64,000 nt of DNA from a virus. Below, piece by piece: positions 1-64,000 of the stretch. The notes below the pieces were generated by a model that was given only the letters and a program-made list of their open reading frames with translations, was not told the origin of the DNA and ran no database searches. The position numbers were made by a program, and so were the translations under genes. The DNA lies in the IMG/VR virus record IMGVR_UViG_3300025928_000005, positions 47,342-111,341 of that record. One strand, given 5' to 3'. The number at the start of each line of letters is the position of its first letter. Positions within the stretch are counted from its first letter, which is position 1.

Positions 1-98
1 CGGCCGTCGGCGTAGTCGACGCCGAACTCGAACGAGGCGCCCTCGCTCCCCCAGATCTTCTTGCTGGTGCACTTGACCTTCGCGGTCACCTGAGCCAT
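1..98 (-). CDS. hypothetical protein, runs off window edge
   Basis: ATG at 98 just after the upstream gene; MAQVTAKVKCTSKKIWGSEG. Confidence 0.55.
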   Translation of the reverse strand, partial: MAQVTAKVKCTSKKIWGSEGASFEFGVDYADG

Positions 99-117
99 CG
101 CCGCCCTCAATTCTCCG

Positions 118-729
118 CTAGAAGTTGATGTGCTTTGGGTGGCAGTCGCCCCGCACGACCCGGACCGGCACCGCGAGGCGCTTGGCCAGGCGGTGCACGT
201 TGAGGTCCACGTACGGGTAGTGCCACTCCTTGAGGCCGTCCGTGACGGCCGCGTCGATGAGCCGCCGCGGCAGGTACGTGAAGCAGAACGTGAACCACTC
301 GGGGTCATCCACGTCGGTCTGCCACAGCTTCATCGCCTGCTCGATGGTGGCGTTCGGCTCGGGCTCGCGGCGGTGGCTCCACACCCAACTCGGCAGGTGG
401 GTGGACCGTGGCCAGATCCGCGTCGGGGCGGTCCACACGACGGTGGGGTCGGACCCGACGTGCTGGATCATCGTTCCGAGGTCGGTAGGCTCGATCGCGA
501 CGTCGCCATCGAGCAGGAGCATCCCCACGTCCTGCGGGGTCGCCATCTGGCGCCACGCGGACGCGAGGACGAGGCCCTTGCGGCCCTTGGGGTGCGCCGG
601 CTCGGGGTTGACCTCGATGACGTGGAACGGCTGCTCGACGCTGGGGATGACGTGGCCACGCCACGCCACCCTCACGCAGACGAGGTTGATCACCTGGCCG
701 GCGACGCCCGGCCCCTCAGGTGCTGGCAC
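118..729 (-). CDS. putative glycosyltransferase-like protein (GT-A type DxD motif)
   Basis: GMLLLDGDV hydrophobic strand plus DxD, late HINF; downstream of capsid genes. Confidence 0.45.
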   Translation of the reverse strand: MPAPEGPGVAGQVINLVCVRVAWRGHVIPSVEQPFHVIEVNPEPAHPKGRKGLVLASAWRQMATPQDVGMLLLDGDVAIEPTDLGTMIQHVGSDPTVVWTAPTRIWPRSTHLPSWVWSHRREPEPNATIEQAMKLWQTDVDDPEWFTFCFTYLPRRLIDAAVTDGLKEWHYPYVDLNVHRLAKRLAVPVRVVRGDCHPKHINF

Positions 730-841
730 TCGACGCCTCCCGCTCGGGACGGAGAGACGGCTCTCCCCCTGGCGTCACTATATCTACTACCAGCACGTTG
801 AAGGCCGAGCGTCGCCGCGCTGTTATCGAGGTGTCGTGATG

Positions 842-1345
842 CTAGGACGTGCCGGCGACGGTCTTCACCGTCGCCGTCGCCGTCCCGGTCACCGTGGCTA
901 CCTGCGCCCCCGCCCGGTGGTCGTAGACGACCGCGGCGCTCAGGGTGATGTGGGTGCTGTCCGGGAACGACGCGATGGTGCCGACCTCGGCGGTGTTGCC
1001 GGTGCCGACCTGGACGAGGTTGCCCACCGCGAAGTTCGCGGTGGTGCCGACGGACAGGTTGCTGGTGCTGCCGCCGGTGGTCGCTGCGGTCAGGTTGGTC
1101 ACCGCCGTGCCGCTGACGGTGACGCCGCCGGCGGCCGCGTAGATGGCGTTGACGCCGTTGGCGAAGTTGACCTCGTTCAGCGGGGGCACCGCCAGGCCGC
1201 TGGTCGCCGTCACGCCGACGCCGCCGACGTACACGGTGGCGGGGCCGGTGTTGTGGATGACGACGTGCGGCCGGCCGACGCTGGCGGGAGTGTAGACCTG
1301 GACGGCTGCCGCTCCCACGGGCGTGTAGATGGAACGGCTCGCCAC
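842..1345 (-). CDS. small virion/head protein (decoration-like)
   Basis: T/G/A/V-rich beta protein, NTGPATVYVG motif shared with neighbour; follows major capsid. Confidence 0.6.
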   Translation of the reverse strand: MASRSIYTPVGAAAVQVYTPASVGRPHVVIHNTGPATVYVGGVGVTATSGLAVPPLNEVNFANGVNAIYAAAGGVTVSGTAVTNLTAATTGGSTSNLSVGTTANFAVGNLVQVGTGNTAEVGTIASFPDSTHITLSAAVVYDHRAGAQVATVTGTATATVKTVAGTS

Positions 1346-1346
1346 G

Positions 1347-1703
1347 TCACACCACCGACGGGTTGGACGCCAGCGCGGCCAGGATCGTCGCGCTGCCGCC
1401 GTTGGCGACGGCCGCGTACAGGTTCTGCACCCGGCCCTGGACGGTGAGCTGCTCGCCGGCGTTGAGCAGGACGCCGGCGGTCGGGGCGGTCATGCCCGAG
1501 TTGGTGCCGACGTAGGCGACGCTCGGCCCCTGGTTGAGGACGGTGTACGCCTGGTTGGCGACCGTGGAGCTGATGAAGTTCCAGGTGTAGGTGCCGCCGG
1601 CGTGGCTGACGGCCGAGCCGGAGGTCGCGAACACCTGGGTGCCGCCGGACGTGGTGATGGTGGTGTTCTGAAGCTGGGGGTAGTCCCCCTCGAAGATGGC
1701 CAC
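1347..1703 (-). CDS. small virion/head protein (decoration-like)
   Basis: NQGPSVAYVG..G.LL..GEQ..LYA motif paralogous to 842..1345; directly after major capsid. Confidence 0.6.
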   Translation of the reverse strand: MAIFEGDYPQLQNTTITTSGGTQVFATSGSAVSHAGGTYTWNFISSTVANQAYTVLNQGPSVAYVGTNSGMTAPTAGVLLNAGEQLTVQGRVQNLYAAVANGGSATILAALASNPSVV

Positions 1704-1767
1704 TTCGGTCCTTTCGCGGACGAGGGTCGACGGGGCGCGGCGGCTCGGTGAGCCGCCGCGCGGCCGA

Positions 1768-3573
1768 TCACGTGTAGGGGGTGGTGTTGGTCTTCTGCAG
1801 GCCGGCGAGGTGTGCCGAGTACTGCGGCGCGTGCGCCACCATGGCCCCGTACAGGAAGATGCTGTAGCGGAAGGTGGCGTCGATCACCGGCCACGCGATG
1901 GACACGTAGTCCTGGACCGTGGTCATCTCCCACGCGTTGGCGACGTTCGTCCACGTCTGGGGGAGCTGGTAGGTCATCAGGTCGGCGTTGCCCTGCTTGT
2001 ACCAGGGGTGCACGACCATCTTCATGATCGACCGGGTGAACGGGTTGCGGAACTCGTCGACGGCGGCGCCGGTCTGGATGCCGCCGGTCTCCGACTGTTG
2101 GATGAACAGCCGGTAGTTGGTGGCGGAGCCCTGGGCGATGACGTCGTCGGACAGGTTCGCGATGTCGGTCGCGGAGCTGAGCAGCTCCGCCGGGTCGGCC
2201 TTGAACGCGCCCGGGTTGTTGGACGAGCTGTCCCACAGCGCCTTCAGCGTGGTGTTGATGACGTTGTAATTCAGCGTGGTGCCGACCGCGTTGTTGACGT
2301 AGCCGCCCTGCCAGCCGGACGGGTAGATGCCGGCGGTGGCCGACACGCCCGCCAGGGTCGGGATGACTCCCTCCATGCGGGTGCCCTTGCCGGTGCCGGT
2401 GTCGGCGGCCGGCACGGCGCCGGTCGTCGCGGCGGTGCCCTGCAAGGTGAAGCGGGTGCCGCCGACCTGCGCCTGCTGCAGGAAGTAGCCGGCGCTGGCG
2501 TTGTTGGTGTAGATGTTGGTGAACAGGGCGCCCGCGACGGTCGGGATGGTGACGTCTACGACCTGGCCGGCGCCGACGGTGACGCTGTTGCTGGCGACGG
2601 ACGGGGCGGTCTCACCCCAGTAGTTGCCGGCGGTGACCTCGACGGTCAGGGTGCCCGTGGTGAACGCGGTCTCGTTGGAGCCGGCGGTGCGCAGGGTCAG
2701 GGTCGGCGCGGCCGGGACGGCCAGGTTGACCGACGTGCCGGCGATCATCTGGTACTCCTCGCCGAGCATCATCTCCTGCAGGAGGATGAGGTTGGCGAGC
2801 GCGGAGACGTCCTCGAAGCCCTGGCCGCTGAACTGGGCGAGCCAGGACAGCTGCTCGGTGATGCCGAAGAACCGGTAGGGCACGTTGAGCGTGACCTCGG
2901 TCTGGCTACCCGAGGGCGGCAGGTTCAGCGGCCAGGAGCTGAACGAGCCACCGGAGGTGACGAGCTCGTCAATGGAGATGTCGAGCACGCCCTGCCCGCC
3001 GGTCTGCGAGCCGCTGATGCCGGTGAACACGCGCTCGATCCGGCTGAGGCCCTGGCCCGCCGGGCGCGGGAACTTGTTGCGGTACAGGGTGTAGACCGGG
3101 TAGATCAGCCGCGACGGGGCGAGCAGGTCGAACGGCACGAGGCCGTAGATCGAGCCGATGCCCAGGTTGCCGGCGGTGAACGACTTGTCGGCGCCGGGGA
3201 TGCCCTGCAGGAGCTGGCCGATCTGCTCGCCGATGGACGGCTGGGTCAGGGCGGTCTTCAGGTTGCCGAACTGGTTGAGGAAGCCCTGGTTCATGGACTT
3301 CACGACCGACTGGCGGTTCGTGTAGCCCTGCATGGTGGCGGTGCGCAGGTCCAGGGCGGCCTGGTGGGCGCGGTAGGTGATGTCGGCCTGGTCCTCCAGC
3401 GGCTTGTTGGAGCCGATGGTGGCGAGGCCGGCGCCCTTCACCAGGTTGGGCAGCTGGGCCTTGATGGCGTCGCCGGTGGTGTTGCAGCGGGACACGGACT
3501 CCTGCAGGCCCGCCTTGAGCTCGCTCATGTCGGCGGGGGTCTGGGTGTCGGCGCCCTCGAGGAGTGCAGCCAC
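1768..3573 (-). CDS. major capsid protein with probable inserted beta-rich domain
   Basis: 601 aa after protease/scaffold; FDLLAPSRLIYP..T.YRNKFPR motif; synteny portal-protease-capsid. Confidence 0.75.
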   Translation of the reverse strand: MAALLEGADTQTPADMSELKAGLQESVSRCNTTGDAIKAQLPNLVKGAGLATIGSNKPLEDQADITYRAHQAALDLRTATMQGYTNRQSVVKSMNQGFLNQFGNLKTALTQPSIGEQIGQLLQGIPGADKSFTAGNLGIGSIYGLVPFDLLAPSRLIYPVYTLYRNKFPRPAGQGLSRIERVFTGISGSQTGGQGVLDISIDELVTSGGSFSSWPLNLPPSGSQTEVTLNVPYRFFGITEQLSWLAQFSGQGFEDVSALANLILLQEMMLGEEYQMIAGTSVNLAVPAAPTLTLRTAGSNETAFTTGTLTVEVTAGNYWGETAPSVASNSVTVGAGQVVDVTIPTVAGALFTNIYTNNASAGYFLQQAQVGGTRFTLQGTAATTGAVPAADTGTGKGTRMEGVIPTLAGVSATAGIYPSGWQGGYVNNAVGTTLNYNVINTTLKALWDSSSNNPGAFKADPAELLSSATDIANLSDDVIAQGSATNYRLFIQQSETGGIQTGAAVDEFRNPFTRSIMKMVVHPWYKQGNADLMTYQLPQTWTNVANAWEMTTVQDYVSIAWPVIDATFRYSIFLYGAMVAHAPQYSAHLAGLQKTNTTPYT

Positions 3574-3606
3574 GGTGGTTCCTTCCGAAAGCAGCGGGTT
3601 GGTGCC

Positions 3607-6555
3607 TTACTTGGTGAAGCCGGTCATCTTCTTGAGCTCCCGCCACGCAACTTCCCGCTGCATCGGGTCGGGGTTGTTCCGCCACTGCTCGTGCAGGGCC
3701 TGGAACACGGACTCCTGAGCGCGCTCCACGCGACTCACGGACGGCAGCACCTCCGGTGCGGCCGCGCTCTTGGTCAGCTGGTCGAAGGCGACGCCGCGGT
3801 AGGGACCCGCCGGGTCCGGCTGCGCGGCGAGCTCCTCGACCTGCTTGCGCATCTTCTTGATGGTCTTCTTGAGGTCGGTGACCTCGGTGAGGTGGGCGGC
3901 GGTCGCGTCGGCGACCGCCTTGTTGATGAGGCTCTGCACGACGTCCACGTCGAGCGTCGCCGCCTTCACGACCTCGGCCGAGGTCTCCTTGCCGTAGGTC
4001 GTCTCGAGCGTCTCGGTGACGGTCGGCGGCTCGACGGTCTTGGCCTTCTTGGCCTTCTTCGCGGCCTTGGCCGCGCCGGGGCCGTGCGGGGCTGGCATGC
4101 CGACGCCGGTGGGCACCGGGCGGGAGCCGGGCAGGCCGCCGTTGCCGTACGGGCTGCCGTCGGGCGCGGCCGGGCACAGGTCGGGGAAGGTCTGCGCGAT
4201 GTGGTCGTGCATGGCCAGCATGGCCTGCCGGGCGTTGTCGCGCATGGCGTTGGTGTAGTAGGTCCGGGTGGGGACGCCGGTGACGGACGGGGCGCTGACC
4301 GGCCGCATCGGCTCGCCGGAGCTGGACGGGGCCTCCGCCGCGTGGCCGCCGGTGAGGTAGCCGCGGCCGTACTGGCTCGCGCTGATGGACCCGAACGGGT
4401 CGGGCGCGGTGTTGGGACCCGCGTGGCCCGGGGAGGCCGCCTCGTGGCCGGCGGTGATGACCGGCCGGTTGTAGGAGCGGCCGTTGATCGAGCCGGGGGT
4501 CGGGAACGTGCCCGGGCCGGGGTTCGCGTCCCGGAACTCCTTGTAGAGGTCCGACCGCGCCTCGAGCAGGTAGCGCGGGTCGGTGCCCTTCAGGAGGGTC
4601 ACGTGCTGCCACAGCTCGTTGGCCTTGCGGGCCTGGTCGAGCGGGGCGGACGCGGCGAGCTCGAAGGCCTTGCGCTGCCAGTGGTTCGGGTCGAGGCTGG
4701 ACAGGTCGTAGCGCGGGTAGCTCTTCGCGACGTCGTCCGGGTGGAAGCACGGGCAGGTCAGGTCGTGGAGCGTGCCGTAGTCCACGGGCACGTTCAGCAT
4801 CTTGAGCCGCATCGCGGCGGACCCCTCGGGGTCATCCGGGAAGATGAGGTCGGCGGCCTTCACGGACGAGTCCGGGACGGTGGGAACCTTGGCGTCGCGC
4901 TCGAACGCCTCGATCACGGGGCCGTCGGGCTCGCGGTGCTCCGGCACCGGGTCGGCGTCCTCGGTCTCCTCGACGCCGTCGGTGGGCGTGGGCTTCTTGA
5001 CCACGTCGGCCTTGGCCGCGGCCTTGCGCGCCTTCCTCGCGGCCTTGGCCGCGGCCTCCTGGAGGTCGGCCTCGCTCACGCTGGAGCCCTGAACCTGAAC
5101 CTCGACGGTCTTGACCTTGGAATCCGCCTCCGGCAGGTAGCCGGGGTGGGCCTTGCCGCAGCTGGGGCAGTACTTCTCACCCTTGTCGAGCTGGTAGCCG
5201 CAGCCGAGGCACGTGAAGTCGTGGTTCTTCTTGATTGCGAGCGCGCCCTTGAGCTTGCCGCCGCACTCGGGGCAGAAGTTGTGCTCGGCGTGCAGGTTCG
5301 CCCCGCAGCCGGGGCACATGACCTTGTCCTTCTTCTCGACGGTGACGACCTTCTCGATGGTCGGCTCGGCGGCCTTCATGCCGTCGTCGCACTTGTCGTC
5401 CTCGTCGCCGTCCGCGTCGGCCTTGTCGGTCGCGCCGCTCGAGCCGCCGCCGGCCGTGCCGCCACCAGCGGCCCCACCGCCGGCGCTGCCGCCGCTCTCG
5501 CCGCTGCCGCCGCCGGTGGAGCCGGCCTTGACCTCGTCCGGCTCCTCGGTCTTCGCCTCGGCGTCGCTCTCGGTCTCGACGTCGACCGTCTTCTCCTCGG
5601 CGTCCTCAACCACCTCGACGTCGACGACCTTCTCGCTGTCGCCCATGCCCAGCTCCTTCTTCCAGCTCTCGGGGAGCCGGGCCACGAAGGCGGCACCCTT
5701 GCGCCGTGCGATGCGGATGATGCTGCTCTTCAGCCCCTCCGGGGACTTGTTGTCGGCCCCGGCCCGTCCGATCGACAGCGCGGCGTCGTGAACATCCTGT
5801 GGCGTGACGATGGGGAAGGAGCGATCGTTGCCGGCGAAGTCCTCGGCGGGGATCTTGTCGCGGTCGGTGCCGCCGCCGACGTTGGGGTCCACCTTGCGCT
5901 TGGCGACCCCCTCGTGGCCGGTGAGCGCCTTGGCCACGTCGGCCGGCGTGACCCGGTCGGCGGCGAGGGCGGCGCCGGCTGCCTTCACGATCTCTCCCGC
6001 GAGCGCGTCGTCGAGGATCAGCTGGCCCACGTCCTCGGGCTGACCCGAATCGCCGGCGGCCTTGACGAGCTGGAACTTCGAGTTGAAGTTGCTGCCGCGG
6101 TCGACCAGCGAGATCTCGCTGATCTTGGTGAGGCCGTCACGGCGACCGCGGATGATGCCGTTCATGGCCTTGCCGGTCGGGTCCGGCACGATGTCCGGGT
6201 GGGTGATGCCAACCGAGTAGCAGGTGAGGACGCCCTTGCGGACGAGCTCCTTCGCCACGGGCTCCACGACGAGGGACTTGACCCAGTGGCCGTCGGGCGT
6301 GGCCTCCACCTCGAGGCCCTTGCCGGCGGGATCGCGGCGGGCCTGGTGCTGCACCCGCAGGTTGCCGCCGGTGTCGAGCCACTCGTGGATGGCCTTGGCT
6401 GACCAGTCCTGGTCGACGATCTGGAGGTCGGAGTCGACGGTGCCGTCGGTGGCCTTGCCGTAGACGATGAGGTCGCCGTCGCTCGTCTCCTCGGTCTTCT
6501 CGATGGGGAACGAGAAGTAGGTCAGCTCGCCGTCGGGGGTGAGGGTCGCGGCCAC
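3607..6555 (-). CDS. prohead protease/scaffold with double zinc ribbon
   Basis: N-terminal HK97-like protease (VYGKATDGTVDSD, QH, YSVG, EISLVDR); four CxxCG knuckles; C-terminal coiled coil. Confidence 0.8.
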   Translation of the reverse strand: MAATLTPDGELTYFSFPIEKTEETSDGDLIVYGKATDGTVDSDLQIVDQDWSAKAIHEWLDTGGNLRVQHQARRDPAGKGLEVEATPDGHWVKSLVVEPVAKELVRKGVLTCYSVGITHPDIVPDPTGKAMNGIIRGRRDGLTKISEISLVDRGSNFNSKFQLVKAAGDSGQPEDVGQLILDDALAGEIVKAAGAALAADRVTPADVAKALTGHEGVAKRKVDPNVGGGTDRDKIPAEDFAGNDRSFPIVTPQDVHDAALSIGRAGADNKSPEGLKSSIIRIARRKGAAFVARLPESWKKELGMGDSEKVVDVEVVEDAEEKTVDVETESDAEAKTEEPDEVKAGSTGGGSGESGGSAGGGAAGGGTAGGGSSGATDKADADGDEDDKCDDGMKAAEPTIEKVVTVEKKDKVMCPGCGANLHAEHNFCPECGGKLKGALAIKKNHDFTCLGCGYQLDKGEKYCPSCGKAHPGYLPEADSKVKTVEVQVQGSSVSEADLQEAAAKAARKARKAAAKADVVKKPTPTDGVEETEDADPVPEHREPDGPVIEAFERDAKVPTVPDSSVKAADLIFPDDPEGSAAMRLKMLNVPVDYGTLHDLTCPCFHPDDVAKSYPRYDLSSLDPNHWQRKAFELAASAPLDQARKANELWQHVTLLKGTDPRYLLEARSDLYKEFRDANPGPGTFPTPGSINGRSYNRPVITAGHEAASPGHAGPNTAPDPFGSISASQYGRGYLTGGHAAEAPSSSGEPMRPVSAPSVTGVPTRTYYTNAMRDNARQAMLAMHDHIAQTFPDLCPAAPDGSPYGNGGLPGSRPVPTGVGMPAPHGPGAAKAAKKAKKAKTVEPPTVTETLETTYGKETSAEVVKAATLDVDVVQSLINKAVADATAAHLTEVTDLKKTIKKMRKQVEELAAQPDPAGPYRGVAFDQLTKSAAAPEVLPSVSRVERAQESVFQALHEQWRNNPDPMQREVAWRELKKMTGFTK

Positions 6556-6574
6556 ACGGGCTTCCTTTCGTCGG

Positions 6575-9500
6575 TCAGTCGGTCGTCTTGTTGAGGTGAT
6601 CGTCGCCGTGATTCAGCTGGAACGAGTGAGCCTCGTCCCACGGCCCGACCACGGTCGGGACCCGACCGACGTACGCGGTCAGCGGCTTGCCCAGGCGCTG
6701 GGCGGCCAGGGCGCGGTGGTGGCCGTCGACGACCTTGAGCTTGGGGTCACCGGGGGTGTCGACGAGGATGGCGGGGTGGGTCGGCTCGCCGGCGCGCAGC
6801 TTGGCCTCGAAGCGGTCCACGGCGGCGTCCTCGTGGTGCGCGGCCCACCGCGGCTCGTTGCTGAAGTCGATGAGGCTGGTGGGGACGTTGAGGGGCCCCA
6901 CCCAGGTCGCGTCGTCGACCCACGCGTAGCCCTCGTCGCTGAAGTTTTGGCTCATCAGGGCCGCGACCTCGTCGGCGGTCGCGGCGCGCGTTCCCTCGCT
7001 CGCCGGCCGGCTCAGGGCGTTGAGCACGAGCTGCAGGTCAGCCCGGAGCTCGGCGCGAACCGACGGGTTGTCGACGAGGTGCGTCGGGTCCCACCACGCG
7101 AGCGCCTCCACCTGGTCCCCGTCGGGGTCATCCGGGTTGGTGACGCGGTCGCGGCCGTCGAAGATCGGCACGTCGGTCTCGTGGTCGACCTCGTAGACGA
7201 AGCCTAGCCACCGGCCGCTCTCCGTGCCCCAGCCGGGCACGAAGCGGCCGACCGGAAGGACGCACCCGGTCTCCTCCTGCCACTCGCGGATGGCGGCGCT
7301 GCGGGGCTGCTCACCGGGCTCGAGGCAGCCACCGGGGAACTCCCAGGAGCCGGCCGCGGGATCGTCGTCGGTCAGGCCGCGCTGCAGCATGAGCACGCGG
7401 CCGGTGTCAGCGGCGCGGACCGCGAGGCCGGCGGCGACGCAGGCTCCCTTGGTCGCGGTGCGGCCCTCCCACCGGTCGCACACGTCGATCAAGTCGATCG
7501 AGCCCGACACGAGGTCGCACGAGTGCGTGTCGAGGTGGAACATCACGCAGGTGCCGCAGGATCGAGCGCGGCTCGCCGCTGGCCGGTAGTGAACCGACTC
7601 CTTGGACACCTTGACGCGCTTGCCGAGGTCGCCGACGTTGGGCGCGCGGCCGCGGTCGTTCGCGTCGCCCGGCGGCTCGCCTACCGACGACCGACCCGTG
7701 CCAACGCCACCTTGTGGCCAGCCACCGGTGCCTGAACTTGGATAGCGTGGAGGCTGAACGTCGACGTCCGTTTGGTGACCATGGGTGAGGGGTACCCGGT
7801 CATCGTGACCACCGGAGGGGTGATGCGCTTGAGAGTGATCTGACCCGTCGTAGAAGCCACCCATGTAGCCGTTGGGCGGCTGCGACGGAACCCACCGCGG
7901 GGGCTCACCCCCAGCCGTGCTCGACGGCACCCCGCCGGGAACCTCCGTCCCATCACCGAGGTGCCTGACGGGTGACCGGCCGCCACCGCCGGCCGCGGCC
8001 TGAGGAACGCGTGAGTCGATCCACGACTCCTGGCCGTTGAGACTGATCACTCGTCGCGTGGCCTTGACGACCCGGATCGCGTCATCGACCTCGAGACCCT
8101 CCGCCATGTGCTGGCTGATGCGAGCCAGCGCGTCGGGGTTGACGTTGCGTGGAACCCAGGAACTGACCTGTCGACCCTTCTTCACGTGCCGACTCAGGGC
8201 CTCGAGCTCGCTGCTCGCGGCCTTCTCCAGGGCCGCCGCGTCTGCCACCTTGGCGGGCGCGGCGGTCGGCTTCTTGCCGGTCGCGGAGCGGGATGGCGCG
8301 TTGCCCGCGCCGGTGGCCGCCGCGTGCCCGGGTGTCTCGACGTGCGGGCTCGGCGTCGGCTGCGTGGGAACGCTGCCCTGGCCGGTGTTCTGGATCTCAC
8401 CGGTGCCGGCCGCGGTGACCGGCAGCTTGGGCTGGACGCCGGGGAGCGCGAGCTGGCCGGGAGGCGTGGGAGCCGGGCTGCCGGGCGTGGCTCCCGGAAC
8501 GGTCCCGGGAACGGCGGCGGTCGCCATGCCGAACGGCACGGGGCCGTTCTTGCTGAGGAAGACCGGGCCGCTGGTCTCCGGCAGGCCCCAAGGCTGCAGG
8601 TTGAGCTCGTCCCGGGCCTCGTCGACGCTGCGCAGGCCGTTCTCAACCTGCTTGATGAGCAGGTCGGTGAGGAGGGACTGGTCCTCCTCCGCCTCGAGGC
8701 CCTCGAAGACGAACTGCATGTCGTCCTGGCCGCAGACGTATTCGAGGATGTTGTTGATGATGTCCGCGATGAACATCAGGGTCGGCTTGGTGGCCTTGCG
8801 CTCGCCCACGTTCTCGGCCATCTTGGCCATCTGATGCGACGCGCCTGGCGACATGGAGGTGCTGACCTTGGGTGCGATGCCCAGCTCCATGGGCATGATG
8901 TCGAACGCCATGCAGACCTGCGTCATGACGATCTCGTCGAACGCGTCGGCGAGCTGCACGCCGCGCTGCGGCTCGACCTTCGTGCCCGGCGGCAGCACGA
9001 TGATCTTGTGGTGCCAGGCGGGGTCGCCGGCGAACGCGTTGAGGGCGTCCTGCAGCTCGCGGATCTGGTTGGGGGTCATGTTCTCGTCGCCGGGCGACAT
9101 GTAGACGGCCGGGACGGTGCCCTCGCGGAAGTAGTCGAGCTGGTAGCCCTGCTTCTGCAGGCCGGACAGCACGGGGATCATGGCGCGCTCGATGGGCGGG
9201 AAGCCGTACGGCGTCCACCGCCGGGGCACCATGGGCACGTACAGCAGCTGGTCGCCACGGAACTGCGCGACCTGGCTGCCTCGGAGGCCGCCGTCCTGGA
9301 TGTCCATGTCCGTCAGCATCTTGATGAAGTCGCTGCGGGGGACGCCGTAGAGGTACTGCTGGTAGGCCGGGGCCGGCGGGGCCGGGAAGCCACCCTGCAT
9401 GTCGTAGAGCGGTCGGATGGTGGGGCCGCTGATCAGGTTCAGGCTGTCGAGGTCGCTGCCGAGCAGGCCCTTTCCCATGCCGCGGCCGCGCTTCGGTCGC

Positions 9501-10132
9501 AGGAAGAGCGAGAGCGCGTCGAAGACGAACACCTCCTCGAGGAAGGCGTCGATGAACGTGCTCCAGCTGTAGTAGTCCGGGTCGGGGCGCTTGAAGAACT
9601 TCTTGGCCTTGGCGCGGCGCTCACCGAAGTCCTTGAACCAGGCCTTGTCGCCGCGGTTGGCCTTGGCTGCCTCCTGCGTGGGCATGATGTCCCACTCGAG
9701 GCCCCGGATCTCCGACTTGCGGAGCTGGATGCAGGCGCGGGCCACGGAGTACAGGTCGGCGAGGGTGCGCAGCGTGCTGAAGCTGGCGAGCTTGAGGCCC
9801 TCCGAGCCGGGCGTGCCGACCGGGAGGTTCCAGCCGACGCGGTACTCCTCGCGGCGTGGGTCGGCCCGACCGCTCGCGGGGTCGGGCTCATCGACGGGAA
9901 CCGGCAGGATCGGGCTGAACGGCCCGAACGCGCCCTGCGTGAAGGTCGCCGGTGGCCGCGGCAGGAAGCCGGCGTAGGCGTTGGCGTAGCCGTGCTGCTC
10001 CGCGTAGCTGACCACCGCCGGCGACAGGGAGCCGGTGGAGATCCCCGATCCCTGAGGCGCGGGCGTGGGCCGCGCGCCGCCGGGTGAGTAGCGCGCCGCG
10101 CGCAGGATGGATCTAGTCGACGCCACCGGCAA
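6575..10132 (-). CDS. portal protein fused to HiPIP-like, NUDIX and ParB-like domains
   Basis: portal motifs (YGFPPIE, YFREGTVP, VDEARDELNLQP); Nudix box GGCLEPGEQPRSAAIREWQEETG; VVDGHHR. Confidence 0.85.
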   Translation of the reverse strand: MPVASTRSILRAARYSPGGARPTPAPQGSGISTGSLSPAVVSYAEQHGYANAYAGFLPRPPATFTQGAFGPFSPILPVPVDEPDPASGRADPRREEYRVGWNLPVGTPGSEGLKLASFSTLRTLADLYSVARACIQLRKSEIRGLEWDIMPTQEAAKANRGDKAWFKDFGERRAKAKKFFKRPDPDYYSWSTFIDAFLEEVFVFDALSLFLRPKRGRGMGKGLLGSDLDSLNLISGPTIRPLYDMQGGFPAPPAPAYQQYLYGVPRSDFIKMLTDMDIQDGGLRGSQVAQFRGDQLLYVPMVPRRWTPYGFPPIERAMIPVLSGLQKQGYQLDYFREGTVPAVYMSPGDENMTPNQIRELQDALNAFAGDPAWHHKIIVLPPGTKVEPQRGVQLADAFDEIVMTQVCMAFDIMPMELGIAPKVSTSMSPGASHQMAKMAENVGERKATKPTLMFIADIINNILEYVCGQDDMQFVFEGLEAEEDQSLLTDLLIKQVENGLRSVDEARDELNLQPWGLPETSGPVFLSKNGPVPFGMATAAVPGTVPGATPGSPAPTPPGQLALPGVQPKLPVTAAGTGEIQNTGQGSVPTQPTPSPHVETPGHAAATGAGNAPSRSATGKKPTAAPAKVADAAALEKAASSELEALSRHVKKGRQVSSWVPRNVNPDALARISQHMAEGLEVDDAIRVVKATRRVISLNGQESWIDSRVPQAAAGGGGRSPVRHLGDGTEVPGGVPSSTAGGEPPRWVPSQPPNGYMGGFYDGSDHSQAHHPSGGHDDRVPLTHGHQTDVDVQPPRYPSSGTGGWPQGGVGTGRSSVGEPPGDANDRGRAPNVGDLGKRVKVSKESVHYRPAASRARSCGTCVMFHLDTHSCDLVSGSIDLIDVCDRWEGRTATKGACVAAGLAVRAADTGRVLMLQRGLTDDDPAAGSWEFPGGCLEPGEQPRSAAIREWQEETGCVLPVGRFVPGWGTESGRWLGFVYEVDHETDVPIFDGRDRVTNPDDPDGDQVEALAWWDPTHLVDNPSVRAELRADLQLVLNALSRPASEGTRAATADEVAALMSQNFSDEGYAWVDDATWVGPLNVPTSLIDFSNEPRWAAHHEDAAVDRFEAKLRAGEPTHPAILVDTPGDPKLKVVDGHHRALAAQRLGKPLTAYVGRVPTVVGPWDEAHSFQLNHGDDHLNKTTD

Positions 10133-10316
10133 CCCCCGCCTCGTTCTCCGCCCAGAGCTCTCGCTGCAGCCGCCGCGCGGCCACCTTCACCTCGTTCTTG
10201 AGCGCCTTGGCGCTCGCGTACCCCAGGGCCGCCGCGATCTCCGCCCACGTGGCGCCGCGCTCCTGCGCGTCGTTGATCAGACGCAGCTTGAGCATCAGCT
10301 CCTCACGTGGGGTCAA
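10113..10316 (-). CDS. small HTH-like protein
   Basis: GATWAEIAAALG. Confidence 0.5.
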   Translation of the reverse strand: MTPREELMLKLRLINDAQERGATWAEIAAALGYASAKALKNEVKVAARRLQRELWAENEAGVAGGVD

Positions 10317-10647
10317 CCTCGTCCTCCTCGTCCACGTCCTCCGGGTAGACCACGCGGCTCGCGTCCCAGGACTGCCAGTAGCTGAACTCGACGACGTCCC
10401 CATCGCCGTTGAGCTTGCCGGCCGCGAGGCGGGGGCAGGCCGGGGTGCTGGCGCCGGCGTGGATGCCGGCGCAGAAGCGGCAGAGGCCGCCGTCGGCGGC
10501 GACCTGCTCGAGCTCCTCGCGGTCCTCGCGGCTCACCGGCAGGCGGGGCTGCCCGGTGAGCAGGCGCTGGGCGCTGCTGACCGCGGCGAGCGCGGCGAGG
10601 TCGAGCTGTGACTGCGGCGCGCCGCCGCCGCCCTGCGGCAGGGTCAT
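10303..10647 (-). CDS. hypothetical protein (CxxC..H..C)
   Basis: start overlaps upstream stop; CRFCAGIH..ACPR. Confidence 0.55.
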   Translation of the reverse strand: MTLPQGGGGAPQSQLDLAALAAVSSAQRLLTGQPRLPVSREDREELEQVAADGGLCRFCAGIHAGASTPACPRLAAGKLNGDGDVVEFSYWQSWDASRVVYPEDVDEEDEVDPT

Positions 10648-11891
10648 CAGTAGGCTCCCACGAGCGGCACGAAGCCGGTGTTGGTTCCCACCGTCGTGGG
10701 GTTGAAGGACGCAGGCAGCGCGGTCTGGCCGTTGAGGTAGAACGCGCGTCGGTTGCCGGCGTTGGTGACGCCGAGGCCCATGTACGGGGCGTTGGAGTCG
10801 TTCGCGCCCAGGGCGTAGGGCACGTTGACGCCGGTGAAGCCACCGAGGATGTAGAGGATGTAGACGAACCGCCCGGTCGCCTGCGCCGGCACGGCGGTGA
10901 TGCCGCCGCTGGTCCACCCCGCGACGTTCCACAGGTTGTTGTCGTTAGGGGACGCGTGAAGCTGGACGCCCGTGTCGTCGTAGATGCCGAGCTGGTTGGG
11001 CACCGTGGACGTCGAGTAGGTGCCGCCGGTGCGGATCGCCGCGACGAGGGTGGAGAGGGCGGTGTTGGCCGGCACCCAGCAGCGCGCGCCGAACACGGTG
11101 CCGCTGGCGAGGGCGGAGGAGTTCTGGAAGAGCAGGGGATCGTCGCTGGCGGTCAGCAGCCCGTAGCCGCTCAGGGGGAACGTCGCGCCGCCGGCCGCGG
11201 GTGCGGCCCACTTGATGCCGGTGGTCTGCGCCGAGTCGGCGGTGAGAACGTAGGTGTCGGTGCCGACGGCCTCGCGGGTGATGGTGCTCGCCGCGGTGGC
11301 GACCAGCAGGTCGCCCTTCGCCGTGGCCGTGGTGTCCTGGATGGCGTTGACGAGACGCGCGTCGTTGCCGGCGGCCACGGTGCCGGCCGTGGTGCCGACG
11401 TTGAGGGTCGCCGCCCCGCCGAGGCCGAGGTTGGTGCGTGAGGTGCCCGCGTTGGCGACGTCGCTCAGGTTGTTCGCGGCCTGGAGGGCGCCGGTGATCC
11501 GGGTGTCGTTGCCGGCGGCGGCGGTGCCGGCCGTCGTGCCGAGCTGATAGACCTGGTACCAGACCGCGGCGGCGGTCGCGACGCTCTCGGCGACGAAGTA
11601 GGCGGCGGTGAGGGTGTTGAGCCAGATGGAGCCGACGGTGTAGCCCTGAGTGCCGTCGTTGCCGGTTCCCGGGTTCGTGACCGCGGTGAGGTTGTTCTTC
11701 TGGCTGGTGAACTGCGTGGGTGCGGGCCACGCGCCGTTCGCCTTGGGGCCATAGAACACGGACGGGTTCGTCGTGTCGAGGTAGAAGTCGCCGTTGAAGC
11801 CGAGGGAGCTGGCGGGTGCGCCGGTGCCGGACAGCCAGCCGTTGCCCCGCGGGCCGGCGGTGCCGGCCGTGGTGATGGTGACGTTGACCAC
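10647..11891 (-). CDS. virion fibre-like structural protein
   Basis: [24 protein letters not shown] and ANNLSDV / [12 protein letters not shown] repeats typical of phage fibres. Confidence 0.7.
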
Positions 11892-11903
11892 GCGCGCTCC
11901 CTT

Positions 11904-12278
11904 CTAGGGTTGGGCGACCGTGCGGCCGTAGAAGACGCCGGCGACGAGCGCCGTGGCGTCACTGAGGTTCTGGTCCATCCACAGGGTGTAGTTGGCCCCG
12001 TACTCGGTGAGCAGGTTGGTCGCGGTGGGGGTCAGCACGACCTGCAGGGTGGCGGTGCTGCTCGTGACCGTGATGGTGCCGTAGGTGGTGGAGGTGGTGT
12101 TGTTGACGGAGAACACCGTGGCGTTGGAGATGGTGTTGCGCACGACGAGCTCGAACACCTTGTTGGTGATGTTGGTGAGGGAGCCGTCGTCGTTGGTGAC
12201 CTGGTAGCTCTGCGCCCACTGCGAGCCGATGGGTGAGACGGCCTGGAAGAAGTTGGGGAGCGGCGCGGGCTGGGTCAC
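11904..12278 (-). CDS. small virion protein (BppU-like beta domain)
   Basis: GTG overlaps terL stop; T-rich beta sequence. Confidence 0.55.
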   Translation of the reverse strand: MTQPAPLPNFFQAVSPIGSQWAQSYQVTNDDGSLTNITNKVFELVVRNTISNATVFSVNNTTSTTYGTITVTSSTATLQVVLTPTATNLLTEYGANYTLWMDQNLSDATALVAGVFYGRTVAQP

Positions 12279-13768
12279 GCGGCCTCCTCGACCGGGGCGC
12301 TGCAGTACGGGCACTTGTCGCGGGGCTTGCCGCCGAGCGTCTTGGTGAAGGGACGGTCGCACCGCTCGCACTTGATGACGCCGTAGGCGTCGAGCCAGGA
12401 GCCGCCGATGAGGTCCTTGAGGTCGTACATGCCCCAGACGAGGGCGTCCATGCGGTCTGGGGACTCCTTGTCGCCGGGGGCCCACGTGCACATCTCGTCC
12501 TCGAGCTGCGGGAACATGCCGACGTGGTGGACGCGGTGCTGCTCGTAGAGGGCGGAGACCGGCTCGGCGCGGGTGTTCTTGCCGCGGCTGGCGCGGACGG
12601 ACCGGAAGGCGACGTTGTTGTCGATGGTGCGGACGACGGTGCCGATGTAGTCGCCGCCGTTGTTGACCTCGGCGACGATGCGGTCGGCCTCGAACTCGTG
12701 GTAGGCGTCGACGGCGCGGGTCATGCACTGCTTGGGGGTGCCGCGCATGGTGTAGTCGGCGAGGACGTAGCCGTGGCCCTCACGGTCGGCGGCGCAGACG
12801 ACGATGCCGGTGAGGTCGCTGGTCTCGCCCTCGGTGACGGCGGGGTCGACGCCGACGACGACGCGAACGAGGTCGAGGTCCCTGCGGGCCTCGAGGGGGA
12901 GGCGGTCGGCCTCGAGCCACTCGCGCTTCCACAGGGCGTTGTCGCGGTTCTCGAGGATCTCGGCGTCGAGCTCCTGCAGGCCGAGCTGCGTGCCGAGCAT
13001 CGGGGCGATGACGTTGGCCTTGTAGCTGTCGCTGAGGTTCTCGAGGTTGTCGACGGTGCGGCCACGGGTGACGATGACGTTGTCGCGCTGCATTAGGCCG
13101 GGCGTCGCGAGGTTGGTGTCGGAGACGCGAAGCAGGGCGACGGGCCGCGGGGTGGTGGCGACGACGATGCGGCTGACGTAGTCGAGCGGCCAGTCGGCGC
13201 GGCGCGGGAGGCGGGTGGCGATGGTGAGGTTGGACCACGTGGTGTCGGCCGCGGTGCCCTTGTGGGCGTCGGCCCAGAAGCAGGACTCGTCACCCCAGGC
13301 GAAGTGGAACTGGGGGCCGCGGAGCTGCCAGGGCTTCTCCGCCGAGTAGGTGAAGAACTTGCTGCCGTTCTCGAGGTAGAGCTCTCCGAGGGAGCGGTTC
13401 CACGCGCCGGTGATCTTGCCGCCGCGGAGCTCGGTCTGCTTGAAGCAGTTGAGCAGCCCCGAGTCACCCTCGATCATGGTGTCGCGGGTGTCGCCGATGG
13501 TGCGGGCGACGAGGGCGATGCGGCAACCGGGGTAGCGCCGGGCCTTCTCGGCCATGAGCTCGGCGGCGGTGCGGGACTTGCCCCAGCCGCGGCCGGCGAG
13601 GATCAGCCAGACGAACCAGTCGCCCTCGGGCTCGAGCTGGTCGGGGCGGGCGGCCTCGCGCCAGGTTTTCTTGTGGCCGTCCCCGTTGTCGAGGTCGACC
13701 TTCTTCTGCTGCAGCTCGCGGAGGCGGCGGAGCTTGTCGAGCTTGACCTCGAGGAGGGTGTCGGCCAC
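12275..13768 (-). CDS. terL: terminase large subunit
   Basis: Walker A AGRGWGKS, LRGPQFHFAWGDE, nuclease VGVDPA, SPDRMDALVW. Confidence 0.95.
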   Translation of the reverse strand: MADTLLEVKLDKLRRLRELQQKKVDLDNGDGHKKTWREAARPDQLEPEGDWFVWLILAGRGWGKSRTAAELMAEKARRYPGCRIALVARTIGDTRDTMIEGDSGLLNCFKQTELRGGKITGAWNRSLGELYLENGSKFFTYSAEKPWQLRGPQFHFAWGDESCFWADAHKGTAADTTWSNLTIATRLPRRADWPLDYVSRIVVATTPRPVALLRVSDTNLATPGLMQRDNVIVTRGRTVDNLENLSDSYKANVIAPMLGTQLGLQELDAEILENRDNALWKREWLEADRLPLEARRDLDLVRVVVGVDPAVTEGETSDLTGIVVCAADREGHGYVLADYTMRGTPKQCMTRAVDAYHEFEADRIVAEVNNGGDYIGTVVRTIDNNVAFRSVRASRGKNTRAEPVSALYEQHRVHHVGMFPQLEDEMCTWAPGDKESPDRMDALVWGMYDLKDLIGGSWLDAYGVIKCERCDRPFTKTLGGKPRDKCPYCSAPVEEAA

Positions 13769-13785
13769 GGCACCCTCCTCAATTG

Positions 13786-13814
13786 TTTACAATTGTGTTT
13801 CACCGTGATACGAT
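13786..13814 (+). promoter_or_regulatory. phage promoter TTTACA-N17-TACGAT, antisense to terminase operon
   Basis: matches repeated promoter; followed by CAGGAATCGAGGAAGGAG leader. Confidence 0.65.
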
Positions 13815-13844
13815 CGCGTCAGGAATCGAGGAAGGAGACGACTC

Positions 13845-13988
13845 GTGGACTTCGAGGCCAGTGAGGACGACTTTCAGAGCTGGACGCCGTGCGAGATGTA
13901 TGGTCACGACTACTCGCTGTGCGACCTGGACGACGGCACGACGGTCTACAGCTGCAGTGAGTGCGGCGAACCCGGCGATTCAGACTAG
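13845..13988 (+). CDS. 47-aa acidic Zn-finger-like protein (not in ORF track)
   Basis: VDFEASEDDFQSWTPCEMYGHDYSLCDLDDGTTVYSCSECGEPGDSD; own promoter and AAGGAG RBS. Confidence 0.6.
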   Translation: MDFEASEDDFQSWTPCEMYGHDYSLCDLDDGTTVYSCSECGEPGDSD

Positions 13989-14530
13989 ATCAAGTTGATC
14001 TTACGGGCCTCGGCGAGCTCGCGCTCGAGCTTCGCGATCTCCGCGTCGACGCTGTCGACGCTGATGATCTCGGCCTTGGTGGGCGCGTCGAGGCCCAGGA
14101 GGCGCGCCCGCCGCTCCTTGATCTTGAGAATGCGGTCGACGATCTCCATGAGGAGGCGCTTGTCCGGAACGGGCAGGCCCTCCTCGTCGACGATGATCCG
14201 GCCCTGCTGGACGAGGCGCGGATTGGCCTGCAGCTCCCGCCAGCAGATGGCCTCGAGCTCGTCGTAGCTCTGCAGCTCGAGGGCCCGCGTCTCGTCCGTC
14301 GCGAAGCGGACGGCGCGGGCCATCGCGCGCTTGATGCCGGCGGCGGCCCGGTCCTCGCTGGGGCCGTTCTCCCGCTTGCCGCCGTGCCACAGCTCGAGGT
14401 GGATCGCGATCTGCTCGAGCGTCCACCCGAGAGCCTTGAGGCGCGCCGCCTCGGCGTCCCGGGTGCGGCCGTAGCTATCCACCGGGCCGATGGGAAGGGG
14501 CATCAGGAGGCGCTCGTTCTCGGTGCTCAT
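13985..14530 (-). CDS. terS: terminase small subunit (HTH)
   Basis: HTH LGWTLEQIA, ERRARLLGLDAP motif; upstream of terL. Confidence 0.75.
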   Translation of the reverse strand: MSTENERLLMPLPIGPVDSYGRTRDAEAARLKALGWTLEQIAIHLELWHGGKRENGPSEDRAAAGIKRAMARAVRFATDETRALELQSYDELEAICWRELQANPRLVQQGRIIVDEEGLPVPDKRLLMEIVDRILKIKERRARLLGLDAPTKAEIISVDSVDAEIAKLERELAEARKINLI

Positions 14531-14619
14531 CCGATCCTCCCTCTGGGTCCAGGTATGCGACGACCCCACCCCCGGGGGACAGGGGTGGGGTCGTCATCTC
14601 CTCCGGGCGGTGGAGGTCT

Positions 14620-15333
<714 letters not shown>

Positions 15334-15478
15334 TCACCCACGGTCGGTCGCCGCTCTCGCGGTACCGAGCTGGGGCGCTGACCGCAGCCATCGGCAGGCT
15401 GTTGAGACAGGTCACCTCTTGGCGATAGTATACCTCGTCACAATCAGCGTTGCCATCAACCGGTGGCTGCGCGGCCTG

Positions 15479-15507
15479 AACCTATCAACCATTGAAGATC
15501 AAGTAAA
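15479..15507 (-). promoter_or_regulatory. promoter TTTACT-N17-TAGGTT upstream of rpf
   Basis: variant of the repeated promoter, in an intergenic gap. Confidence 0.45.
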
Positions 15508-15532
15508 CACCTGAGGTACGAGGAATAACACT

Positions 15533-15814
15533 TCAGTCGGCGGCGTCGATCTGGCCGGCGACCGCCTCGTGAGCCTTGATCAGCTTCTCGGCGAGGTAGA
15601 CCCGTACGTGACGCTTGCGGGAGCCGTTGACGCGCTTGCCGACCGGCCGCAGCTTGATCAGGTCGATGAGGCTGCGGACCTGGCCCTCGCTGAGGTTGGG
15701 CGGCCCGAGCAGCTCGGCCGCGTCGTACACGGACCAGTACTCCGTGGCGAGGGTGGGAACGACCGGCAGGTCACGCGAGGACCAGCCGCGGCGGGGTGAG
15801 GTGGGGTCAGTCAC
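15533..15814 (-). CDS. putative HTH DNA-binding protein
   Basis: WSVYDAAELLG..QVRSL..VRVY, MerR-like pattern. Confidence 0.55.
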   Translation of the reverse strand: MTDPTSPRRGWSSRDLPVVPTLATEYWSVYDAAELLGPPNLSEGQVRSLIDLIKLRPVGKRVNGSRKRHVRVYLAEKLIKAHEAVAGQIDAAD

Positions 15815-16470
15815 GAGGCGATCCCTACGTCTTGAGTGGCTGAGGCAGGCAGGCCGACGGTGCCGTCTCGCCAGGCGAGGACCCAGTCCTGGGTCACGAC
15901 CGAGTAATCCATGCGGGCGACGGGGCGGCGCTCGTCACCGTCGGCGCAGGCTGGGTTGACGCACCGGACCTCGCCGCGGCTGGACCAGAACCGCAGGGTG
16001 AGGCAGCTACAATAAGGGCAGCGAGCCTCCGACTGGCCGACGTTCCGGGGCAGCCGACGGGGGACGTCCCGCTCCCCGAGGACGACCAGGGAGCGTGAGC
16101 ACCAGCCACCGAGCTGGTGGGCGGGCTCGAGGAGCCACGAGTCCTGGACGGCCTCGGCGAGGTTGCCGATCGCCCGCAAGGCGAAGATCGTGTTGGCGTC
16201 GTCACCGCCGCGGGCGTGCCAGCGCATGCCGGCGAGGTCGCGAAGGTCGTTCTCGAGGTAGCGAGCGAGCGCGTGCAGCTCGAGGACGAGGTGAGCCACC
16301 GGGGCGTTCCACGGGGGCTGCGAGTGGTCGATCCGACCGGACCGACCCCGACCACCGAGCCGGCTGACCGCGGTCGCGATGATCGCGGCCAGCCGGGCGT
16401 TGAGGTCGACGGCGCTGCTGACCGCGTCGAGCAACCGATCGCGGCCCGTTGATCTTACGGGCTCCGTCAT
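15811..16470 (-). CDS. hypothetical protein with CxxC..C..C (possible late regulator)
   Basis: SQPPWN, CPYC..TL..VRCVNPAC; coupled to HTH gene. Confidence 0.55.
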   Translation of the reverse strand: MTEPVRSTGRDRLLDAVSSAVDLNARLAAIIATAVSRLGGRGRSGRIDHSQPPWNAPVAHLVLELHALARYLENDLRDLAGMRWHARGGDDANTIFALRAIGNLAEAVQDSWLLEPAHQLGGWCSRSLVVLGERDVPRRLPRNVGQSEARCPYCSCLTLRFWSSRGEVRCVNPACADGDERRPVARMDYSVVTQDWVLAWRDGTVGLPASATQDVGIAS

Positions 16471-16508
16471 GGTGCGATAGTATCACCGCACTGACCATCG
16501 TTCGCTGA

Positions 16509-16964
16509 TCAGAAGTTACCGTTCGATACCTGAAGGCAGGGGATCCCGACCACGTTTCGCCACAGGTCGACGACCTGGTTGCGGTCGTCGAAAGCGGCGA
16601 TGACGTTGAACCTGGGCTGGATCAGAACGTAGAAGAGGTGCCGCTTCAGGTCGACATCCCTAGCGTAGCGCCACTCGTCGGTGTCGGGTCGCAGGTAGAG
16701 GCTGTGCTTCACGACCTCACGGCTCAGCCGACCGTGCAGGTGGGCCGTGATGAAGTCGGTGGTCGCGTCGTGGCAGACGACGTTGCGGCCGGACGCGAAC
16801 ACGAGCTCGTCGCCGACGTCGAGCAGGGCCCGCGCGACGGCGAGCACGGGCTCGTTGGGGAGGTCCTCGTGGACCCGGTCCCAGTCGTAGGGCCCGCGGC
16901 CGCCCGGGGCCCGCAGGGCCAGGGTGCCGTCGACGTCGAACAGCCAGGCTCGCCTTCTCGCCAC
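16509..16964 (-). CDS. HAD phosphatase like the 3'-phosphatase domain of phage polynucleotide kinase (PseT)
   Basis: FDVDGTLA, ASGR, D..LK, FDDRNQVVDLWR..GIPCLQV..GNF; no kinase P-loop. Confidence 0.85.
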   Translation of the reverse strand: MARRRAWLFDVDGTLALRAPGGRGPYDWDRVHEDLPNEPVLAVARALLDVGDELVFASGRNVVCHDATTDFITAHLHGRLSREVVKHSLYLRPDTDEWRYARDVDLKRHLFYVLIQPRFNVIAAFDDRNQVVDLWRNVVGIPCLQVSNGNF

Positions 16965-17210
16965 GTGTCTGCTCCGTTTCCTAGATACGACGATGGGGCC
17001 GGGTTGACCCGGCCCCACCATCTCTCCGCGCTCACATCCAAGGTGATGAGATTACTGTACCACTGATGTATCGCCTCTACCAGCGACTCGCCCGGCGAAG
17101 CAGCCAGAGCCAGAAGCCGAGGCGGTGCCGTCGCCGGCGTCGTCGGCGCACCTCAGCCACGACCTGGCAGCGCGGGAAGCTGCAGCCACCGGCGCACCAA
17201 ACGGCGCACC

Positions 17211-18917
17211 TCAGCTCTCCCACGGCCAGCGCCCCGCCTGGCCGGCCTCGAGGGTCAACGGCAGCCCGAACATGGCGTCGGTCAGGCCGCCAAGCTCGTG
17301 ACGGTTGCTGCCCGGCGTGACCGGCATCATCGTGTTCTTGTAGCCGGCGAGGTTGAACGCGTAGATCGGCACGTTCCGCGGGGCAGCCGAGTCGACGTCA
17401 CCCACCCCGTAGTTTCCCATCGTCTGACAGTCGGTCAGGATGATGACGCGGCTGTGCTCAGGCCGCAGCGTCTCGCGGACCGCCCTCGCGATCTCGGTGC
17501 CGCCGCCGGCGCTCCCCTGGTATCGCTTGAACGTTTCCACCGCCTTGAGCAGGCTCGTGCCTGGCTCGACACCGGTGACGTGGAACTGCGTGTTCGCGAA
17601 GCCCCACGCGTCGACGCCGGCCGGGTTCCGGATCTTCAGGGCGAGCCCGAAGAGCGCGGCCGCGGTCGAGTAGTCCATCTTGGAGTTTTCGGACAGCTTG
17701 CCCCAGGTCATCGACGCGGAGGTGTCGATGAGCACGAGGGTCCGGCCCGGCAGTACGGGCACGTTCGCCAGGGAGTGGTTCACGGCCTGCTCCAGGGCGT
17801 GGCCCCACCGCAGGGACGGGGCCTCGAGGTAGGCGTTGAGGAACCGGAACGGCAGCTGACGGCTCTTCCGGATCTGCTCCGGGTCGGCGAGCCGCGTCAG
17901 GAGCGGTCCGATCACCGAGTCCGGGACGCCGGCCTGGTCGAGGCCGCGCAGGTTGCGCAGCAGGGCCATGTAGCCGAGCTTGGGCAGCGCGAGCTGCCAG
18001 ATCTCGGCGTCGGTGACGGCGCGGCCCTCGCTCGGCTTCTCGCCGAGCCACGACTTGAGCCACTCCCACTGGCCGACCATCGCCCCGTGGATCAGGTCGA
18101 GGGCGACCTGGTCGTCCGCGAGGGCGCGGCGCGCGAGGTCGTGCCGCTCGCTGGGGGTCAGGCGCGCCATCGCCCACCGGACCCGGACGTGGGTCAGGGA
18201 CTCGGGCGGCTCCGCCCCGTCGCGGCCGTGCCGGGCGGTGATCGCCCACCGGAACAGGTCGTCCTGCCAGGTGCGCTCCGCGCCGGGGGTGCGGACGTCG
18301 GCGTGGGTCAGCTCGAGGACGTCGCCGAACCGCAGGGCCTTGCCCTCACCGTCGTAGCGCAGGAACGCGGCCTCGTCGTAGAGGCGCGTGACGGCGTCGG
18401 CGACGCCGCGCTTGACCGGCTTCGGCAGCTTGACGACGATCGTGCCGTCGGGGCGGGTGACGCCGAACCGGTGCCGCCAGTAGGCGAGGAGCTCGCCCGG
18501 CTCATCGGGGCGCTGCAGCACCGACGTGACCAGCTCGCGGTTGCCGTCACCGTGCAGGCCGGCGGTGAGCCGGGCGTGCACGGCCTCCGCGGCGAGCAGG
18601 ATCGACGCGGTGCGGATGTTGCCCGGGCCGCGCAGCCACGAGAGGAAGACCCGCACCCACGGCCACGTCTCCTCGTTGACGGCGAGCTGGGCCACGAGCT
18701 CCCGCAGGCGCTGCACGTTCTCGTCCGCGGTGTCGTAGAAGCCCCTCTCACCAGCGAACCGCGAGACCGCCCGCCTGAAGAGCTCGGACTGCGCGTCGCT
18801 CTGGAAGCCGGGCGCGCCCTCGTGGGTGAGCCCGTCCGGGGTCGCGCTGAGCGTCCGCAGCGGGCCGCTCGCGGCCGCGCGCCGCGGTTGGGTCGATGCC
18901 TTGTTGAATCCTGCCAC
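17211..18917 (-). CDS. rsr: Ro60/Rsr TROVE-domain RNA-binding protein with vWA domain
   Basis: THEGAPG, LQRPDEPGELLAY, LPKPVKRGVADA, YMALLRNLR, SRQLPFRF, MIDAS DTSASM, GGGT, ILTD; GTG with GAGAGG RBS. Confidence 0.93.
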   Translation of the reverse strand: MAGFNKASTQPRRAAASGPLRTLSATPDGLTHEGAPGFQSDAQSELFRRAVSRFAGERGFYDTADENVQRLRELVAQLAVNEETWPWVRVFLSWLRGPGNIRTASILLAAEAVHARLTAGLHGDGNRELVTSVLQRPDEPGELLAYWRHRFGVTRPDGTIVVKLPKPVKRGVADAVTRLYDEAAFLRYDGEGKALRFGDVLELTHADVRTPGAERTWQDDLFRWAITARHGRDGAEPPESLTHVRVRWAMARLTPSERHDLARRALADDQVALDLIHGAMVGQWEWLKSWLGEKPSEGRAVTDAEIWQLALPKLGYMALLRNLRGLDQAGVPDSVIGPLLTRLADPEQIRKSRQLPFRFLNAYLEAPSLRWGHALEQAVNHSLANVPVLPGRTLVLIDTSASMTWGKLSENSKMDYSTAAALFGLALKIRNPAGVDAWGFANTQFHVTGVEPGTSLLKAVETFKRYQGSAGGGTEIARAVRETLRPEHSRVIILTDCQTMGNYGVGDVDSAAPRNVPIYAFNLAGYKNTMMPVTPGSNRHELGGLTDAMFGLPLTLEAGQAGRWPWES

Positions 18918-18946
18918 GTTCCGGGTTCCTCTCAGCTTGAACGAGA

Positions 18947-18986
18947 ACGAGGCCCCCACCAGCCGTTAAGCTGGTGGGGGCCTCGT
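18947..18986 (-). terminator. 17-bp perfect hairpin between RNA array and rsr
   Basis: ACGAGGCCCCCACCAGC / GCTGGTGGGGGCCTCGT. Confidence 0.6.
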
Positions 18987-19028
18987 GGTGGACGGTCTCA
19001 ACCGCCTGCCTTGTCGGTTGAGACCGAG

Positions 19029-19102
19029 TTGCGGGGACGGGATTTGAACCCGTGACCACTGGGTTATGAGCCCAGCGCGCTACCGAACTGCGCCACCCCG
19101 CT
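19029..19102 (-). tRNA. tRNA-Met(CAU), initiator-like
   Basis: cloverleaf; anticodon arm GGG-CUCAUAA-CCC (3 G-C pairs); 1:72 mismatch; no CCA. Confidence 0.93.
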
Positions 19103-19105
19103 GCA

Positions 19106-19206
19106 CGTGAGCTGGACCGGGACGAGACCTGAGGTGACGGGCGGCGTCTGTTTGCAACCAATTTGCGAAGTAGCCGCTCGTCCGCGCACCGTCCCGGCCG
19201 CTCACG
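19106..19206 (-). ncRNA. Y-RNA-like RNA A (minimal insert)
   Basis: terminal stem, GGUGCG, inner stem, CUACUUC, short hairpin, GGUCUC; scaffold shared with four others; next to Ro60. Confidence 0.7.
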
Positions 19207-19209
19207 AGA

Positions 19210-19290
19210 TCACCACGAGACCTGGGACGACCTGGGGCGACTCTTCAAATTAGCAGTTTGATATAGCCCCTGGTCTTTGCACCGTGGCGA
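19210..19290 (-). ncRNA. Y-RNA-like RNA B (anticodon-stem-loop-like insert)
   Basis: GGUGCA..CUAUAUC..GGUCUC scaffold; insert UCAAA-CUGCUAA-UUUGA. Confidence 0.7.
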
Positions 19291-19310
19291 AGCCTGTGTG
19301 TAGTTGTGGG

Positions 19311-19455
19311 TCGACGCGAGACCAGGTGGCTGGCGGCGTGATCCTCGAAATGCTGCCGATTACACCACGTCCCCGAGGGGACGGCGGGATTCGAACCCGC
19401 ACCTCAACCTAATCAGGGTTGTGTGAAGTAGTCGCTGGCCGTCGCACCGCGTCGA
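19311..19455 (-). ncRNA. yrlA: YrlA-type Y RNA C with permuted tRNA-like domain
   Basis: scaffold plus T arm GCGGG-UUCGAAU-CCCGC, loop-closed acceptor CGUCCCC-UC-GGGGACG, D-like arm. Confidence 0.82.
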
Positions 19456-19462
19456 TGAAGTT

Positions 19463-19548
19463 GTGGGAACCGACTGACCTGGGTTGCCCCGGCCCATAGG
19501 CTATGACCGCCGCGTCTGGTCTCACGCTCGGTTCTAGACGTGAGCCAC
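19463..19548 (-). ncRNA. putative structured RNA with pseudoknot
   Basis: CUCACG/CGUGAG hairpin whose loop GAACCGA complements downstream UCGGUUC; closing GUGG/CCAC. Confidence 0.4.
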
Positions 19549-19555
19549 GTTGCAT

Positions 19556-19686
19556 CACCTCGAGACCTGAGCGTCGGTCGGGGTAGCCGCTTGGCCGCTG
19601 CGGCGAACGACCGGGGTTGAGACCGGTCGATGGGATTCGAACCCATGATTCTTGTGGAAGTACCCGCTCGACTTCGCACCGAGGTG
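19556..19686 (-). ncRNA. yrlA: YrlA-type Y RNA D with permuted tRNA-like domain
   Basis: scaffold plus T arm AUGGG-UUCGAAU-CCCAU, loop-closed acceptor CGACCGG/CCGGUCG, D-like arm. Confidence 0.82.
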
Positions 19687-19693
19687 CCTTGCG

Positions 19694-19768
19694 TGGCTGC
19701 CGATGGACTTGAACCACCGACCCCCGCCTTATCAGGGCGGTGCTCTAACCTGTCTGAGCTAGACAGCC
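19694..19768 (-). tRNA. tRNA-Ile(GAU)
   Basis: GGCUGUC/GGCAGCC acceptor; CCGCC-CUGAUAA-GGCGG; T loop UUCAAGU. Confidence 0.93.
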
Positions 19769-19772
19769 GTAC

Positions 19773-19870
19773 GGTGAGATCCTACCACCGGGAGGGAGTC
19801 GAACCCGCTAGGTTGGTCGCGACACCAACCCGTCGTCCGGACGCGGAGTTGAACCGAGCCGGATCTCACC
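19773..19870 (-). ncRNA. unknown RNA with two T-loop hairpins
   Basis: 10-bp closing stem GGUGAGAUCC/GGAUCUCACC; CGG-UUCAACU-CCG and GGG-UUCGACU-CCC; central GGUUGGU/ACCAACC hairpin. Confidence 0.6.
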
Positions 19871-19894
19871 TGAGCGACCTCGCGTAGTCGCCTG

Positions 19895-19966
19895 CGCCGG
19901 AGACGGGGATCGAACCCGCGACCTCTCCCTCGACAGGGGAGCGCTCTTCCATTGAGCTACTCTGGC
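19895..19966 (-). tRNA. tRNA-Asp(GUC)
   Basis: CUCCC-CUGUCGA-GGGAG; G73; A4:C69 mismatch. Confidence 0.88.
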
Positions 19967-19968
19967 TT

Positions 19969-20043
19969 ACGTGGTCCTCTGGCCGCTGAGGTACACCCCC
20001 TCGAAGTGGAGGTGAGGGGACTCGAACCCCCGACTTCCCACCG
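19969..20043 (-). ncRNA. free-standing circularly permuted tRNA-like element without anticodon loop
   Basis: order T arm, acceptor 3' strand CACCUCC, 7-nt linker, GGGGGUG, UA, D arm CCUC/GAGG. Confidence 0.7.
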
Positions 20044-20117
20044 TGACTGCCGCTGGACTCGAACCAGCTACCTTCCGAGTTTCAACCGGACGCTCTCCCA
20101 GCTTGAGCTAGGCAGCC
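20044..20117 (-). tRNA. tRNA-Phe(GAA)
   Basis: GGCUGCC/GGCAGUC acceptor; UCCGG-UUGAAAC-UCGGA. Confidence 0.88.
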
Positions 20118-20238
20118 AAGCACACGGTGAACCATCGCCGATCCATCAGCATCGAACGCGATGTTCGATGCTTTTACCACGGACCAGGGACTCGAGTACT
20201 GCCCGTGGTGGGCTGACACCCGTGCGTGCCTTCCCTTG

Positions 20239-20310
20239 TACCCCACGCCGGGATCGAACCGGCGCCTTCCGCTTGAGGGGCGGAGGTGACTACCACTACA
20301 CCAGTGGGGC
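20239..20310 (-). tRNA. tRNA-Glu(CUC), atypical C33
   Basis: GCCCCAC/GUGGGGU acceptor; UCCGC-CCCUCAA-GCGGA; T loop UUCGAUC. Confidence 0.8.
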
Positions 20311-20312
20311 GT

Positions 20313-20473
20313 GAAACCTCACCGAGACCATTGAGCCTGCCCTCGGTTTTCTTTCTGACTCTTGCTCTGCCAAGTTGAGCTACCCCACGACCGAGGTCGA
20401 GGGGACGGGACTTGAACCCGCAACCCAGAGTTCCGCTTGAAGTATCCGAGTGCGTTCGCACCGGTGAGGCTTC
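20313..20473 (-). ncRNA. yrlA: YrlA-type Y RNA E with permuted tRNA-like domain
   Basis: scaffold plus ACUCU/AGAGU stem, T arm GCGGG-UUCAAGU-CCCGU, loop-closed acceptor, D arm UAGCUCAACUUGGCAGAGC. Confidence 0.85.
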
Positions 20474-20539
20474 GTTGATCGCCGGTTGACGCCTGGTGGC
20501 CGGTCGTTCTGACTGCCGGGCTGAACCGGTGATGGTGAA

Positions 20540-20569
20540 ACCGTATCAGACAGCAACGAGCGTTGTCCA
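20540..20569 (-). promoter_or_regulatory. putative promoter of RNA array/rsr operon (TGGACA-N18-TACGGT)
   Basis: sigma-A-like hexamers upstream of first Y RNA. Confidence 0.45.
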
Positions 20570-20593
20570 GGGTAAATCTCAACAACTTTGCTG

Positions 20594-20622
20594 TTTACAT
20601 TCACCGCCCGTGCTGGTAGGGT
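20594..20622 (+). promoter_or_regulatory. phage promoter TTTACA-N17-TAGGGT
   Basis: repeated motif followed by CAGGAACGAG leader. Confidence 0.65.
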
Positions 20623-20653
20623 CGTACCAGGCAGGAACGAGCGAGGGAGTCAG

Positions 20654-20944
20654 ATGGGCAGGGACAAGCCGGCCTTCAAGAAGGCCGACGCGGTCACGAG
20701 CGCCAAGGACCGCACGCGGAACGGCGTCATCGTGGAGGTCCTCGGGGCCAACGAGAGGGGCGTGTTCCGCTACAAGGTGGTCTGGCCCGCCGACAGGATG
20801 CGCGAGACCGAGGAGCTGGAGACCGACCTGGTGCCGCTCAAGGGAGGCAGCGGCGGTCGTCGCCACGTCACCAACGTCTTCAAGGGCACCGTCCACGGCA
20901 AGCTGACCCAGTCGGGTGACGGTACCTTCCTCTTCGACGAGTAG
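20654..20944 (+). CDS. hypothetical protein (SH3-like pattern)
   Basis: ATG after GGGAG RBS and promoter. Confidence 0.65.
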   Translation: MGRDKPAFKKADAVTSAKDRTRNGVIVEVLGANERGVFRYKVVWPADRMRETEELETDLVPLKGGSGGRRHVTNVFKGTVHGKLTQSGDGTFLFDE

Positions 20945-20971
20945 CCCCCGAGCCAGGAACGAGGAACTGAG

Positions 20972-21430
20972 ATGAGCGAGCAGATCAGACGCGGCACCCG
21001 CGTCAAGGTCAACGAGAGCAACCGCCTCGAGTCGATGCACGGCAAGCGAGGCACCGTCGTCGCGACCCTGCCCGACGCGACCTACATGGTCTACCTCGAC
21101 GAGCTCGAGGAGGTCGTCGGCTTCTTCCGGAGCGAGATCGACGTTCGCATCGAGCCGGTCGTCAAGCGGATCCGGACGCGCGACGAGCTGCTGACCCTGA
21201 AGGCCGAGCTGGGTGTTGGGAGCGACTGGCACGAGCCGGACAACGAGGGCGTCACGGCGAGCGTCCACGGCGTCAGCTTCGACAACGCCGGCTTCTGGTA
21301 CCGCGACAACAGCGCCGGCAAGACCTACGAGGAGCTGCACGTCGTGCTCCGCAAGGACGGGGACGAGGTCGCCGTCGTCAACCTCGCGACCCTGTTCGCG
21401 TTCGCGACCGGCTACGAGGGGGAGGGGTGA
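20972..21430 (+). CDS. hypothetical protein
   Basis: preceded by CAGGAACGAGGAAC leader. Confidence 0.7.
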   Translation: MSEQIRRGTRVKVNESNRLESMHGKRGTVVATLPDATYMVYLDELEEVVGFFRSEIDVRIEPVVKRIRTRDELLTLKAELGVGSDWHEPDNEGVTASVHGVSFDNAGFWYRDNSAGKTYEELHVVLRKDGDEVAVVNLATLFAFATGYEGEG

Positions 21431-21669
21431 GGCGCGGGGTCGCGGTCCTGGACTGCGGGCGGAAGGCCGTGACGGTCACGTCCGCCGGCGGGATCTACGA
21501 GGGCACGTGGTCCGGGGCCTTCTCCCGGGCCAAGGCGCTGGACCTGCTCGTGAGCGCCGGTTGGCGCGAGGCGCCGGGCGAGGACTGGACCGTCTCGCCG
21601 GCGGACAACGGCTTCAAGCTCGTGGTCATCCACGACCCGGTGTCCACCGCCGTTCGACGCCGGCGCTGA
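21427..21669 (+). CDS. hypothetical protein
   Basis: GTGA overlap; hairpin follows. Confidence 0.55.
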   Translation: MRRGVAVLDCGRKAVTVTSAGGIYEGTWSGAFSRAKALDLLVSAGWREAPGEDWTVSPADNGFKLVVIHDPVSTAVRRRR

Positions 21670-21835
21670 CGCGGAGGGGGCGGTTGAGGTGTTGGCCTCA
21701 GCCGCCCCCTCCAGCGCGTCGAGAAGCAGGACGATGATCATCACCGTGAAGGCGAGCAGCATCACCAGCGTCCACACCAGGTAACCCACGCCGCTCCGCT
21801 CGTTCCAGTTTCCGCGTTAAGGCTAGGGTACCAGG

Positions 21836-22489
21836 TCAGCGATGGCAGAGCGGCAGCAGGTTGACGCTGAGCTCGGTGAAGAGGCGGCGACCGAGCTCGC
21901 CGTCATCGAGCTCCTCGAGCTGGTCCCACGTCTCGTGGCCGAGCCCTCGGGCGATCGCGTAGGTCGCCGCGGCGTGGGCGCGCTCGGCGGCGTGCCGCCA
22001 CTCGAGGTGTGAGCGGCTCTCGTCGAAGGCGGCGTCCCACCGGTTCTCGTCGCCGTCGAACGTGAACTCGACCTCGTGGCGCTCGTCGATCACCCGAACC
22101 GAGCTGTAGCCGTAGCCGCTCAGGGCCCTCTCGTGGTCGGTGGGAACCTCGGTGAACCGGTAGGGCAGCTGTCGCGGATCTGACGTGGTGGCGCAGACGA
22201 CGACGAAGGCGACCTCGTTGGATCCGTCCTCCTCAGCCTGGATCGCGACGCAGAGGTAGGGCCAGCCGTGAAGGCGATCGAGCTGCTTGGTCGGCACGAC
22301 GGCCTCCACGAGCACGTCGTCGGCCTCGTTGAGGGTGAGCCTCGCGGCGCCGACGAGCTGGTCGCGCACGTTTCGGAGCGTGACCCGGCCGTCGGCGGGG
22401 AGAGCGACGCCGTTGGCGAGGCGGTCGGTTCGGCGCACGTGCTCGCCGCGGATGGCGACGCCGCGCAGGGTCAGATAGGTATCGGTCAC
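21836..22489 (-). CDS. hypothetical protein
   Basis: in coupled minus-strand run. Confidence 0.6.
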   Translation of the reverse strand: MTDTYLTLRGVAIRGEHVRRTDRLANGVALPADGRVTLRNVRDQLVGAARLTLNEADDVLVEAVVPTKQLDRLHGWPYLCVAIQAEEDGSNEVAFVVVCATTSDPRQLPYRFTEVPTDHERALSGYGYSSVRVIDERHEVEFTFDGDENRWDAAFDESRSHLEWRHAAERAHAAATYAIARGLGHETWDQLEELDDGELGRRLFTELSVNLLPLCHR

Positions 22490-22490
22490 G

Positions 22491-22907
22491 TCACACCAGC
22501 TTCAAGACGATGTCGGCATCGGGGTCGCAGTGGTACGAGGCACAGATCCGGTGGTAGCCGGTGACGATGATCGGCAGCCGGCGGACGTTGCCGCGGAGGC
22601 AGAGCACGGGCGAGAGCTTGTGGCCGCCCGAAATGCGGACGAGCTCGGCGGTGACGTGGGGATCCTCGCGGGGAAGCAGTGGAAGGTCAGCTGCCCTGAG
22701 CAGGTCGAGGGGGTGACGCCGGTGCGTGTCAACCTGGGTGCGGAGGTTCTCGACGATGACCGCGGCGACGTCGTCATCCATCAGCAGGCTGAGGTACATG
22801 AACGCCGCGGTGAGCTCCGTCTCGGGAACCTCGGCTCGCCACCGGGCACGGCGCGCGGTGAGGGGGTCGGGTCGTCGCCTGGCTCCCTTGCTCCCTCGGT
22901 CAGCCAC
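22491..22907 (-). CDS. ParB/Srx-like small protein
   Basis: LSPVL..PIIVTGYHR motif. Confidence 0.5.
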   Translation of the reverse strand: MADRGSKGARRRPDPLTARRARWRAEVPETELTAAFMYLSLLMDDDVAAVIVENLRTQVDTHRRHPLDLLRAADLPLLPREDPHVTAELVRISGGHKLSPVLCLRGNVRRLPIIVTGYHRICASYHCDPDADIVLKLV

Positions 22908-23073
22908 GCTTGCGGACTCCCAGCTCGACGAGGTAGATGATGGCCTGTCGCTCGGTCCAGCCGCCCTTCACGAGGGACGTGAGGATCTCGTGCATGGCGA
23001 TCGCGTCCTGCACGAGCTTGGACGCGACCTCACCGTCGAACTCGCCCAGGTCGGGGGTCGGGTCGTCACTCAC
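22900..23073 (-). CDS. hypothetical protein
   Basis: overlaps both neighbours; GGWTERQA. Confidence 0.55.
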   Translation of the reverse strand: MSDDPTPDLGEFDGEVASKLVQDAIAMHEILTSLVKGGWTERQAIIYLVELGVRKRG

Positions 23074-23725
23074 CGGGCACCTCGCCCGTGTGTCGGCGGC
23101 GTCCCTTGCCACGGTTGGGGTAGGCCGCGAGCACGTCGGGGTTGAACAGGTCGGCCGCGGTGACGTTGAGCAGCTCGCAGGCCCGCACGACGAGGGACTC
23201 CGCCGGCAGACAGCCACCGTAGGCCCAGGCGATGTAGTTGCCCTGGTTGAAGTTGTCGACCGGGAGGTCGAGGGCGTTCGCCTCCTCCGTGAACCGGCGA
23301 GCGGTGTAGCCGCGCTCGCGAACGAGATCGCGGATGGGCTGCCAGCCCCACTTGGTGCGGTTGGGGTTGGGGGTGCGGTGGCCGCCGCGTCGGGGCGTGA
23401 GCTCGGTCTCCACCCAGGCAGCGAACCGGGCGCGCTCAGGGTCACCGTCCAGGTCGGCGAGGCGGCGGACGCCGGCGGCGGTCACGGCGTCGACCTGGGT
23501 GAGCTGGAACCGCTCGTAGGTGTCGACCAGGTCTCGCTCCTCGGGGCTGAGGGTGGTGAGCTCGTCGGGGTGGATCCCGAGGGCGAGGCAGGCGTCCTCG
23601 GCGTAGACGAGGACCCGTTCGCTGGGGGTGCCGGGCTCGAGCACGAGGTGCCGCACCGCCATGAAGCTGAGAGGGTAGTTGAGCACCCGTCGAGTGGGCG
23701 CGGGTAAGGCCTTGACGTCATCCAT
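23066..23725 (-). CDS. Bro-N-like + XRE HTH regulator (repressor/antirepressor candidate)
   Basis: VYAEDACLALG; C-terminal HTH ending RACELLNVTAADLF; divergent from promoter at 23785. Confidence 0.65.
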   Translation of the reverse strand: MDDVKALPAPTRRVLNYPLSFMAVRHLVLEPGTPSERVLVYAEDACLALGIHPDELTTLSPEERDLVDTYERFQLTQVDAVTAAGVRRLADLDGDPERARFAAWVETELTPRRGGHRTPNPNRTKWGWQPIRDLVRERGYTARRFTEEANALDLPVDNFNQGNYIAWAYGGCLPAESLVVRACELLNVTAADLFNPDVLAAYPNRGKGRRRHTGEVPGE

Positions 23726-23784
23726 GTTGAAGACTCTACCAGCGGTACGATGTTGATGACAACCGAGAACGTTCAGCATTGCTG

Positions 23785-23840
23785 TTTACATCTTAGCCGC
23801 GTGGTGATACGGTATCTCCAGGAACGAGGAACCGAGGAGA
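23785..23840 (+). promoter_or_regulatory. phage promoter TTTACA-N17-TACGGT plus CAGGAACGAGGAACCGAGG leader
   Basis: repeated motif. Confidence 0.7.
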
Positions 23841-23850
23841 GGAGCTCCCG

Positions 23851-24225
23851 ATGTCGAAGAGGTCGGAGCGCAAGCGGCTGCTGAGGGTTCGCCGCGAGCT
23901 CGCGGCGGCGACCCGCCACCTGAACCGGATCCACCGCCTGACCGACAGCGGCGAGCCGCAGCCGGCGCGGGTCTGGCTCGAGCGGGTCGGCCTGGACGAG
24001 GACCTCGCGAGGCGCTTCGCGCCCGTGTTCTCCCGCGGCGTCAAGACGAGCGTGACCGGCGAGACCGAGATCAAGATCCACGCTCACTCGCGGCTCGGCT
24101 ACAAGAAGGTGCCGGTGAAGAGGTACCGGCGCGACGAGTTCTTCGCGCAGCTCCCCGTCGCCGTCTCCCGGATCAAGGACCCGACCGCGAAGCGTGAGTT
24201 CGCCCGCGTCGCGGCGATCTACTAG
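23851..24225 (+). CDS. hypothetical protein
   Basis: strong RBS after promoter. Confidence 0.7.
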   Translation: MSKRSERKRLLRVRRELAAATRHLNRIHRLTDSGEPQPARVWLERVGLDEDLARRFAPVFSRGVKTSVTGETEIKIHAHSRLGYKKVPVKRYRRDEFFAQLPVAVSRIKDPTAKREFARVAAIY

Positions 24226-24244
24226 ATATAAGGAGCGACGAGCC

Positions 24245-24487
24245 GTGAGGATCTTCCACGTCGACCGCAGGCTCAGCCGGAGCGACTACGGTTGGACCCG
24301 GGGCGCGATCGTCATCGCCCTGAACGAGACCGCGGCCAGGCACCTGGTCGACGGCCTCTCGATGTCCAAGCAGTTCAACGACCCGACGGACCTGTGGCTG
24401 TCCCCGGAGCACTCCACCGCGCGTGAGCTGGGGGTCGCCCACGGCACCGAGGAGGAGATCGTGCTGACCGACGAGGAAGAGGGGTAG
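24245..24487 (+). CDS. hypothetical protein
   Basis: AAGGAG RBS. Confidence 0.6.
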   Translation: MRIFHVDRRLSRSDYGWTRGAIVIALNETAARHLVDGLSMSKQFNDPTDLWLSPEHSTARELGVAHGTEEEIVLTDEEEG

Positions 24488-24633
24488 AGCCGTGCCGTGG
24501 TGCGGACGGTGCCAGCGGGTCATCCAAAACGGGTGCTGCTGTGGGTGTGGCTGCCGGCTCGCGAGCCCGGACTGGTTCGCGAGCCTCGACGCAGGTACTG
24601 TAACAGTTGATGAACTGAGCGAGGGGAGCGAGG

Positions 24634-25110
24634 GTGGGAAGCGACGCGCACGGTGACCTCGTGTACGGGGTGCCGCTCGGCGGCAGCGACGAGGGTTGGC
24701 TCCTGACGGGGCCCAAGGATAAGTGGGGTGACGTCAGCCTCGAGCCGGAGCACCTCCCGTGGCTGACGCCGGAGCAGGCCGAAGGCTGGGACCACTTCAG
24801 CTACAGCGAGGTGCTCGAGCTCGGGCTCAGGCACCTCGACACGGTGATGTTCAGCCTCACCGATCAGCCGCTCAGCGCCGGCCTCGAGGTGCACCAGCAC
24901 GGCTACGAGCTCAGGTCGTTCGCGCTCGCGCTCAAGAAGCCGCAGTTCGGGGCCTCGTGGGGTGACGCGACCGACGTCGACTGGCTCGCGCTGAGCGAGG
25001 TGGCCGGTGACACGCGGATCACGGTTCAGTTCCGCCGAGTTCTTCAGGAGCTCAACCTCGAGCCCGTGAACCCTCAGCCACGGTGGTTCCTGACCGCCCA
25101 CTACTTCTAG
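24634..25110 (+). CDS. hypothetical protein
   Basis: ORF with RBS. Confidence 0.65.
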   Translation: MGSDAHGDLVYGVPLGGSDEGWLLTGPKDKWGDVSLEPEHLPWLTPEQAEGWDHFSYSEVLELGLRHLDTVMFSLTDQPLSAGLEVHQHGYELRSFALALKKPQFGASWGDATDVDWLALSEVAGDTRITVQFRRVLQELNLEPVNPQPRWFLTAHYF

Positions 25111-25118
25111 GGGTCAAC

Positions 25119-25553
25119 GTGCAGACCTTCCTGCCCGACCCCGACTTCGCGACGTCCGCCGGCGTCCTCGACCGGCAGCGCCTCGGCAAGCAGCGCGTCG
25201 AGACGCTGCAGATCATGACGGCCCTGCTGACCGGCACGGGCTGGGTCAACCACCCCGCCACCAAGATGTGGCGCGGCCACGAGGTGAAGCTGCTCCACTA
25301 CCAGGCGGCGATCTGCGACGAGTGGGAGAACCGCGGCTACCAGGACACGTGCTGGGTCAAGACGCTCAGCCTGGCTTTCAAGCACGGCATCAAGCCCCTG
25401 CAGGTGACCGTCGACCCGTCGTGGCTCGGCGACGAGGCGTTCCACCTCAGCCACCGCTCCAACCTGTTTCGCAAGAACCCAGCACATTACGGCGCGTTCT
25501 GGCCGGACGTCCCGGCCGACCTGCCGTACGTGTGGCCCGTGAGAGAGGACTGA
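25119..25553 (+). CDS. MSMEG_6728-family / pyrimidine-dimer glycosylase (endonuclease V)-like protein
   Basis: QTFLP..F..SA..LD..RLGKQRVE..GW.NHPA..MWRG..SHRSNL. Confidence 0.85.
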   Translation: MQTFLPDPDFATSAGVLDRQRLGKQRVETLQIMTALLTGTGWVNHPATKMWRGHEVKLLHYQAAICDEWENRGYQDTCWVKTLSLAFKHGIKPLQVTVDPSWLGDEAFHLSHRSNLFRKNPAHYGAFWPDVPADLPYVWPVRED

Positions 25554-25554
25554 G

Positions 25555-25821
25555 GTGCCTGGTCACCGACACCACGCCGTCCGCTACGGCGAGCTTCCCG
25601 AGTGGAACCGCCTCGCCAGCCGGGTGAAGACCGGCTACGAGATCCAGGTGGAGCCGCCCGACGGCGAGTGGCGTCGGGTCAGACGCAAGCAGCGTGACAG
25701 CGAGAACGGGGTCGTCCTCTTCACGTTCGAGGACGGCACCCAGCTCCGCGTCGCGGTCACGACCAAGATCAAGGCGCGGCGCACGCCGCTCCCCACCGAG
25801 GAAGGAACCGAGGAACAGTGA
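25555..25821 (+). CDS. hypothetical protein
   Basis: coupled ORF. Confidence 0.55.
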   Translation: MPGHRHHAVRYGELPEWNRLASRVKTGYEIQVEPPDGEWRRVRRKQRDSENGVVLFTFEDGTQLRVAVTTKIKARRTPLPTEEGTEEQ

Positions 25822-26420
25822 AGCTGACTCACCGGCAGAAGCTGCTGGGCACCCTGGCGGCCGTGGGCCTGCTGCCCATCGCCCTGATGGGTGACGCCTG
25901 CTCCAACAACTCCCAGAGCCAGGCCCAGCAGATCACCGAGCAGTACTCGCAGCACTCGCAGAGCGCGGTGCCTTACCCGCTGACGCAGATGGACGCCGGC
26001 GGCTGGACGGAGCGCACCCTCCTGAAGGAGCACCTGCTCCGCCAGAACGACCCCAACGCGATCCACTACGTCTACTGGATCGTCCCGATGACCGGCGCCC
26101 TGGTCGCGCAGTGGACCGTCAAGGGCATGGTCTTCTCGCCGAACAGCCAGCTGACCAACACGCAGTCCATCACGTGGTCGAGCAACGGCGGCAGCGGCGT
26201 CGTCGACGCGCCCGGCGACAACGGCACGTGGGGCCCCGAGCCGTTCTGCTACGACTTCTTCACCACGTCGGGCAACGAGATCCGGCTGCCCTGCAACGGC
26301 CTGTCGGCCGTCGAGTCCGACACGCCGATGACCTTCTCTACCCAGCCCGTGATCACCTACGACGCGAGCCAGAAGTCGCCGCTCGACAAGGGCGGCCTGT
26401 CCAAGATCGGAGGCAAGTGA
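25818..26420 (+). CDS. putative lipoprotein
   Basis: signal peptide ending in Cys (LMGDAC); DNGTWG motif. Confidence 0.7.
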   Translation: MKLTHRQKLLGTLAAVGLLPIALMGDACSNNSQSQAQQITEQYSQHSQSAVPYPLTQMDAGGWTERTLLKEHLLRQNDPNAIHYVYWIVPMTGALVAQWTVKGMVFSPNSQLTNTQSITWSSNGGSGVVDAPGDNGTWGPEPFCYDFFTTSGNEIRLPCNGLSAVESDTPMTFSTQPVITYDASQKSPLDKGGLSKIGGK

Positions 26421-26896
26421 TGGACGACTTCGCGGACCGGCACCCCGTCGCCTACATCCTGACGGTGATCTTCTCCGTCATCCTCGTCCTGTTCGTGATC
26501 GCCGCGTTCATCATGGGGCTGAGGACCAACTTCAGCTATTGGTGGGGCCAGCAGCAGGCGACCCAGGACAAGAACTCCGCGGGGAACTTCGAGGCCGCCC
26601 AGCGGCAGTTCCTGCAGGACAAGAACGACGTCGACGGCTACGTGCAGAAGATCACCGCCGCGAGGCAGCAGCTCGCCGACTTCGACAAGGCCCACCCGAG
26701 CCTCGCGAGCGAGGACGGCCTCGCGGGCTTGACCGACGCGCAGCAGCGGCAGAGCCTGGCGACCAACCTGACCGGCCTGCAGCAGCAGTGCGTGAACGTG
26801 GTCAACGACTACAACACGAGCGCGAGGGCGTACCTGACCGCGGACTGGCGGGACGCGAACCTCCCGGAGCGGCTCGATCCCAACTCCTGCTCCTGA
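26420..26896 (+). CDS. membrane-anchored coiled-coil protein
   Basis: TGATG overlap; N-terminal TM; YN..AR..LP motif. Confidence 0.7.
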   Translation: MDDFADRHPVAYILTVIFSVILVLFVIAAFIMGLRTNFSYWWGQQQATQDKNSAGNFEAAQRQFLQDKNDVDGYVQKITAARQQLADFDKAHPSLASEDGLAGLTDAQQRQSLATNLTGLQQQCVNVVNDYNTSARAYLTADWRDANLPERLDPNSCS

Positions 26897-26905
26897 GGCG
26901 GCGAC

Positions 26906-27103
26906 ATGAGCATCATCCGCTGGTGCACCAGAACGATCGCTCGACAGGCGGCGAGGATCCGCGAGGAGCGAGCCCACAACCGACACCTCGTTCAGACGAA
27001 CGAGAGGTTGGTCAAGCAGAACGACACGCTGCGGCTGAGGTTGATCGACCTCGACGTCGATCCGGTCAAGGTTCTCGACGAGGAAACCGACGGCGAGGGC
27101 TGA
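26906..27103 (+). CDS. hypothetical protein
   Basis: short ORF before hairpin. Confidence 0.5.
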   Translation: MSIIRWCTRTIARQAARIREERAHNRHLVQTNERLVKQNDTLRLRLIDLDVDPVKVLDEETDGEG

Positions 27104-27108
27104 GCTAG

Positions 27109-27144
27109 AGCGAGGGGCGGAACCGAGAGGTTCCGCCCCTCGCT
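27109..27144 (+). terminator. 16-bp hairpin
   Basis: AGCGAGGGGCGGAACC-GAGA-GGTTCCGCCCCTCGCT. Confidence 0.65.
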
Positions 27145-27211
27145 GTCTGTCTGCAACTTGATGTGGTATTGTAAACCCCAGTTGCCGTGGAACCAGGAAG
27201 GAAGTCGAACC

Positions 27212-28276
27212 GTGAGCGAGACCACGAGGCCGGCGGGGACGACGCCGTTCTACCTCGCCGCATTGGCCGGCATGGCCGTGTCCCTGAACACCAGCTGGAA
27301 CTTCTTCGGGGACGTGCTGGGCGTCACCGACGTCGACCGCTACACCATGTTCTTCGTGCTGGAGCTCGCCCAGGTCGCCTGCGCCTGGGGCATGCGCGCG
27401 TCGATCCGCCGGCACGTCGACGGCGACCACCGGCCGTCACCGGGCCCGGCGCGCTGGGTCGCCTGGGCCCTCTGCGCCGTCTCCGCCTACATGGCGTGGA
27501 GCCTCAGCGGCTTCTGGGTCGGCGTCGCCCGGGTGCTGATCGGCCCCCTGCTCAGCCTGATCATGCTTCACCTCGCGCTGGGCATCGAGATCCGCGGCCT
27601 TCAGGTGGGCAACGACACCACCCTCGCCCGGGTCGGCCGGGAGCTGCGGGAGCGGCTCCTCTCCCTGCTCGGGCTCGGTGACGAGGAGCGGGACGCCAAG
27701 ACGATGTCACGGCTCCGCGCGGAGCGCCGCGCCTTCAAGATCCGCATGACCGCGAGCGGCAAGCGTCGGCACCGGCGCCGCTTCGTGCAGCAGATCGCGC
27801 GGGCCGGCGTGGCGAACGACCCGGAGGCCCTCGAGCGCTTCAACACCGGGATGATGCTGGCCGCGAACGTGAACAAGCTGTGGGACCAGGAGCGGCCGCT
27901 GCCACCCGAGCTGACGGGTGCCACGGACGACGTGCCAGGTGTCATCGACGCCGAGGTCGTGCCAGATGCCACCACCGAGGTGGCACCAGACAGTGACAGT
28001 GACAGTGACAGTGACAGTGACAGTGACAGTGACAGTGACAGTGACACCGAGGTGGCACCTGACACCAAGAGCGTGACACCCAAGGCGGTGCCGCTGACAT
28101 CCCTCAGCGCCCGGACCCAGGCGGAGGTTGACACCATCCTCGACCTGATGAGCGAGAAGGGTCTGGACGCGGTCACGATCGAGTACATCATGGAGCACGT
28201 TGGCCTGAAGTTCTCCACGGCGGCGCGGCGGCGGCGGGTCGCGGTGGCGCTCTTCGAGGCTCGACAGGTGTCGTGA
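27212..28276 (+). CDS. Spd-like multi-TM protein with C-terminal HTH-like segment
   Basis: 4 N-terminal TM helices, RELRERLLSLLGL, low-complexity linker; upstream of FtsK-like gene. Confidence 0.6.
   Translation: MSETTRPAGTTPFYLAALAGMAVSLNTSWNFFGDVLGVTDVDRYTMFFVLELAQVACAWGMRASIRRHVDGDHRPSPGPARWVAWALCAVSAYMAWSLSGFWVGVARVLIGPLLSLIMLHLALGIEIRGLQVGNDTTLARVGRELRERLLSLLGLGDEERDAKTMSRLRAERRAFKIRMTASGKRRHRRRFVQQIARAGVANDPEALERFNTGMMLAANVNKLWDQERPLPPELTGATDDVPGVIDAEVVPDATTEVAPDSDSDSDSDSDSDSDSDSDTEVAPDTKSVTPKAVPLTSLSARTQAEVDTILDLMSEKGLDAVTIEYIMEHVGLKFSTAARRRRVAVALFEARQVS
27989..28045 (+). repeat. (GACAGT)x9 in-frame microsatellite encoding (DS)9
   Basis: direct observation. Confidence 0.95.
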
Positions 28277-28292
28277 CACCCGACACCTGACC

Positions 28293-28331
28293 TGCCACTG
28301 CCACCGGTGCCACGTGCCGGTGGCAGTGGCA
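28293..28331. repeat. 15-bp perfect inverted repeat built of TGCCAC units
   Basis: TGCCACTGCCACCGG-N9-CCGGTGGCAGTGGCA. Confidence 0.85.
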
Positions 28332-28400
28332 CGTCTGGCACGCGACCCACGTCACGTCCTCATTCATCAGTTGATGTGATACAGTGATACCACCGAGGAG

Positions 28401-29915
28401 GTGATGACGGTGAGCGAGAGGCTCGAGAGCGACGAGGAGCAGGTGTTCGCGTCGGCGGCACCGGTGCCTGAGGAAGGCCTGGTGAGCGGGTCGGAGACGC
28501 CGGAGAAGGAGACCGACCAGGCCTCCAAGGAGGAGGCCCCCAAGGTCCCGACCGGGGGCAAGGCCCGCCAGGCCGCGGGGCGACCGACGTGGCACCTGTC
28601 CCTGACCCTGGGCCTGGTGATCGCCCTAGCCGGCGGGGTGCTCCTGTGGATGCAGTCGCCGGCGCTGGCGCTGCTCGTTGGCGGCGCCCTGGTCGTGCTG
28701 GTGGGGCTCGCCCTCGCCCTGTGGCACCTCTTCGGGTCCGATGCCACCGGCCGTCGAGCTGCCAACCGCCGTGCCAACGACGTGGCAGCCCGTGCCACCG
28801 GGAACCGTGGCAGTGACACCTCACGGCGGCAGGCAGCTGGCAGTGACACCCGCCGAGGTGCCACCTCGCGTGACACCGGTGGCACCTCACGTGCCACCCG
28901 TGCCAACCGCCGTGGCACGCGAGACGGTGACACCGATCCGCGAGGTGCCACTCGCCGCCGGCGACGTGGCACCGATGACACCCGTGACCCGGCACCGCGT
29001 GGCAGGCGACGGGATCGTGCCACCGAGCCCCGTGGCACGGGTGGCACGCCGCGTGACCGAGGCGGTCAGCCACGGCAGCCGCGTGCCACGCCGCCCGGCG
29101 GCGGGCGACCGCAGCAGCCGCGCGGCGTCAAGGACCCGACCGGTGGCCGGCAGCCGGCACCGAACGCGGAGCGAAACCCGTACCGCAACCGAAACCGCAA
29201 CCCGTACTGGAACCGCGACCGTGACCGACCCGGCTTCTGGCGTGAGCGCACCTGCGTCAATGGCGGCCGCCCACCGATCACCAAGGTGCCGAAGGCTGAG
29301 GACGCCGCGGCCGACGAGGGAAAGAGGCCGGTGAGGTTGAAGCCACTTCGCTGGCGAAGCCGTCGAGGGAAGCTGCCGGTCCCGCAGGAGCCGAGGCCGG
29401 CTCGAGCCAAGGTGACCAAGCCGCCGCGGGAGCCGAGGCGTCCCAACGAGACCAGCGTGGAGTGGCCGAACGTGGATCAGGACCACTACGAGCCGGTGAT
29501 CGCGAGCAAGCTGCCGCGCATCACCCACGCGAGGCGAGCGGTCAAGCTGCCGCCCATCTACCACCGCAAGGGTGAGCCCCAGTGGCCCACCGACGACGAG
29601 GACCAGCGGGGACCCACCGTCCCCCCGCAGCGAGACAGGAGAGGCACCGTGGTAACCCCTGATCAGATGACCCGGGCCGACTGGGAGGCCCACTGCAGCC
29701 GGGCGGCCAACCTGGCTACCAAGGCGGCTCAGGCGAAGGACGAGCTGGCCACGAGGGCCCTCCAGGAGGCTCAGCTCCTGGACGGCATGGATGACCCGGA
29801 GATGCGGGAGGCGCAGGCCAACCACCTCCACGCGGCCTCCCGGGCGGCCCTCGACGGCGAGGTTCGCCGTCACAAGGCCGCGATCTGGAGCTCCCTGGGC
29901 CAGAATCCCGTGTAG
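28401..29915 (+). CDS. membrane protein with long low-complexity region (Spd-like)
   Basis: 2 TM helices then R/T/G/P-rich repeats; GAGGAGG RBS. Confidence 0.55.
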   Translation: MMTVSERLESDEEQVFASAAPVPEEGLVSGSETPEKETDQASKEEAPKVPTGGKARQAAGRPTWHLSLTLGLVIALAGGVLLWMQSPALALLVGGALVVLVGLALALWHLFGSDATGRRAANRRANDVAARATGNRGSDTSRRQAAGSDTRRGATSRDTGGTSRATRANRRGTRDGDTDPRGATRRRRRGTDDTRDPAPRGRRRDRATEPRGTGGTPRDRGGQPRQPRATPPGGGRPQQPRGVKDPTGGRQPAPNAERNPYRNRNRNPYWNRDRDRPGFWRERTCVNGGRPPITKVPKAEDAAADEGKRPVRLKPLRWRSRRGKLPVPQEPRPARAKVTKPPREPRRPNETSVEWPNVDQDHYEPVIASKLPRITHARRAVKLPPIYHRKGEPQWPTDDEDQRGPTVPPQRDRRGTVVTPDQMTRADWEAHCSRAANLATKAAQAKDELATRALQEAQLLDGMDDPEMREAQANHLHAASRAALDGEVRRHKAAIWSSLGQNPV

Positions 29916-29992
29916 GATTGAGGCGAGCGGCATCTCGACCCCCGACCGGAATGGTCGGGGGTCGAGGTCGCTCTACGGAAAGAGGAAAAAAG

Positions 29993-32170
29993 ATGACCAC
30001 GATTCCCCACAAGGTGTTCCTTCCCGCGGTGGGTGCCCTGCTGACCCTCTCACTGGGCATCACCCTGATCCTGTCCGAACTACCGTCGTGGCTCACGGTT
30101 CTGATCACGATCGCCGCGACGGGCGTCACGGTTCTGATTTCGGAGCAGCTCGTGCTCAGCGCGTGGTGCCTCGCGGACCTGACCGTGGACGGCAAGGGGA
30201 TCGCGGTTCGTCTGGTGGCGCTCGCGGTGGTGAGCGACGGCTCGCTCGCGGTGTTTCTCGAGGTAGCGGGCCTGAGCGCGCTGCCTCTCGCCCTGCTCGG
30301 TCAGCTCGCGCTGGCCGTCTCTCAGGTCCTCGTGGCCGTGGTCGCTGACGCGTACCTGTTCCGGATGCGGCCCCGGCTGAGGCGCGTGGCCTGGGAGAGG
30401 CAGCAGCACGCCGCGAGGCAGCGACAGCAGCAAGTTGAGGTGAGGAAGGGTCGGGAGAGGGCCGACGCGCTCGTGAGGGCCGACCCCGCGACGGTGACCA
30501 CCACCGAGAGCCACGACGTTCGGATCATGCGAGAGGCCCTCAAGCGCGTCAAGCTCGACTGGGTTGAGATCCGGGGTGAGCCCACGCGCCTGAGCGATGA
30601 CCGCGGGCTCTTCGGCATTCGCTTTGAGGTTCAAATCACCTCAACGGCGATGCTGAACAAGAACCAGCGCACGCTTTCCGTGGACAGCGCGGAGCCGATC
30701 GCGGTGGCTCTCTCGGAGCTCCTGAACCAGCGGCTGCACCGGAAGTGGGTGGCCATTCAGCGCCTCGAGCACGCCGGCGGCTACACGATCACGGTGACCA
30801 CGCAGGACGTCATGAAGCGGGTCTACCAGTTTCAGGACACGCTCGAGTGGGGGGACATCGAGGTTCCAGCTCGGGTGGGCTTTGGGTTGGATGCGCGGCC
30901 CATTTACCTAAAGCTTCGGCAGCACGGCCAGTTCCTGGGAAAGACCCGAGCCGGCAAGTCCTCGCTGATCAACTGCACGATCGCCTACGGCACCCGCTGC
31001 CGCAACGTCGTGTATTGGATCTGCGGCGTGAAGAAGCTGTACGACATCCTCGCCGGCTGGCTCGAGATCTACCTCGACACCGAGTTCGACATGCCCTTCG
31101 ACTGGGTCATGGCGGGCCCGGCGGACACCGCGGAGATGCTGGCCGCCCTGGAGCGCGTGTCGCGGTACCGCCAGTCCCTACGCAACCACGAGCGGCAGAA
31201 CCTGCCGGACATCATCCTCGTCCTGGATGAGGCCAGCTACGCCCTGCGCGACACCTCGGTGACGGGCGAGGTGGACGGCCTCGACCTGACCATGTCGGCC
31301 CTGTGCGGCATGATCACCCAGGGCGCGGGGTCGGCGAACTGCTGGCTGCACTACGCCACGCAGCGCGACACCAACGACCAGCTCGGCAGCGTCGGCGGCG
31401 ACATCCAGGCGCAGGTCGGGTTCACGGCCATGTTCGGCACGCAGGACAACCTCTCGCTCGGTCGGCAGCTCGGTGACTTCAAGCTGCCGCCGCCCACCCA
31501 CAAGGGCGAGTACTACCTGAAGAACGACGACGCGGAGGAGACCTACCCGGTCCTGGTGAAGTCGGAGTACATCCAGGAGGATGACCCCAGCAAGCCCGTC
31601 CTGCACGACGGGCTCAAGCTCAGCGAGGTGTCTTGGTCGCGGCGGAACTTCAAGACCCGCCTCGACGAGGGGTCGCAGCGCGCCGCCGGCGAGGTGTACC
31701 TGCGGCGGCCGACCCGGGTCACGGAGCGGTTCATCGACTACCTGCGAAACCCGCGGGGCGTCTCGATGCCCCTCAGCGGCCTCAGCTACGGGGCCGGGAC
31801 GGCCACCGAGGTCGACCCGGACGAGGCCGCGAGGGACCTCGCGAGGCACCAGGGGCTCGACTTCGATGACCTGCCGCCGGCGCAGAGGGAGGCCTACCGG
31901 GAGGTCGCGCGGGAGCTCCACGAGGACGTTCCGGCGCCGTCGGACGAGCCCAGCGCGCCGGTCAGTGGCAACCTCACGGAGCAGGTCACGTGGGTCCTGC
32001 GCCGCGCCGGCCGCCCCCTGGCGATGCGGGACCTCCTCGACGCGATGCGGACCGCTGGGCTGGAGGTCCGCAGCGAGGGGTCGGTGCGCAACCTGCTCGG
32101 GAAGCTCGTGGAGGACGGGGTCCTCACCCGAGGCGCGGACCGCCTCTACGAGCTTCCCGACGGTAACTGA
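29993..32170 (+). CDS. FtsK/SpoIIIE-family DNA translocase, TraB-like
   Basis: N-terminal TM helices; Walker A GKTRAGKS; Walker B ILVLDEA; ATQR; C-terminal winged helix. Confidence 0.75.
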   Translation: MTTIPHKVFLPAVGALLTLSLGITLILSELPSWLTVLITIAATGVTVLISEQLVLSAWCLADLTVDGKGIAVRLVALAVVSDGSLAVFLEVAGLSALPLALLGQLALAVSQVLVAVVADAYLFRMRPRLRRVAWERQQHAARQRQQQVEVRKGRERADALVRADPATVTTTESHDVRIMREALKRVKLDWVEIRGEPTRLSDDRGLFGIRFEVQITSTAMLNKNQRTLSVDSAEPIAVALSELLNQRLHRKWVAIQRLEHAGGYTITVTTQDVMKRVYQFQDTLEWGDIEVPARVGFGLDARPIYLKLRQHGQFLGKTRAGKSSLINCTIAYGTRCRNVVYWICGVKKLYDILAGWLEIYLDTEFDMPFDWVMAGPADTAEMLAALERVSRYRQSLRNHERQNLPDIILVLDEASYALRDTSVTGEVDGLDLTMSALCGMITQGAGSANCWLHYATQRDTNDQLGSVGGDIQAQVGFTAMFGTQDNLSLGRQLGDFKLPPPTHKGEYYLKNDDAEETYPVLVKSEYIQEDDPSKPVLHDGLKLSEVSWSRRNFKTRLDEGSQRAAGEVYLRRPTRVTERFIDYLRNPRGVSMPLSGLSYGAGTATEVDPDEAARDLARHQGLDFDDLPPAQREAYREVARELHEDVPAPSDEPSAPVSGNLTEQVTWVLRRAGRPLAMRDLLDAMRTAGLEVRSEGSVRNLLGKLVEDGVLTRGADRLYELPDGN

Positions 32171-32180
32171 GAGCACACGG

Positions 32181-32272
32181 TGCATGTGTCATATGCACCC
32201 GACAGGTACCCCCTGACCGGGGCATGCAGGGGGCTCAGGGGGTGCGTGTCATATGTCATATGACACATGACA
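32181..32272. repeat. cluster of TGTCAT/ATGACA repeats right after TraB-like gene (clt-like)
   Basis: TGTGTCATATGCAC and GTGTCATATGTCATATGACACATGACA flanking a CCCCCTGA/TCAGGGGG inverted repeat. Confidence 0.55.
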
Positions 32273-32313
32273 GCTACCGAGAGTAACATCACACCGAGCT
32301 AGGGAGACCAACC

Positions 32314-33072
32314 GTGTGCCTCGGGCGCACCCACGTTCTCGGCGGCGTCGCGGGCGGCTTCGCCGTCGCCGACGCCTACTCCGCCCTCGTGCGGCAGCTG
32401 CCGCTGACGGTGAGCCTCGCCTGCGCCGCCGTGGCTGGCGGGGCGGCCCTGCTCAACGACCTCGACACGCCCTCATCCACCGCGTCCCACTCCCTGGGGC
32501 GGCTCAGCCAGGGGGCGGCGCGGGGTGTCCAGTGGCTGGCTCAGGTCGCGTTTGAGGCGACCGCGACGCCGGCCGACGCGCGGTACGGGTCACCGGTCCA
32601 CCGAAGCCTCACCCACACCGGGGTCGCGGCCGTCGCGGTGGGAGCCGGCACGTGGCAGCTCGCGCGGCTGGGCTGGGGCGTGACGCTGGCCGTGACCCTG
32701 CTGACGACGTTCCTCGCCCTTCGGGCGCTGACGAGTCAGCGGGGCGTGGGGTCGGTGGCCGCGACGCTTCTCGGCGGCGGCGCGATCACCCTCGCGGCGC
32801 CGACCCCGGTCATCGTGGGGCTCGCGGTCACCGCGGGGCTGCTGAGCCACGACGTTCTCGACGGCTGCACGACGATGGGGGTGCCGTTCTGGTGGCCCCT
32901 GCGGATCCGCGGGATGCGGTGGCGGCGGGTCGGCCTGCCGCGCTTCCTGCGCTTTCACACCGGCGCGAGAGCGGAGGCGTGGTTCACGATACTGGTGAGC
33001 GCGGCTGGCGTCGCTCTGCTGCCGCCGGTTCTCGCGGTTACGGTGAGCTTGGCGCACGTCTACCTACGGTAA
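32314..33072 (+). CDS. membrane-bound metal-dependent hydrolase (YbcI/YdjM-like)
   Basis: TH, LLNDLD, HRSLTH, SHDVLDGCT..GVP motifs; several TM helices. Confidence 0.85.
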   Translation: MCLGRTHVLGGVAGGFAVADAYSALVRQLPLTVSLACAAVAGGAALLNDLDTPSSTASHSLGRLSQGAARGVQWLAQVAFEATATPADARYGSPVHRSLTHTGVAAVAVGAGTWQLARLGWGVTLAVTLLTTFLALRALTSQRGVGSVAATLLGGGAITLAAPTPVIVGLAVTAGLLSHDVLDGCTTMGVPFWWPLRIRGMRWRRVGLPRFLRFHTGARAEAWFTILVSAAGVALLPPVLAVTVSLAHVYLR

Positions 33073-33131
33073 ACGAGCTGAGGTATGCTGCGAGCTGAGA
33101 GCTGAGCCCGCCGAGCGAGGAGCTGAGAGCC

Positions 33132-33326
33132 GTGCCTCACAAGCGAGCCAAGGAGATCAAGGTGGATGACATCGTGTGGGGATCCGCCGGCTGGTGGCGC
33201 GTGACCAAGATCTACCAGAACTTCGGTGGCCGACCCGGCGAGTACGCCTTCGACACCGAACACCTCGAGACGAAGGCCGTGGGGTCGATGGTGGGACCAG
33301 CCATGATGCGACTGCTAGTCAAGTGA
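33132..33326 (+). CDS. hypothetical protein
   Basis: RBS. Confidence 0.55.
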   Translation: MPHKRAKEIKVDDIVWGSAGWWRVTKIYQNFGGRPGEYAFDTEHLETKAVGSMVGPAMMRLLVK

Positions 33327-33412
33327 CCGAGCCAGCTGTTTACATCTGAGGTCGAGGGTGATAGGGTAGTCTCAGCGGCCAAGGGAACCGGCCTCAGGAG
33401 GAAGAGCGGAAC

Positions 33413-33700
33413 GTGACCGAGGAACGGCTCGAGTTCAAGCGAATGACCGGCGGCTACGTCGCCGAGAACCACCACCGGCACTACTCGATCTACAGCGGGT
33501 GGGGCTACCGCCCGGACCTCAAGGCTGAGGGGTTCATCTGGACCCTCGAGGTTCGAGAGAAGACCGAGACGCTGGGCCGGCGAAACGTCGTCGGGCAGCC
33601 GGTGATCTATCGGGTTGAGCGGCACACCCGAGGCGAGCTTCTAGAGCTGGCGCAGCTCTTCGAGGTGTCCATCCTCGAGGCGCTGCGAAGCCGGACCTGA
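33413..33700 (+). CDS. hypothetical protein
   Basis: follows TTTACA promoter near 33338. Confidence 0.65.
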   Translation: MTEERLEFKRMTGGYVAENHHRHYSIYSGWGYRPDLKAEGFIWTLEVREKTETLGRRNVVGQPVIYRVERHTRGELLELAQLFEVSILEALRSRT

Positions 33701-33736
33701 CGGTTCACGAGGAACGACGAGAGAAAGAGGCAACGA

Positions 33737-34075
33737 ATGAGCTGGCTCGGAGACAAGGCGAGCGAGAAGCTGGACCGCGCGCAGCCGAAGTCGCTTCTGG
33801 GCAAGGCCGCGGTCGCCACGGCGAAGGGGGTCCGCGCCGTGGACCGGCGCACCGGCGGTGACCCGCACAACAAGACGGGTGGCGACCCGACGAAGTGCCA
33901 CATGCGGGCGCGCCGCAAGGGCAAGGAGTGCAACGCCGATCTGAAGACCCGCCGGCAGATGGAGCAGGGCCACTGCGGCCACCACATCTGCGCCAAGGAG
34001 CACATCGCCTACACGTCTCACCCCGACTACGACGACCGCTTCGACACCACGCACCGCCACGTGAAGCGCTGGTGA
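33737..34075 (+). CDS. hypothetical Cys/His-rich protein
   Basis: GAGGAAC leader. Confidence 0.6.
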   Translation: MSWLGDKASEKLDRAQPKSLLGKAAVATAKGVRAVDRRTGGDPHNKTGGDPTKCHMRARRKGKECNADLKTRRQMEQGHCGHHICAKEHIAYTSHPDYDDRFDTTHRHVKRW

Positions 34076-34180
34076 CGCGAGCTGAGGCGCGGCTGGTGAG
34101 GGTGCCGGCCGCGCCTCAGCTGTTTACAAATCAGCTCGGGTGAGGTACGGTAGGCTCAGGAACGAGGAACGGAGGACCTG

Positions 34181-34405
34181 ATGGATCAGATCGAGACGAT
34201 CGAGGTCATCACACCGCGCTGCAGCGAGTGCCATCGAGTGAGCCGCCTGCGGGTGCCGCGGCCGGGCTACGAGCTCTGGCGAGCAGGCGCCCACATCCAG
34301 GACGCGCTGTCAACCTTGACGGCGCAAGAGCGCGAAATGTTGATGACCGGCATCCACCCGGACTGCTGGGATCAGCTGATGGCTGCGATCGAGGGTGAGG
34401 CGTGA
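34181..34405 (+). CDS. hypothetical Zn-binding protein
   Basis: CSEC..REMLMTGIHPDCWD; promoter near 34123. Confidence 0.7.
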   Translation: MDQIETIEVITPRCSECHRVSRLRVPRPGYELWRAGAHIQDALSTLTAQEREMLMTGIHPDCWDQLMAAIEGEA

Positions 34406-34767
34406 TGGGAACCAACTACTACGCGTGCACGGATGACACGCCGGGCATCGAGGACGGTCTGCACATCGGCAAGTCCTCAGGTGGCTGGGACTTTCTGTGG
34501 CGCGGCCACGAGCGCCTCAACCTGATCACCCGTGAGCTGTGGGAGGGCTACCTCAGGCAGCCGAGGGTCACCATCGTGGCGGAGCACGGCGTCACGTACA
34601 CGCTCGACGAGTTCCTCAAGGTGATCGTGGACGAGAAGCCGTCGGTCGTCATCCGACACGCCAACTACTGGCTGCGTCACAGCCGCGACTCGCTCGAGAA
34701 CTCACTGAACGTCACGTGTTGGGTCGACGAGGCCGGCAACCCCTTCTGCGGCGTGGAGTTCTGCTGA
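34402..34767 (+). CDS. hypothetical phage protein
   Basis: MGTNYY..HIGKSSGGW.F motif. Confidence 0.7.
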   Translation: MMGTNYYACTDDTPGIEDGLHIGKSSGGWDFLWRGHERLNLITRELWEGYLRQPRVTIVAEHGVTYTLDEFLKVIVDEKPSVVIRHANYWLRHSRDSLENSLNVTCWVDEAGNPFCGVEFC

Positions 34768-35528
34768 TGTGGGGCGTGGCGTGGGTCGTGGTCCGCCGAG
34801 CGAACGGTCGGTTCGTTCGGCGGGTCCGGGCGAGGTCGAGCTACCACGCGAAGCAACTGAAGAAGACGCTCGAGGAGACCTACGACCACACCTACGGCGT
34901 GTCGATCGAGCGAGGTGAGCCGCGGTGACGCTGACCGACCGGGAGTTCTTCGAGCGGTTCGAGCCGTTCATCGACTCCCTGACCGCGGTGACCCGGACGG
35001 AGGTCACCGAGCTGATGAGGCGACTCGGGGATGACCCCAGGGACGCCGTGACGCGTCAGCTGCGGATCGAGCAGCTGCTCAACGCCGTCAGGGGAAACCT
35101 ACGGAGGTGCCCGTGACCGACCTAGCCCTCAGCGTGCTGCAGATCGTGGGGGTGATCGCGGTCGCGTGGATTGCCCTGATCGCGTTCGTGGGAGTCGTGA
35201 TCGTTCTCGTCTTGATGGCGTTGAACTGGCGCGACCGCCGCTTCTGGCGGCGAGAGCGGCGTCGCCGCATGGAGCTCCGCGCCGAGGCTCAGCGCCGCCG
35301 CGAGGCCAACCGGTGACCCACGAGAACCCCGAGCTCCGCCGCGGCCTGAACCGGGCCGCGGCGGAGTTTCTGCGCGAGATGGCCAACCTCGTGGAGGCCA
35401 ACGACGCGTACAACTTGAGCTGGGAGCGCCGGACCGAGTTCCCGTGGCTGGTAACCGGGCAGCGAGCGAGCGATGAGCCGCTCAGCGAGACCTGGGTCAT
35501 TCAGATCGACGTGCGACGAGAGACGTGA
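34767..35528 (+). other. four coupled small ORFs (34767-34928, 34925-35116, 35107-35316 TM, 35313-35528)
   Basis: overlapping start/stop codons. Confidence 0.55.
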
Positions 35529-35538
35529 GGACCAACCT

Positions 35539-36678
35539 GTGCGGATTCTGATCCTGGGCGGTGACGGCTACCTCGGGTGGCCCACCGCCCTTCACCTGTC
35601 CGACGCCGGCCACGAGGTGGGGATCGTGGACGACCTCAGCCGCCGGCGCATCGACCGGGAGCTCGGCACCGAGAGTCTCGTGCCGATCCAGGGCATCAAC
35701 GCTCGCCACGACGCGTGGTACGACGTGAGCGGCCACGAGCTGCGTTGGTTCAACGCCGCAGTTGACACCGGTGGGGAGCTCGTATACGAGCTGCAGGAGT
35801 TCCAGCCCGACGCGGTGATTCACCTCGCCGAGCAGCGCTCCGCGCCCTACTCCATGCTGGACAGCTGGCACGCGGCGTACACGCAGCGCCGGAACGTGAT
35901 CGGCACCCTCAACTTGATCCACGCCGTGGCGGAGGTCAACCCGGACATCCACATCGTGAAGCTCGGCTCCCTCGGCGAGTACGGCACCCCGAACCTCGAC
36001 ATCGAGGAGGGGTGGCTCAACGTGGAGCACAACGGTCGCCGCGACCGCGTGCTGTACCCGAAGCGGCCCGGCTCGTGGTACCACCTGTCGAAGGTGCACG
36101 ACTCCAACAACCTGGAGTTCGCGTGCCGAACGTGGGGGTTGCGGGTCACGGATCTGAACCAGGGGATCGTCTACGGCACTCACACCGAGCAGACCCTGCG
36201 GGATCCCGCGCTCGAGACGCGGTACGACTACGACGAGTTCTTCGGCACGGCTCTGAACCGGTTCGCGGTGCAGGCCGCGCTCGGTGAGCCTCTCACCGTG
36301 TATGGGGACGGCACGCAGGTCCGCGGGTTCATCGACCTCCGCGACTCGGTGCGCTGCCTCGAGCTGGCGTGCCTGCACCCCGCCGGGCGGGGCGAGTTCC
36401 GGGTCTTCAACCAGCTCACCGAGACGTTCTCGATCCTGGAGATCGCGCAGCACGTCGCCGCGGTGACCGGGGCGACGGTGCGACACCTCCCGAACCCCCG
36501 CGTGGAGGAGCAGAGCCACCGCTACCGCGTGACGCGGACGGGGCTCAAGGAGCTCGGCCTCGAGCCTCACCTCCTGAACGCGCTGGTGATCAACGTGCTC
36601 GTGGAGCGAGCCAAGCGCCACCTCAGCCGGGTCAACCCGGACGTGATCCAACCGACCGTGAGCTGGCACCGGCAATAG
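35539..36678 (+). CDS. sqdB: UDP-sulfoquinovose synthase-like NAD-dependent epimerase/dehydratase
   Basis: GGDGYLGWPTALHLS, EQRSAPYSM, KLGSLGEYGTPN, YHLSKVHDS, DLNQGIVYG, FGTALNRF. Confidence 0.88.
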   Translation: MRILILGGDGYLGWPTALHLSDAGHEVGIVDDLSRRRIDRELGTESLVPIQGINARHDAWYDVSGHELRWFNAAVDTGGELVYELQEFQPDAVIHLAEQRSAPYSMLDSWHAAYTQRRNVIGTLNLIHAVAEVNPDIHIVKLGSLGEYGTPNLDIEEGWLNVEHNGRRDRVLYPKRPGSWYHLSKVHDSNNLEFACRTWGLRVTDLNQGIVYGTHTEQTLRDPALETRYDYDEFFGTALNRFAVQAALGEPLTVYGDGTQVRGFIDLRDSVRCLELACLHPAGRGEFRVFNQLTETFSILEIAQHVAAVTGATVRHLPNPRVEEQSHRYRVTRTGLKELGLEPHLLNALVINVLVERAKRHLSRVNPDVIQPTVSWHRQ

Positions 36679-36737
36679 GGTTTACATCCGACGGCTGACG
36701 TGATATTGTTCTATCAGGAACAGCGGAAGGAGGAACC

Positions 36738-38093
36738 GTGAGCTACAGGGTAAACGACGTGGTGCCGCTCCCGCGGCGGCTCTCCCCGGACAAGCCGACC
36801 TGCGGCATCGTGCGCTACGTCAGCGTCGGCAGACGCGCACGCTTCGCCTACGTGGAGGTCGCCGGCCGGCAGGAGCTTCTCAGCTTCGAGGAGCTCGACG
36901 CCGCCGAGGACGCCCACCGGCGCGAGTTGGGCGTGTGATGATCGAGCTGACGCCACCGAACGGGTGCCGGCACTGCGGCATCGAGCGGGACAGGCACATG
37001 AGCCTGTGGACCAAGGAGGCGGGGTGGCACACGTGGATGGAGCCGAGCGACCGGATGCGCAAGGAGCGGATGATCGCCCGTTGGGCGGTGCGGACGGGAA
37101 CGCCGTGGCGACGCTGGGGTCGGACGAGCTGACGCTTCTCGAGCGAACGAACCGCGACGTGGCGATCGACGTCATCGAGCGGTTCATCCGGAACGAGACC
37201 GGCGTCTACGCGGACGCGCCGGGTGTCCTGCTGGCGGCGGTTCGCGAGCAGGCGACCGAGCTCACGCGACGGCTCGCGGCGGCGAACCTGCTGCGGCTGT
37301 CGTCAACCAGCGCGTCGCGATTGAGTGAGCTGTCTCTCAAGGATGCCCTGCGCCGTGCCGCCCTGGAGCAGTGCGCCAAGGGATGGGGCTTCGAGAGCTG
37401 GCGAGCCTACGCCGGCGAGGACCTCGAAAGCGGCGCCGCGAGCTCCCGGGTTGTGTTCGACATCGTCACGACCGCGGTTCGCGGCCTGCTGCCCCTCGTG
37501 AAGGAGCAGCTCGGGATCCTCGAGACCGAGAACGATGACCTGCGCGGCGAGCTCGACGACGCTCGGCGCGCGCTGAACCAGGTGTGACAGGCAGAAAACG
37601 AGAGGAGATCGACGATGCCGATCTTTGGGCGTGGGTCGCGGCAGACTGGGCCGCAGCCGACGAGCATGAACCGCAGCGACAAGGGCGTGGACCCGGTCTA
37701 CCGCAAGCCGACGGACCGTGAGGTCAGGGACTACGCGAAGCGGCTGCAGGCGAACGACCGGTCGCTGAGCTGGCCGAAGGCGCTGGATCTCGCGCGAGAG
37801 CACGTGATGGAGCACCTCGAGGCTCACCTCAAGAACGTTGACGGCAAGAAGTGGTGAACCAAGGGGAGGAGACGCGGCAGCCACCGCTGCTGTGGTGGTC
37901 ACCGAGCCTGGGGCTCGTGACCCTCGAGGATGGCGTCTGGTGGCGCTGCGAGAGCGGCCGCGTGTCCCTGCGCCACGACGGCCTGCCCAACGAGCTGCCC
38001 ACCGACGCGGTGTTCCTCGCGCCGGTGAGCCGCGACCGGGGACGGCTCGTCGTCCTCGTCGACCACGTGGAGGTGAGCGGTGATCAAGCGTGA
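36738..38093 (+). other. five small ORFs (36738-36938, 36935-37132, 37105-37587, 37615-37857, 37851-38093)
   Basis: follow promoter near 36681; mostly overlapping. Confidence 0.55.
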
Positions 38094-38295
38094 GCGCGAG
38101 CTCAACGAGATCGCGAGACGGCACGGGTTCGGTCCGCTTCAGCGAACCTCGGGTGGCCACTACGTCACCCAGCACCTGGTCACCAGACGCAAGGTGTTCG
38201 TCAGCTTCAGCAACTCGGGCTCGGGCTCGAAGCTGCTGCAGCTGTTCGAGAGCGACCTGCGAAAGGCCAACGAGGGCCGGGCGAACCGACGGTGA
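38080..38295 (+). CDS. HicA-like protein
   Basis: ARRHGF..TSGGHY..H..KVFVS. Confidence 0.55.
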   Translation: MIKRERELNEIARRHGFGPLQRTSGGHYVTQHLVTRRKVFVSFSNSGSGSKLLQLFESDLRKANEGRANRR

Positions 38296-38507
38296 GAAAG
38301 CACTGCCACGACATGAACGAGCTCGCCGCGAGGTACGGGTTCGACGAGGCCCGCCCGACGCGTGGCGGCCACCTCGTGTTCCAGCACCGCGTGAACGGCC
38401 GCAAGGTGTTTCACGCCAGCTCGCCGTCTGAGTCTCGATCCAACCGGAACTTCGAGAGCCAGCTTCGCCGCACCGCGCGGCTGCCGCCGGTCGGCGTCGA
38501 CGCGTGA
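38292..38507 (+). CDS. HicA-like protein, paralog
   Basis: ARYGF..TRGGHLVFQH..SSPS..RS.RN..QLRR. Confidence 0.6.
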   Translation: MRKHCHDMNELAARYGFDEARPTRGGHLVFQHRVNGRKVFHASSPSESRSNRNFESQLRRTARLPPVGVDA

Positions 38508-38586
38508 GGCGTGACCCATGGGGTTTACATTTTGCCGCGAGCAGGGTAGGCTGACACCGGATCAGGAACGAGGAACGGAGAGCGAG

Positions 38587-41551
38587 ATGATCCAGGCTGA
38601 GATCAAGAGCGAGGCTGAGGCCCACGGCCACTTCGACGTTCGCGTCTACGACCAGGTGTGGCTCGAGGTTTGCCCCGAGGTGAGGGCGGCTCGCCTTGTT
38701 GACCGTGAAATGGGTCACGAGACGTTCGTGGACACCGATAAGCTCGACGCGGTCATCACCGCGTTCACCTCCGTCCGCGAGCTGCTCAAGGAGAAGATGT
38801 GACCGACCGTCAGATCGCCAAGCCCACCGCGGAGGAGCTCAAGAGAGCGACCCAGGTCGCCCAGAAGCTGCCCTTCGCGGGCAGGATCCACGTCACCGAC
38901 TACGGGGTGTGGGTGGACGGCGCGGAACGCTGGGTGTGCCCGAAGTGCCTGACCGTCTGGGCGAACCGAGAGCTCCGCGCCAACCACTATTGCCCGAACA
39001 AGCGGTGCGACCACCCGATCGCGCCGTGACGACCCGAGAACCACGAGTCGAGAGGAACGATGAACGATGAGCATGACCCTGCGTGAGGCCGTCGACAAGG
39101 TCGTCGAGCACACCCGCACCAAGGAGCGCAAGCCCAATTTGTCCACCGACCGCGCCCTGGCGCTGGTCCGGCAGCTGACCGAGGTCGACGTCAGTCGCCT
39201 GACCCGGGACGTGGACCTGCGCAACGCCTACGTCCAGGTTCTGGTGTCCTCGGACGCGCAGATCGCTGAGGCGCTGCGTGGGTAACCACTCGCGCTTCAC
39301 GCCGCCACCGACCCGAGACGAGCTGACCCAGGCCGAGTACGTCGCGTGGATGCTGCAAGGCACGACCAACGTTCGGGTCACCGAGCACGCGGTCTACGCG
39401 TTCGGTGCGGAGGCCTGGGTCTGTCCCAGGTGCCTCAGGCCGAATCACCCGATGCGGGAGGGCAAGATGCCCATCGTGCCCACGGCCTGCAAGCGCTGCC
39501 ACACGAGGCTGCTGTGACCGGTCGGCCGGAGCCGATCTGCCCGCAGATTCACAGCTCGCTCGGATACGTGTGCTGGCCGGCAAAATACCAGCGAGACCTG
39601 CCGCACGCCTCCACCTACTGCTGCGGTGCGGCCGACTGCGTCGAGGACGCGGCGGACTGGGTGGAGAGCGTCACGGGCCACCGGGGTGAGTGGCACCCGT
39701 TCGTGAAGCAGACGAGGAACCGATAGGAGATCAGATGAGCTCGGGATCCAGGCAGGATCAGGACTGGCAGCCCAAGAACTCCAAGACCGTCAAGGCGGAG
39801 ACCATCCGGAAGGGTGACCTCGTGCTGAACAGCACGTGCAGCGCGTGGTACCTGATCACGACCGTCGACACCTACCCGGCGGAGGGCCGGGTCATGATGT
39901 ACGGGAACGAGGTGCTGGGTGAGACCGCACCCGGCAGGTACCTGCTCGGCAAGAGCCTTGGTCGGCTGAACGCCGTGTTCGGCGAGAACCGCATCCTCGG
40001 CTGGTAGCGTTCGTGGGTCCCGGGCGAGCCCGCTCGTCCGGGAGCCCTCGAGCGAGGAGCGGCTGAGAGGAGAACGACGCGGTGAACCGAATCACGCGCC
40101 AGGAGGTGTCCTTCGGGTTCACCATCCCGGAGTCAGGCAGCGCCATCAGCTCGCTGCTGGCGACCGTCGAGACCGCGAACGGCACCCACCACCGGCTGGG
40201 CGTCCTGCAGAGCGTGGCCAACCTGCCGGCCGGGCCGGCACGGATCAACCTCGAGCTGCTGCTCACGGTGCCGGAGCCGCCACCGCCGCGACCGAGGACG
40301 CTGCGCGACAAGCTCTGGGAGATCCTGTCGGACAGCGACGGGGACGGACCCGACAACCAGGTGAACGCGGTGCTCGAGCTGCTGAGCGAGGAGGAGAACC
40401 TGCCCGACCAGATCGACGCGCTGTTGGATGAGAACTGAGAGGAGAACCAGGTGAGGGTGATCAAGGGCGTGCACGTCGGCAAGACGGTGACGCCGCACCA
40501 GTTCTGCAATGACTGGGTGACGGTCAAGGAGCTGCCGGGCGAGGTGCTCTCGCCGCTCATGCTGCGGGTCGAGACCAAGGCGGAGCGGGACTTCTTCCAG
40601 AACGACCCGAACCCGGGCGTCTTCTGGAACCTGTTTGAGATCGCCCGGGACGGCTGCTTCGTGCGAAAGCTGTCGCGGTGATGGGCCGGGTCAAGGTGGA
40701 GCGCTACTGCACGTGCGGCGCCGAGCTCATCATCGAGGCGAGCGACCTCAAGGCGGTCCAGATCGGCGACCAGCGCTTCGGCGAGATCCACTCGGGTGAG
40801 GGCCACCGCCCGGTCACGCGGCGCGAGGCCGCCCGGGCGCGCCGCCGGCAGCTCCTCCGGGACGCGGAGGAGCTGGGTCGCCGTGAGCGGTGAGCTGACC
40901 CTCGCGGACCTGCGGGCCCGCATCGCGGCACGCGGCCTCAGCTCGCGGATCAAGGTCGTCGGCGACCCCCGGCGGGTTCACCGCCTCGACATCACGCTCG
41001 AGGAGTTCGACCGCTGGCTCGACGAGACCGAGGCCGACGGCACCGGCGTCCTGATCAGGGTGGGGGTGCGACGTCGCCAGCACCTCTGGCAGCTGGTGAT
41101 CGACCGGGTTCGGAACGTCAACAGGTTGAGGATCAACGGGCGAGGCCGCGATGCCTGACGCCGACTACGAGGAGTTCGCCGCGGCCGAGGAGCCGGACCC
41201 CACCCACCCCAGCATGCCCGTCGGCTACCGTGACCTCGGCTACTCCGACGAGGTTAACTGGGACCGGTCCTGGCACCTCCACGTGAACCGTCAGCGTGCC
41301 TGCTGCACCACGCGGTGGGGGCGCCTGTGGTTCCGAGTGATGGGACGACATTGGTTCAGCGGCTGAGGGACGCGCTGCGGTCCTGGGCGCTGCGCCGGCT
41401 CGGGGTACCCTGCGGCGCCTACGGCGGGCGCTGGGCGGAGGGCGACCGCTGGTGCCTGCAGCCCTTCGGGCACGAGTGGTCGTGCTCCTACGAGGTGTGC
41501 TTCCAGCCCCTGTGGCGGCTGCGGGCCCGGCGGCGGGGCTGGGACGCCTGA
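38587..41551 (+). other. run of small ORFs (38587-38802, 38799-39029, 39067-39285, 39278-39517, 39514-39726, 39735-40007, 40082-40438, 40451-40681, 40678-40893, 40883-41158, 41151-41366, to 41551)
   Basis: promoter near 38524; coupled starts and stops; several CxxC proteins. Confidence 0.55.
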
Positions 41552-41637
41552 CCCTGGCCTAGACTGTTTACATCTGGTACGATTGCAGCAGCAACAAGAG
41601 CTGATCGGAACCAGGAACCGAGCGAGAGGAGACCCAG

Positions 41638-41898
41638 ATGGCGAGCGTGGAGCAGGTGAGGGGACAGATCAACCTCGCGAAGGAGCAGGCCGAGCGCGGG
41701 ACCCAAGCCCTGCAGCAGGCCGAGCAGGAGATCGGCCACGCGCAGCAGGCCTTCCAGGAGGCCGCGCAGGGCAGCAACCAGTCCGAGGCCAGCGACGTGA
41801 ACAACATGTTCACCCACGCGCTGCAGAAGATCGGTGAGGCTCGGGACGCGGTCATGGCCGCGGTGAGCCAGGCCGAGAGCTACGCGGGGCGACTGTGA
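41638..41898 (+). CDS. 86-aa helical-hairpin protein, WXG100-like size and pattern
   Basis: two amphipathic A/Q/E-rich helices around AQGS turn; own leader and RBS. Confidence 0.55.
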   Translation: MASVEQVRGQINLAKEQAERGTQALQQAEQEIGHAQQAFQEAAQGSNQSEASDVNNMFTHALQKIGEARDAVMAAVSQAESYAGRL

Positions 41899-42555
41899 GC
41901 CACCTCGACGACTACGCGCGTGACCTCAAGCGCCAGGTGAGCTGGCTCAGGCAGCACCACCGCACCCTGGAGCTGGGCCTCAAGCGCCTCGAGGACAAGA
42001 GGGAGCGCGAGCGCCTCGGCGTCATCCTGATCCAGCTCGAGGCAAGCAAGATCGTCGGGGACGACGACCTGGCCTGGGCCCTGGCCACGTGCCGGAGGGC
42101 GCTGAGCTGATGCCCAGGAAGGGAACGATGAAGGCGCGGGTGCGCTGCCCGTGGTGCAACAAGCCCGACACCCTGCTGCTGATCACCGACCGCGCCGGCG
42201 GCAGCGGCGTCGACAACCAGCTGTACACGCACGGCGGCCTGTACGAGGACCCCGACACGGGCAAGCCGTTGGACTGCAAGGGCAGCGGGCGGTCGATCCC
42301 GAACCGGGACGTGCCGCCGATGAGCGAGTGGAGGAAGTGGTAGTGGCCGACGAGCCCACGTTCAACGAGCTGACCGACCGCCAGGAGCGGTGGTACCGCG
42401 AGAACGGCGTCGCCCTCGAGACCGCGGTGACGACGGAGCGCGACCCGGCCACGGCCGCGGAGCTGAGGCTGCTTCTGAACTACCTGCGCCTCGGCACGAC
42501 GATCACGCCGGCGAGGCTTCGCTGGCTGGACGAGTACCTGGGAGGTACCAAGTGA
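41895..42555 (+). other. three small ORFs (41895-42110, 42110-42343, 42343-42555)
   Basis: overlapping start/stop codons. Confidence 0.55.
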
Positions 42556-42746
42556 GTGACGCGGTGGAGCGTGAGGACGGCTTTCACGTGAGCAGCTTCT
42601 GCCAGGACGGTGGCTGCGTGGGGGTTGCGGTGAGCGAGGCGACGGTGTCGGTCCGGGACGAGAAGAGCCCGAGCCACGGTCGCATCACGGTGCCGCGGCC
42701 CGCGTGGCGCGCGTTCACGGCGAGCGTTGGAGACCTGGCCCCGTGA
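42552..42746 (+). CDS. DUF397 domain protein
   Basis: SSFC..GGCV.VA..VRD.K..AWRAF. Confidence 0.8.
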   Translation: MSDAVEREDGFHVSSFCQDGGCVGVAVSEATVSVRDEKSPSHGRITVPRPAWRAFTASVGDLAP

Positions 42747-43084
42747 CCGAGGACGACGTCCTGCTCGCGTGGCTGCGGGCCGCCCTGGTGGCGGTCCGCA
42801 GCACCGCGGAGGCCCTGGAGCGGTCCGGGGAGTACCTGGCGACGGTGAGCGGGATCCCGGCCGCGTCCCTCAGCGCCCGAACCCTGCTCGACGGGGTCGC
42901 CGCCGACGCGGCGATCCTCGAGGAGCACACGACCGGCGGCGTCGCCCAGTGCTCGCGGTGCCTGCGGCTGATCGATGACGCGGGCACGCCGCGGGCCTTC
43001 GTGGGAATCTGCCCCACGCTGCGGTTCGTGGCCACGCGGTACCGCCACGCCGTGCCCGGCTGGCGCGGGGAGTGGGCGTCGTGA
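42743..43084 (+). CDS. DUF6221-like protein
   Basis: LLAWLRA..AILEEH..CPTLR..Y..PGW..EW. Confidence 0.6.
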   Translation: MTEDDVLLAWLRAALVAVRSTAEALERSGEYLATVSGIPAASLSARTLLDGVAADAAILEEHTTGGVAQCSRCLRLIDDAGTPRAFVGICPTLRFVATRYRHAVPGWRGEWAS

Positions 43085-43377
43085 GCGCCGCGACGGCTGC
43101 CTGGCTCGTGGCGGTGTACGCGCTCGGCTCCGCGGACGTCCTGCTTTTCGAGGGGTTCGGGTGGGTGCAGGACGCGCTCTACGCACACCACGTCCGGCGC
43201 TGCGACGAGGACCACGGTGACTGGTCACCGCGGTGGGCCGCCGGCTGGAAGGTGGGGGTGGCTGGGTCCCTGCTGCGCGCCACCCTGTGGCCGGTGACGC
43301 TGACGTCCGACCTGCTGGATTGGGTCAGGGAGCTGCGGGTCAGGCGTGCCGCGCGACGCGAGGAGGAAGGCGAGTGA
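43081..43377 (+). CDS. hypothetical membrane protein
   Basis: hydrophobic segments, LWP motif. Confidence 0.5.
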   Translation: MSAATAAWLVAVYALGSADVLLFEGFGWVQDALYAHHVRRCDEDHGDWSPRWAAGWKVGVAGSLLRATLWPVTLTSDLLDWVRELRVRRAARREEEGE

Positions 43378-43700
43378 GCCGAACCTGGCTGGGCCCGCGG
43401 GGCCGCGTCGCGGACGACGCGTGGCGACCCCCAGCGGGGTTGTCCCAGGGGGACCGCGCCGCGGAGCAGGACGCCGCTGCCGGAAGCCGCGCGGCGCGGA
43501 CCCGTCCCGACGGCAAGCTCGCGTCGGTGCTGCTGCGGGCCGCCCCGTCCGGCAACCACGTGTACGCCTACCTGCACTGGCGCGAGGCGGGCAAGGCCAG
43601 CGACAGCATCGTGTACCTCGGGGAGGTCTTCTACCCCACGCGCGCCGCGAACCTCGTGGAGGCGTGGTCCCGAGCCCTGACGAGAGGAGCCCTTCGGTGA
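43374..43700 (+). CDS. protein resembling the N-terminal extension of actinobacterial Vsr endonucleases
   Basis: AAEQDAAAG..AYLHW..YLGEV..TRAANL..AW (recalled family pattern). Confidence 0.5.
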   Translation: MSRTWLGPRGRVADDAWRPPAGLSQGDRAAEQDAAAGSRAARTRPDGKLASVLLRAAPSGNHVYAYLHWREAGKASDSIVYLGEVFYPTRAANLVEAWSRALTRGALR

Positions 43701-46533
43701 GCCTGACCACCTGCACGGCGTGCGGCGGTGAGAACGTCACCTACCAGGCGTTCAGTGGCGGTCGCGAGTTCTACTGCCGGGACTGCGAGAGCGCCCACCC
43801 CTACCCCGAGGAGCTGCTGCCGCCGCGGCTCAAGCTGCTCCGGGAGGGTCGAATCGACGAGCTTCGGGCACAGCTCAGGGCGGAAATGCTCCCACCTGGT
43901 GACCTGGTTGAGGTCGACGGCGTGCCCGCGATCACCGCGTTCTACCGGTGGGCGCAGGGCGATGACGGCGCGGTAGCTCCCTGATGCCGCCCCGAGGCCT
44001 GCGCAGCGTGCGCTGCCACGGCGGCCCGTGGCACGGGGAGCGGCACCTGCTCGGTGCGGTGGAGAGCTCCCTGCCGGTGCCGGGCGTGGCGACGTTCCGG
44101 TACGAGCTGCGGCGAACGACCCGCGGCGAGGAGATCCTGGAGTGGTCCTTCGTGTGGAGAGGTGGTGAGGCTAGTGAGTGAGACGTGGCTGACCAGCGCC
44201 GACCCCGAGCCCGGGGAGGGCGCGGCCGTGGAGACGGAGGGCCTCGTCCGGTTCGACCGCGGGTCGGATGACCTGCTGCCCGCGGCGTGGACCTCGGAGC
44301 ACGGGGAGCCCGCCACGTGGCGGAAGCTCGCCGGCAACTGGGGGCCGGTGCGGCTCGTGAGGGAGGCCGGGTGAGCGGCCCGATCCTGACCGAGCTGACG
44401 CGGGGCCTGGCGCGTCGGCTGAGGGCGCAGCGCCGGCTCGCGGCGCGCGCCACGGACGTCCGCGACCAGGTCCGCCGCGAGGCGCGCCTGACGCTCAGCG
44501 CGGTCGCGGACGCCCTCGGGGAGCGCCGGCCGGTGAACCTGCTGGACCTGGCCGCCCTCCGCGAGCGGGCCCTGCGGCTCCGGGCGGACAACGTCGCCCT
44601 GAGCGCGGAGCTGCGGCGCTGCCGGGACACGCTCGCGGACGCCCTGGGTGAGCTCGGGGATGACCACGCGCGGGCGTACGGCTGGCTCACCACGCCCATC
44701 GACGGCTCCGACGACGGCGAGCACCTCGACGCCGAGGCGCTCGCGAGCGAGGTCACCGACCTGCGGGACCGCCTCGCGGAGACCCGCGAGCTGAACCGGG
44801 GCTGGGCCCGCTACGGGCAGCGCGTCCGGGAGCGCCGCCGCACCCACCGGGAGTGGGTCACCAGGGCGACGGCTGACCTGAGCCACCTCGCGGACCTGCC
44901 GGGGGTGCCGCCGCGCGTCGCGACCGGGATCAAGCTGGCCGTGGCGACCCTGCGAGCGGGGGAGGACGCGTGAGCGCCCGACACAACCGTCCCGAGCCGT
45001 GCGAGAACTGCGTGCGAATCTGGGCCTGGTCCGGCTTCAAGTGTCGTCGGTTCCACGGCGCGTGGGAGCATCGCCTGGATCGAGACTACTGGGCGGGCCA
45101 CGCCGGCACGTTCAGCGTCCCGGTGTGGTGCCTGCCGGCGTCGAAGCTGCGCCGTCGACGGCGAGGGGCGGTGCGCTGGTGAGCGCCCTCGACCCGATGC
45201 AGCTCGCGCCCTACCTGTTCGGGCCCGGCAACGCCGTGTCCGCGCTCGCCGTGGGCCGCGGGAAGCGCTGGGGCTGGCTCGTGCTCGTGGCCGTGCAGCT
45301 CGCGATGGTCACGTTCGGGCTCACCACGGGCTACGTGGGCTTCAGCATGAGCCTCGTCATGGCAGCCATCGGCGCCGACAACTACCGCCGTTGGCGCCGC
45401 CGCGAGGCCGCGGCCGCGGCTCTCGAGAGCGTCGAGGAGGACGAGTGATGGATGGCGTGACGAGGCAGGCCGCGCACGAGGTGGCCCGGGAGCTGCTGGA
45501 CACGGTCCACGACCGCCTGCGGTGCGGCGGGGTCCGGACCCCGCTCGACGCGCAGCTGAACGAGCTGCGCGTGGCGGCCGCGGAGGCGTACCTGCACCTG
45601 GCGCGGGAGGAGCGGGTGCGCGCGAGCCGGCCCACCGACGCGGTCGTGGACGCCGCGGTGCGGTCCGGGGTCATCAGCCGCGAGGAGGCGGCGCTGCGGT
45701 TCCAGGCGGAGCGTCGGGCGAGCGGCGAGTGGTGAGCCACCTGAAGCTGCGGTGCCTCGGCGGTCCGTGGCACGGCCAGCTCGTGGAGGTGAGCGGCCAC
45801 GCCCGGGAGGTGGAGGTGCCGGGCCGCCGCGACGGGCACTACGTTCGCTGGCCGGACGGCCCCGGCGAGCGCGCCGTCGCCCTGACCTGGGTGGTGCCGG
45901 ACGGCAACGGCGGCTGGGAGCGGCTGAGCGTGAGAGAGGAGGAAACGCGGTGAACGGCCTGACCTGGGAGGTTGACGGCCCCGAGTGGGACGAGGCCGCG
46001 GTCGAGGTCTACGCGCGGTGGCTGGCTGAGAGCCTGAGGGCGCCGGCGGGTGGACCGCCGTGGGTACACGTCGGCGGTCGGGGCGGCTTCGGGCGGCGCT
46101 GGCTGCGGGGCCTCACCGAGACGGGCCGGGGGCCGCGGGTCGACCTGACCTGGGTGGACGAGACGGTGAGCTGGGGCGTGGACCCCAACGAGGCGCGGGC
46201 GGCGCTGACGCGCCGGCGGGACCTCGTGGACGAGTGCGTCGCCGTGACGCTGCGAGAGCCGACGTGGCTCACGGAGGGGAGAGAGCGGTGAGTGGGATCG
46301 AGCGCGCCAACCGGCGAGAGGCTCCCGTGGCTCAGCCACGAGAGGTCTACCTGACCGTCGGTCGGCTCCGGGAGCGTCTCGTGGAGATCGAGGCAGCCTT
46401 CCCGGGCGAGAACGTGAACGAGTGGGCGGTGGGTGCGGGAACGCCCACGTCCTTTCAGCTCGGCAGCGGTGACGTCGTGCACGTCAACCTGCCACACCTG
46501 CGTTGCGTGGAGGTGAGACTCCTTGAGCTCTAG
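43697..46533 (+). other. ten coupled small ORFs (43697-43984, 43984-44181, 44174-44374, 44371-44973, 44970-45182, 45179-45448 TM, 45448-45735, 45732-45953, 45950-46291, 46288-46533)
   Basis: GTGA/TGATG overlaps throughout. Confidence 0.6.
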
Positions 46534-46948
46534 CGCCGAGACGACGTGCGCCCGGTGCGGCGACTGCTGCGACCCCGTCGTGGTGCCGTTCCACGTGGAG
46601 ACGTGGGCCGTCAGACAGCTGGCGGAGGCGGACGTGGCCGCCGACACGCGCGAGAACTGCGAGTTCCTGCTCGCGCACTGGACGACCACGGCGACCCTGG
46701 TGCGAGCCGAGGACGCGGACGTGACGGTCGGGTACGAGGTGCGGTGCGACGCGTTCAACCGCGAGACGCGGGAGTGCGAGGCGCACGACGCGCGGCCCCC
46801 GGTGTGCCGAGGCTTCCCGTGGTACGGCCGGGCCGCGACGGACGTCGAGGGCCGAGCGCCCGTGGCCGACAGCCTGTCGCCGCGGTGCTCCTTCAACCAG
46901 GACGTGCCGGGCCGCGCGCTCCTTCCCCTGACGGTGGTGACCCGGTGA
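46523..46948 (+). CDS. YkgJ-family CxxCxxCC cysteine-cluster protein
   Basis: CARCGDCC..C..C..H..RPPVCRGFP. Confidence 0.85.
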   Translation: MSSSAETTCARCGDCCDPVVVPFHVETWAVRQLAEADVAADTRENCEFLLAHWTTTATLVRAEDADVTVGYEVRCDAFNRETRECEAHDARPPVCRGFPWYGRAATDVEGRAPVADSLSPRCSFNQDVPGRALLPLTVVTR

Positions 46949-48859
46949 GCGTCGTCAGGCGCGTCGTCAGGCGTGAGGTGGGGGAGCTGACCGCCACGGA
47001 GACCCTGGAGTGCGACCACGTGAACGTCCTGTACCGGGAGATCCGGAACGGCCGCGTGGCGTGGCGCAGCCAGCGCGGCGCGGCGACGAACCTGAGCGTC
47101 AAGAGCCGGGAGTGCGCCGAGTGCGCCGCGGCCGTGGGGCGCGCCGCGAGGCGGGGGTGGCCGGTGTGAGCGTGCCGACCGGGTACGTCGTGGTGCGGTT
47201 CCCGAGCCGCTGGCTCAGGCTCGGGCTCGTGCCGCCGGGCCTGGAGGGCCGCTGGTTTGAGGTGCCGGACCCGCGAACGGTGAACCCCGCCTGGGGCGGG
47301 CCAGGCGCGGTGGGCTGGGTGGGGGACGACGAGCACGGACCGGGAACCGCCGTGGCGCGGCCCACCGGGACGTTCGAGACGAGGGAGGACGGGGCCGTGG
47401 CCGAGGTGTGGCGCGTGGAGGAGCTGGTGGAGCCGTGACCGCGTTCCTGGGTGACGACGAGGACGACGACGGCCTGGTGAGGGAGCTCGAGGAGCTGTTC
47501 GCCCGCGGGACCTGGGTGGACGGGCCGGACGGGAGTCGGAGCCTGCAGCTGCCGCCGAGCGAGGACGAGGAGGGCGAGGAGGCGAGCGGTGGCTGACGCG
47601 CCGCGCGGGGACCCCAGGGACGGGTGCGCGTGCGGGCACATCCGCCAGGCGCACCGCCACCCCGTGAGCGGGAACGCCGTGGCGTGCCGGGCGACGGTCA
47701 GGCGGGTGACGGACCCGCGGCGGCACCTGGGCGTCGTCGCGACGTGCGAGTGCGAGCGGTTCACGCCGTGGAACGAGACGAGGAGGGGAGAGGGCTGATG
47801 GGAAACTGGATCTGGCAGCCGCTGACCCCCGGGCTGGCGAAGCTGGTGGAGGTGCGCGCCGAGGTGGTGAACGGGGACGACGAGGTGCTGCTGGACGTGC
47901 TGGGCGGGCCGACGGAGCGCGTCCAGCTGACCGGCACGCAGGCGATGGTCCTCGGCCAGGCGCTGTACCTGGCCGGGTCGGAGGCGACGTGGGCGCGGTT
48001 CAAGCGGGAGCGCGGGGACCGGGAGGGCGGGGCGTGATCATCGAGCTGGAGGCGTCCCGGCCGTGCCAGGTCAGGCCGGGGCTGTACCGGTCGCGGGTGA
48101 CCGTGTTCCGGGTCTGGTGGCTGTGGTTCGCGGTCGCGGTGATCCGCGGGGACGCGCGCGAGCGGACCCGATACGTCTGGGAGGACCGGTGACCGCCCGG
48201 CTGCGGGTCGAGCCGTACCGAACGAGCGGGCTGCGGTACGCGCTGGGTGACCCGCGCCAGGCGGGCGGGTGGCGGTGGCTCTGCCGCGAGTGCTCGCGGG
48301 TCGGCTACCACCAGTTCGACCGCTGGGTGGGCCACGGCAGCTGGGTGGTGGACCCGTCGCACCCGTGGCGGCGGGCCCTGGCTGGGGCGGCGCGCCACGT
48401 GGCGGTGGTGCACCCCGAGGAGAGGGGAGCTGGAATGGCGCGGAGCGAGGCGGCGTGGGTCGTGCTGGACGGCGGGACGCGGGAGCCGGTGGCCGCGTTC
48501 ACGGTCAGGCACGAGCTCGTGACGTGGCTGGGCCGGCGGCCGAGCCTCGAGGGGCTCGAGGTGTGGCGCTGCGGGGACGGCCTGGCTCAGGGCGCGCCGC
48601 GCGCGGTGCCGCTCGACGAGCTGCGGGCGAGGGCCCGGCCGTGGTGAGGCGCGTGGGGTCGGGCCCGACCCGGGAGCGGGACGGGGCCCTGGTGAAGGTG
48701 ACCCTCAAGGGGGACCGGGACCTGTGCTGGCGGCACGGCTGCGCGCTGGAGCCCGCGGTGGTGATCACGTACCACGGGCAGCGGGTGTGGGTGTGCCAGC
48801 GGGACCGCAAGCTGGACGGGGAGGGGCCGGGGCCGCTGGGCGGCCCCTGGCGGTGGTGA
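46945..48859 (+). other. eight coupled small ORFs (46945-47169, 47166-47438, 47435-47596, 47589-47798, 47798-48037, 48034-48192, 48189-48647, 48644-48859)
   Basis: overlapping start/stop codons. Confidence 0.55.
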
Positions 48860-48896
48860 CGACGACGACGATGACGACGACGAGAGGCGGACGAGG

Positions 48897-49088
48897 GTGA
48901 GCGACGTGCGGGACGACGAGCTGGCGTGGCGGACGGCCACGGGGAGCGTGGGGCAGGGCGCGTGCGTGGAGGTGGCGCCGGTGCCGGGTGAGGGCTGGCG
49001 GGTGCGGGACAGCAAGCGCCGCGGGGGCGGGACGCTCGCGGTGAGCGAGGCGGCCCTGCGGGGGCTGGTGCGGCTGGCCCGGGCGTGA
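48897..49088 (+). CDS. DUF397 domain protein
   Basis: WR...S..GACVEVA..VRDSK. Confidence 0.85.
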   Translation: MSDVRDDELAWRTATGSVGQGACVEVAPVPGEGWRVRDSKRRGGGTLAVSEAALRGLVRLARA

Positions 49089-49090
49089 GG

Positions 49091-49123
49091 GAGCGCCCCA
49101 GCTCGAGGGAGCTGGGGCGCCTC
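49091..49123 (+). terminator. hairpin ending the plus-strand gene run
   Basis: GCGCCCCAGCTC/GAGCTGGGGCGC. Confidence 0.65.
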
Positions 49124-49260
49124 AGCAAGTTGATGAGATTTTGAGGTTGGGGGAAACTACTCGCGGATGTGAGGGGGTAGTTTGCGAGCGAGCGCGCCCC
49201 TATATAGTGCGTGAGCGCGGGACAAAACGGACATTCACGCTCGACGTGCGAAGTGACATT

Positions 49261-49287
49261 AGCGGCGCCCCACTGAGGGGCGCCGCT
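49261..49287 (-). terminator. hairpin ending the minus-strand cassette array
   Basis: AGCGGCGCCCC/GGGGCGCCGCT. Confidence 0.6.
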
Positions 49288-49295
49288 CTCTCACG

Positions 49296-49625
49296 TCACG
49301 CTCGGCACGCGCTCACTCGCGCTCCCTCGATGAGCCCCAGGTAGGCGTTGACGAGCGTGAGCTGCGAGGTGGGGCCCTCCAGGTGCGGGAAGTAGGACTC
49401 ACCGAGGCGGGCGACGTGGTGGACGGTGTGGCCCGTCCTGGCCAGCCGGAGGGCGACCTCCACCAGCTGGTCCACCTCCCCCTCGAAGGGCACCAGCACG
49501 TGCCCCTGGCCCGGCGTGAGGTTCCCCACCACGACCCGCAGGCCGTCGGCGACGTCGGCCACCCGCTCCGTCAGCGCCTCGCCGTGCTCCGTCAGCTGGG
49601 CCACGAGCCTGGTCGTCATCTGCAT
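49296..49625 (-). CDS. cassette gene, hypothetical
   Basis: own promoter/leader. Confidence 0.7.
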   Translation of the reverse strand: MQMTTRLVAQLTEHGEALTERVADVADGLRVVVGNLTPGQGHVLVPFEGEVDQLVEVALRLARTGHTVHHVARLGESYFPHLEGPTSQLTLVNAYLGLIEGARVSACRA

Positions 49626-49755
49626 CGTTCCTCGTTCCGTCATGGTATGACCCTACCACATCGCCCTGCGTTTGTAAACCCTGCACAGCCAGGTTCCCTG
49701 CCGGATCCTGGCGGCCAGCTGGCTGGGCCAGCCTGTGGCCCAGCCAGTTCCAGCC

Positions 49756-50112
49756 TCAGAGGCCGAGGATCCGCGAGGTGCGCGGGTCCAGGCCCAGCTC
49801 GTCGAGCACGTGGCTCGCCTTGGCACAGGTGATCTCGCCCTCGCGCTCCCAGCCCGCGATGAGCAGCGAGTAGCCCCTGCCCTTGGCGACCAGCGTGCCC
49901 TTGAACGCGTCCCCCAGCCACAGCTCCCAGCCCTTGCCGACCCGCTTGGCGACCAGGTCCACCGCGTCGTAGGCGCGCTCGAAGCTGGCCGTGAGGACGC
50001 GCGTGCGGTGGCCCGCCGCGTCCAGCAGCTCGGTCCAGGCACCCTCGGCGCCGACGCGGAAGAACAGCTCACCGGTGTAGTGGTCGGCGTAGCGGGGGTG
50101 GCTGGCGGTCAT
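49756..50112 (-). CDS. cassette gene, hypothetical
   Basis: own promoter/leader. Confidence 0.7.
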   Translation of the reverse strand: MTASHPRYADHYTGELFFRVGAEGAWTELLDAAGHRTRVLTASFERAYDAVDLVAKRVGKGWELWLGDAFKGTLVAKGRGYSLLIAGWEREGEITCAKASHVLDELGLDPRTSRILGL

Positions 50113-50200
50113 GGCTTCCTCCTGCGGTTCCGGGTTCCTGCGTTCTGGGTCAATCATACACCAGCGGCGGGAGTTTGTAAACCCCCGCCGCGAACCGGTG

Positions 50201-50452
50201 TCAGCGAACGTGCTCCCGCAGCCACGCCTCGCCGCTCTCCCGGGCCCACGCCACGAAGTCCGAGGCGCTCATGTGGCAGAACGTGACGTGGTCCGCCAGC
50301 TCGCTCATCACGCGGTCGCCCCAGCGCCGCACGCCCTCCTCGTTCACCTTCTGCGCGCGCACGTCGTCGGCGGGGTCGAGCCCCAGGGCCTCCTGCTTCT
50401 CGCCGCAGAGGGCGATGAGGATGAGCAGCTGGCGGTCGGTGAGGCGTCGCAT
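50201..50452 (-). CDS. cassette gene, hypothetical
   Basis: own promoter/leader. Confidence 0.7.
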   Translation of the reverse strand: MRRLTDRQLLILIALCGEKQEALGLDPADDVRAQKVNEEGVRRWGDRVMSELADHVTFCHMSASDFVAWARESGEAWLREHVR

Positions 50453-50541
50453 CGGTCGGTCTCCGTTTCCTCGGTTCCTGCGTTGGTAGGACCAGCTTAC
50501 CAGAGCCCAGGGGTTTTGTAAACCCCTGGGCTCCGGTCAGC

Positions 50542-50895
50542 TCAGCCGCGCGACTTCTCCACCCACGCCAGGGTCTCGTCGAGCCGCCTCGTGAAGTCCA
50601 CGAGCTCCTTGATGGCCGCCTTGCGGGTGCGCTCGAAGCCTCGACCCAGGCGACGGAAGCGGTCGCGGTCGGCGATCGAGTCGAGCCGCCGCACGCTGTC
50701 GTGCAGGTTGGCCGCCTCGAACCGCCAGCCCTGCTCCACGCGCTGACCCACGCTGTAGTTGCCGTCCTTGGCCATGACGTGGTGGGTCCGCTCGTCCTTG
50801 TAGACGTGCCCCAGCAGCCGCTGGCCGTCGAGGACGGCCTGCTTGAAGATGCCGTCGCGGTAGGCGCGCTTGTCGGTCTTCTGGATCGTGATCAC
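50542..50895 (-). CDS. cassette gene, hypothetical
   Basis: own promoter/leader. Confidence 0.7.
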   Translation of the reverse strand: MITIQKTDKRAYRDGIFKQAVLDGQRLLGHVYKDERTHHVMAKDGNYSVGQRVEQGWRFEAANLHDSVRRLDSIADRDRFRRLGRGFERTRKAAIKELVDFTRRLDETLAWVEKSRG

Positions 50896-51005
50896 GGCTT
50901 CCTCGTTTTCTCTCGTTCCTGCCTGCTGGTACCTACCTTACCACGGCGCGGCGAGGTTGTAAACCCCTGGGGCTCACGACCTCGCCCACCGTGGCGAGGT
51001 GGGGC

Positions 51006-51296
51006 TCAGCCCTGGCGGCGGATCGTGTAGCGCACGCCGCCGGCCTCGGCCAGCACGAACTCGCCGTGCGCCGCCGGCTCCTCGACCTCCGAGAGCTGCC
51101 GAGCCAGCTCGAGGCTCCGCTCGCGCACCTCGTCGCTCCCCGAGCCCAGGGCGTCCCTCACGACGTGGTTGACCAGCCGCACGCGCTGCTGCTCGAACGT
51201 GTCCCGCGGCGGGAAGTCGACCCAGCCCATCGCGGCGTGGAAGTCGTCGTCCGGGTTGGCGATCGAGCGGGTGGCGTAGAAGCGGGTCTCGGTCAT
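51006..51296 (-). CDS. cassette gene, hypothetical
   Basis: own promoter/leader. Confidence 0.7.
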   Translation of the reverse strand: MTETRFYATRSIANPDDDFHAAMGWVDFPPRDTFEQQRVRLVNHVVRDALGSGSDEVRERSLELARQLSEVEEPAAHGEFVLAEAGGVRYTIRRQG

Positions 51297-51370
51297 GGCT
51301 TCCTCGTTTCCTCGTTCCTGCGTTCTGGGTCAATCATACACCACGCGGGTGCGTTTGTAAACCCCTGATC

Positions 51371-51577
51371 TCAGCGCGGCGCGCGCTTGGCGACCACCGT
51401 GAGCCCCCGCGGGTCGAGCGTCACCACGCCCGCGTCGGTGTCCAGCTCGAGCACCGCGCGCCCCCAGCGCCGCAGCCGCCCGCTCGCCACCACGTCCAGC
51501 TCGCGGTCCACCACGGCCACGGGCAGCCCCAGCGCGGCCGCCCGCCGGTGCACGATGACCAGGTCCCTCGCGCTCAT
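51371..51577 (-). CDS. cassette gene, hypothetical
   Basis: own promoter/leader. Confidence 0.65.
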   Translation of the reverse strand: MSARDLVIVHRRAAALGLPVAVVDRELDVVASGRLRRWGRAVLELDTDAGVVTLDPRGLTVVAKRAPR

Positions 51578-51645
51578 CGGGTCCTCCGTTCCTCGTTCCT
51601 GCGTCCTGGTCCAATCATACACCGGCGGCGGCCGTTTGTAAACCC

Positions 51646-51936
51646 CTATCGGGGACCCGTTCCCAGGTGGCTTCGCAGCTCGTGCGTGCCGTGGTACCAC
51701 GCGCTCACCAGCAGCTCCGCGGCAGCGGAGCTGAGCGTGACCACCAGGTAGCCGTACCACGCCCCGCTCTCGTCGTCCCCCGCCTCGACGAAGAAGACGC
51801 GCCGCTCGTCCACCCGCACGTTCGTGAGGTCCACCCTGCCGCGCAGCTGCCGCAGCTCGCCGTCGAGCACGCCGCGCGGCGTGGCCGGCCCCTCGTCCAT
51901 CTGCGCGTCCAGCCAGATCGTGACCCGCTCGCCCAC
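51646..51936 (-). CDS. cassette gene, hypothetical
   Basis: own promoter/leader. Confidence 0.65.
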   Translation of the reverse strand: MGERVTIWLDAQMDEGPATPRGVLDGELRQLRGRVDLTNVRVDERRVFFVEAGDDESGAWYGYLVVTLSSAAAELLVSAWYHGTHELRSHLGTGPR

Positions 51937-52022
51937 TTGCCTCTCCGTTCCTCGTTCCTGAGACCATCTTACCACGTCCGGCGCGAGATGTAAACACCTC
52001 GCGCCCGACGAGGCGAGCCCTC

Positions 52023-52328
52023 TCAGGCTGTGGCGTGGTGCTCGGCCAGGCGCCCCAGCCGGGTGCGCGGGCCGTCCTCGATCCCACACGCCTCCTCGAA
52101 CGAGTCGATCACGACCGTGACCTGCCGCGCCTCAGCCAGGGTGTACAGCAGCCGCAGGCTGTCCTCGTCGCCCCGGAACTGGAACGAGTTCTCCTCGTCC
52201 AGCCAGTACTCCACGTCGCCGTGCGCGGGCAGCAGGCGCTGCGTGGCGCAGATCAGGCTGTACGCCTTGCCGTCGGCCTCGTCGGCGTCCCGGCCGCTGA
52301 CGTCGAGCACCATCGTGAGCGTCTTCAT
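52023..52328 (-). CDS. cassette gene, hypothetical
   Basis: own promoter/leader. Confidence 0.7.
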   Translation of the reverse strand: MKTLTMVLDVSGRDADEADGKAYSLICATQRLLPAHGDVEYWLDEENSFQFRGDEDSLRLLYTLAEARQVTVVIDSFEEACGIEDGPRTRLGRLAEHHATA

Positions 52329-52416
52329 GGGGGCCTTCTTCCTGGTTCCTGACTGGCTGATAGGTAAATCATACACCAGGTGAGGGGGTTTGTAAACCCC
52401 CTCGCCCAAGATCTTT

Positions 52417-52680
52417 TCAGGCGCCGATCCGGACGCGCGCCTCACGGCGCGAGGACGCGAAGCTCTCGTAGGGGCTGTCGCCGCGCACGACGGCGTACGA
52501 GACGTCGCGGTGCCCCGGCTTGCCGTACTTGCGCTCGAACACGACGCGGATCACGGCGCCCCGCTCGGTGACCCGATCGACCGTCCAGGAGTTGATCAGC
52601 ATCGTGCCCTCGGTCGAGCTCACGCCGTCGTCGCCCTGACGCGTGACCCGGCCGTTGCGGTGGATCTTGATCTCGCTCAC
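52417..52680 (-). CDS. cassette gene, hypothetical
   Basis: own promoter/leader. Confidence 0.7.
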   Translation of the reverse strand: MSEIKIHRNGRVTRQGDDGVSSTEGTMLINSWTVDRVTERGAVIRVVFERKYGKPGHRDVSYAVVRGDSPYESFASSRREARVRIGA

Positions 52681-52766
52681 GCCGTCCTCCGGTTCCTCGT
52701 TCCTGCGTTCTGAGACAATCATACACCAGGTGAGGGAATTTGTAAACCCCCTCACCCAGGTTTTTC

Positions 52767-53021
52767 TCAGCCGCGCGCCGCCTCGTACGAGGCGCGAGCG
52801 TCCGCCTCGCGGAGGTACGCCACCGGCGCGGCGACGTGCGTCAGCAGCAGCCACGCGCCGCTCAGGCGCAGCAGCGTGGCCCGCGGGCTGGCGTCGGCCA
52901 GCTCCGCCTGCACCCACGTCCCCGGCGCGTCCACCCACTCGACGGCGAACGTGGTGGCCCCCAGCTGGCGCACGGCGCACGGCCGCACGCACAGCCAGGT
53001 GAAGCCGTCCGGGCGCCTCAC
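52767..53021 (-). CDS. cassette gene, hypothetical (second in unit)
   Basis: GTGA overlap with 53018..53245. Confidence 0.55.
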   Translation of the reverse strand: MRRPDGFTWLCVRPCAVRQLGATTFAVEWVDAPGTWVQAELADASPRATLLRLSGAWLLLTHVAAPVAYLREADARASYEAARG

Positions 53022-53245
53022 AGCGCCGTCTCTCGCCCGTCCACGACGACGCGGATCTGCGCGACCTTGTTGAGGGCGCGCGCCGCGCGCCGCAGGTTGT
53101 CGGCGACCCTCAGAACCCCCTCGGCGTGCGCCTGGCCGCCCGCCGGGCACTCGGCCTTGTGCAGGGTCACCCAGCCCGCGAACGCGCCCATCGACTCCGC
53201 GCGCACCCGCAGCTGGACCTCGTACGTCTCCATCTTCACGTCCAC
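53018..53245 (-). CDS. cassette gene, hypothetical
   Basis: own promoter/leader. Confidence 0.65.
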   Translation of the reverse strand: MDVKMETYEVQLRVRAESMGAFAGWVTLHKAECPAGGQAHAEGVLRVADNLRRAARALNKVAQIRVVVDGRETAL

Positions 53246-53309
53246 TCCCGGTTCCTCGTTCCTGCTGTCCTGCGTTCAGCTTACCACGTCCTCGGACGTT
53301 TGTAAACCC

Positions 53310-53501
53310 CTACGCGCAGATCGTCTCGATCTCGTCGAACGCGTCGTCGGTCGACGTGTACGACGTGACCCCGCGCGCCCTGAGCGCCGCGCGCAGCTCC
53401 TCGTACGTCTCGCACGCCTCGAGCGCGACGTAGGCGTCGCACGCGACCCACGGCCGCGCGCTGCCGCGGATGAAGTCGACCTTGACCTGGCTCCGGCCCA
53501 C
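53310..53501 (-). CDS. cassette gene, hypothetical
   Basis: own promoter/leader. Confidence 0.65.
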   Translation of the reverse strand: MGRSQVKVDFIRGSARPWVACDAYVALEACETYEELRAALRARGVTSYTSTDDAFDEIETICA

Positions 53502-53574
53502 CGGTTCCTCCTCGCTCGTTCCTGCTGTCCTGCGTCCAGCTTACCAGCTGCGGCTCAGTTTGTAAACCCCTGGC

Positions 53575-53829
53575 TCACCCGAGCCCGCGCAGCACCTCGA
53601 CGCCCACGCGCAGCGGCAGCCCGAGCAGATGCCACGCGCCGTGGCGGCGGTGCCGCCGCCCGTGCCCCCGACGGTGGCGCGTGCCACGCGCTCGCGGCGC
53701 GGGTGCCACCGGCTGCCACGCGGCGGCCGGCAGCCACACCCAGCCCAGCTGCGGGTGCCACGCCCAGCTGCCAGGTGGCACCTGGGGTGCCGCGCCCGAG
53801 GGGCGCGGCACCCCGCGCCGCTCAGCCAC
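53575..53829 (-). CDS. hypothetical protein, TGCCAC-rich DNA
   Basis: overlaps upstream stop; frame uncertain. Confidence 0.35.
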   Translation of the reverse strand: MAERRGVPRPSGAAPQVPPGSWAWHPQLGWVWLPAAAWQPVAPAPRARGTRHRRGHGRRHRRHGAWHLLGLPLRVGVEVLRGLG

Positions 53830-54103
53830 GCCGGACGTCGCCCTGCGTGGCGGGCCGCCCGTGCCGCGCCTGGAACTCCACCGCGTCGATGCCGGCCGCG
53901 TCGCACTCGTCCTGCGAGAGGACGGCCTCGACGCTCACTCCCGAGCCGAACTCGCGGTAGCCCTCGTCGCCGCGCGCGCCCAGCCACAGCTGCAGCACGC
54001 TCGCGCCCCAGCCCTTGAGCACGCCCTCGAACTGCCCGCCCGTGGCGCGGTCCGTGACGACGACGTGCTGGCCGCGGTAGGCGTTCCTGCGCGCGAGGCT
54101 CAT
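53822..54103 (-). CDS. cassette gene, hypothetical
   Basis: own promoter/leader. Confidence 0.65.
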   Translation of the reverse strand: MSLARRNAYRGQHVVVTDRATGGQFEGVLKGWGASVLQLWLGARGDEGYREFGSGVSVEAVLSQDECDAAGIDAVEFQARHGRPATQGDVRRG

Positions 54104-54268
54104 GTCCTGCTCCTAGCTTCCTGGTTCCTGACTGCCTGACCTGATAACTGTATGCCGGAATCCCACGTTTGTAAACCCCTGTTTGGGGGTGTCTTTCGAC
54201 GAATCCGCGTGGTATAATCCCGCGCCCACCCGCACCCAGGTGCGCCCAGATATTATGGTCGAAGGGGG

Positions 54269-54297
54269 TTTACAAATCCATGATCATCTGGTACAAT
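54269..54297 (+). promoter_or_regulatory. divergent promoter TTTACA-N17-TACAAT
   Basis: same GGGGTTTACAAA motif in opposite orientation. Confidence 0.65.
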
Positions 54298-54465
54298 CCG
54301 CGCCCCCTTCTCGGGCCCCTCGAGCCGTGTTGACCTTGAGCCACGTGATCAACACCTGCCCCGCCCCCGCCCGCCACGCGGGAAGCCACCACGCAAAAAT
54401 TTTTTTCCTGAGTCACTCACCGCGAGCACCAGGCGGTGAGTGACCCGCGCCACGCGCGCCGGCCC

Positions 54466-55191
54466 TCACCGCCGCACCGGCGAGCTCAGCGCCACCGCCA
54501 GGGTCGCCGCGTCCAGCGCCGGCGCCACGCGCCGCCCGTCCACCCCCACGCGCCGCGCCGCCTGGGCCACCGCGCGCAGCTCGCGCTCCGCCGCCACCCG
54601 CTCCTCGATCGCGGCCAGCAGCGCCGCGGGGTCCCCGCCCCGCGCCACCACGCGGCGCACCGCGGCCAGCTCGCGCCGGCGCAGCAGCCGCCGCACCCGC
54701 TCGCACCCCTTGCAGCTCGCCCGCCGCCCGCCCGGCTTGTTGGCGTCGCGGTGGAAGCCACCGGGCGGCTGCGCCACGCCGCACGTCGCGCAGACCTTCT
54801 CCACCGCCTCAGCCACCGCCTCGACGGGAACGGTGGACACGCCCCCGCACGTAACTGGCACACCTGTGCCACTCTCTTCCACGCGCGCCCGACCCGCGCA
54901 CCGGCACGCGCTCCCAGCCACCTCCCCAGCCAGTTCCGCAGCCAGATCTGAGCCAGGTTCCGGCCCAGGATCCAGCCCCTCAGCCGCCCCTCCCGGGCCC
55001 TGAGCCCCACGCTCGCCGCCCCTCGACCCAGCCAGGGCTTGGACCAGGGCCAGCACCTCGTCCACCCCCTCGGCAGCCAGGCCCAGCCGCCACAGCGCGG
55101 CCTCCACGTCCGCCGGGGTCACCCGCCCGCTCCTCCCCTCCCCAGCCAGCCGCCTCGCCCGCTCCACCGTCGCCCTTCCCACCCGAGCCAC
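54466..55191 (-). CDS. hypothetical protein with CxxC..CxxC Zn finger
   Basis: KVCATCG..FHRD..SCKGC. Confidence 0.5.
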   Translation of the reverse strand: MARVGRATVERARRLAGEGRSGRVTPADVEAALWRLGLAAEGVDEVLALVQALAGSRGGERGAQGPGGAAEGLDPGPEPGSDLAAELAGEVAGSACRCAGRARVEESGTGVPVTCGGVSTVPVEAVAEAVEKVCATCGVAQPPGGFHRDANKPGGRRASCKGCERVRRLLRRRELAAVRRVVARGGDPAALLAAIEERVAAERELRAVAQAARRVGVDGRRVAPALDAATLAVALSSPVRR

Positions 55192-55285
55192 CCGTTCCCG
55201 CCCCCTGTCTCAGCCGCTCGCCGCCTCGCCCACCGTCCCAGGTAAAACCTACCAGCGAGGCCCCTCGCCGTCCGCGGTGAGGGCC

Positions 55286-55708
55286 TCAGGGTTCCAGCCC
55301 GGCCCGACGGCGCGTCGCGGTCACGTCCCTCGACCGGACGCCGATCCCGGCGTTGGGGTGACCCGGCCCATCCGGCTTGACGGGGTAGCCCGCGGCGAGG
55401 CACGCCAGGATGAGCTCACCGTTGGTCACGTACTCGCCCGTCGCCCGCTCGTAGACGTGCTTCAGCCCGTAGCTGCCGTGTCGGCCGGCTCCCCTCGTTG
55501 CCTCGAGGTTGTCCAGCAGCCAGCGGGCGACCCGCACCGCCCGGCTGAGGTTCCGCTCCAGGTCGGCCCGGTCCCTCGCGTGGCTGGCTCCGCTCGCTCG
55601 ACCGGGAGCCTCGAGCGTCCCGTAGCCGTGCGCCGTGAGGCTCGGGTCCGCGGCGAGCGCTCGCCGCGCCGCCTGAGCCAGCTGTCGGTCGTCAACGTTC
55701 CTCGTCAC
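55286..55708 (-). CDS. hypothetical phage protein
   Basis: SYGLKH..E..YVTNGELI.A...GY motif. Confidence 0.7.
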   Translation of the reverse strand: MTRNVDDRQLAQAARRALAADPSLTAHGYGTLEAPGRASGASHARDRADLERNLSRAVRVARWLLDNLEATRGAGRHGSYGLKHVYERATGEYVTNGELILACLAAGYPVKPDGPGHPNAGIGVRSRDVTATRRRAGLEP

Positions 55709-55739
55709 GTGCCCACCCTATCATCAACGTTGCTGTTCT

Positions 55740-56096
55740 TGGACTCCTGAACTTTTGGACTTTTCGCTCTATATGAGCGATTACGGCGGAACGGTTACAT
55801 ACGGTAACCACTTGGATACCCTATCTACCATCTCTTCCTTACCCAACCTACAGTTACTTTGAGCTCTATAAGTCCAAAAGTCCTACCTACCTACCTAGAA
55901 GACCTGGTAGAGGCCCTGTGACCCGGTTGGACTTACCGCTGGACTTCCCCTGGACTTTCCACCACGAGCCCCTCGAGGCGAGAAAGTCCACGCCCCACCC
56001 CGCCACCGCTGTGGTGACGGCTCCCGGGACGTGGACTTTCCACCGCCTCACCCCCTCGCGGAAGTCCAGCCCTCGACGACCTCCTTGAGAAGTCCA
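55740..56096. other. candidate replication origin with TGGACTT repeats in both orientations
   Basis: about 10 copies in an AT-richer gap at the 3' end of the primase/helicase gene. Confidence 0.55.
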
Positions 56097-58720
56097 GAGG
56101 CCCCGGGCAGCAGCCGCAGGCCCGTGAACGCCTCCAGCCGCGCCTTGCCGTTGCCGTCGACGCGGTCCCGCCGCCCCACCCCCGGCAGCTCCTCCACGCG
56201 CTTGTAGAACGCGTTGCGGCCGATCCCGTAGCGGCGGTTCTCGTTGGGGTGCTGGTCCGTGAACCAGTCGTTGAAGCTGTCCCACAGCGTCTTGGGCCTC
56301 ACCTCGTTCTCGACCGTCCCCGTCACCTCCACGAGGTCCGCCACGAACTGCGCCACCAGGTCCAGGTTGTCGTCCTGGTACGTTCGCAGCGCGGCCAGCA
56401 TCTCGTCCGTGAGGATCAGGCCGGTCGGCGCGCCCGGCTCCCGCCGCGCCACCCACCACTCCCGCCACCACCGCACCAGGTGCGCCAGCACCGCGTCCCC
56501 CTCCGCCAGGGCGGCGCGCTTCACGTCGAACTGCTCCGCCTTCGGCACCGGCACCGTCGACAGGGGGAACAGCGCGAGCCGGTTCACCACCTGCGGGGTC
56601 AGGTTCGCCCGCGGCAGCTCGTTCGTGCTGCACGTCAGCTTCCACGTCACCGCCACGTCGATGCGGTCCTGCCGCATCCGCCGCAGCGACACCACCGACC
56701 CCTCCGGGTTGACGAACCGCAGCACCTGCCCCTCGTCCAGGATCTGGCTCGCCGTCATCTCGTTCACCAGGGTCAGCCGGGTCCCGGCCAGCTGGTACTC
56801 CTCCGCGTCGTGCCGGTCCCCCTTCGTCCTCACCAGCAGGGTCGGCCGCCCCGCGAGCCACGCCAGGCCCGGCCCCAGCAGCTCCCCCACCACCTCCAGG
56901 ATCTGGTTCTTGCCGATGTCGCTCGCGCCCTCGAACACGCCCAGCTTCTTCTCCGGGTTGGAGCCGTGTAGCTGGTATCCGAGCCACCGGCCCACCGCCG
57001 CCACGCGCTCCGCGTGCACCGCCTCACTCACCTCTCCCGGGGCCGCGCACAGGCGATGCAGGAGCCCCCAGAAGCGCGGCGCGACCTCCGCGAGGGGGCG
57101 CTCAGCCAGCGAGAGATCCAGGTCCCGCTCCACGCGCTGCGACAGGCGGTCCGCCTGACGGTGCTCCCGCAGCTCACCCGTCGTGACGTCGAAGGTGCCG
57201 TTGCGGAAGCTCAGCAGCGCGGGCCGCGCGTTGAAGTCGCGCTGCGACACCCGCGTCGCCTTCGGCAGCGCCGCGCTCACCACGGCGGTGATTCCCGCGG
57301 TGTTGCGGAACGGGTGGTAGGTCGCGCGGATCCGCTCCACCCGGGCCCGGTCCTGCGCCTCCGCGGTGCCGCTCACCACCGCCAGGTACGCGGGGCTCTC
57401 CCGCAGCTCCCGCACCATCACGTCGTGGCAGCGCCGCGCGACGCGGTCCACCAGCGCCCACACGAGCTCGTGCTTCCCACCGTCCCACCGCCACACGCCC
57501 TCGGCCTCGCTGAACACCGCGAACCGTCCCACCTCGGGGTCCCAACCCACCCGGGAGCCGAACACGTCCAGGACGAGCTCCGCCATGCCCACCTGGTCCG
57601 GGCGATACGGGCCGTCGTCCTCCAGGTGGCTGAACGCGACCTCCTCGAGCGAGTTGGGCCGGCCCACGTCCCGCGACGGGGCCACGGCCACCGGCTCGGG
57701 CTCGGGCTCAGCCGCCGGCTCAGCGCTCACCGCGACCACCGCGCCGTTCACCGCCTCGAGCGCCGCCACCGCCACGGGCTGCGTCGGCGGCACCGGGGGC
57801 GCGCTCACGCTCGTCACGACGGCGTCGGGCGTCACCTCGAGGCCGTGGTTCACCCCATTCATCGCCTCGCAGTACGCCCAGTGCCGCTCGAAGACGTCCC
57901 GGTTGTCCTCCGACCAGCCCCACTCCGGGATGCTGAGCGTCAGCTTGTTCTGCGCGTGATCCAGCCACAGCGCCCACGCGGCTTCCTTCTCGTAGCCGGC
58001 GCGCACCAGTGAGCCCGTGTAGCTGAACAGCTGCGGCTCGTTTCCCTCACCCGCGGTCGCCGTGCCCTGCGCCACCGCGCTCCAGTGGTCGTCGCGGTCG
58101 GCCTCGATCGCGTCAAGCAGCTCGTCGGTCGCGATGATGATCTCGCCGTCCGCGGGCTCGTAGAGCTCACCCGAGTAGTGGACGCAGCCCGGCAGGGGCA
58201 CGAAGCCCATCGACTTCACGTCCCAGCCACCGCGTGGCCCCTGCTTGGGCCAGCGGTGCATCAGCTCCTCGGGCACGTACACGTAGGCGTGCCAGCCGCC
58301 GCCCCGCCGCGCGCACACCGCGTGAGCCTCGGTCACGAGCTCCGCCGTGTTGGATGCCGCGTATTGCTCGCGGTCGTCGACGTCGACCGCGAACAGGCGC
58401 GTCGACGGCGCGCACACCACCGCGACCTGGTGACCGTCGCCCTGCGGGCCGTGCTGGTCGTGGGTCTCGAGCAGCGCGTTCGCGCACCTTCCCGCGTAGT
58501 GTCCCGGGCTGGGGTAGATCGCGCCGTACTGAGCGTTGCTGAACCAGTTCTTGCCACCGTGCGAGAGGTGCTTCGACCACTCCTCTACCTCCACGCGCTG
58601 GCCGCCCACCACCCGCGTGAGCCGCATCAGCGCGTTGTGCCACCGGGCCAGCGTGAAGAAGAACTCGGTGCCGTCGCTCAGCACCGTGAGGCGGTCGTTA
58701 GCCCGAACCTCGGTCGGCAT
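56048..58720 (-). CDS. DNA primase-polymerase fused to D5/P4-type SF3 helicase
   Basis: prim-pol AVDVD..GGWHAY..DVK; D5_N LSFRNGTFD..GELREH; Walker A GASDIGKN; VNE; STNELP. Confidence 0.88.
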   Translation of the reverse strand: MPTEVRANDRLTVLSDGTEFFFTLARWHNALMRLTRVVGGQRVEVEEWSKHLSHGGKNWFSNAQYGAIYPSPGHYAGRCANALLETHDQHGPQGDGHQVAVVCAPSTRLFAVDVDDREQYAASNTAELVTEAHAVCARRGGGWHAYVYVPEELMHRWPKQGPRGGWDVKSMGFVPLPGCVHYSGELYEPADGEIIIATDELLDAIEADRDDHWSAVAQGTATAGEGNEPQLFSYTGSLVRAGYEKEAAWALWLDHAQNKLTLSIPEWGWSEDNRDVFERHWAYCEAMNGVNHGLEVTPDAVVTSVSAPPVPPTQPVAVAALEAVNGAVVAVSAEPAAEPEPEPVAVAPSRDVGRPNSLEEVAFSHLEDDGPYRPDQVGMAELVLDVFGSRVGWDPEVGRFAVFSEAEGVWRWDGGKHELVWALVDRVARRCHDVMVRELRESPAYLAVVSGTAEAQDRARVERIRATYHPFRNTAGITAVVSAALPKATRVSQRDFNARPALLSFRNGTFDVTTGELREHRQADRLSQRVERDLDLSLAERPLAEVAPRFWGLLHRLCAAPGEVSEAVHAERVAAVGRWLGYQLHGSNPEKKLGVFEGASDIGKNQILEVVGELLGPGLAWLAGRPTLLVRTKGDRHDAEEYQLAGTRLTLVNEMTASQILDEGQVLRFVNPEGSVVSLRRMRQDRIDVAVTWKLTCSTNELPRANLTPQVVNRLALFPLSTVPVPKAEQFDVKRAALAEGDAVLAHLVRWWREWWVARREPGAPTGLILTDEMLAALRTYQDDNLDLVAQFVADLVEVTGTVENEVRPKTLWDSFNDWFTDQHPNENRRYGIGRNAFYKRVEELPGVGRRDRVDGNGKARLEAFTGLRLLPGASGLLKEVVEGWTSARG

Positions 58721-58955
58721 GGTATGGTACTCCCAGTTTGTTTCGCAGCGTGGCCCGGCCACGGCGTGGGTGTCGCCGTTCCGGGGTGTTCGGGAGACGG
58801 GAAGCGGCGCCAGGCCCACCAGCCTGGCGCCGCTTCTCGCGTCTAGGGCTCGCCCCGCGAGCCGGCTCCTCTCGTCATCTCGTTCCTCCCCACCGTCCGG
58901 TTCCTCGTCCCCCGATCATAACCCCGCGCGGCCCCGAACGACCCGCCCCCGGGGA

Positions 58956-60720
58956 TCACGTCTCGACGAACAGCTGCCCCACCACCTCGCCGTCGACGCG
59001 GTTCCACTCGTAGCCGTGCACCCGGTACGAGCGGACCCCCTCGCCGGGCAGGTCCAGGGTCACCCAGGCCTGCGCGGCCAGCTTCTGCAGCTCCGCCACG
59101 GACCGCACCGTCGTCTCGCCGAGCACGCGCCCGCGGCTCACGTGGTGCCGGACCTCCACGCGGATCGGGTCGGCGCTCACGGCTTGACCCACAGGAAGCA
59201 CCGCGGCGGGTCGTGGCGGTGGTCGACCCCGTGGTCGACCACGGGCAGCTTCCGTCCCGCCACCGCCGCGACCCGCAGCCGCGACACCTCGGTCACCGAG
59301 GCTACCGTCACCGTTCCCAGCAGCGCCTCCGTCTCGTGGTGGCACACCTCCACCGGGATCTGCCCGCTCACGCCAGCACCACCCGTCCCGGGTCCTCGTC
59401 GTGGGGACCCCAGTAGTTGTCGACCCGCCGGACCGGCAGGTCCACCGGCCCAATGTCCATCTCCACGACCCACGTCGCGCTGCCCGCCTCCGCGTCCCGG
59501 AGCGCCGTCAGCTCGTGAATCAGCTCACCCAGGGTGAGCGCCCGGTCGCCGCTCACAGCGGCTTCACCCACACGGTCGCGACCGGCTCACCCTGAACGAT
59601 GACGGTGTACTGCCCGACGACCTTGTACTTCCTGCCGAGGTAGTCGACCTCGACCAGCTGCCGCAGGTTCGACGGCTGCAGGTCCAGCTCGTCCAGCACC
59701 TCCGCGTTCCGCTTCAGCTTCAGGATCACCCTCACCGGCCACCTCCCTTCTCGTCGAGCTGGCGGCTCAGCTCCAGAACCGCGTCCGTCAGGGCGGTGCG
59801 GCTCACGCGCACCCGGACCGTCGCCGGGTTGCGGGTCCCCACCACCCGGCTCAGCACGTCGTCCGCCGCGACCGTCGCGGACCACGCCGCCTCCACCTTG
59901 GCGCGCGCCGCCAGCAGCGCGCGCCGCTCCTCCCTCGTCGTCACCCGTTCCTCTCCTTCCTCTCGCGGTCCACCTCGAGGCAGCACGCGCAGGTCACCGG
60001 CGTGCCGTCCGACAGGATGGTCCACGTCATGACGAGGCCGCGGCTCGGCTGGCACGCCGTCACGAAGAACGCGTCCCGCCCGCCCCTGGTCAGCTCGTGC
60101 ACGACGTTGGTTCTCGGCTCACGAACCCTCTTCGAGCTCATGCCTCTCCGTTCCTACCTCTTCATCGAGTCGAGCAGGTCGTTCGCGAACTTGCTCACGT
60201 CGGTAACCACCACGGGGTGGCTGACCAGCAGCGCGATCAGCAGCACGACCCCGACCACCGCCAGAAACCGTCCCATCCCGGACCTCACCTCCCCTCTCGT
60301 CCCCAGCCACCGGGCCCTCGCCGGAGCGCCAGGCAGCGCTCGCACGTCACCGCGTCGGCGGTCACCCGCAGCTCCCTCCACTGGTCCAGCAGCGGCGCGC
60401 AGACCACCACGCGCTGCCCGTCCCACGCCGCCTCATCGTGCACGGCCCCGTCCGGGGTCCGCACGTGGCGGCCCGTCGGCCCACCCACCTCGTCACCTCG
60501 CCTCTCGATCGTCAGGGGCGGCGTCGCCGCCGTCCAGCAGCCGTTCCACCGCCACCGAGACGGCGTCCAGTGCCCGGAACGCGCCGTCTACCTGCGCGAC
60601 CAGGGGGTGCCGTCGACCCAGGGCCTGGCTGACCCTCGTCTCCGCGTCGTTCACGGTCCTCATCGCCGCGCCCAGCGCCCGCAGCGCGACCCGCAGCTCG
60701 CGCTCGACCGCGGCGGTCAC
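58956..60720 (-). other. nine small ORFs (58956-59180, 59177-59371, 59368-59556, 59553-59735, 59732-59944, 59941-60141, 60154-60276, 60285-60488, 60493-60720)
   Basis: GTGA overlaps and RBSs. Confidence 0.6.
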
Positions 60721-60832
60721 CGTCGACCTCCCCGCCGCCGGCGGCGACGGCGGCCGCCGTCGCCCCACGGCCACGCGTCCACCAGGCCATCCAGGAGCCC
60801 GGCCAGCAGCTCAACCAGCCAGTCCACTGGGA

Positions 60833-61066
60833 TCACCGCAGCTTCGCGGGCCACGTCGACCCGGAGCCACGCTCCGGCTTGACCACCGTGAGCTTGTCCC
60901 GCGTGAGCCACTGGGCTCGCGCCCCTCGCAGCTCGGGCTGCACCAGCCAGCGCTCTGGCTCACCGCCCTCGGCCACCGCGTGCTCCTGCACCACACCGAA
61001 CGCGCCGGGCACCACCCTCGAGCTCACCCGGGCACCCACCCTCAGGTCCTTCGCGTTCCACGTCAC
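60833..61066 (-). CDS. small beta-barrel-like protein, paralog family 1
   Basis: PERWLV..WLTR. Confidence 0.65.
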   Translation of the reverse strand: MTWNAKDLRVGARVSSRVVPGAFGVVQEHAVAEGGEPERWLVQPELRGARAQWLTRDKLTVVKPERGSGSTWPAKLR

Positions 61067-61083
61067 GTCAGTCCTCCTTTTCA

Positions 61084-61287
61084 TCAGGTCCTCCCCGCTC
61101 GCCTCAGCGCGTCCCGCACCGCGGTCAACGCGACGTCCGCCGAGTAGCGGGCGCTGTTCACCCGCTGGCTCAGCTGCGCGCAGCCCGGCTCGTTCTCCAG
61201 CAGGTGCACGGCCACGCTCAGCTTCGCCGCGGCCTCCGTCAGGAGGTTGCCCGCGTCCGTCAGCGTCTCTCGGTCCACGTGCGTCAC
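61084..61287 (-). CDS. hypothetical helical protein
   Basis: coupled ORF. Confidence 0.55.
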   Translation of the reverse strand: MTHVDRETLTDAGNLLTEAAAKLSVAVHLLENEPGCAQLSQRVNSARYSADVALTAVRDALRRAGRT

Positions 61288-61478
61288 CCCTCTCGCGCCC
61301 GCGTGAACTCACCGCGGGTCAACCACCGCGCGATGTCGTGCCGGTTGCAGGGTGAGACGAGCCACCGCTCCGGGTCGCCGCCCTCTCGCCCCTGGTGATC
61401 CTTGATCGTGCCGAGCCCCTCGGGAAGCCGGCTCGACCACACGAGGTCACCCACCTGGGGCCTCCAGTCGTCCTCCAC
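61284..61478 (-). CDS. small beta-barrel-like protein, paralog family 1
   Basis: PERWLV..WLTR. Confidence 0.65.
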   Translation of the reverse strand: MEDDWRPQVGDLVWSSRLPEGLGTIKDHQGREGGDPERWLVSPCNRHDIARWLTRGEFTRAREG

Positions 61479-61491
61479 CTCTCGCTCCCTT

Positions 61492-61707
61492 CTACCGCTG
61501 CCACCAGCGCGGCTCGCCGGTGAGCGCGAGCTCCTCGCGGGTCAGCCAGACCGCGAGCGCGCCGGCCTGGCGGGGCTTGACGAGCCAGAGCTCCGGCTTG
61601 GCGGGGGTCGCTGCCTGGTGCCCGACCACCCGTCCCACCTCGCCGGGGATCCGGTCGGACGCCGCCGGCTCACCGATCCGCGGCTGCCTGGGCTCAGGTC
61701 TAGGCAC
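61492..61707 (-). CDS. small beta-barrel-like protein, paralog family 1
   Basis: PELWLV..WLTR. Confidence 0.65.
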   Translation of the reverse strand: MPRPEPRQPRIGEPAASDRIPGEVGRVVGHQAATPAKPELWLVKPRQAGALAVWLTREELALTGEPRWWQR

Positions 61708-61708
61708 G

Positions 61709-62158
61709 TCAGTCCTCTCGTCCGTAGAAACCGTGGTCCGCGTCATAGCCGACCCACGTGCCCGGTCGCTCGGTGGGCGTGGCCCACGCCACGAACTGCC
61801 GCACGGGCTCGGGCGTCGCGGTGCTCGCGGGATTCACGCGCACCGTGAGCTCGGCACCGCACTCGCAGTCCTCACGTTCCTCGCAGTGGTCGAGCGTGGG
61901 GTTGCGGCCAACGAGCGTCACCCTGGTCGCGACCCACTGGCCGTGCCGCCACGCGTAGATCGCGCGGATCTCGTGGGGGTCCCGTACCTGCCGCGGCGCC
62001 CGCTTGGACCGCTCGTTGCCGCCGCGTCCCGGTGACACGTGGTTCTCGACCACCGGCACCGGTTCGTCCCAACGCAGGAACGCCTTGACCTCGTGCGTGA
62101 CGCCCAACCGTGGGTAGTCCGCGTAGCTAAGTGAGTAGACGCGCCACTCCGTTGTCAC
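61709..62158 (-). CDS. hypothetical protein
   Basis: coupled ORF. Confidence 0.55.
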   Translation of the reverse strand: MTTEWRVYSLSYADYPRLGVTHEVKAFLRWDEPVPVVENHVSPGRGGNERSKRAPRQVRDPHEIRAIYAWRHGQWVATRVTLVGRNPTLDHCEEREDCECGAELTVRVNPASTATPEPVRQFVAWATPTERPGTWVGYDADHGFYGRED

Positions 62159-62159
62159 G

Positions 62160-62510
62160 TCAGCGCCCTCCCTCGAGAACCCGCTCCCGGGTCCGCCGCA
62201 CCTCGCGTCGGGCCCACGCCACGGCGTGCATCACCGGGGCGGTCGTCGCGTGGTTCGCCTCGTAGCGCCGCAGCAGGTCACCCAGGGTCGCCAGCTCGTC
62301 CGCGCTCAGGGGGCGGTCAGCCAGCTTCTCGCTCTCGTCGGTCAGGATGGAGATCAGCGGCCACGTGGTGTCGCCGGCGTCCCAGTTCACCTCAGCCCGC
62401 CACTCCCCCGCCGGGACCCGCCGAAGGGCGTCGAGCCGTCCCGTGCAGGTGCCGCCGCGCCGACGGATCCCGTTGACCCGCACGCCCGGCTTGATGTCGC
62501 TCACGTCCAT
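62160..62510 (-). CDS. hypothetical protein
   Basis: follows TTTACA promoter near 62570 and GAGGAGG RBS. Confidence 0.7.
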   Translation of the reverse strand: MDVSDIKPGVRVNGIRRRGGTCTGRLDALRRVPAGEWRAEVNWDAGDTTWPLISILTDESEKLADRPLSADELATLGDLLRRYEANHATTAPVMHAVAWARREVRRTRERVLEGGR

Positions 62511-62578
62511 GGTTCCTCCTCTCTTCCTGGTTCCTGGTCTGGGATCAGCCTACCGTAGCCGCGCTGAAATGTAAACCC

Positions 62579-63917
62579 CTACTTCTCCTCGAGCCGCAGC
62601 TGGTACGGGTACGACTTCCGGCACAGCTGGCAGGTCACCTTGGCCGGGTCGTCGGTCAGGTAGGCGGCCGACGCCTGCCGCCCGCGGGCCGCGATCTTCA
62701 GGTCGCTGCCGCACGCGGGGCCCGTGAAGGTGGTGCCGACCCCGGTCCGCAGGTGGACCTTGTGCGGGCGGCGCGGCTTCCCGGGCGTGAGGCCCCACCT
62801 CGGGTCGTTGAACCCTGAGGGGCTCACCGCGCACTCACCTCGCGGTGCAGGAGCCGCAGCGCCTCGTCGTACGTCGTCAGGCCGAAGCTCGCGGGGTCTG
62901 GGATGGGCCGCCCGTCGACGGTAAAGACGTCGAAGTGCGACTCACTGTCGAGGGTGCCGCGGTTCGAGCTCGCGAGCCGGCCCACGGGAACGCCGTCCCG
63001 AGACACCTCCCACCACCACGTGCCCCGCGTCCGCGCCTCGACCCGCTCGCAGCTCCAGCGATGCTCCTCGAACTCGCTCACCGCTCACCCGCCGCCCTCA
63101 GCCCGTCGATCACGCGCAGCATCCCGTCTGCCTGCCTGACCGTCAGGTCCGCCGCCGTGGCCAGGGCGCTCTTGGCGCCCCACTTGTCCGTCGCGGCGAG
63201 CTGCACCGCCAGGGCCTCGGTTCGAACCATGTGCGCCCGCAGGCGCAGCTGGTCCAGGGATTGGTCGCCGTGTCTTCCCACGTCGGTTCCTCGCTCTCGT
63301 TGTCGTCGTTCTCGGTGCCGGCGCTCACGATCGAGCGTCGGTGATCTCCTCGAGCTGGGTCGCGGCCTCGAGCTCTCGCACCGACCAGCGGCTCGGCTCG
63401 AGGTGCCCCGTGACCCGGGAGTGGTACGTGAACCCGTACGGCAGCGCGTACCACCGCCCCGACCAGTTGTGGCCGCGCTCCCTGAAGACGCGGGCCCCGG
63501 CGACCTGCTCGGCGTGGGGCCGGGCCGTCAGCTCGGCCCACAGCTCCTCGAGCCGCGCGAGGTCGCTCGCTCCCTTCAGCGTCAGGCTGTTGATGAAGCT
63601 GATCGCCCGTCGGAGCGAGTCGACGCTCATCCTCCGGACGTCGCCCGTGTACGTGCCCACCATCAGATGACCTCTACCAGGTTGTCGGGGCTGAGCAGGA
63701 CCCCGCGGCCCCGCACGACCTTCCACACCACGTCCACCGCTCGCCGCCGCACCTCGAGGGCGGTGCCCTCGTGCGGGGCCGGCCAGCGGTCGCTCTCGTG
63801 GCCTACGGTGAGCCGGCACCGCACCGTCTCGCCGCGGGTCGCGCGGCCCAGCAGGGAGCGCGTCGTGACGGCGATCTCCGCGGGACAGCGCTCGCGGCCG
63901 AGCCGCAGGCGGTTCAC
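62579..63917 (-). other. five small ORFs (62579-62827, 62824-63081, 63078-63281, 63325-63663, 63663-63917)
   Basis: overlapping start/stop codons. Confidence 0.55.
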
Positions 63918-64000
63918 TCGAGCTCCCGCACGGTCACCGCGGGCGACGGGTTCGTCGCCCACGTCGGGACGCTCGCCGCCACGTTCCGGCTCGTCGTCGC

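What the first reader, a model, noticed from the sequence alone, without database searches (positions are those of the whole stretch)
16509..20569. Phage Ro60 operon fed by a dense array of tRNAs and tRNA mimics, plus an RNA 3'-end-healing phosphatase
Seen: on one strand after a plausible promoter, about 13 structured RNAs are packed into ~1.5 kb (Y-E, tRNA-Glu, tRNA-Phe, permuted tRNA, tRNA-Asp, double-T-loop RNA, tRNA-Ile, Y-D, pseudoknot RNA, Y-C, Y-B, Y-A, tRNA-Met), then Ro60/TROVE, then a PseT-like phosphatase. Known: bacterial Ro60 (Rsr) binds Y RNAs encoded beside it; YrlA RNAs carry a tRNA-like domain; rsr is often linked to RNA repair; some phages carry rsr with a Y RNA; T4 PNKP heals broken tRNA ends. 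Inference: this is an expanded counter-defence module that combines tRNA replacement, decoy RNAs and repair against host tRNA-cleaving nucleases. The number and variety of RNAs exceeds the one or two Y RNAs I know from rsr loci.
Basis: partly seen in the sequence, partly recalled or inferred. Interest (0 to 1): 0.92.

Follow-up and report, generated by a model that had tools for sequence, protein, structure and literature searches.

The report
Phage Ro60 operon with Y-RNA/tRNA array
A soil actinobacterial phage carries the RNA-surveillance protein Ro60 behind a tightly packed row of five partner "Y" RNAs, its only five tRNAs and a few tRNA look-alikes; the layout is real, but it is the usual design of Ro60 loci in actinobacteria and their phages, not a unique invention.

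Summary
On the minus strand, 20470-19028 is 96% filled by end-to-end structured RNAs. A conserved GC hairpin follows, then a genuine Ro60 gene and a kinase-less T4-Pnkp-type phosphatase. Only the "pseudoknot RNA" lacks support.

Multi-Y arrays are the norm here. 74 cellular actinobacterial rsr loci gave 116 scaffold hits, all just upstream of rsr, with 1-5 per locus. Related phage contigs carry 3-5, and cultured actinophages carry 2-4 unannotated ones. Ro60 sitting inside tRNA clusters is routine in cultured actinophages.

The phosphatase accompanies Ro60 in two of four close lineages and in no other locus fetched. The genome has no RNA ligase or kinase.

Anticodon-like loops (CU-NNN-AA, variable triplet) on some Y RNAs are a family-wide trait, cellular loci included. 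They fit the published dimeric-tRNA origin model. A decoy role is untested.

This scan has reported similar Ro60 "handle-RNA" arrays on other DNA. Verdict: a new, rich variant of the known Ro60-YrlA system, of moderate interest.

The parts
20590..20629 (-). Phage-wide promoter-like motif (C[G/C]TA[T/C]CA, 12-13 nt, TGTAAACAGC)
   Evidence: 11 copies in the 111-kb genome, this one directly upstream of the array. The block is conserved in L003, L006 and L010. A plus-strand gene with RBS GAGGGAG starts about 20654, so this is a divergent promoter region.
20540..20569 (-). Candidate host-type promoter, TGGACA, 18 nt, TACGGT
   Evidence: Invariant in four related loci (A2); coordinates. It was not called by the strict sigma-70 scan. 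Function is inferred.
20316..20470 (-). Y-E: YrlA-type Y RNA (scaffold plus T arm, closed acceptor-like hairpin, D arm)
   Evidence: Rfam YrlA 37.8 bits, E 3e-6, full-length but below the gathering score of 69. Scaffold 7/7 pairs. Orthologs in L003 and L006.
20238..20310 (-). tRNA-Glu(CUC)
   Evidence: ARAGORN; Rfam 52.5 bits.
20118..20231 (-). Unassigned folded RNA ('X'), several hairpins inside a closing stem
Evidence: z -3.2 against shuffles. It shares the motif AGUACUCGAGUYCCUG and its position after tRNA-Glu with the L003/L010/L021 lineage; L006 shares the opening closing-stem sequence at that position but not the motif. No Rfam match.
20043..20117 (-). tRNA-Phe(GAA)
19970..20041 (-). Stand-alone permuted tRNA-like module: T arm, 7-bp closed acceptor-like hairpin, D arm, short closing stem, no Ro-binding helix
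   Evidence: Rfam YrlA core 25.5 bits, model positions 24-84. 92-97% conserved in L010 and L006, with one compensatory U-A to C-G change in the closing stem. The MFE alone is not better than shuffles.
19894..19966 (-). tRNA-Asp(GUC)
19773..19892 (-). Small covarying hairpin (19873-19892) plus an RNA with two T-arm hairpins inside a 10-bp outer stem (19773-19870)
   Evidence: Two T-loop motifs. It always follows tRNA-Asp in three lineages. The outer stem and the small hairpin differ in sequence but stay paired. No Rfam match.
19693..19768 (-). tRNA-Ile(GAU)
19555..19687 (-). Y-D: YrlA-type Y RNA
   Evidence: Scaffold hit; R1 model 47.7 bits; T, acceptor-like and D arms; orthologs 84-100% identical.
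19456..19554 (-).
   Evidence: Present only here and in L002. z -0.4. No other copy in the genome. Status unresolved.
19311..19455 (-). Y-C: Y RNA carrying a whole permuted tRNA shape (anticodon-like arm CU-GAU-UA, T arm, closed acceptor hairpin, D arm)
   Evidence: R1 46 bits; fold and orthologs. The loop triplet is GAU here, CGU in L003 and CGC in L006, on an unchanged stem.
19210..19290 (-). Y-B: short YrlB-like Y RNA with apical 7-nt loop CU-GCU-AA
   Evidence: R1 71.7 bits. Orthologous loops are CUU (L003) and GUU (L006); L002 has a non-canonical loop.
19106..19205 (-). Y-A: short YrlB-like Y RNA with an extended outer helix
   Evidence: R1 82.6 bits; folds.
19028..19102 (-). tRNA-Met(CAU), initiator-like
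   Evidence: It has three G-C pairs next to the anticodon loop and an unpaired 1:72 (A x A) in the cmscan alignment. The initiator reading rests on textbook identity rules.
18946..19026 (-). Two strong hairpins; the second is a 16-20-bp GC hairpin about 30 nt before the Ro60 start (terminator, attenuator or processing site)
   Evidence: z -7.2. A hairpin of different sequence sits at the same place in L002, L003 and L006.
17211..18917 (-). Ro60/Rsr gene (568 aa from GTG 18917, RBS GAGAGGA)
   Evidence: Pfam TROVE; PDB phiLo Ro60 3.6e-17 and Deinococcus Rsr 1e-7; AF2 model with its 12 top fold hits all Ro60; MIDAS DTSAS read from the sequence.
16509..17021 (-). Stand-alone HAD phosphatase homologous to the 3'-phosphatase domain of T4 Pnkp; no kinase domain
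   Evidence: Pfam HAD_PNKP 2e-36; T4 Pnkp 1LTQ 5.6e-18 with FDVDGTL aligned. Beside Ro60 only in W, L002 and L006.
15811..16470 (-). Conserved neighbour of unknown function (four-helix bundle plus Cys4 zinc-ribbon-like tail)
   Evidence: Follows Ro60 in all close relatives. 44 unnamed homologs. AF2 pLDDT 82, no significant PDB match.

Best explanation
This is a phage-borne copy of the actinobacterial rsr (Ro60) cassette, with its cognate array of YrlA/YrlB-type Y RNAs, fused with the phage's only tRNA cluster into one leftward RNA operon.

Shown computationally:
- Transcription most likely starts in the conserved divergent promoter region at about 20540-20629.
- The roughly 1.44-kb region is 96% occupied by RNA elements separated by 0-6 nt.
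- A conserved-position GC hairpin sits before the Ro60 start.
- The five Y RNAs share a covarying outer helix, a conserved bulged helix (5' GGUGCGA opposite 3' GGUCUC), an inner helix and the YUAY motif.
- Three of them carry T arm, acceptor-like hairpin and D arm modules. Two are simple hairpins.

Inferred:
- The precursor is cut up by the tRNA-processing enzymes (RNase P, RNase Z) that release the interleaved tRNAs.
- Ro60 binds the conserved bulged helix of each Y RNA.
- The different apical modules tether or gate Ro60 toward host tRNA-binding factors and 3'-5' exonucleases such as PNPase. The phage thereby installs its own structured-RNA and tRNA surveillance particle while supplying the tRNAs for its most-used codons and an initiator tRNA.
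- The phosphatase is a lineage-specific add-on. It would convert 3'-phosphate or 2',3'-cyclic-phosphate ends to 3'-OH, which PNPase or the CCA-adding enzyme need.
For: Anatomy and packing.

Ro60 identity.

Scaffold: 27 distinct outer helices in 33 units, 6.7 of 7 paired with their own partner against 3.1 of 7 with a foreign partner. 97% paired against 26-44% for slid controls. T and D stems covary in 22 long units.

Specific link to rsr: the model built from the phage units gives 116 hits at E<1e-3 in 74 cellular actinobacterial loci. All are on the rsr strand within about 730 nt upstream of rsr, and none lie elsewhere in 487 kb.

Conserved order: Y-D, Y-C, Y-B, Y-A, tRNA-Met, hairpin, Ro60 is kept in relatives at 75-94% Ro60 identity, while the tRNAs are shuffled.

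Cellular kinship: the Ro60 is 47-51% identical to Streptosporangiales Rsr but only 36-39% to cultured-phage Ro60.

Literature:
- M. smegmatis YrlA and YrlB lie upstream of rsr, are cut from one precursor, and YrlA is cleaved by RNase P and receives CCA (PMC4201824).
- Thermus phage Ro60 binds two upstream Yrl RNAs and forms a complex with host PNPase (PMC12135203).
- RNAs with 2',3'-cyclic phosphate ends are not PNPase substrates (PMC7790460).

tRNAs: they read the dominant codons GAG, TTC, GAC and ATC (92-97% of their synonymous sets).

Expression hint: RNA-library contigs from three rhizosphere metatranscriptome runs match 19243-19679 exactly or nearly so.
Against: - No direct evidence of transcription start, processing or Ro60 binding.
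- The metatranscriptome contigs could be DNA carry-over. They give no ends or strand, and coding parts appear at similar depth.
- All Y units score below the Rfam YrlA gathering threshold.
- The GC hairpin might terminate most transcripts, which would uncouple the RNAs from Ro60 expression.
- The stand-alone permuted tRNA-like module, the two-T-arm RNA and the X RNA lack the Ro-binding helix. Their relation to Ro60 rests on co-location only.
- The phosphatase link is weak.
Confidence: 0.62

Rival explanations
1. Counter-defence module. The tRNAs replace host tRNAs destroyed by anticodon nucleases. The tRNA-like and anticodon-loop-bearing RNAs act as decoys or competitive inhibitors of those nucleases. 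The phosphatase heals broken tRNA ends.
For: - Phage tRNAs are documented to overcome tRNA-targeting defences (PMC10264068, PMC11555353; titles and abstracts seen).
- YrlA as a competitive inhibitor of an anticodon nuclease was proposed by Hughes et al. (PMC7790460).
- 7-nt CU-NNN-AA loops on conserved stems change triplet between close relatives: Y-C GAU/CGU/CGC and Y-B GCU/CUU/GUU.
- The tRNAs read abundant rather than rare codons.
- The phosphatase has an intact catalytic motif.
Against: - The same anticodon-like loops with many triplets occur in cellular rsr loci, e.g. Streptomyces UUCCA-CUNNNAA-UGGGG. They are not a phage-specific weapon, and the published dimeric-tRNA origin model predicts them.
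- Only 1 of 6 triplets matches a co-encoded tRNA.
- Four of the roughly twelve loops have U where tRNAs always have a purine at position 37.
- There is no kinase or ligase to finish a repair.
- The phosphatase is missing in half of the close lineages and in all other loci.
Confidence: 0.2
2. Mere co-location. The region is the phage's general small-RNA island. The tRNAs serve translation, and the Ro60/Y cassette is an independently acting captured host module with no functional coupling to the tRNAs or the phosphatase.
For: - The tRNA identity and order differ among close relatives while the Y-D to Ro60 core is fixed.
- Cellular rsr loci usually have Y arrays without tRNAs.
- A strong hairpin separates the RNAs from Ro60.
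- The phosphatase is variably present.
Against: - Ro60 lies within or beside tRNA clusters in many unrelated actinophages: LuckySocke, BRock, Atuin, Neville, VanLee. It does so in some cellular loci with 17-21 tRNAs as well.
- Y-E sits at the far end of the tRNAs, so tRNAs are embedded inside the Y array in every close lineage.
- Spacers of 0-6 nt imply shared processing.
Confidence: 0.13
3. The repeated units are not RNA genes but DNA-level repeats, such as protein-binding sites or recombination scars, or simple terminator hairpins.
For: Short conserved motifs recur at regular spacing.
Against: - Helices change sequence while keeping pairing, including G-U pairs, on one strand only.
- T and D arm consensus is present, with an Rfam YrlA hit.
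- The association with rsr is exclusive.
Confidence: 0.02

Closest known systems
Bacterial Rsr (Ro60) with YrlA/YrlB Y RNAs, especially Mycobacterium smegmatis (Chen et al. 2014, PMC4201824; Rfam RF02553)
   Same: - RNAs lie upstream of rsr on the same strand.
- A 5' GCGAA-type motif, the YUAY motif, and T arm, closed acceptor-like stem and D arm.
- A second, hairpin-type Y RNA.
- In M. smegmatis, processing from one precursor and a 7-bp acceptor-like stem cut by RNase P. Y-D and the stand-alone module here also have 7-8-bp stems.
   Different: - Five paralogs rather than the two described.
- Both strands of the Ro-site helix are conserved (GGUGCGA and GGUCUC), as in animals and Deinococcus.
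- Some units add a 7-nt anticodon-like hairpin.
- Real tRNAs and scaffold-less tRNA-like RNAs are interleaved.
- All units fall below the Rfam threshold.
Thermus phage phiLo Ro60 with Yrl1 and Yrl2 (PMC12135203; PDB 9KOP, 9L5Y)
   Same: A phage Ro60 with Y-like RNAs directly upstream. It is the best PDB sequence and fold match. A complex with host PNPase was shown there.
   Different: About 22% identity. Two RNAs rather than five. No tRNAs or phosphatase are described at that locus.
Deinococcus radiodurans Rsr-Yrn1-PNPase (RYPER) machine
   Same: A Ro60 ring plus a Y RNA with a T-arm-like module. It is the model for how a Y RNA tethers Ro60 to an exonuclease.
   Different: The Y RNA lineage and module order differ (Chen 2014). 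No evidence here for PNPase binding.
T4 polynucleotide kinase-phosphatase (Pnkp/PseT) in tRNA repair with Rnl1
   Same: The 170-aa protein aligns over the whole Pnkp phosphatase domain with the DxDxT nucleophile motif.
   Different: No kinase domain. No RNA ligase anywhere in the genome. It cannot carry out heal-and-seal on its own.
Phage tRNA clusters that offset tRNA-targeting defences (PMC10264068; PMC11555353)
   Same: A cluster of phage tRNAs for heavily used codons.
   Different: Only five tRNAs. Resistance-type anticodon-loop changes were not tested, since the host is unknown. Coupling to Ro60/Y RNAs is not part of those models.

Membership tests
Ro60/Rsr (TROVE + vWA ring protein) | TROVE domain | tested here: met
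   Pfam PF05731, E 4.5e-13, 49.6 bits against a cut-off of 23; PHROG 850 RNA-binding protein 3.9e-32.
Ro60/Rsr (TROVE + vWA ring protein) | Full-length HEAT-repeat ring plus C-terminal vWA fold like solved Ro60 | tested here: met
   AF2 model pLDDT 76. The 12 best Foldseek hits are all Ro60 (9KOP, 2NVO, 1YVP, 9NEN), with 543-601 aligned columns and TM 0.55-0.67.
Ro60/Rsr (TROVE + vWA ring protein) | MIDAS motif DxSxS in the vWA domain | tested here: met
   DTSAS at residues 398-402, aligned to DVSGS of phiLo Ro60. Invariant in A1 and A7.
Ro60/Rsr (TROVE + vWA ring protein) | Binds Y RNA | not testable with these tools
   Needs pull-down or gel shift.
YrlA-type Y RNA (Rfam RF02553) | Reaches the Rfam gathering score (69 bits) | tested here: not met
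   Y-E 37.8 bits (E 3e-6, full model length). The perm core scores 25.5 and the Y-C core 21.9. Cultured actinophage examples also score 32-47.
YrlA-type Y RNA (Rfam RF02553) | Encoded within 4 kb of Ro60 on the same strand (criterion of Chen 2014) | tested here: met
   All five lie 190-1550 nt upstream on the minus strand.
YrlA-type Y RNA (Rfam RF02553) | 5' GNCGAA-like Ro-site motif and YUAY motif | tested here: met
   GGUGCGA(A/C) in Y-E, Y-D and Y-C; GGUGCAA in Y-B; GGUGCGC in Y-A. UACUUC in four of five, with Y-B having UAUAUC. Not an exact GNCGAA match.
YrlA-type Y RNA (Rfam RF02553) | tRNA-like T arm, acceptor-like stem-loop and D arm | tested here: met
   Present with covariation in Y-E, Y-D and Y-C. 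Absent in Y-A and Y-B, which resemble the hairpin-type YrlB.
T4-type polynucleotide kinase-phosphatase (Pnkp) | HAD 3'-phosphatase domain with DxDxT | tested here: met
   Pfam PF25109 2e-36; 1LTQ and 5UJ0 about 1e-18 with DVDGT aligned.
T4-type polynucleotide kinase-phosphatase (Pnkp) | N-terminal P-loop 5'-kinase domain | tested here: not met
   The protein is 170 aa and matches only Pnkp residues 158-301. No AAA_33 kinase in the genome. It is therefore a phosphatase-domain homolog, not a Pnkp.
Heal-and-seal RNA repair system | An RNA ligase (Rnl-type or RtcB) encoded with the end-healing enzyme | tested here: not met
   PF09414 and PF01139 have no match in the complete 111-kb record. Rnl1 (PF09511) was not searched separately.
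tRNA | Cloverleaf above the Rfam/ARAGORN thresholds | tested here: met
   Five genes at 52-67 bits. Scaffold RNAs are sometimes miscalled as tRNAs by ARAGORN in relatives.

The most novel reading that the evidence does not exclude
The anticodon-like hairpins (CU-NNN-AA on a fixed stem, with the triplet changing between close relatives) and the scaffold-less tRNA bodies could be functional baits. Held on or near Ro60, they would capture, inhibit or sense anticodon-loop-directed enzymes (nucleases, toxins, modification enzymes). The rapid turnover of the triplet would then record an arms race in both actinobacteria and their phages.
Probability: 0.1. Interest if true: 0.8.

Novelty: new variant of a known kind. 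Interest (0 to 1): 0.45.

Why it matters
Ro60-Y RNA particles are conserved from bacteria to humans, yet their bacterial and viral roles remain poorly defined.

- This locus and the roughly 100 related loci examined show that actinobacterial-type rsr genes normally come with a family of 2-5 modular Y RNAs on one scaffold. That is far more than the one or two described experimentally.
- Phages embed these RNAs among their tRNAs.
- Public phage records annotate some of them as tiny ORFs or as tRNAs.
- The work gives a concrete scaffold model for finding such RNAs, a set of unassigned tRNA-like RNAs to characterise, and cultured phages (Neville, Quantum, BRock, LuckySocke) in which function could be tested.

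It does not reveal a new kind of system.

Tried and rejected
- Strict sigma-70 and terminator scan: no promoter, and only chance-level terminators on the wrong strand.
- DNA search of cultured phages with the whole module: only a 57-nt tRNA-Ile match.
- 'Pseudoknot RNA': not conserved beyond the 94% relative and not better folded than shuffles. A 6-nt loop-to-downstream complement (GAACCG/CGGUUC) exists, but nothing can test it, and the tools cannot fold pseudoknots.
- ORF 20579-21340 (minus strand): no family, no relatives, and it overlaps a plus-strand gene start. It is treated as spurious.
- Kinase, Rnl2-type ligase and RtcB searches in the genome: all negative.
- orf219: AF2 model obtained, but no PDB match at E<0.1; FusB-like hits are weak. 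No function assigned.
- Metatranscriptome contigs: they cover parts of the array, Ro60 and the phosphatase. They cannot show strand, ends or level, and DNA carry-over is not excluded. Uncovered bins mean nothing.
A proper rate test of the loop triplets was therefore not possible.
- The first genome-contig scan found nothing because the patterns were too specific. The second scan worked.
- Two reviews (PMC10870794, PMC6047535) are not held, so I cannot exclude that they mention multi-Y arrays or anticodon-like loops.

Full report
WHAT IS THERE

The window is part of a complete 111-kb, 69% G+C IMG/VR virus record. DNA runs holding it come mainly from rhizosphere metagenomes.

On the minus strand, ARAGORN and Rfam agree on five tRNAs: Glu-CUC, Phe-GAA, Asp-GUC, Ile-GAU and Met-CAU. 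They are the only credible tRNAs in the genome. They read the dominant codons: GAG, TTC, GAC and ATC make up 92-97% of their synonymous sets. The tRNA-Met has three G-C pairs next to the anticodon loop and an unpaired 1:72. By textbook rules that marks an initiator.

The T-loop word GGTTCRANTCC occurs nine times in 64 kb, against 0.22 expected. All nine lie in 19040-20418 on this strand. Together with the variant T loops of tRNA-Asp and tRNA-Glu, that makes eleven T arms, six of them outside tRNAs.

FIVE Y RNAs ON ONE SCAFFOLD

Each unit has four shared parts:
- an outer helix of at least 7 bp;
- 5' GGUGCGA facing 3' GGUCUC(G);
- an inner helix;
- UACUUC, the YUAY motif of YrlA.

A scan for motif plus helix finds exactly these five units in the window and two weaker hits elsewhere.

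Covariation is strong. In 33 distinct units from this and related loci the outer helix takes 27 different sequences. It still pairs 6.7 of 7 positions with its own partner, against 3.1 of 7 with foreign partners. On an alignment of 15 short units, 97% of cells pair, against 26-44% when partners are slid. There are 47 double-change cells against 15 in shuffles (0 of 500 shuffles reach the observed value). In 22 long units the T stem and D stem also covary.

Y-E, Y-D and Y-C carry a T arm, a closed acceptor-like hairpin and a D arm. Y-E is a full-length but sub-threshold Rfam YrlA hit (37.8 bits). Y-A and Y-B are simple hairpins like the published YrlB class.

OTHER RNAs

- A 72-nt module at 19970-20041 is the YrlA tRNA-like core without any Ro-site helix. 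It is 92-97% conserved and shows one compensatory change.
- A 98-nt RNA at 19773-19870 has two T arms inside a 10-bp stem. It always follows tRNA-Asp, and its outer stem changes sequence but stays paired in three lineages.
- A folded RNA at 20118-20231 follows tRNA-Glu and shares a 16-nt motif with the L003/L010/L021 lineage; L006 shares only the opening closing-stem sequence at that position.
- The 'pseudoknot RNA' (19456-19554) is an insertion found only here and in the 94% relative. It folds no better than shuffles.

Elements are separated by 0-6 nt (once by 20 nt) and fill 96% of 20470-19028.

ENDS OF THE UNIT

Upstream, a plus-strand gene starts near 20654, so 20473-20653 is a divergent control region. 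It holds one copy of a motif present 11 times in the genome (C[G/C]TA[T/C]CA, 12-13 nt, TGTAAACAGC). It also holds TGGACA, 18 nt, TACGGT. Both are conserved in related phages. The strict consensus scan found no promoter.

Downstream of tRNA-Met, every lineage has a 16-20-bp GC hairpin of different sequence about 30 nt before the Ro60 start. It could be a terminator, an attenuator or a processing site.

PROTEINS

The 568-aa protein is a true Ro60:
- a TROVE domain;
- a MIDAS DTSAS motif;
- sequence hits to phiLo Ro60 and Deinococcus Rsr;
- an AF2 model whose 12 best matches are all Ro60 over its full length.

Its nearest named relatives are cellular Rsr proteins of Actinomadura, Nonomuraea, Thermopolyspora and Planomonospora, at 47-51% identity. 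Cultured-phage Ro60 proteins are more distant, at 36-39%. This points to capture from an actinobacterial host.

The 170-aa protein equals the phosphatase domain of T4 Pnkp with the catalytic DxDxT motif, and it lacks the kinase domain. The genome has no AAA_33 kinase, Rnl2-type ligase or RtcB. The phosphatase lies beside Ro60 only here, in the 94% relative and in one 76% relative. It is absent from the other close lineages and from about 90 further loci.

A conserved pair of unknown genes (orf219 and orf93) follows Ro60 in all close relatives. orf219 models as a four-helix bundle with a Cys4 tail and has no clear structural match.

IS THE ARRAY UNUSUAL?

No. The evidence comes from four sets of loci.
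- Relatives at 75-78% Ro60 identity keep Y-E, some tRNAs, then Y-D, Y-C, Y-B, Y-A, tRNA-Met and Ro60. The identity and order of the tRNAs differ.
- Metagenomic relatives at 40-50% identity carry 3-5 units plus tRNAs.
- Cultured actinophages place Ro60 within or beside tRNA clusters (LuckySocke, BRock, Atuin, Neville, VanLee). They hold unannotated scaffold RNAs: Neville has about four, lying under the tiny ORFs gp86-gp90, and Quantum has about three.
- In 74 cellular actinobacterial rsr loci, the model built from the phage units gives 116 hits at E<1e-3. All lie on the rsr strand within about 730 nt upstream, and none lie elsewhere in 487 kb. There are one to five per locus.

Five units is therefore the top of the normal range. 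The accessible literature describes one or two Y RNAs per locus, or lists several YrlA hits (PMC4201824; PMC12135203). This scan has reported similar Ro60 'handle-RNA' arrays on other DNA.

ANTICODON-LIKE LOOPS

Y-C and Y-B carry a hairpin right after YUAY. Its 7-nt loop reads CU-NNN-(A/U)A. Between close relatives the triplet changes while the stem stays fixed: Y-C has GAU, CGU and CGC, and Y-B has GCU, CUU and GUU.

The same design is common in cellular loci. Streptomyces units show UUCCA-CUNNNAA-UGGGG with CAU, GUU, GAU, CUU, GCU, CCA, CGU, UUU and CCU. ARAGORN often miscalls these units as tRNAs.

Chen et al. call this hairpin the 'V' stem-loop. Wang et al. state that S. Typhimurium YrlA lacks an anticodon loop, and they relay the model that YrlA arose from a dimeric tRNA transcript. 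In that model this hairpin is the first tRNA's anticodon arm. The trait is thus family-wide and compatible with ancestry.

A decoy role, already floated for YrlA by Hughes et al., is neither supported nor excluded. Only one of six triplets matches a co-encoded tRNA. Several loops have U at position 37, where tRNAs always have a purine.

EXPRESSION

Contigs from three rhizosphere metatranscriptome runs match 19243-19679 exactly or with 1-4 differences. Shorter exact contigs cover tRNA-Phe plus X, tRNA-Asp plus the stand-alone module, the Ro60 5' end and the phosphatase. This is compatible with transcription across several units. It is not proof, because DNA carry-over is not excluded and there is no strand or end information.

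CONCLUSION

The best reading is a captured actinobacterial rsr/Y-RNA cassette merged with the phage's tRNA cluster into one RNA operon. The tRNA maturation machinery would process that operon. It would yield a phage Ro60 particle with several interchangeable RNA adaptors.

The counter-defence, decoy and repair story remains an inference. The phosphatase is a lineage-specific extra without kinase or ligase partners.

Novelty lies in the variant: five paralogs, embedded tRNAs, scaffold-less tRNA-like RNAs and conserved anticodon-like loops. The kind of system is already known.

Noticed in passing
window 13791, 20599, 23790, 33344, 34128, 41572 (minus strand), 51989 (plus strand); further copies elsewhere in the genome: A motif, C(G/C)TA(T/C)CA, 12-13 nt, TGTAAACA(G)C, recurs 11 times in the 111-kb genome. 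At 13791 it sits about 10 nt before an RBS and GTG start. It is probably the phage's own promoter or operator class.
   Followed up: partly
L022:3992-6434 and L023:3478-5761: In two metagenomic relatives the Ro60 gene is split into two ORFs in different frames by an insert of roughly 630-760 nt. In L022 the insert encodes a weak His-Me homing-endonuclease-like ORF, and Rfam finds no group I or II intron.
   Followed up: partly
L032:2400-3000 (Gordonia phage Neville, NC_060131): The tiny annotated ORFs gp86-gp90 upstream of the Ro-like gene overlie three scaffold-model hits and one Rfam YrlA hit. They are probably Y RNA genes rather than proteins.
   Followed up: partly
L034:5079-5242 and L007:5967-6199 (Streptomyces phages BRock and LuckySocke): Near-threshold Rfam manA RNA motif hits (48-50 bits, gathering score 55) lie between two tRNA-Lys genes just downstream of the Ro-like gene.
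   Followed up: no
L044, L066, L050 (Micromonosporaceae MAG, Catelliglobosispora, Virgisporangium): Cellular contigs with 5-21 tandem tRNA genes directly upstream of the Y units and rsr. They may be prophage or tRNA-array islands carrying the same module.
   Followed up: no
L016:3068-3319, L019:2744-2816, and many of L035-L114: ARAGORN calls 'tRNAs' with assorted anticodons that overlap Y-RNA scaffold units. This is a systematic source of false tRNA annotations next to rsr.
   Followed up: partly
window 62891-62983 (plus strand): ARAGORN reports a 93-nt tRNA-Phe(AAA) that Rfam does not confirm at its gathering threshold. It is probably a false positive.
   Followed up: no
window 17022-17210 (minus strand): The 189-nt spacer between Ro60 and the phosphatase contains three GGUGCGC words and folds very stably (-102 kcal/mol for 216 nt). 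The scaffold model does not hit it.
   Followed up: no
window 14620-15312 (minus strand): A LysM plus Rpf-type transglycosylase protein (Pfam PF06737 9e-34) supports an actinobacterial host.
   Followed up: no
L006:3700-3824: The 76% relative has a second stand-alone T arm, hairpin and D arm module closed by a 7-bp stem. These scaffold-less tRNA-like modules therefore form a small family.
   Followed up: no

What the first reader, a model, noticed from the sequence alone, without database searches (positions are those of the whole stretch)
19106..20473. Five Y-RNA paralogs share one scaffold but carry different inserts
Seen: five elements (19106-19206, 19210-19290, 19311-19455, 19556-19686, 20313-20473) follow stem, GGUGC(G/A), inner stem, UA(C/U)(U/A)UC, insert, inner stem, GGUCUC, stem. 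The stems differ in sequence yet stay complementary, while the three short motifs are conserved. Inserts: a tiny hairpin (A), an anticodon-like stem-loop (B), and permuted tRNA domains (C, D, E); C also has a GAU anticodon-like hairpin. Inference: a constant Ro-binding handle with a variable adaptor, letting one Ro60 engage different partners.
Basis: partly seen in the sequence, partly recalled or inferred. Interest (0 to 1): 0.88.

Follow-up and report, generated by a model that had tools for sequence, protein, structure and literature searches.

The report
Five phage Y RNAs beside Ro60
A soil actinophage carries five small structured RNA genes of the known Y RNA (YrlA/YrlB) kind just upstream of its Ro60 gene; they share one conserved stem-loop "handle" and carry different inner modules, so this is a well-supported but expected extension of a known system.

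Summary
On the minus strand, five elements (19106-19206, 19210-19290, 19311-19455, 19556-19686, 20313-20473) share one layout: outer stem, GGUGCR, 4+5 bp inner stem, UAYWUC, variable insert, inner stem, GGUCUC, outer stem. GGTGCR-N5-20-TAYWTC occurs only five times in the 111-kb phage genome, all here. Four related IMG/VR phages keep all five types. Both stems are supported by compensatory changes.

The elements sit among five tRNAs, immediately upstream of the only TROVE/Ro60 gene. E is a YrlA homologue, below Rfam's threshold. D is a second YrlA-like RNA with a 7-bp acceptor-like stem. C is a whole permuted cloverleaf. A and B are short hairpin types.

Two of the three motifs correspond to features already described for YrlA RNAs: the CGAA-type 5' motif and YUAY. 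Published Ro-encoding actinophages (Alone3, BRock, VanLee, Satis, Atuin) carry unannotated arrays of 3-7 such paralogs. In each phage the paralogs share a 3' motif that is specific to that lineage.

It fits the data, but neither Ro binding nor partner choice is tested here.

Verdict: new members of a known kind, moderate interest. The same stretch was also noted by other first readers of this scan, unchecked.

The parts
20313..20473 (-). Y RNA E: handle plus YrlA-type tRNA-like domain (anticodon-stem analogue opening into the handle, T arm, long acceptor-like hairpin, D arm GGUAGCUCA..GGCAGAGC)
   Evidence: Rfam RF02553 YrlA 37.8 bits, E 3e-6 in the local search, below the gathering score of 69. 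11-bp outer stem. T, acceptor and D helices conserved in 9 phage homologues.
19556..19686 (-). Y RNA D: handle plus T arm, 7-bp acceptor-like stem with 8-nt loop, D-like arm
   Evidence: R1 gives 44 bits, E 1.9e-8. Orthologues in L002, L003, L004 and L006.
19311..19455 (-). Y RNA C: handle plus a complete permuted cloverleaf (anticodon-like arm with loop CUGAUUA, 4-nt variable loop, T arm, closed acceptor hairpin, D arm)
   Evidence: Rfam tRNA 23.7 bits and YrlA 21.9 bits, both below threshold. Six-helix consensus over 7 phages: 90.1% of cells paired, 21 of 35 pairs with compensatory changes, slid controls 34-49%.
19210..19290 (-). Y RNA B: handle (GGUGCA, UAUAUC variants) plus a 5-bp hairpin with 7-nt anticodon-like loop CUGCUAA
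   Evidence: Fold z -3.5. R1 gives 83.3 bits. Covariation in A1.
19106..19206 (-). Y RNA A: longest outer stem (about 15 bp), handle, small hairpin GCAA-AUUGG-UUGC
   Evidence: Fold z -4.2. R1 gives 90 bits. Covariation in A1.
17214..18917 (-). Ro60/Rsr orthologue (TROVE + vWA); probable start GTG 18917 after the RBS-like GAGAGGAA
   Evidence: Pfam TROVE 4.5e-13. PHROG 850 RNA-binding protein 4.4e-32. PDB 9KOP/9L5Y (phage phiLo Ro60) 3.9e-17 and 2NVO (D. radiodurans Rsr) 1.1e-7. The only TROVE match in the genome. Homologues align from residue 1 of the 18917 start.
19028..19102 (-). tRNA-Met(CAU); begins 4 nt after the 3' end of Y RNA A
19693..19768 (-). tRNA-Ile(GAU); ends about 6 nt before Y RNA D
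19894..19966 (-). tRNA-Asp(GUC)
20043..20117 (-). tRNA-Phe(GAA)
20238..20310 (-). tRNA-Glu(CUC); begins 2 nt after the 3' end of Y RNA E
20540..20569 (-). Candidate promoter of the ncRNA array: TGGACA-N18-TACGGT
   Evidence: Read from the sequence. Both hexamers are identical in L003 and L006 while the spacer varies. Not found by the sigma-70 consensus scan. Inference only.
18948..18985 (-). 16-bp GC-rich hairpin followed by UUCUCGUU, between tRNA-Met and the Ro60 start: terminator-like
   Evidence: Read. Part of the sodF_sRNA-like match, which reflects hairpin shape only. Not flagged.

Best explanation
The five elements are Y RNA genes of the bacterial/phage YrlA-YrlB kind, belonging to the phage's own Ro60 (Rsr) protein.

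Transcription and processing (inferred). They are probably transcribed as one ncRNA precursor together with five tRNAs, from a promoter near 20540-20569 on the minus strand. Processing of the flanking tRNAs (RNase P, 3' trimming) would then release them, because their ends lie 2-6 nt from tRNA ends.

The handle. Each RNA closes its 5' and 3' ends into a stem that flanks a conserved asymmetric internal loop: 5' GGUGCGA(A), 3' NCUCA-GGUCUC. A 4+5-bp inner stem and UACUUC follow. This handle is the likely Ro60 docking site.

The inner modules. They differ between paralogs: small hairpins in A and B, YrlA-type tRNA mimics in E and D, and a complete permuted cloverleaf in C. On the established model they would give Ro60 RNPs different properties or partners, for example host PNPase or tRNA-recognising enzymes.

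Shown versus inferred. Shown here: sequence layout, conserved structure, orthology across phages, and linkage to Ro60. Inferred: transcription, processing, Ro binding and partner choice.
For: Linkage: the array ends about 110 nt upstream of the likely start of the only TROVE gene, on the same strand.

Homology: E matches Rfam YrlA over the full model at 37.8 bits. E-type RNAs from 9 phage loci share T arm, acceptor hairpin and D arm.

Motifs: GUGCGAAG resembles the GNCGAAN0-1G/CGAA and metazoan GGUCCGA Ro-contact motifs. (C/G/A)UAC matches the YUAY motif (PMC4201824 sections read; PMC12135203).

Structure: in the A/B alignment 96.3% of cells pair and 10 of 18 pairs show double changes, against 23-47% paired in slid controls. 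Over 18 handles the outer stem pairs in 122 of 126 cells. For the C type, 21 of 35 pairs are compensatory.

Conservation: all five types are present in L003, L004 and L006; four are present in the truncated L002.

Generality: 3-7 handle-bearing paralogs lie within about 1 kb of Ro in Alone3, BRock, VanLee, Satis and Atuin. Within each phage the paralogs share a 3' motif specific to that lineage. That is what co-evolution with one shared binding protein would produce.

Precedent: Thermus phage phiLo Ro60 binds two phage-encoded Y-like RNAs and host PNPase (PMC12135203). D. radiodurans Yrn2, tRNA-Asp and Yrn1 are co-transcribed (PMC4201824).
Against: There are no expression, processing or binding data.

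No element reaches Rfam's YrlA gathering score. A, B and D give no Rfam YrlA match at all.

The strict GNCGAAN0-1G pattern is not matched. The motif here carries an extra base, and CGAA itself is present only in D and E.

GGUCUC is clade-specific.

A terminator-like hairpin separates the array from Ro60, so co-expression is not assured.
Confidence: 0.78

Rival explanations
1. The shared handle is not a Ro60 site. It is a processing or stability element of a polycistronic tRNA precursor, for example a site for a host double-strand or single-strand endonuclease or for another phage protein. The elements would then be spacers that organise tRNA maturation.
For: The elements abut tRNAs within 2-6 nt. 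Handle-less structured RNAs (F, G, X1) share the array. No binding data exist.
Against: In five independent phage lineages the handle-bearing elements cluster at Ro60 rather than throughout the much larger tRNA arrays. Homology to YrlA, an RNA shown to bind Rsr in Salmonella and M. smegmatis (PMC4201824).
Confidence: 0.1
2. The elements act in cis as a leader of the Ro60 mRNA. Ro60 would bind its own upstream handles to autoregulate read-through of the terminator-like hairpin or translation, and the elements would not be released as trans-acting RNAs.
For: Same strand, immediately upstream of Ro60, with a terminator-like hairpin in between.
Against: Five copies interleaved with tRNAs, which are certainly processed out. 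In M. smegmatis YrlA and YrlB are encoded upstream of rsr and are processed from a single precursor into stable RNAs (PMC4201824). In Atuin the elements lie on both sides of Ro.
Confidence: 0.07
3. The elements are decaying tRNA duplicates or pseudogenes with no function of their own, and the shared motifs are remnants of recent tandem duplication.
For: The T-arm and D-arm sequences are tRNA-like, and the region is a tRNA cluster.
Against: The paralogs differ almost everywhere except the three motifs, yet their stems stay complementary. Each type has orthologues at 66-92% Ro identity, and types A, C and E recur in phages with only 35-39% Ro identity, with compensatory changes.
Confidence: 0.03

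Closest known systems
YrlA (Rfam RF02553), bacterial and phage Y RNA-like tRNA mimics (Chen et al. 2014, PMC4201824)
   Same: Encoded next to Ro60 on the same strand. The 5' and 3' ends pair. A CGAA-type motif lies in the 5' strand. A YUAY motif lies ahead of the tRNA-like domain. T arm, acceptor-like hairpin and D arm occur in the same permuted order (E, D). The 7-bp acceptor-like stem of D resembles that of M. smegmatis YrlA, which RNase P cleaves.
   Different: Scores are below the Rfam threshold. The 5' motif is GGUGCGAA rather than GNCGAAN0-1G. There is a clade-specific conserved 3' motif, GGUCUC. Five handle-sharing paralogs occur rather than one YrlA plus one YrlB. C keeps an intact anticodon-like arm, so its handle enters between the D arm and the anticodon arm instead of replacing the anticodon loop.
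YrlB / Yrn2-type short Y RNAs (S. Typhimurium, M. smegmatis, D. radiodurans)
   Same: A and B are long hairpins with the Ro-type handle and a small apical module, encoded beside a YrlA-type RNA and Ro60.
   Different: There is no detectable sequence homology beyond the handle. The apical loop of B is anticodon-like (C-U-NNN-A-A) rather than pyrimidine-rich.
Thermus phage phiLo Ro60 with Yrl1 and Yrl2 (PMC12135203; PDB 9KOP, 9L5Y)
   Same: A phage-encoded Ro60, the best PDB match to this protein (3.9e-17). It has several Y-like RNAs upstream, of stem / internal-loop / stem design with a CGAA motif. Binding to Ro60 and host PNPase was shown experimentally there.
   Different: Two RNAs there, five here. 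As far as I read the paper, no tRNA-like modules are reported for phiLo. The host lineage is different.
Metazoan Y RNAs (hY1, hY3, hY4, hY5)
   Same: A small paralog family that shares a Ro-binding stem (GGUCCGA here reads GGUGCGA) and differs in its internal loops. The modular model comes from this family.
   Different: The metazoan RNAs have no tRNA-like modules, are Pol III transcripts, and their 3' strand forms a bulged helix that is not seen here.

Membership tests
Y RNA (functional definition: ncRNA bound by Ro60) | Physically bound by the cognate Ro60 protein | not testable with these tools
   Needs RIP or EMSA. Only genomic linkage is shown here.
YrlA family (Chen et al. 2014 / Rfam RF02553) | Encoded within about 4 kb of a Ro60 orthologue, on the same strand | tested here: met
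   All five lie 0.2-1.6 kb upstream of the TROVE gene on the minus strand.
YrlA family (Chen et al. 2014 / Rfam RF02553) | Score at or above the Rfam gathering threshold (69 bits) | tested here: not met
   E 37.8 bits, C 21.9 bits, none for A, B or D. The YrlA-type RNAs of published Ro actinophages are also below threshold at 32-47 bits, so the model under-covers this lineage.
YrlA family (Chen et al. 2014 / Rfam RF02553) | GNCGAAN0-1G motif near the 5' end | tested here: inconclusive
   The strict pattern is absent. D has GUGCGAAG and E has GUGCGAAC, which contain CGAA with one extra base. C has GCGAC, A has GCGCG and B has GCAAA. The orthologues of B, C, D and E in L003 have GCGAA.
YrlA family (Chen et al. 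2014 / Rfam RF02553) | Conserved YUAY ahead of the tRNA-like domain | tested here: met
   CUAC in A and C; CUAU in B. GUAC (D) and AUAC (E) keep UAC after a purine. UACUUC is conserved in all five phage lineages examined.
YrlA family (Chen et al. 2014 / Rfam RF02553) | tRNA-like domain: T arm, acceptor-like hairpin, D arm | tested here: met
   Met for E, D and C. Not met for A and B, which are therefore YrlB-like rather than YrlA.
Ro60/Rsr protein family (for the neighbouring gene) | TROVE HEAT-repeat ring plus a C-terminal vWA domain | tested here: met
   Pfam TROVE 4.5e-13; vWA_CoxE weak at 0.0029. PDB 9KOP, 9L5Y and 2NVO align over residues 315-576. No structure was predicted.

The most novel reading that the evidence does not exclude
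Ro-encoding actinophages carry a standard kit of 3-7 Y RNAs. The handles evolve in concert with each phage's own Ro60, as the lineage-specific 3' motifs suggest. The modules are graded tRNA mimics, including a complete permuted cloverleaf (type C) and an anticodon-arm mimic (type B). The C-U-NNN-A-A loop triplet of these two types differs between close relatives: GCU, CCA, CUU and GUU in B; GAU, CGU and CGC in C. On this reading the kit aims Ro60, with a recruited host nuclease or the adjacent end-healing phosphatase, at specific tRNA-handling host factors. Candidates are anticodon nucleases, modification enzymes or synthetases. The kit would then be a programmable decoy or tether in the phage-host conflict over tRNAs.
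Probability: 0.12. Interest if true: 0.72.

Novelty: new member of a known kind. Interest (0 to 1): 0.4.

Why it matters
Y RNAs are still poorly understood, and bacterial and phage systems are where their mechanism has been worked out. This locus and its relatives give a compact natural series: one Ro60, and five RNAs with the same docking handle and graded tRNA-like modules. Orthologues across phages show which parts are constrained.

The handle's 3' motif changes with the phage lineage but is shared by all paralogs within a phage. That makes the RNA-protein recognition code testable by swapping motifs between cognate Ro60/Y RNA sets.

In practical terms, several published actinophage genomes have these RNAs unannotated. 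At least one (Alone3) has a likely false tRNA-Ser call inside such an element.

The general concept is not new: several Y RNAs per Ro60, tRNA mimicry, and phage-encoded Ro and Y RNAs have all been published.

Tried and rejected
1. A megablast of the array against INPHARED phages found only a 57-nt tRNA-Ile match. No close published relative is known.

The listed loci mostly hold single matches; only the known relatives had more than one match, and I did not check the others. This was uninformative.

3. A stricter 23-base pattern was scanned over metagenome contigs and genome contigs. Only L134 and L135 were real, and they belong to the same lineage as L003/L004. The Terrabacter, Ornithinimicrobium, Aeromicrobium and other hits do not fit model R1 at all or only weakly, and read as coding sequence for a membrane protein. 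They are chance matches in GC-rich DNA. I found no bacterial host copy of this exact handle.

4. The covariance model R1, built from types A and B, recovers A, B and D strongly. It is weak on C and E and nearly blind to other phage lineages at 16-18 bits. The distant homologues were found through the UACUUC anchor plus a closing-stem search instead.

5. RNA-repair context: the genome has no RtcB, no RNA ligase (PF09414) and no AAA_33 kinase. The PNKP-type phosphatase next to Ro60 is present in only three of the six related loci. A full heal-and-seal repair module is therefore not supported.

6. The sigma-70 consensus scan found no promoter. The proposed promoter rests only on conserved hexamers.

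7. The miRNA, HCV CRE, sodF sRNA and plastid UTR matches reflect hairpin or tRNA-antisense shape and were ignored.

8. The reviews PMC10870794 and PMC6047535, and the supplements of Chen et al. 2014, were not available. I could not check how many Y RNAs per phage had been listed before.

Full report
**What is there**

The window is part of an IMG/VR virus record of 111,341 b that CheckV rates complete. It has a terminase, a lysin and other phage genes. All features discussed lie on the minus strand.

Reading 20473 down to 19028, the order is:
- Y RNA E
- tRNA-Glu
- a 120-nt structured spacer, X1
- tRNA-Phe
- a 76-nt permuted tRNA-like element without a handle, F
- tRNA-Asp
- a 125-nt element with two T-arm-like hairpins, G
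- tRNA-Ile
- Y RNA D
- a 100-nt spacer, X2
- Y RNA C
- Y RNA B
- Y RNA A
- tRNA-Met

Two hairpins follow. The second is a 16-bp GC-rich stem with a U-rich tail. Next comes a 568-aa TROVE/vWA protein and then a PNKP-type HAD phosphatase.

The TROVE protein is the only one in the genome. Its best solved relatives are the Ro60 of Thermus phage phiLo (3.9e-17) and D. radiodurans Rsr (1.1e-7). It is 35-39% identical to proteins annotated "Ro-like RNA binding protein" in Streptomyces, Gordonia and Arthrobacter phages.

**Checking the observation**

GGTGCR-N5-20-TAYWTC occurs five times in the whole genome on both strands, all here. From the single-motif counts I reckon about one is expected by chance. 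Adding GGTCTC brings the expectation well below one.

The outer stems have 6-11 contiguous pairs and are different in each paralog. RNAfold gives z-scores of -4.2, -3.5 and -3.1 for A, B and D. The branched elements C and E are not distinguished by energy alone.

**Relatives and covariation**

Five IMG/VR loci encode Ro60 proteins 66-92% identical to this one. L003, L004 and L006 carry all five types in the same order just upstream of Ro60. L002 is cut inside D. L005 has no upstream sequence.

On an alignment of the A and B types from four phages, the proposed outer and inner stems pair in 96.3% of cells. Ten of 18 pairs show changes on both sides. The same measure falls to 23-47% when the partners are slid.

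Anchoring all 23 elements on the motifs gives 18 distinct handles. Their outer stem pairs in 122 of 126 cells, with up to five pair types per column. The inner stems pair in 140 of 162 cells.

**What they are**

- **E** matches Rfam YrlA over the whole model at 37.8 bits (E 3e-6 locally), below the gathering score of 69. Aligned with eight counterparts from other phage loci, it shares an invariant D arm, a T arm, and an acceptor-like hairpin with compensatory changes.
- **D** has a T arm, a 7-bp acceptor-like stem and a D-like arm. This resembles M. smegmatis YrlA, which RNase P cleaves because of such a stem (PMC4201824).
- **C** is a complete permuted cloverleaf: a 5-bp/7-nt anticodon-like arm, a 4-nt variable loop, a T arm, a closed acceptor hairpin and a D arm. 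Its six helices hold across seven phages, including Alone3, Atuin and Satis. There 90.1% of cells pair and 21 of 35 pairs are compensatory, against 34-49% paired in slid controls.
- **A and B** are short hairpin types, comparable to YrlB and Yrn2.

Chen et al. 2014 describe two conserved YrlA features: a 5' motif GNCGAAN0-1G thought to contact Ro60, and a YUAY motif ahead of the tRNA-like domain. The phiLo study uses the CGAA motif inside a stem / internal-loop / stem. The present GGUGCGA(A) and (C/G/A)UACUUC correspond to these, with small differences. GGUGCGAAG is also one base away from the metazoan GGUCCGAAG. That last comparison is from my own knowledge of hY RNA sequences.

**How general it is**

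Using UACUUC as an anchor and searching for a closing stem, I found handle-bearing paralogs next to Ro60 in five published genomes: five in Alone3, three or four in BRock, three or four in VanLee, three in Satis and six or seven in Atuin. None is annotated. Rfam gives sub-threshold YrlA matches at several of them.

Types A, C and E recur across these lineages. Within each phage all paralogs share a 3' motif that differs between lineages:
- GGUCUC in this clade
- UUUUUCUA in Alone3 and BRock
- UUGGUUAA in Satis
- UUUUUC in Atuin
- CCUGGAUCC or CCUUGACCC in VanLee

Orthologous modules combined with handles that are uniform within a phage are what is expected if the handle co-evolves with one shared partner. 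The linked Ro60 is the obvious candidate. This is indirect but independent support for the Ro-binding reading.

**Mechanism**

The best-supported account runs as follows. The array is transcribed as a precursor. A candidate promoter, TGGACA-N18-TACGGT at 20569-20540, has both hexamers conserved in L003 and L006 while the spacer varies; this is inference only. The tRNAs are excised, which leaves Y RNAs whose ends lie 2-6 nt from tRNA ends. Ro60 binds the shared handle, and the modules determine stability or partners.

Published precedents (PMC4201824, PMC12135203):
- D. radiodurans Yrn2, tRNA-Asp and Yrn1 are co-transcribed.
- Y RNA tethers Rsr to PNPase.
- phiLo Ro60, its Yrl RNAs and host PNPase form a ternary complex.
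- Chen et al. already suggested that extra Y RNAs widen the range of Ro60 RNPs.

It is plausible but untested here.

**What is and is not new**

Known already: phage-encoded Ro60, YrlA-type RNAs in 22 phages, at least two Y RNAs per species, and tRNA mimicry.

Apparently undescribed in the papers I could reach:
- arrays of three to seven paralogs in actinophages
- the lineage-specific 3' motif
- the type-C topology, with an intact anticodon-like arm

I could not open the two Wolin-lab reviews or the supplementary tables of Chen et al., so part of this may already be listed there.

I file the finding as new members of a known kind.

**Limits**

There are no expression or binding data. The exact handle is confined to one small clade: metagenome and genome scans found only the L003/L004 lineage again, and the other hits were coding sequence. 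No complete RNA-repair module is present. The variation of the anticodon-like loop triplets between relatives rests on four sequences per type.

Noticed in passing
window 19967-20042 (-); L006 3942-4017: Element F is a 76-nt permuted tRNA-like RNA with no Ro handle, lying exactly between tRNA-Phe and tRNA-Asp. It has a T arm, a 7-bp acceptor-like stem closed by a 7-nt loop, U-A, a D arm, and a 4-5-bp closing stem that covaries (GUGG/CCAC here, GCGG/CCGC in L006). The acceptor mimic reads G1-C72, G2-C71, G3.U70 with an A after the 3' strand, which is the tRNA-Ala/tmRNA-type pattern. Rfam gives about 26-bit matches to permuted and cyanobacterial tmRNA and 25.5 bits to YrlA.
   Followed up: partly
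window 19769-19893 (-); L003 3862-4006; L006 4091-4238: Element G: a small 5' hairpin followed by a long closing stem that encloses two T-arm-like hairpins (GGUUCAACUCC and GGGUUCGACUCCC) and a conserved CCYGGUGGUA. It is conserved in two relatives, with 9 of 32 predicted pairs showing compensatory changes. It has no Rfam match and no handle.
   Followed up: partly
window 20118-20237 (-): Spacer X1 between tRNA-Glu and tRNA-Phe folds strongly (-51.8 kcal/mol). It shares a GUACUCGAGUYCCUG core with the corresponding spacers of L003 and L006. Function unknown.
   Followed up: no
L124 (Streptomyces phage Alone3, OR725492.1) 4767-4916: The annotated tRNA-Ser(gct) (locus 4774-4847) lies inside a type-C Y RNA-like element: handle GAUGCGUAG...UACUUC, anticodon-like loop CUGCUAA, T arm, closed acceptor hairpin, D arm. 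It gets no Rfam tRNA match at E <= 0.01. It is probably a Y RNA miscalled as a tRNA.
   Followed up: partly
window 16512-17021 (-): A stand-alone PNKP-type HAD phosphatase domain (Pfam PF25109, 2.2e-36) lies directly downstream of Ro60. It is present in W, L002 and L006 but not in L003, L004 or L005. Atuin has a 'phosphatase' just upstream of its array. The genome has no kinase, RtcB or RNA ligase.
   Followed up: partly
window 19291-19310 and 19456-19470 (-): The 20-nt spacer CCCACAACUACACACAGGCU between C and B is identical in L006. A similar CCACAACUUCA precedes C in both phages. These may be processing sites or 3' tails.
   Followed up: no
L125 6079-6242 and L124 6967-7199: Near-threshold matches to the Rfam manA RNA motif (49.7 and 47.8 bits against a gathering score of 55.2) lie between the two tRNA-Lys genes downstream of Ro60 in BRock and Alone3.
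   Followed up: no
window 62891-62983 (+): ARAGORN calls a 93-nt tRNA-Phe(aaa) that Rfam does not support at its gathering threshold. It is probably a false positive.
   Followed up: no

What the first reader, a model, noticed from the sequence alone, without database searches (positions are those of the whole stretch)
19773..19870. Unknown ~98-nt RNA with two T-loops
Seen: a perfect 10-bp closing stem encloses two T-arm-like hairpins (UUCAACU, UUCGACU) and a 7-bp hairpin; no D arm or acceptor end. Known: paired T-loops form tRNA-elbow-binding platforms in T-box RNA, RNase P and the L1 stalk. Inference: a novel elbow mimic or tRNA-binding RNA.
Basis: partly seen in the sequence, partly recalled or inferred. 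Interest (0 to 1): 0.75.

Follow-up and report, generated by a model that had tools for sequence, protein, structure and literature searches.

The report
Phage RNA with two tRNA T-arms
A soil phage carries a conserved RNA gene of about 120 bases between two tRNA genes, just upstream of its Ro60 (Rsr) gene. The RNA contains two tRNA-type T-arm hairpins, each followed by a small hairpin with GG in its loop, and fits no catalogued RNA family. It is most likely a mimic of the tRNA elbow, but only three versions are known and expression is unproven.

Summary
On the minus strand at 19773-19870, a perfect 10-bp stem encloses two hairpins with textbook tRNA T-loops (UUCAACU, UUCGACU) and a 7-bp hairpin. 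ARAGORN and Rfam assign nothing to it.

It lies in a minus-strand array of 5 tRNAs and at least 5 Y-like RNAs upstream of a phage rsr/TROVE gene. I found homologs only in two other lineages of the same uncultured soil-phage clade. In all three it follows tRNA-Asp and ends 4 nt before the next tRNA.

Comparing the three versions changes the anatomy:
- The conserved T stems are only 3 bp.
- Each T-arm is followed directly by a mini-hairpin with a GG loop (YGGAY, YGGU).
- An upstream 7-bp hairpin (19873-19892) belongs to the unit. Its loop and the central hairpin loop are complementary, and both switch together (CGCG versus GUAC).

Stems show compensatory changes while loops stay fixed.

The T-loops are tRNA-type (U at position 2). 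They are not the G-type loops of the T-box/RNase P/L1 tRNA-docking module, and the array's Y-RNA signature is absent.

My best reading is a tRNA-derived RNA without a Ro handle that displays elbow-like T-loop/GG-loop surfaces and acts as a decoy or recruiter. Function and expression are unproven. This scan had already noted the same stretch on this same genome.

The parts
19873..19892 (-). P0: 7-bp hairpin with loop ACGCGA, starting 1-2 nt after tRNA-Asp. Proposed 5' part of the RNA.
   Evidence: RNAfold. Present in all three orthologs with compensatory changes at 6 of 7 stem positions. Its loop is complementary to the P3 loop.
19861..19870 (-). P1 5' strand (GGUGAGAUCC) of the closing stem.
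   Evidence: Exact complement of 19773-19782. The orthologs have longer closing stems (about 20 bp with an internal loop or bulges) of different sequence.
19857..19860 (-). J1: 4 unpaired nt (GGCU) between P1 and T1.
   Evidence: Common model. It is 3-4 nt in the orthologs.
19844..19856 (-). T1: 3-bp stem plus tRNA-type T-loop UUCAACU.
   Evidence: The third pair is C-G / A-U / G-C in the three orthologs.
19831..19843 (-). mD1: 4-bp hairpin CGUC/GACG with loop CGGAC (YGGAY in the family), directly abutting T1.
   Evidence: Found by RNAalifold. 100% paired, with two positions changed on both sides. The loop GG is invariant.
19811..19830 (-). P3: central 7-bp hairpin with loop GUCGCG.
   Evidence: The orthologs have 4-6 bp stems of unrelated sequence. 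The loop is complementary to the P0 loop over 5 nt.
19807..19810 (-). J2: unpaired UAGC between P3 and T2.
   Evidence: Common model.
19794..19806 (-). T2: GGG-UUCGACU-CCC, the second tRNA-type T-arm.
   Evidence: The stem is invariant in the family. The fourth 'pair' is a mismatch in all three orthologs (read).
19783..19793 (-). mD2: UCC-CGGU-GGU mini-hairpin plus A. This is the invariant word CCYGGUGGUA.
   Evidence: It forms 3 bp in the orthologs and 2 bp plus a U-U mismatch in the window. With T2 it resembles a tRNA 3' half.
19773..19782 (-). P1 3' strand (GGAUCUCACC). The next tRNA starts 4 nt downstream.
   Evidence: The same 4-nt spacing occurs in both orthologs, although the next tRNA differs.
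19894..19966 (-). tRNA-Asp(GUC), the constant upstream partner of the element.
   Evidence: ARAGORN and Rfam. tRNA-Asp precedes the element in L006 and L004 as well.
19693..19768 (-). tRNA-Ile(GAU), the downstream neighbour. Its RNase P site would define the element's 3' end.
   Evidence: The processing step is inferred.
17211..18959 (-). rsr (Ro60/TROVE) gene downstream of the RNA array. It gives the genomic context.
   Evidence: Pfam TROVE, E 4.5e-13. Relatives at 66-92% identity carry the same arrays.

Best explanation
This is a genuine small RNA gene of about 120-126 nt in this phage and 145-148 nt in its relatives. It fills the whole gap between tRNA-Asp and the next tRNA in a co-transcribed tRNA/Y-RNA array.

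Inferred processing: ordinary tRNA processing releases it. RNase Z or trimming after tRNA-Asp would make its 5' end, and RNase P at the next tRNA, 4 nt downstream, would make its 3' end.

Inferred origin: it appears to have arisen from duplicated tRNA 3' halves.

Shown by comparison: it folds into a closing stem that carries two modules. Each module is a 3-bp T-arm with a canonical U54-U55-C56-R57-A58 loop, followed directly by a mini-hairpin with an invariant GG in its loop. A central hairpin separates the modules, and its loop matches the loop of a 5' flanking hairpin.

Inferred mechanism: the GG loops act as D-loop G18/G19 does in tRNA and cap the T-loops. The RNA would then present one or two tRNA-elbow-like surfaces without an anticodon, an acceptor end or a Ro60-binding handle. 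It would act as a mimic, either decoy or recruiter, for factors that read the T-arm or elbow of tRNA. Candidates are TruB and other T-loop modifiers, RNase P, RNase Z, the CCA-adding enzyme, or host nucleases aimed at tRNA. It would work alongside the phage's Rsr/Y-RNA and end-healing genes.
For: Real and conserved:
- Three diverged orthologs in phages whose Rsr proteins are 74-75% identical.
- My covariance model scores them 78-92 bits. The next best hit in 187 kb of rsr loci scores 20 bits. There is one copy per genome.

Structure under selection:
- 86.9% of cells are paired against 74.5% in shuffles (1 of 500 reach it).
- The covariation score is 0.397 against 0.192 (2 of 500), and at most 0.148 when partners are slid.
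- By module, compensatory changes occur in P0, P1, T1, mD1 and P3, while the loops are invariant.
- G-U pairs occur only when the sequence is read on the minus strand.
- The P0 and P3 loops are complementary over 5-6 nt in each phage and change together.

tRNA-type loops with GG partners. Elbow anatomy comes from PMC4810234.

tRNA origin: T2 plus its tail aligns with the 3' halves of the array's own tRNAs.

Context: tRNA-like Y RNAs and a tRNA mimic without a Ro handle lie in the same array, next to rsr and a PNK-type phosphatase. [quoted passage not shown]

No promoter-like or terminator-like site splits the array on the transcribed strand.
Against: - Only three distinct sequences exist, all from one clade of uncultured phages, so statistical power is low.
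- T2, mD2 and all loops are invariant, so the T-loop/GG-loop contacts cannot be tested by covariation.
- The T stems are only 3 bp, and mD2 loses a pair in the window's own copy.
- The common fold is 5-7 kcal/mol above the nearest-neighbour MFE in each sequence, and the window's copy has an unremarkable z-score.
- With zero-nucleotide linkers, each T-arm may stack coaxially on its own mini-hairpin, so any loop contact would have to be between modules. No 3D test was possible.
- Expression is not shown. Contigs from four rhizosphere RNA libraries cover neighbouring RNAs of the array but not this element.
- No partner protein is known.
Confidence: 0.4

Rival explanations
1. Processing or insulator element. 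The structured spacer exists to keep neighbouring tRNAs folding independently and to position RNase Z, RNase P or RNase E cuts in the long precursor. The T-arm shapes are left over from its tRNA origin and have no function of their own.
For: The element fills the inter-tRNA gap exactly, starting 1-2 nt after tRNA-Asp and ending a constant 4 nt before the next tRNA in all three phages. It travels as a cassette with tRNA-Asp while the other tRNAs are shuffled. Extra T-arm minihelices next to tRNAs are common in viral contigs.
Against: An insulator would not need the full T-loop consensus, two invariant GG loops, or a pair of loops that change together, while the stems drift. The other tRNA junctions in these arrays carry different RNAs in the same position.
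Confidence: 0.2
2. Atypical Y RNA. The long closing stem binds the phage Rsr protein, and the two-T-arm head is its effector module. The layout would resemble Deinococcus Yrn1: stem, D-like region, stem-loop, T-arm.
For: It lies within about 900 nt of rsr, among Y RNAs. The L006 ortholog gives a full-length but weak match to RF01053 (20.2 bits; E 0.13 across all families, 0.016 per genome). The orthologs have stems of about 20 bp with an internal loop or bulges. The 3' strand word GAUCUC resembles the array's GGUCUC motif.
Against: The three-part signature of the array's Y RNAs (GGUGC, UAYWUC, GGUCUC) is absent. UAYWUC occurs only in the 4-5 Y RNAs of each array. The window's copy has only a perfect 10-bp stem with nowhere to place a Ro-binding bulge. 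RF01053 does not hit the window or L004 copies and is far below its 80-bit gathering score. There is no YrlA hit either.
Confidence: 0.15
3. Non-functional debris. Two decayed tRNA 3' halves left by duplication or recombination in the array are carried along passively.
For: T2 plus its tail looks like a tRNA 3' half, and T1 and T2 resemble each other. The family is confined to one small clade. There is no expression evidence.
Against: Phages at about 75% Rsr identity have replaced most stem nucleotides yet kept pairing, with compensatory changes. Meanwhile 7-nt and 4-5-nt loops remain identical. The P0 and P3 loops switch in concert. Two of three copies score z -3.9.
Confidence: 0.1
4. tRNA-binding platform. 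The two T-loops interdigitate as in T-box Stem I, RNase P or the L1 stalk and dock the elbow of a tRNA.
For: Two T-loop motifs lie in one compact RNA next to tRNA genes.
Against: The defining G at position 2 of both T-loops (AG..A and UG..A) is absent, because both loops read UUCRA (one search compared). The topology differs: the loops cap separate hairpins with two other hairpins between them. The conserved GG loops suggest the T-loop gaps are filled as in tRNA.
Confidence: 0.05

Closest known systems
YrlA (Y RNA-like A; Rfam RF02553; Chen et al. 2014, PMC4201824)
   Same: It is encoded next to rsr/Ro60 and occurs in phages. It contains a tRNA-type T-arm followed directly by another hairpin. 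It is tRNA mimicry without decoding. YrlA-like RNAs lie in the same array.
   Different: It has no Ro60-binding stem motif and no D arm. It has two T-arms instead of one. The hairpin after each T-arm is 3-4 bp with a GG loop rather than a 6-7-bp acceptor-like stem. No RF02553 match was found on the element.
Deinococcus radiodurans Yrn1 (Rfam RF01053)
   Same: The order of parts is the same: a closing stem, then a 5' region containing GG words, a central stem-loop, and a 3' T-arm. One ortholog gives a weak full-length match.
   Different: The score of 20 bits is far below the 80-bit cut-off, and two of three orthologs give no match. The 5' region here is itself a T-arm plus hairpin. There is no evidence of Rsr binding.
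Head-to-tail (interdigitated) double T-loop module of T-box Stem I, RNase P J11/12-J12/13 and the L1 stalk (Lehmann et al. 2013, PMC3664808)
   Same: Two T-loop motifs occur in one small RNA domain, with a link to tRNA biology.
   Different: The T-loops here are UUCRA, not (A/U)G..A. They cap two separate hairpins rather than a bulge and an apical loop of one stem. GG-bearing loops are present that could fill the T-loop gaps as in tRNA.
Viral tRNA-like structures, e.g. TYMV TLS (as reviewed in PMC4810234)
   Same: A virus-encoded RNA reproduces the D-loop/T-loop elbow with an unorthodox topology elsewhere.
   Different: Those elements are cis-acting 3' UTR parts with an acceptor end that can be aminoacylated. 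This is a free-standing gene in a tRNA array without an acceptor end.
Stable RNAs of unknown function in the phage T4 tRNA cluster (species 1 and 2, rnaC/rnaD). This comparison rests on my own knowledge and was not checked here.
   Same: They are small structured RNAs co-transcribed with phage tRNAs and released by tRNA processing enzymes, with function still unknown.
   Different: There is no sequence or structural relationship. The T4 RNAs are not associated with rsr.

Membership tests
tRNA | Cloverleaf with a 7-bp acceptor stem and a free 3' end, detected by tRNA finders | tested here: not met
   ARAGORN and Rfam RF00005 find the five flanking tRNAs but nothing at 19773-19870.
tRNA | D arm and a 7-nt anticodon loop | tested here: not met
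   There is no D arm. The central hairpin loops are 6-9 nt long and share no pattern.
tRNA | T-loop consensus G53-U54-U55-C56-R57-A58-C61 | tested here: met
   Both loops in all three orthologs match it. Only 3 stem pairs are conserved.
YrlA (RF02553) | Covariance-model match at or near the gathering score | tested here: not met
   No RF02553 hit on the element at E<=10 in the window. In L006 there is only a 19.5-bit partial hit that runs into the next tRNA.
YrlA (RF02553) | Ro60-binding stem with the conserved 5' motif (GNCGAA-type). In this array the signature is GGUGC ... UAYWUC ... GGUCUC. | tested here: not met
   UAYWUC occurs only in the Y RNAs of each array. The element lacks the three-part signature.
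YrlA (RF02553) | T-arm, acceptor-like stem-loop, then D arm | tested here: not met
   The T-arm is followed by a 4-bp GG-loop hairpin. The D-arm position is taken by a second T-arm.
YrlA (RF02553) | Encoded next to rsr | tested here: met
   The TROVE gene lies at 17211-18959, about 0.8 kb downstream on the same strand.
Deinococcus Y RNA (RF01053) | Covariance-model match over the 80-bit gathering score | tested here: not met
   20.2 bits for the L006 ortholog only. Nothing was found in G000 or G002.
[quoted passage not shown] | Conserved G at position 2 of both T-loops (AG..A and UG..A), forming the two base triples | tested here: not met
   Both loops read U-U-C-R-A. The definition comes from PMC3664808.
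[quoted passage not shown] | Mutual filling of each T-loop's gap by the other loop in 3D | not testable with these tools
   This needs a structure or a mutate-and-probe experiment.
tRNA-elbow mimic (functional class) | T-loop capped by a GG-bearing loop (a G18/G19 equivalent) | tested here: inconclusive
   Two invariant GG loops exist next to the two T-loops. Because all of these residues are invariant, no covariation test is possible.
tRNA-elbow mimic (functional class) | Recognition by T-arm or elbow enzymes (pseudouridine 55, RNase P, CCA addition) | not testable with these tools
   This needs biochemistry.

The most novel reading that the evidence does not exclude
This is a new class of viral tRNA mimic. 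It is a compact 'double-elbow' RNA in which two T-loop/GG-loop pairs form two G19:C56-like stacking faces. It may assemble through the co-varying palindromic P0/P3 loops, either within one molecule or as a symmetric dimer. The phage would use it to occupy or redirect a host factor that reads tRNA elbows, such as RNase P, a T-arm modifier or an anti-phage tRNA nuclease. It would act independently of Ro60.
Probability: 0.2. Interest if true: 0.8.

Novelty: new variant of a known kind. Interest (0 to 1): 0.5.

Why it matters
The role of the tRNA-like domains of bacterial and phage Y RNAs has been unknown since they were described in 2014. This array offers that mimicry in separated forms: Y RNAs with a Ro handle, a tRNA-like module without one, and this RNA. 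This RNA keeps only T-arms plus GG loops and doubles them.

If it is stable and binds specific proteins, it is a minimal, easily synthesised probe for which host or phage factors these mimics are aimed at. It would also show that a T-loop can be capped by a 4-5-nt hairpin loop instead of a D arm, which bears on how little RNA suffices to build a tRNA elbow.

If it proves to be only a processing spacer, it still documents a conserved cassette, tRNA-Asp plus structured RNA, that moves as a unit within shuffled phage tRNA arrays.

Tried and rejected
Searches for more homologs, all without new family members:
- GenBank phages by blastn gave only tRNA hits.
- IMG/VR scans with the T2-tail word and the two-T-arm pattern returned only the same three contigs.
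- A looser two-T-arm pattern gave more than 118 unrelated places.
- A pattern scan of GTDB genomes gave 17 unrelated hits.
- Rsr-guided loci from metagenomes at 40-52% identity carry Y RNAs and tRNAs but not this element.

Expression: contigs from four rhizosphere RNA libraries match the array at 19243-19679, 19868-20034 and 20032-20187, but none covers 19773-19867. One contig stops at 19868, at the element's 5' edge. Contig data cannot show absence, so I draw no conclusion from this.

Structural ideas dropped:
- 5- to 7-bp T stems. They form only in the window's copy and compete with mD1.
- Pairing between J1 and J2. It is not conserved.
- The mD1 loop pairing with the top of P1 (UCCG:CGGA, GUCC:GGAC). 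It is weak in L004.
- A CCAC/GUGG hairpin after T2. It competes with T2 and is broken in the window.
- T-box-like UGGN pairing with tRNA NCCA ends. The window's loops read CGGA and CGGU, which would mismatch A76.

Other ideas dropped:
- attP or integration relic. There is no tyrosine integrase in the complete 111-kb genome.
- L055, a pseudo-tRNA plus a T-arm with a CGGU hairpin, as a distant homolog. Its layout is different, so I treat it as a coincidence or an independent case.

MAFFT alignments of the variable-length P3 hairpin were unreliable (helix 4). I therefore compared P3, P0 and P1 module by module in a script.

Full report
**Where it lies**

The window is part of a 111,341-base IMG/VR virus record that CheckV rates as complete.

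The finding lies on the minus strand, inside a dense run of RNA genes:
- tRNA-Glu, tRNA-Phe, tRNA-Asp, tRNA-Ile and tRNA-Met (ARAGORN; Rfam).
- Sub-threshold YrlA-like matches at 20337-20452, 19973-20038 and 19350-19401.

The run ends at a TROVE/Ro60 (rsr) gene at 17211-18959, followed by a PNK-type phosphatase gene. No promoter-like or terminator-like site interrupts the array on the transcribed strand.

The closest cellular Rsr proteins belong to Streptosporangiales-type actinobacteria at about 47-50% identity. Runs that hold the DNA are mostly rhizosphere and soil metagenomes. The host is therefore probably a soil actinobacterium, but that is an inference.

**The observation**

The description is correct. 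A perfect 10-bp stem (19861-19870 with 19773-19782) encloses:
- CGG-UUCAACU-CCG
- a 7-bp hairpin
- GGG-UUCGACU-CCC

Both loops carry every conserved T-loop residue. Nothing in Rfam matches this strand here even at E<=10, and ARAGORN calls no tRNA.

The T-arm word GGTTCRANTCC occurs 9 times in the window against 0.22 expected. All nine are in this array, and two are in this element.

Thermodynamic stability alone is not striking for this copy (z -1.75).

**Relatives**

Using the Rsr protein as a guide, I found related arrays in five IMG/VR contigs and fifteen metagenome contigs.

The element is present in two further lineages, both with Rsr about 75% identical to the window's:
- L006:4115-4234
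- L004:3871-3987, which is identical in L003, L133 and L144

Two other close contigs end before the relevant position.

Arrays around more distant Rsr genes (40-52% identity) lack the element. A covariance model built from the three sequences (R1) scores them 78-92 bits, and nothing else in 187 kb scores above 20 bits. Each phage genome has one copy.

Pattern scans of IMG/VR, GTDB genomes and a blastn search of GenBank phages added no members.

The family therefore stands on three distinct sequences.

**Synteny**

In all three phages the element directly follows tRNA-Asp and ends exactly 4 nt before the next tRNA. That next tRNA is Ile, Phe or Glu respectively. tRNA-Asp and the element thus move as a cassette within arrays that are otherwise shuffled.

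**Revised anatomy**

RNAalifold, a module-by-module comparison and a pair count on a model-fitted alignment give one common fold.

1. P1 is the closing stem. It is 10 bp here. In the relatives it is about 20 bp with an internal loop or bulges, and its sequence differs.
2. T1 keeps only three conserved pairs. The third is C-G, A-U or G-C.
3. mD1 directly abuts T1. It is a 4-bp hairpin (CGUC/GACG, UGGC/GCCG or CUCC/GGAG) with loop YGGAY.
4. P3 is a central hairpin of 4-7 bp with unrelated sequences in the three phages.
5. T2 is an invariant GGG-UUCRAYU-CCC. The fourth 'pair' is a mismatch in all three.
6. mD2 directly abuts T2. It is NCC-YGGU-GGU followed by A, that is, the invariant word CCYGGUGGUA.

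The longer T stems that the window's copy can form are not conserved, and they compete with mD1.

On the fitted alignment, 86.9% of cells pair against 74.5% in shuffles (1 of 500). The covariation score is 0.397 against 0.192 (2 of 500), and at most 0.148 when partners are slid by 1-3 columns. That count understates P3, whose variable length is misaligned.

The common fold lies 5-7 kcal/mol above each MFE. This is expected if T-loop tertiary contacts, which the energy model ignores, matter. It is also a caveat.

The relatives fold far better than shuffles, with z -3.9 each.

**An upstream hairpin belongs to the unit**

Between tRNA-Asp and P1, every ortholog has a 7-bp hairpin, P0 (19873-19892 here). 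Six of its seven pairs show compensatory changes.

Its loop and the P3 loop are complementary over 5-6 nt in each phage:
- CGCGA with UCGCG in the window
- GUACGA with UCGUAC in L006
- CGUACG with CGUACG in L004

Mixed pairs from different phages match over only 2-3 nt when the window's loops are paired with either relative's. Each match has a chance probability of 0.002-0.02.

The cores are palindromes. The same data therefore fit three readings: an intramolecular kissing loop, a symmetric dimer, or two sites for one partner. The co-ordinated switch from CGCG to GUAC does tie the two loops together.

Simple length bookkeeping favours an intramolecular kiss in the two relatives, where P1 is about as long as P0 plus the kiss plus P3. 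It is less comfortable for the window's short P1. This geometric argument is inference only.

**What it is not**

It is not a tRNA. It has no acceptor end, D arm or anticodon loop.

It is not a YrlA or an array-type Y RNA. The three-part signature GGUGC, UAYWUC, GGUCUC marks the 4-5 Y RNAs of each array and is missing here, and RF02553 does not match.

One ortholog gives a weak full-length match to the Deinococcus Y RNA model (20.2 bits). The order of parts is similar: stem, a 5' GG-rich region, a stem-loop, then a 3' T-arm. However, the other two copies do not match, and the score is a quarter of the family cut-off. I keep this as a lead about ancestry, not as membership.

It is not the tRNA-docking double T-loop module. 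That module is defined by G at position 2 of both T-loops (PMC3664808), whereas both loops here read UUCRA.

It is unlikely to be an integration relic, because the complete genome has no tyrosine integrase.

**Most likely mechanism**

In tRNA, C56 pairs with G19. G18 intercalates between positions 57 and 58 and contacts pseudouridine 55. The exposed G19:C56 face is what RNase P, T-boxes, the ribosome and many proteins read (PMC4810234).

This RNA has two loops with exactly those T-loop residues and two invariant GG loops, in a 2:2 ratio, while the surrounding stems drift. The simplest reading is that the GG loops cap the T-loops, giving one or two elbow-like surfaces.

Each T-arm abuts its own mini-hairpin with no linker, so the contacts may be between modules (T1 with mD2, T2 with mD1). 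I cannot test that here.

T2 with its tail aligns with the 3' halves of the array's own tRNAs, and T1 resembles T2. This points to an origin by duplication of a tRNA 3' half.

[quoted passage not shown] By analogy, this RNA would engage proteins that bind the T-arm or elbow, as a decoy or a recruiter, without being tied to Rsr.

What is shown:
- conservation
- the helices
- the loop identities
- the synteny

What is inferred:
- processing at the flanking tRNA sites
- the loop-loop contacts
- the elbow mimicry
- any partner

**Expression**

Contigs assembled from four rhizosphere RNA libraries match neighbouring parts of the array with 0-4 differences: 19243-19679, 19868-20034 and 20032-20187. 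None covers 19773-19867.

Such contigs cannot show absence, and DNA can contaminate RNA libraries. Expression of this element is therefore simply unknown.

**Verdict**

It is a new structural variant within the known theme of tRNA-mimicking RNAs at rsr loci. Good comparative support comes from only three sequences, and there is no functional evidence. An earlier first-stage note of this scan flagged the same stretch of this same genome.

Noticed in passing
window 20118-20237 (-); L004:4064-4178; L006:3649-3865: A second unassigned structured spacer always follows tRNA-Glu in the three phages. The copies share the word AGUACUCGAGUYCCUG and have no Rfam match. One RNA-library contig (20032-20187) matches it exactly.
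   Followed up: no
window 19028-20473 (-); L004:3600-4880; L006:3330-4935: The arrays look assembled from cassettes: tRNA-Asp with the two-T-arm RNA, and tRNA-Glu with the unknown spacer. The order of the tRNAs differs between phages, while the four Y RNAs nearest rsr keep their order.
   Followed up: partly
IMG/VR loci L015-L132, e.g. L060, L068, L087, L088: More than 118 viral contigs hold two T-arm words only 25-55 nt apart. In many, a normal tRNA is followed by an extra T-arm minihelix of about 35-45 nt. This suggests that free T-arm modules are common in phage tRNA arrays.
   Followed up: no
L055, reverse strand 2902-3016: A GC-rich viral contig has a pseudo-tRNA that ARAGORN calls 'tRNA-???', with a 4-nt anticodon loop. 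It is followed by a T-arm abutting a UCCC-CGGU-GGGA hairpin. This is the only other T-arm plus GG-loop hairpin module found in 3.6 Mb of fetched loci.
   Followed up: partly
L142:3600-3715; L145:3595-3700: Distant rsr arrays carry another unassigned element: an 8-12-bp closing stem, internal hairpins, the shared words CAUGG and UGGUGAWAUCC, and a single 3' T-arm.
   Followed up: no
window 19243-19679: Contigs from three rhizosphere metatranscriptome libraries (373-386 nt, 0-4 differences) span two adjacent Y RNAs of this phage. This is a hint that the array is transcribed in the field, but DNA carry-over is not excluded.
   Followed up: no
L006:4124-4127 and 4222-4225: The long closing stem of the L006 ortholog has a symmetric 4x4 internal loop, GACA opposite GACA, which could form tandem sheared G-A pairs. 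It is absent from the window's copy.
   Followed up: no
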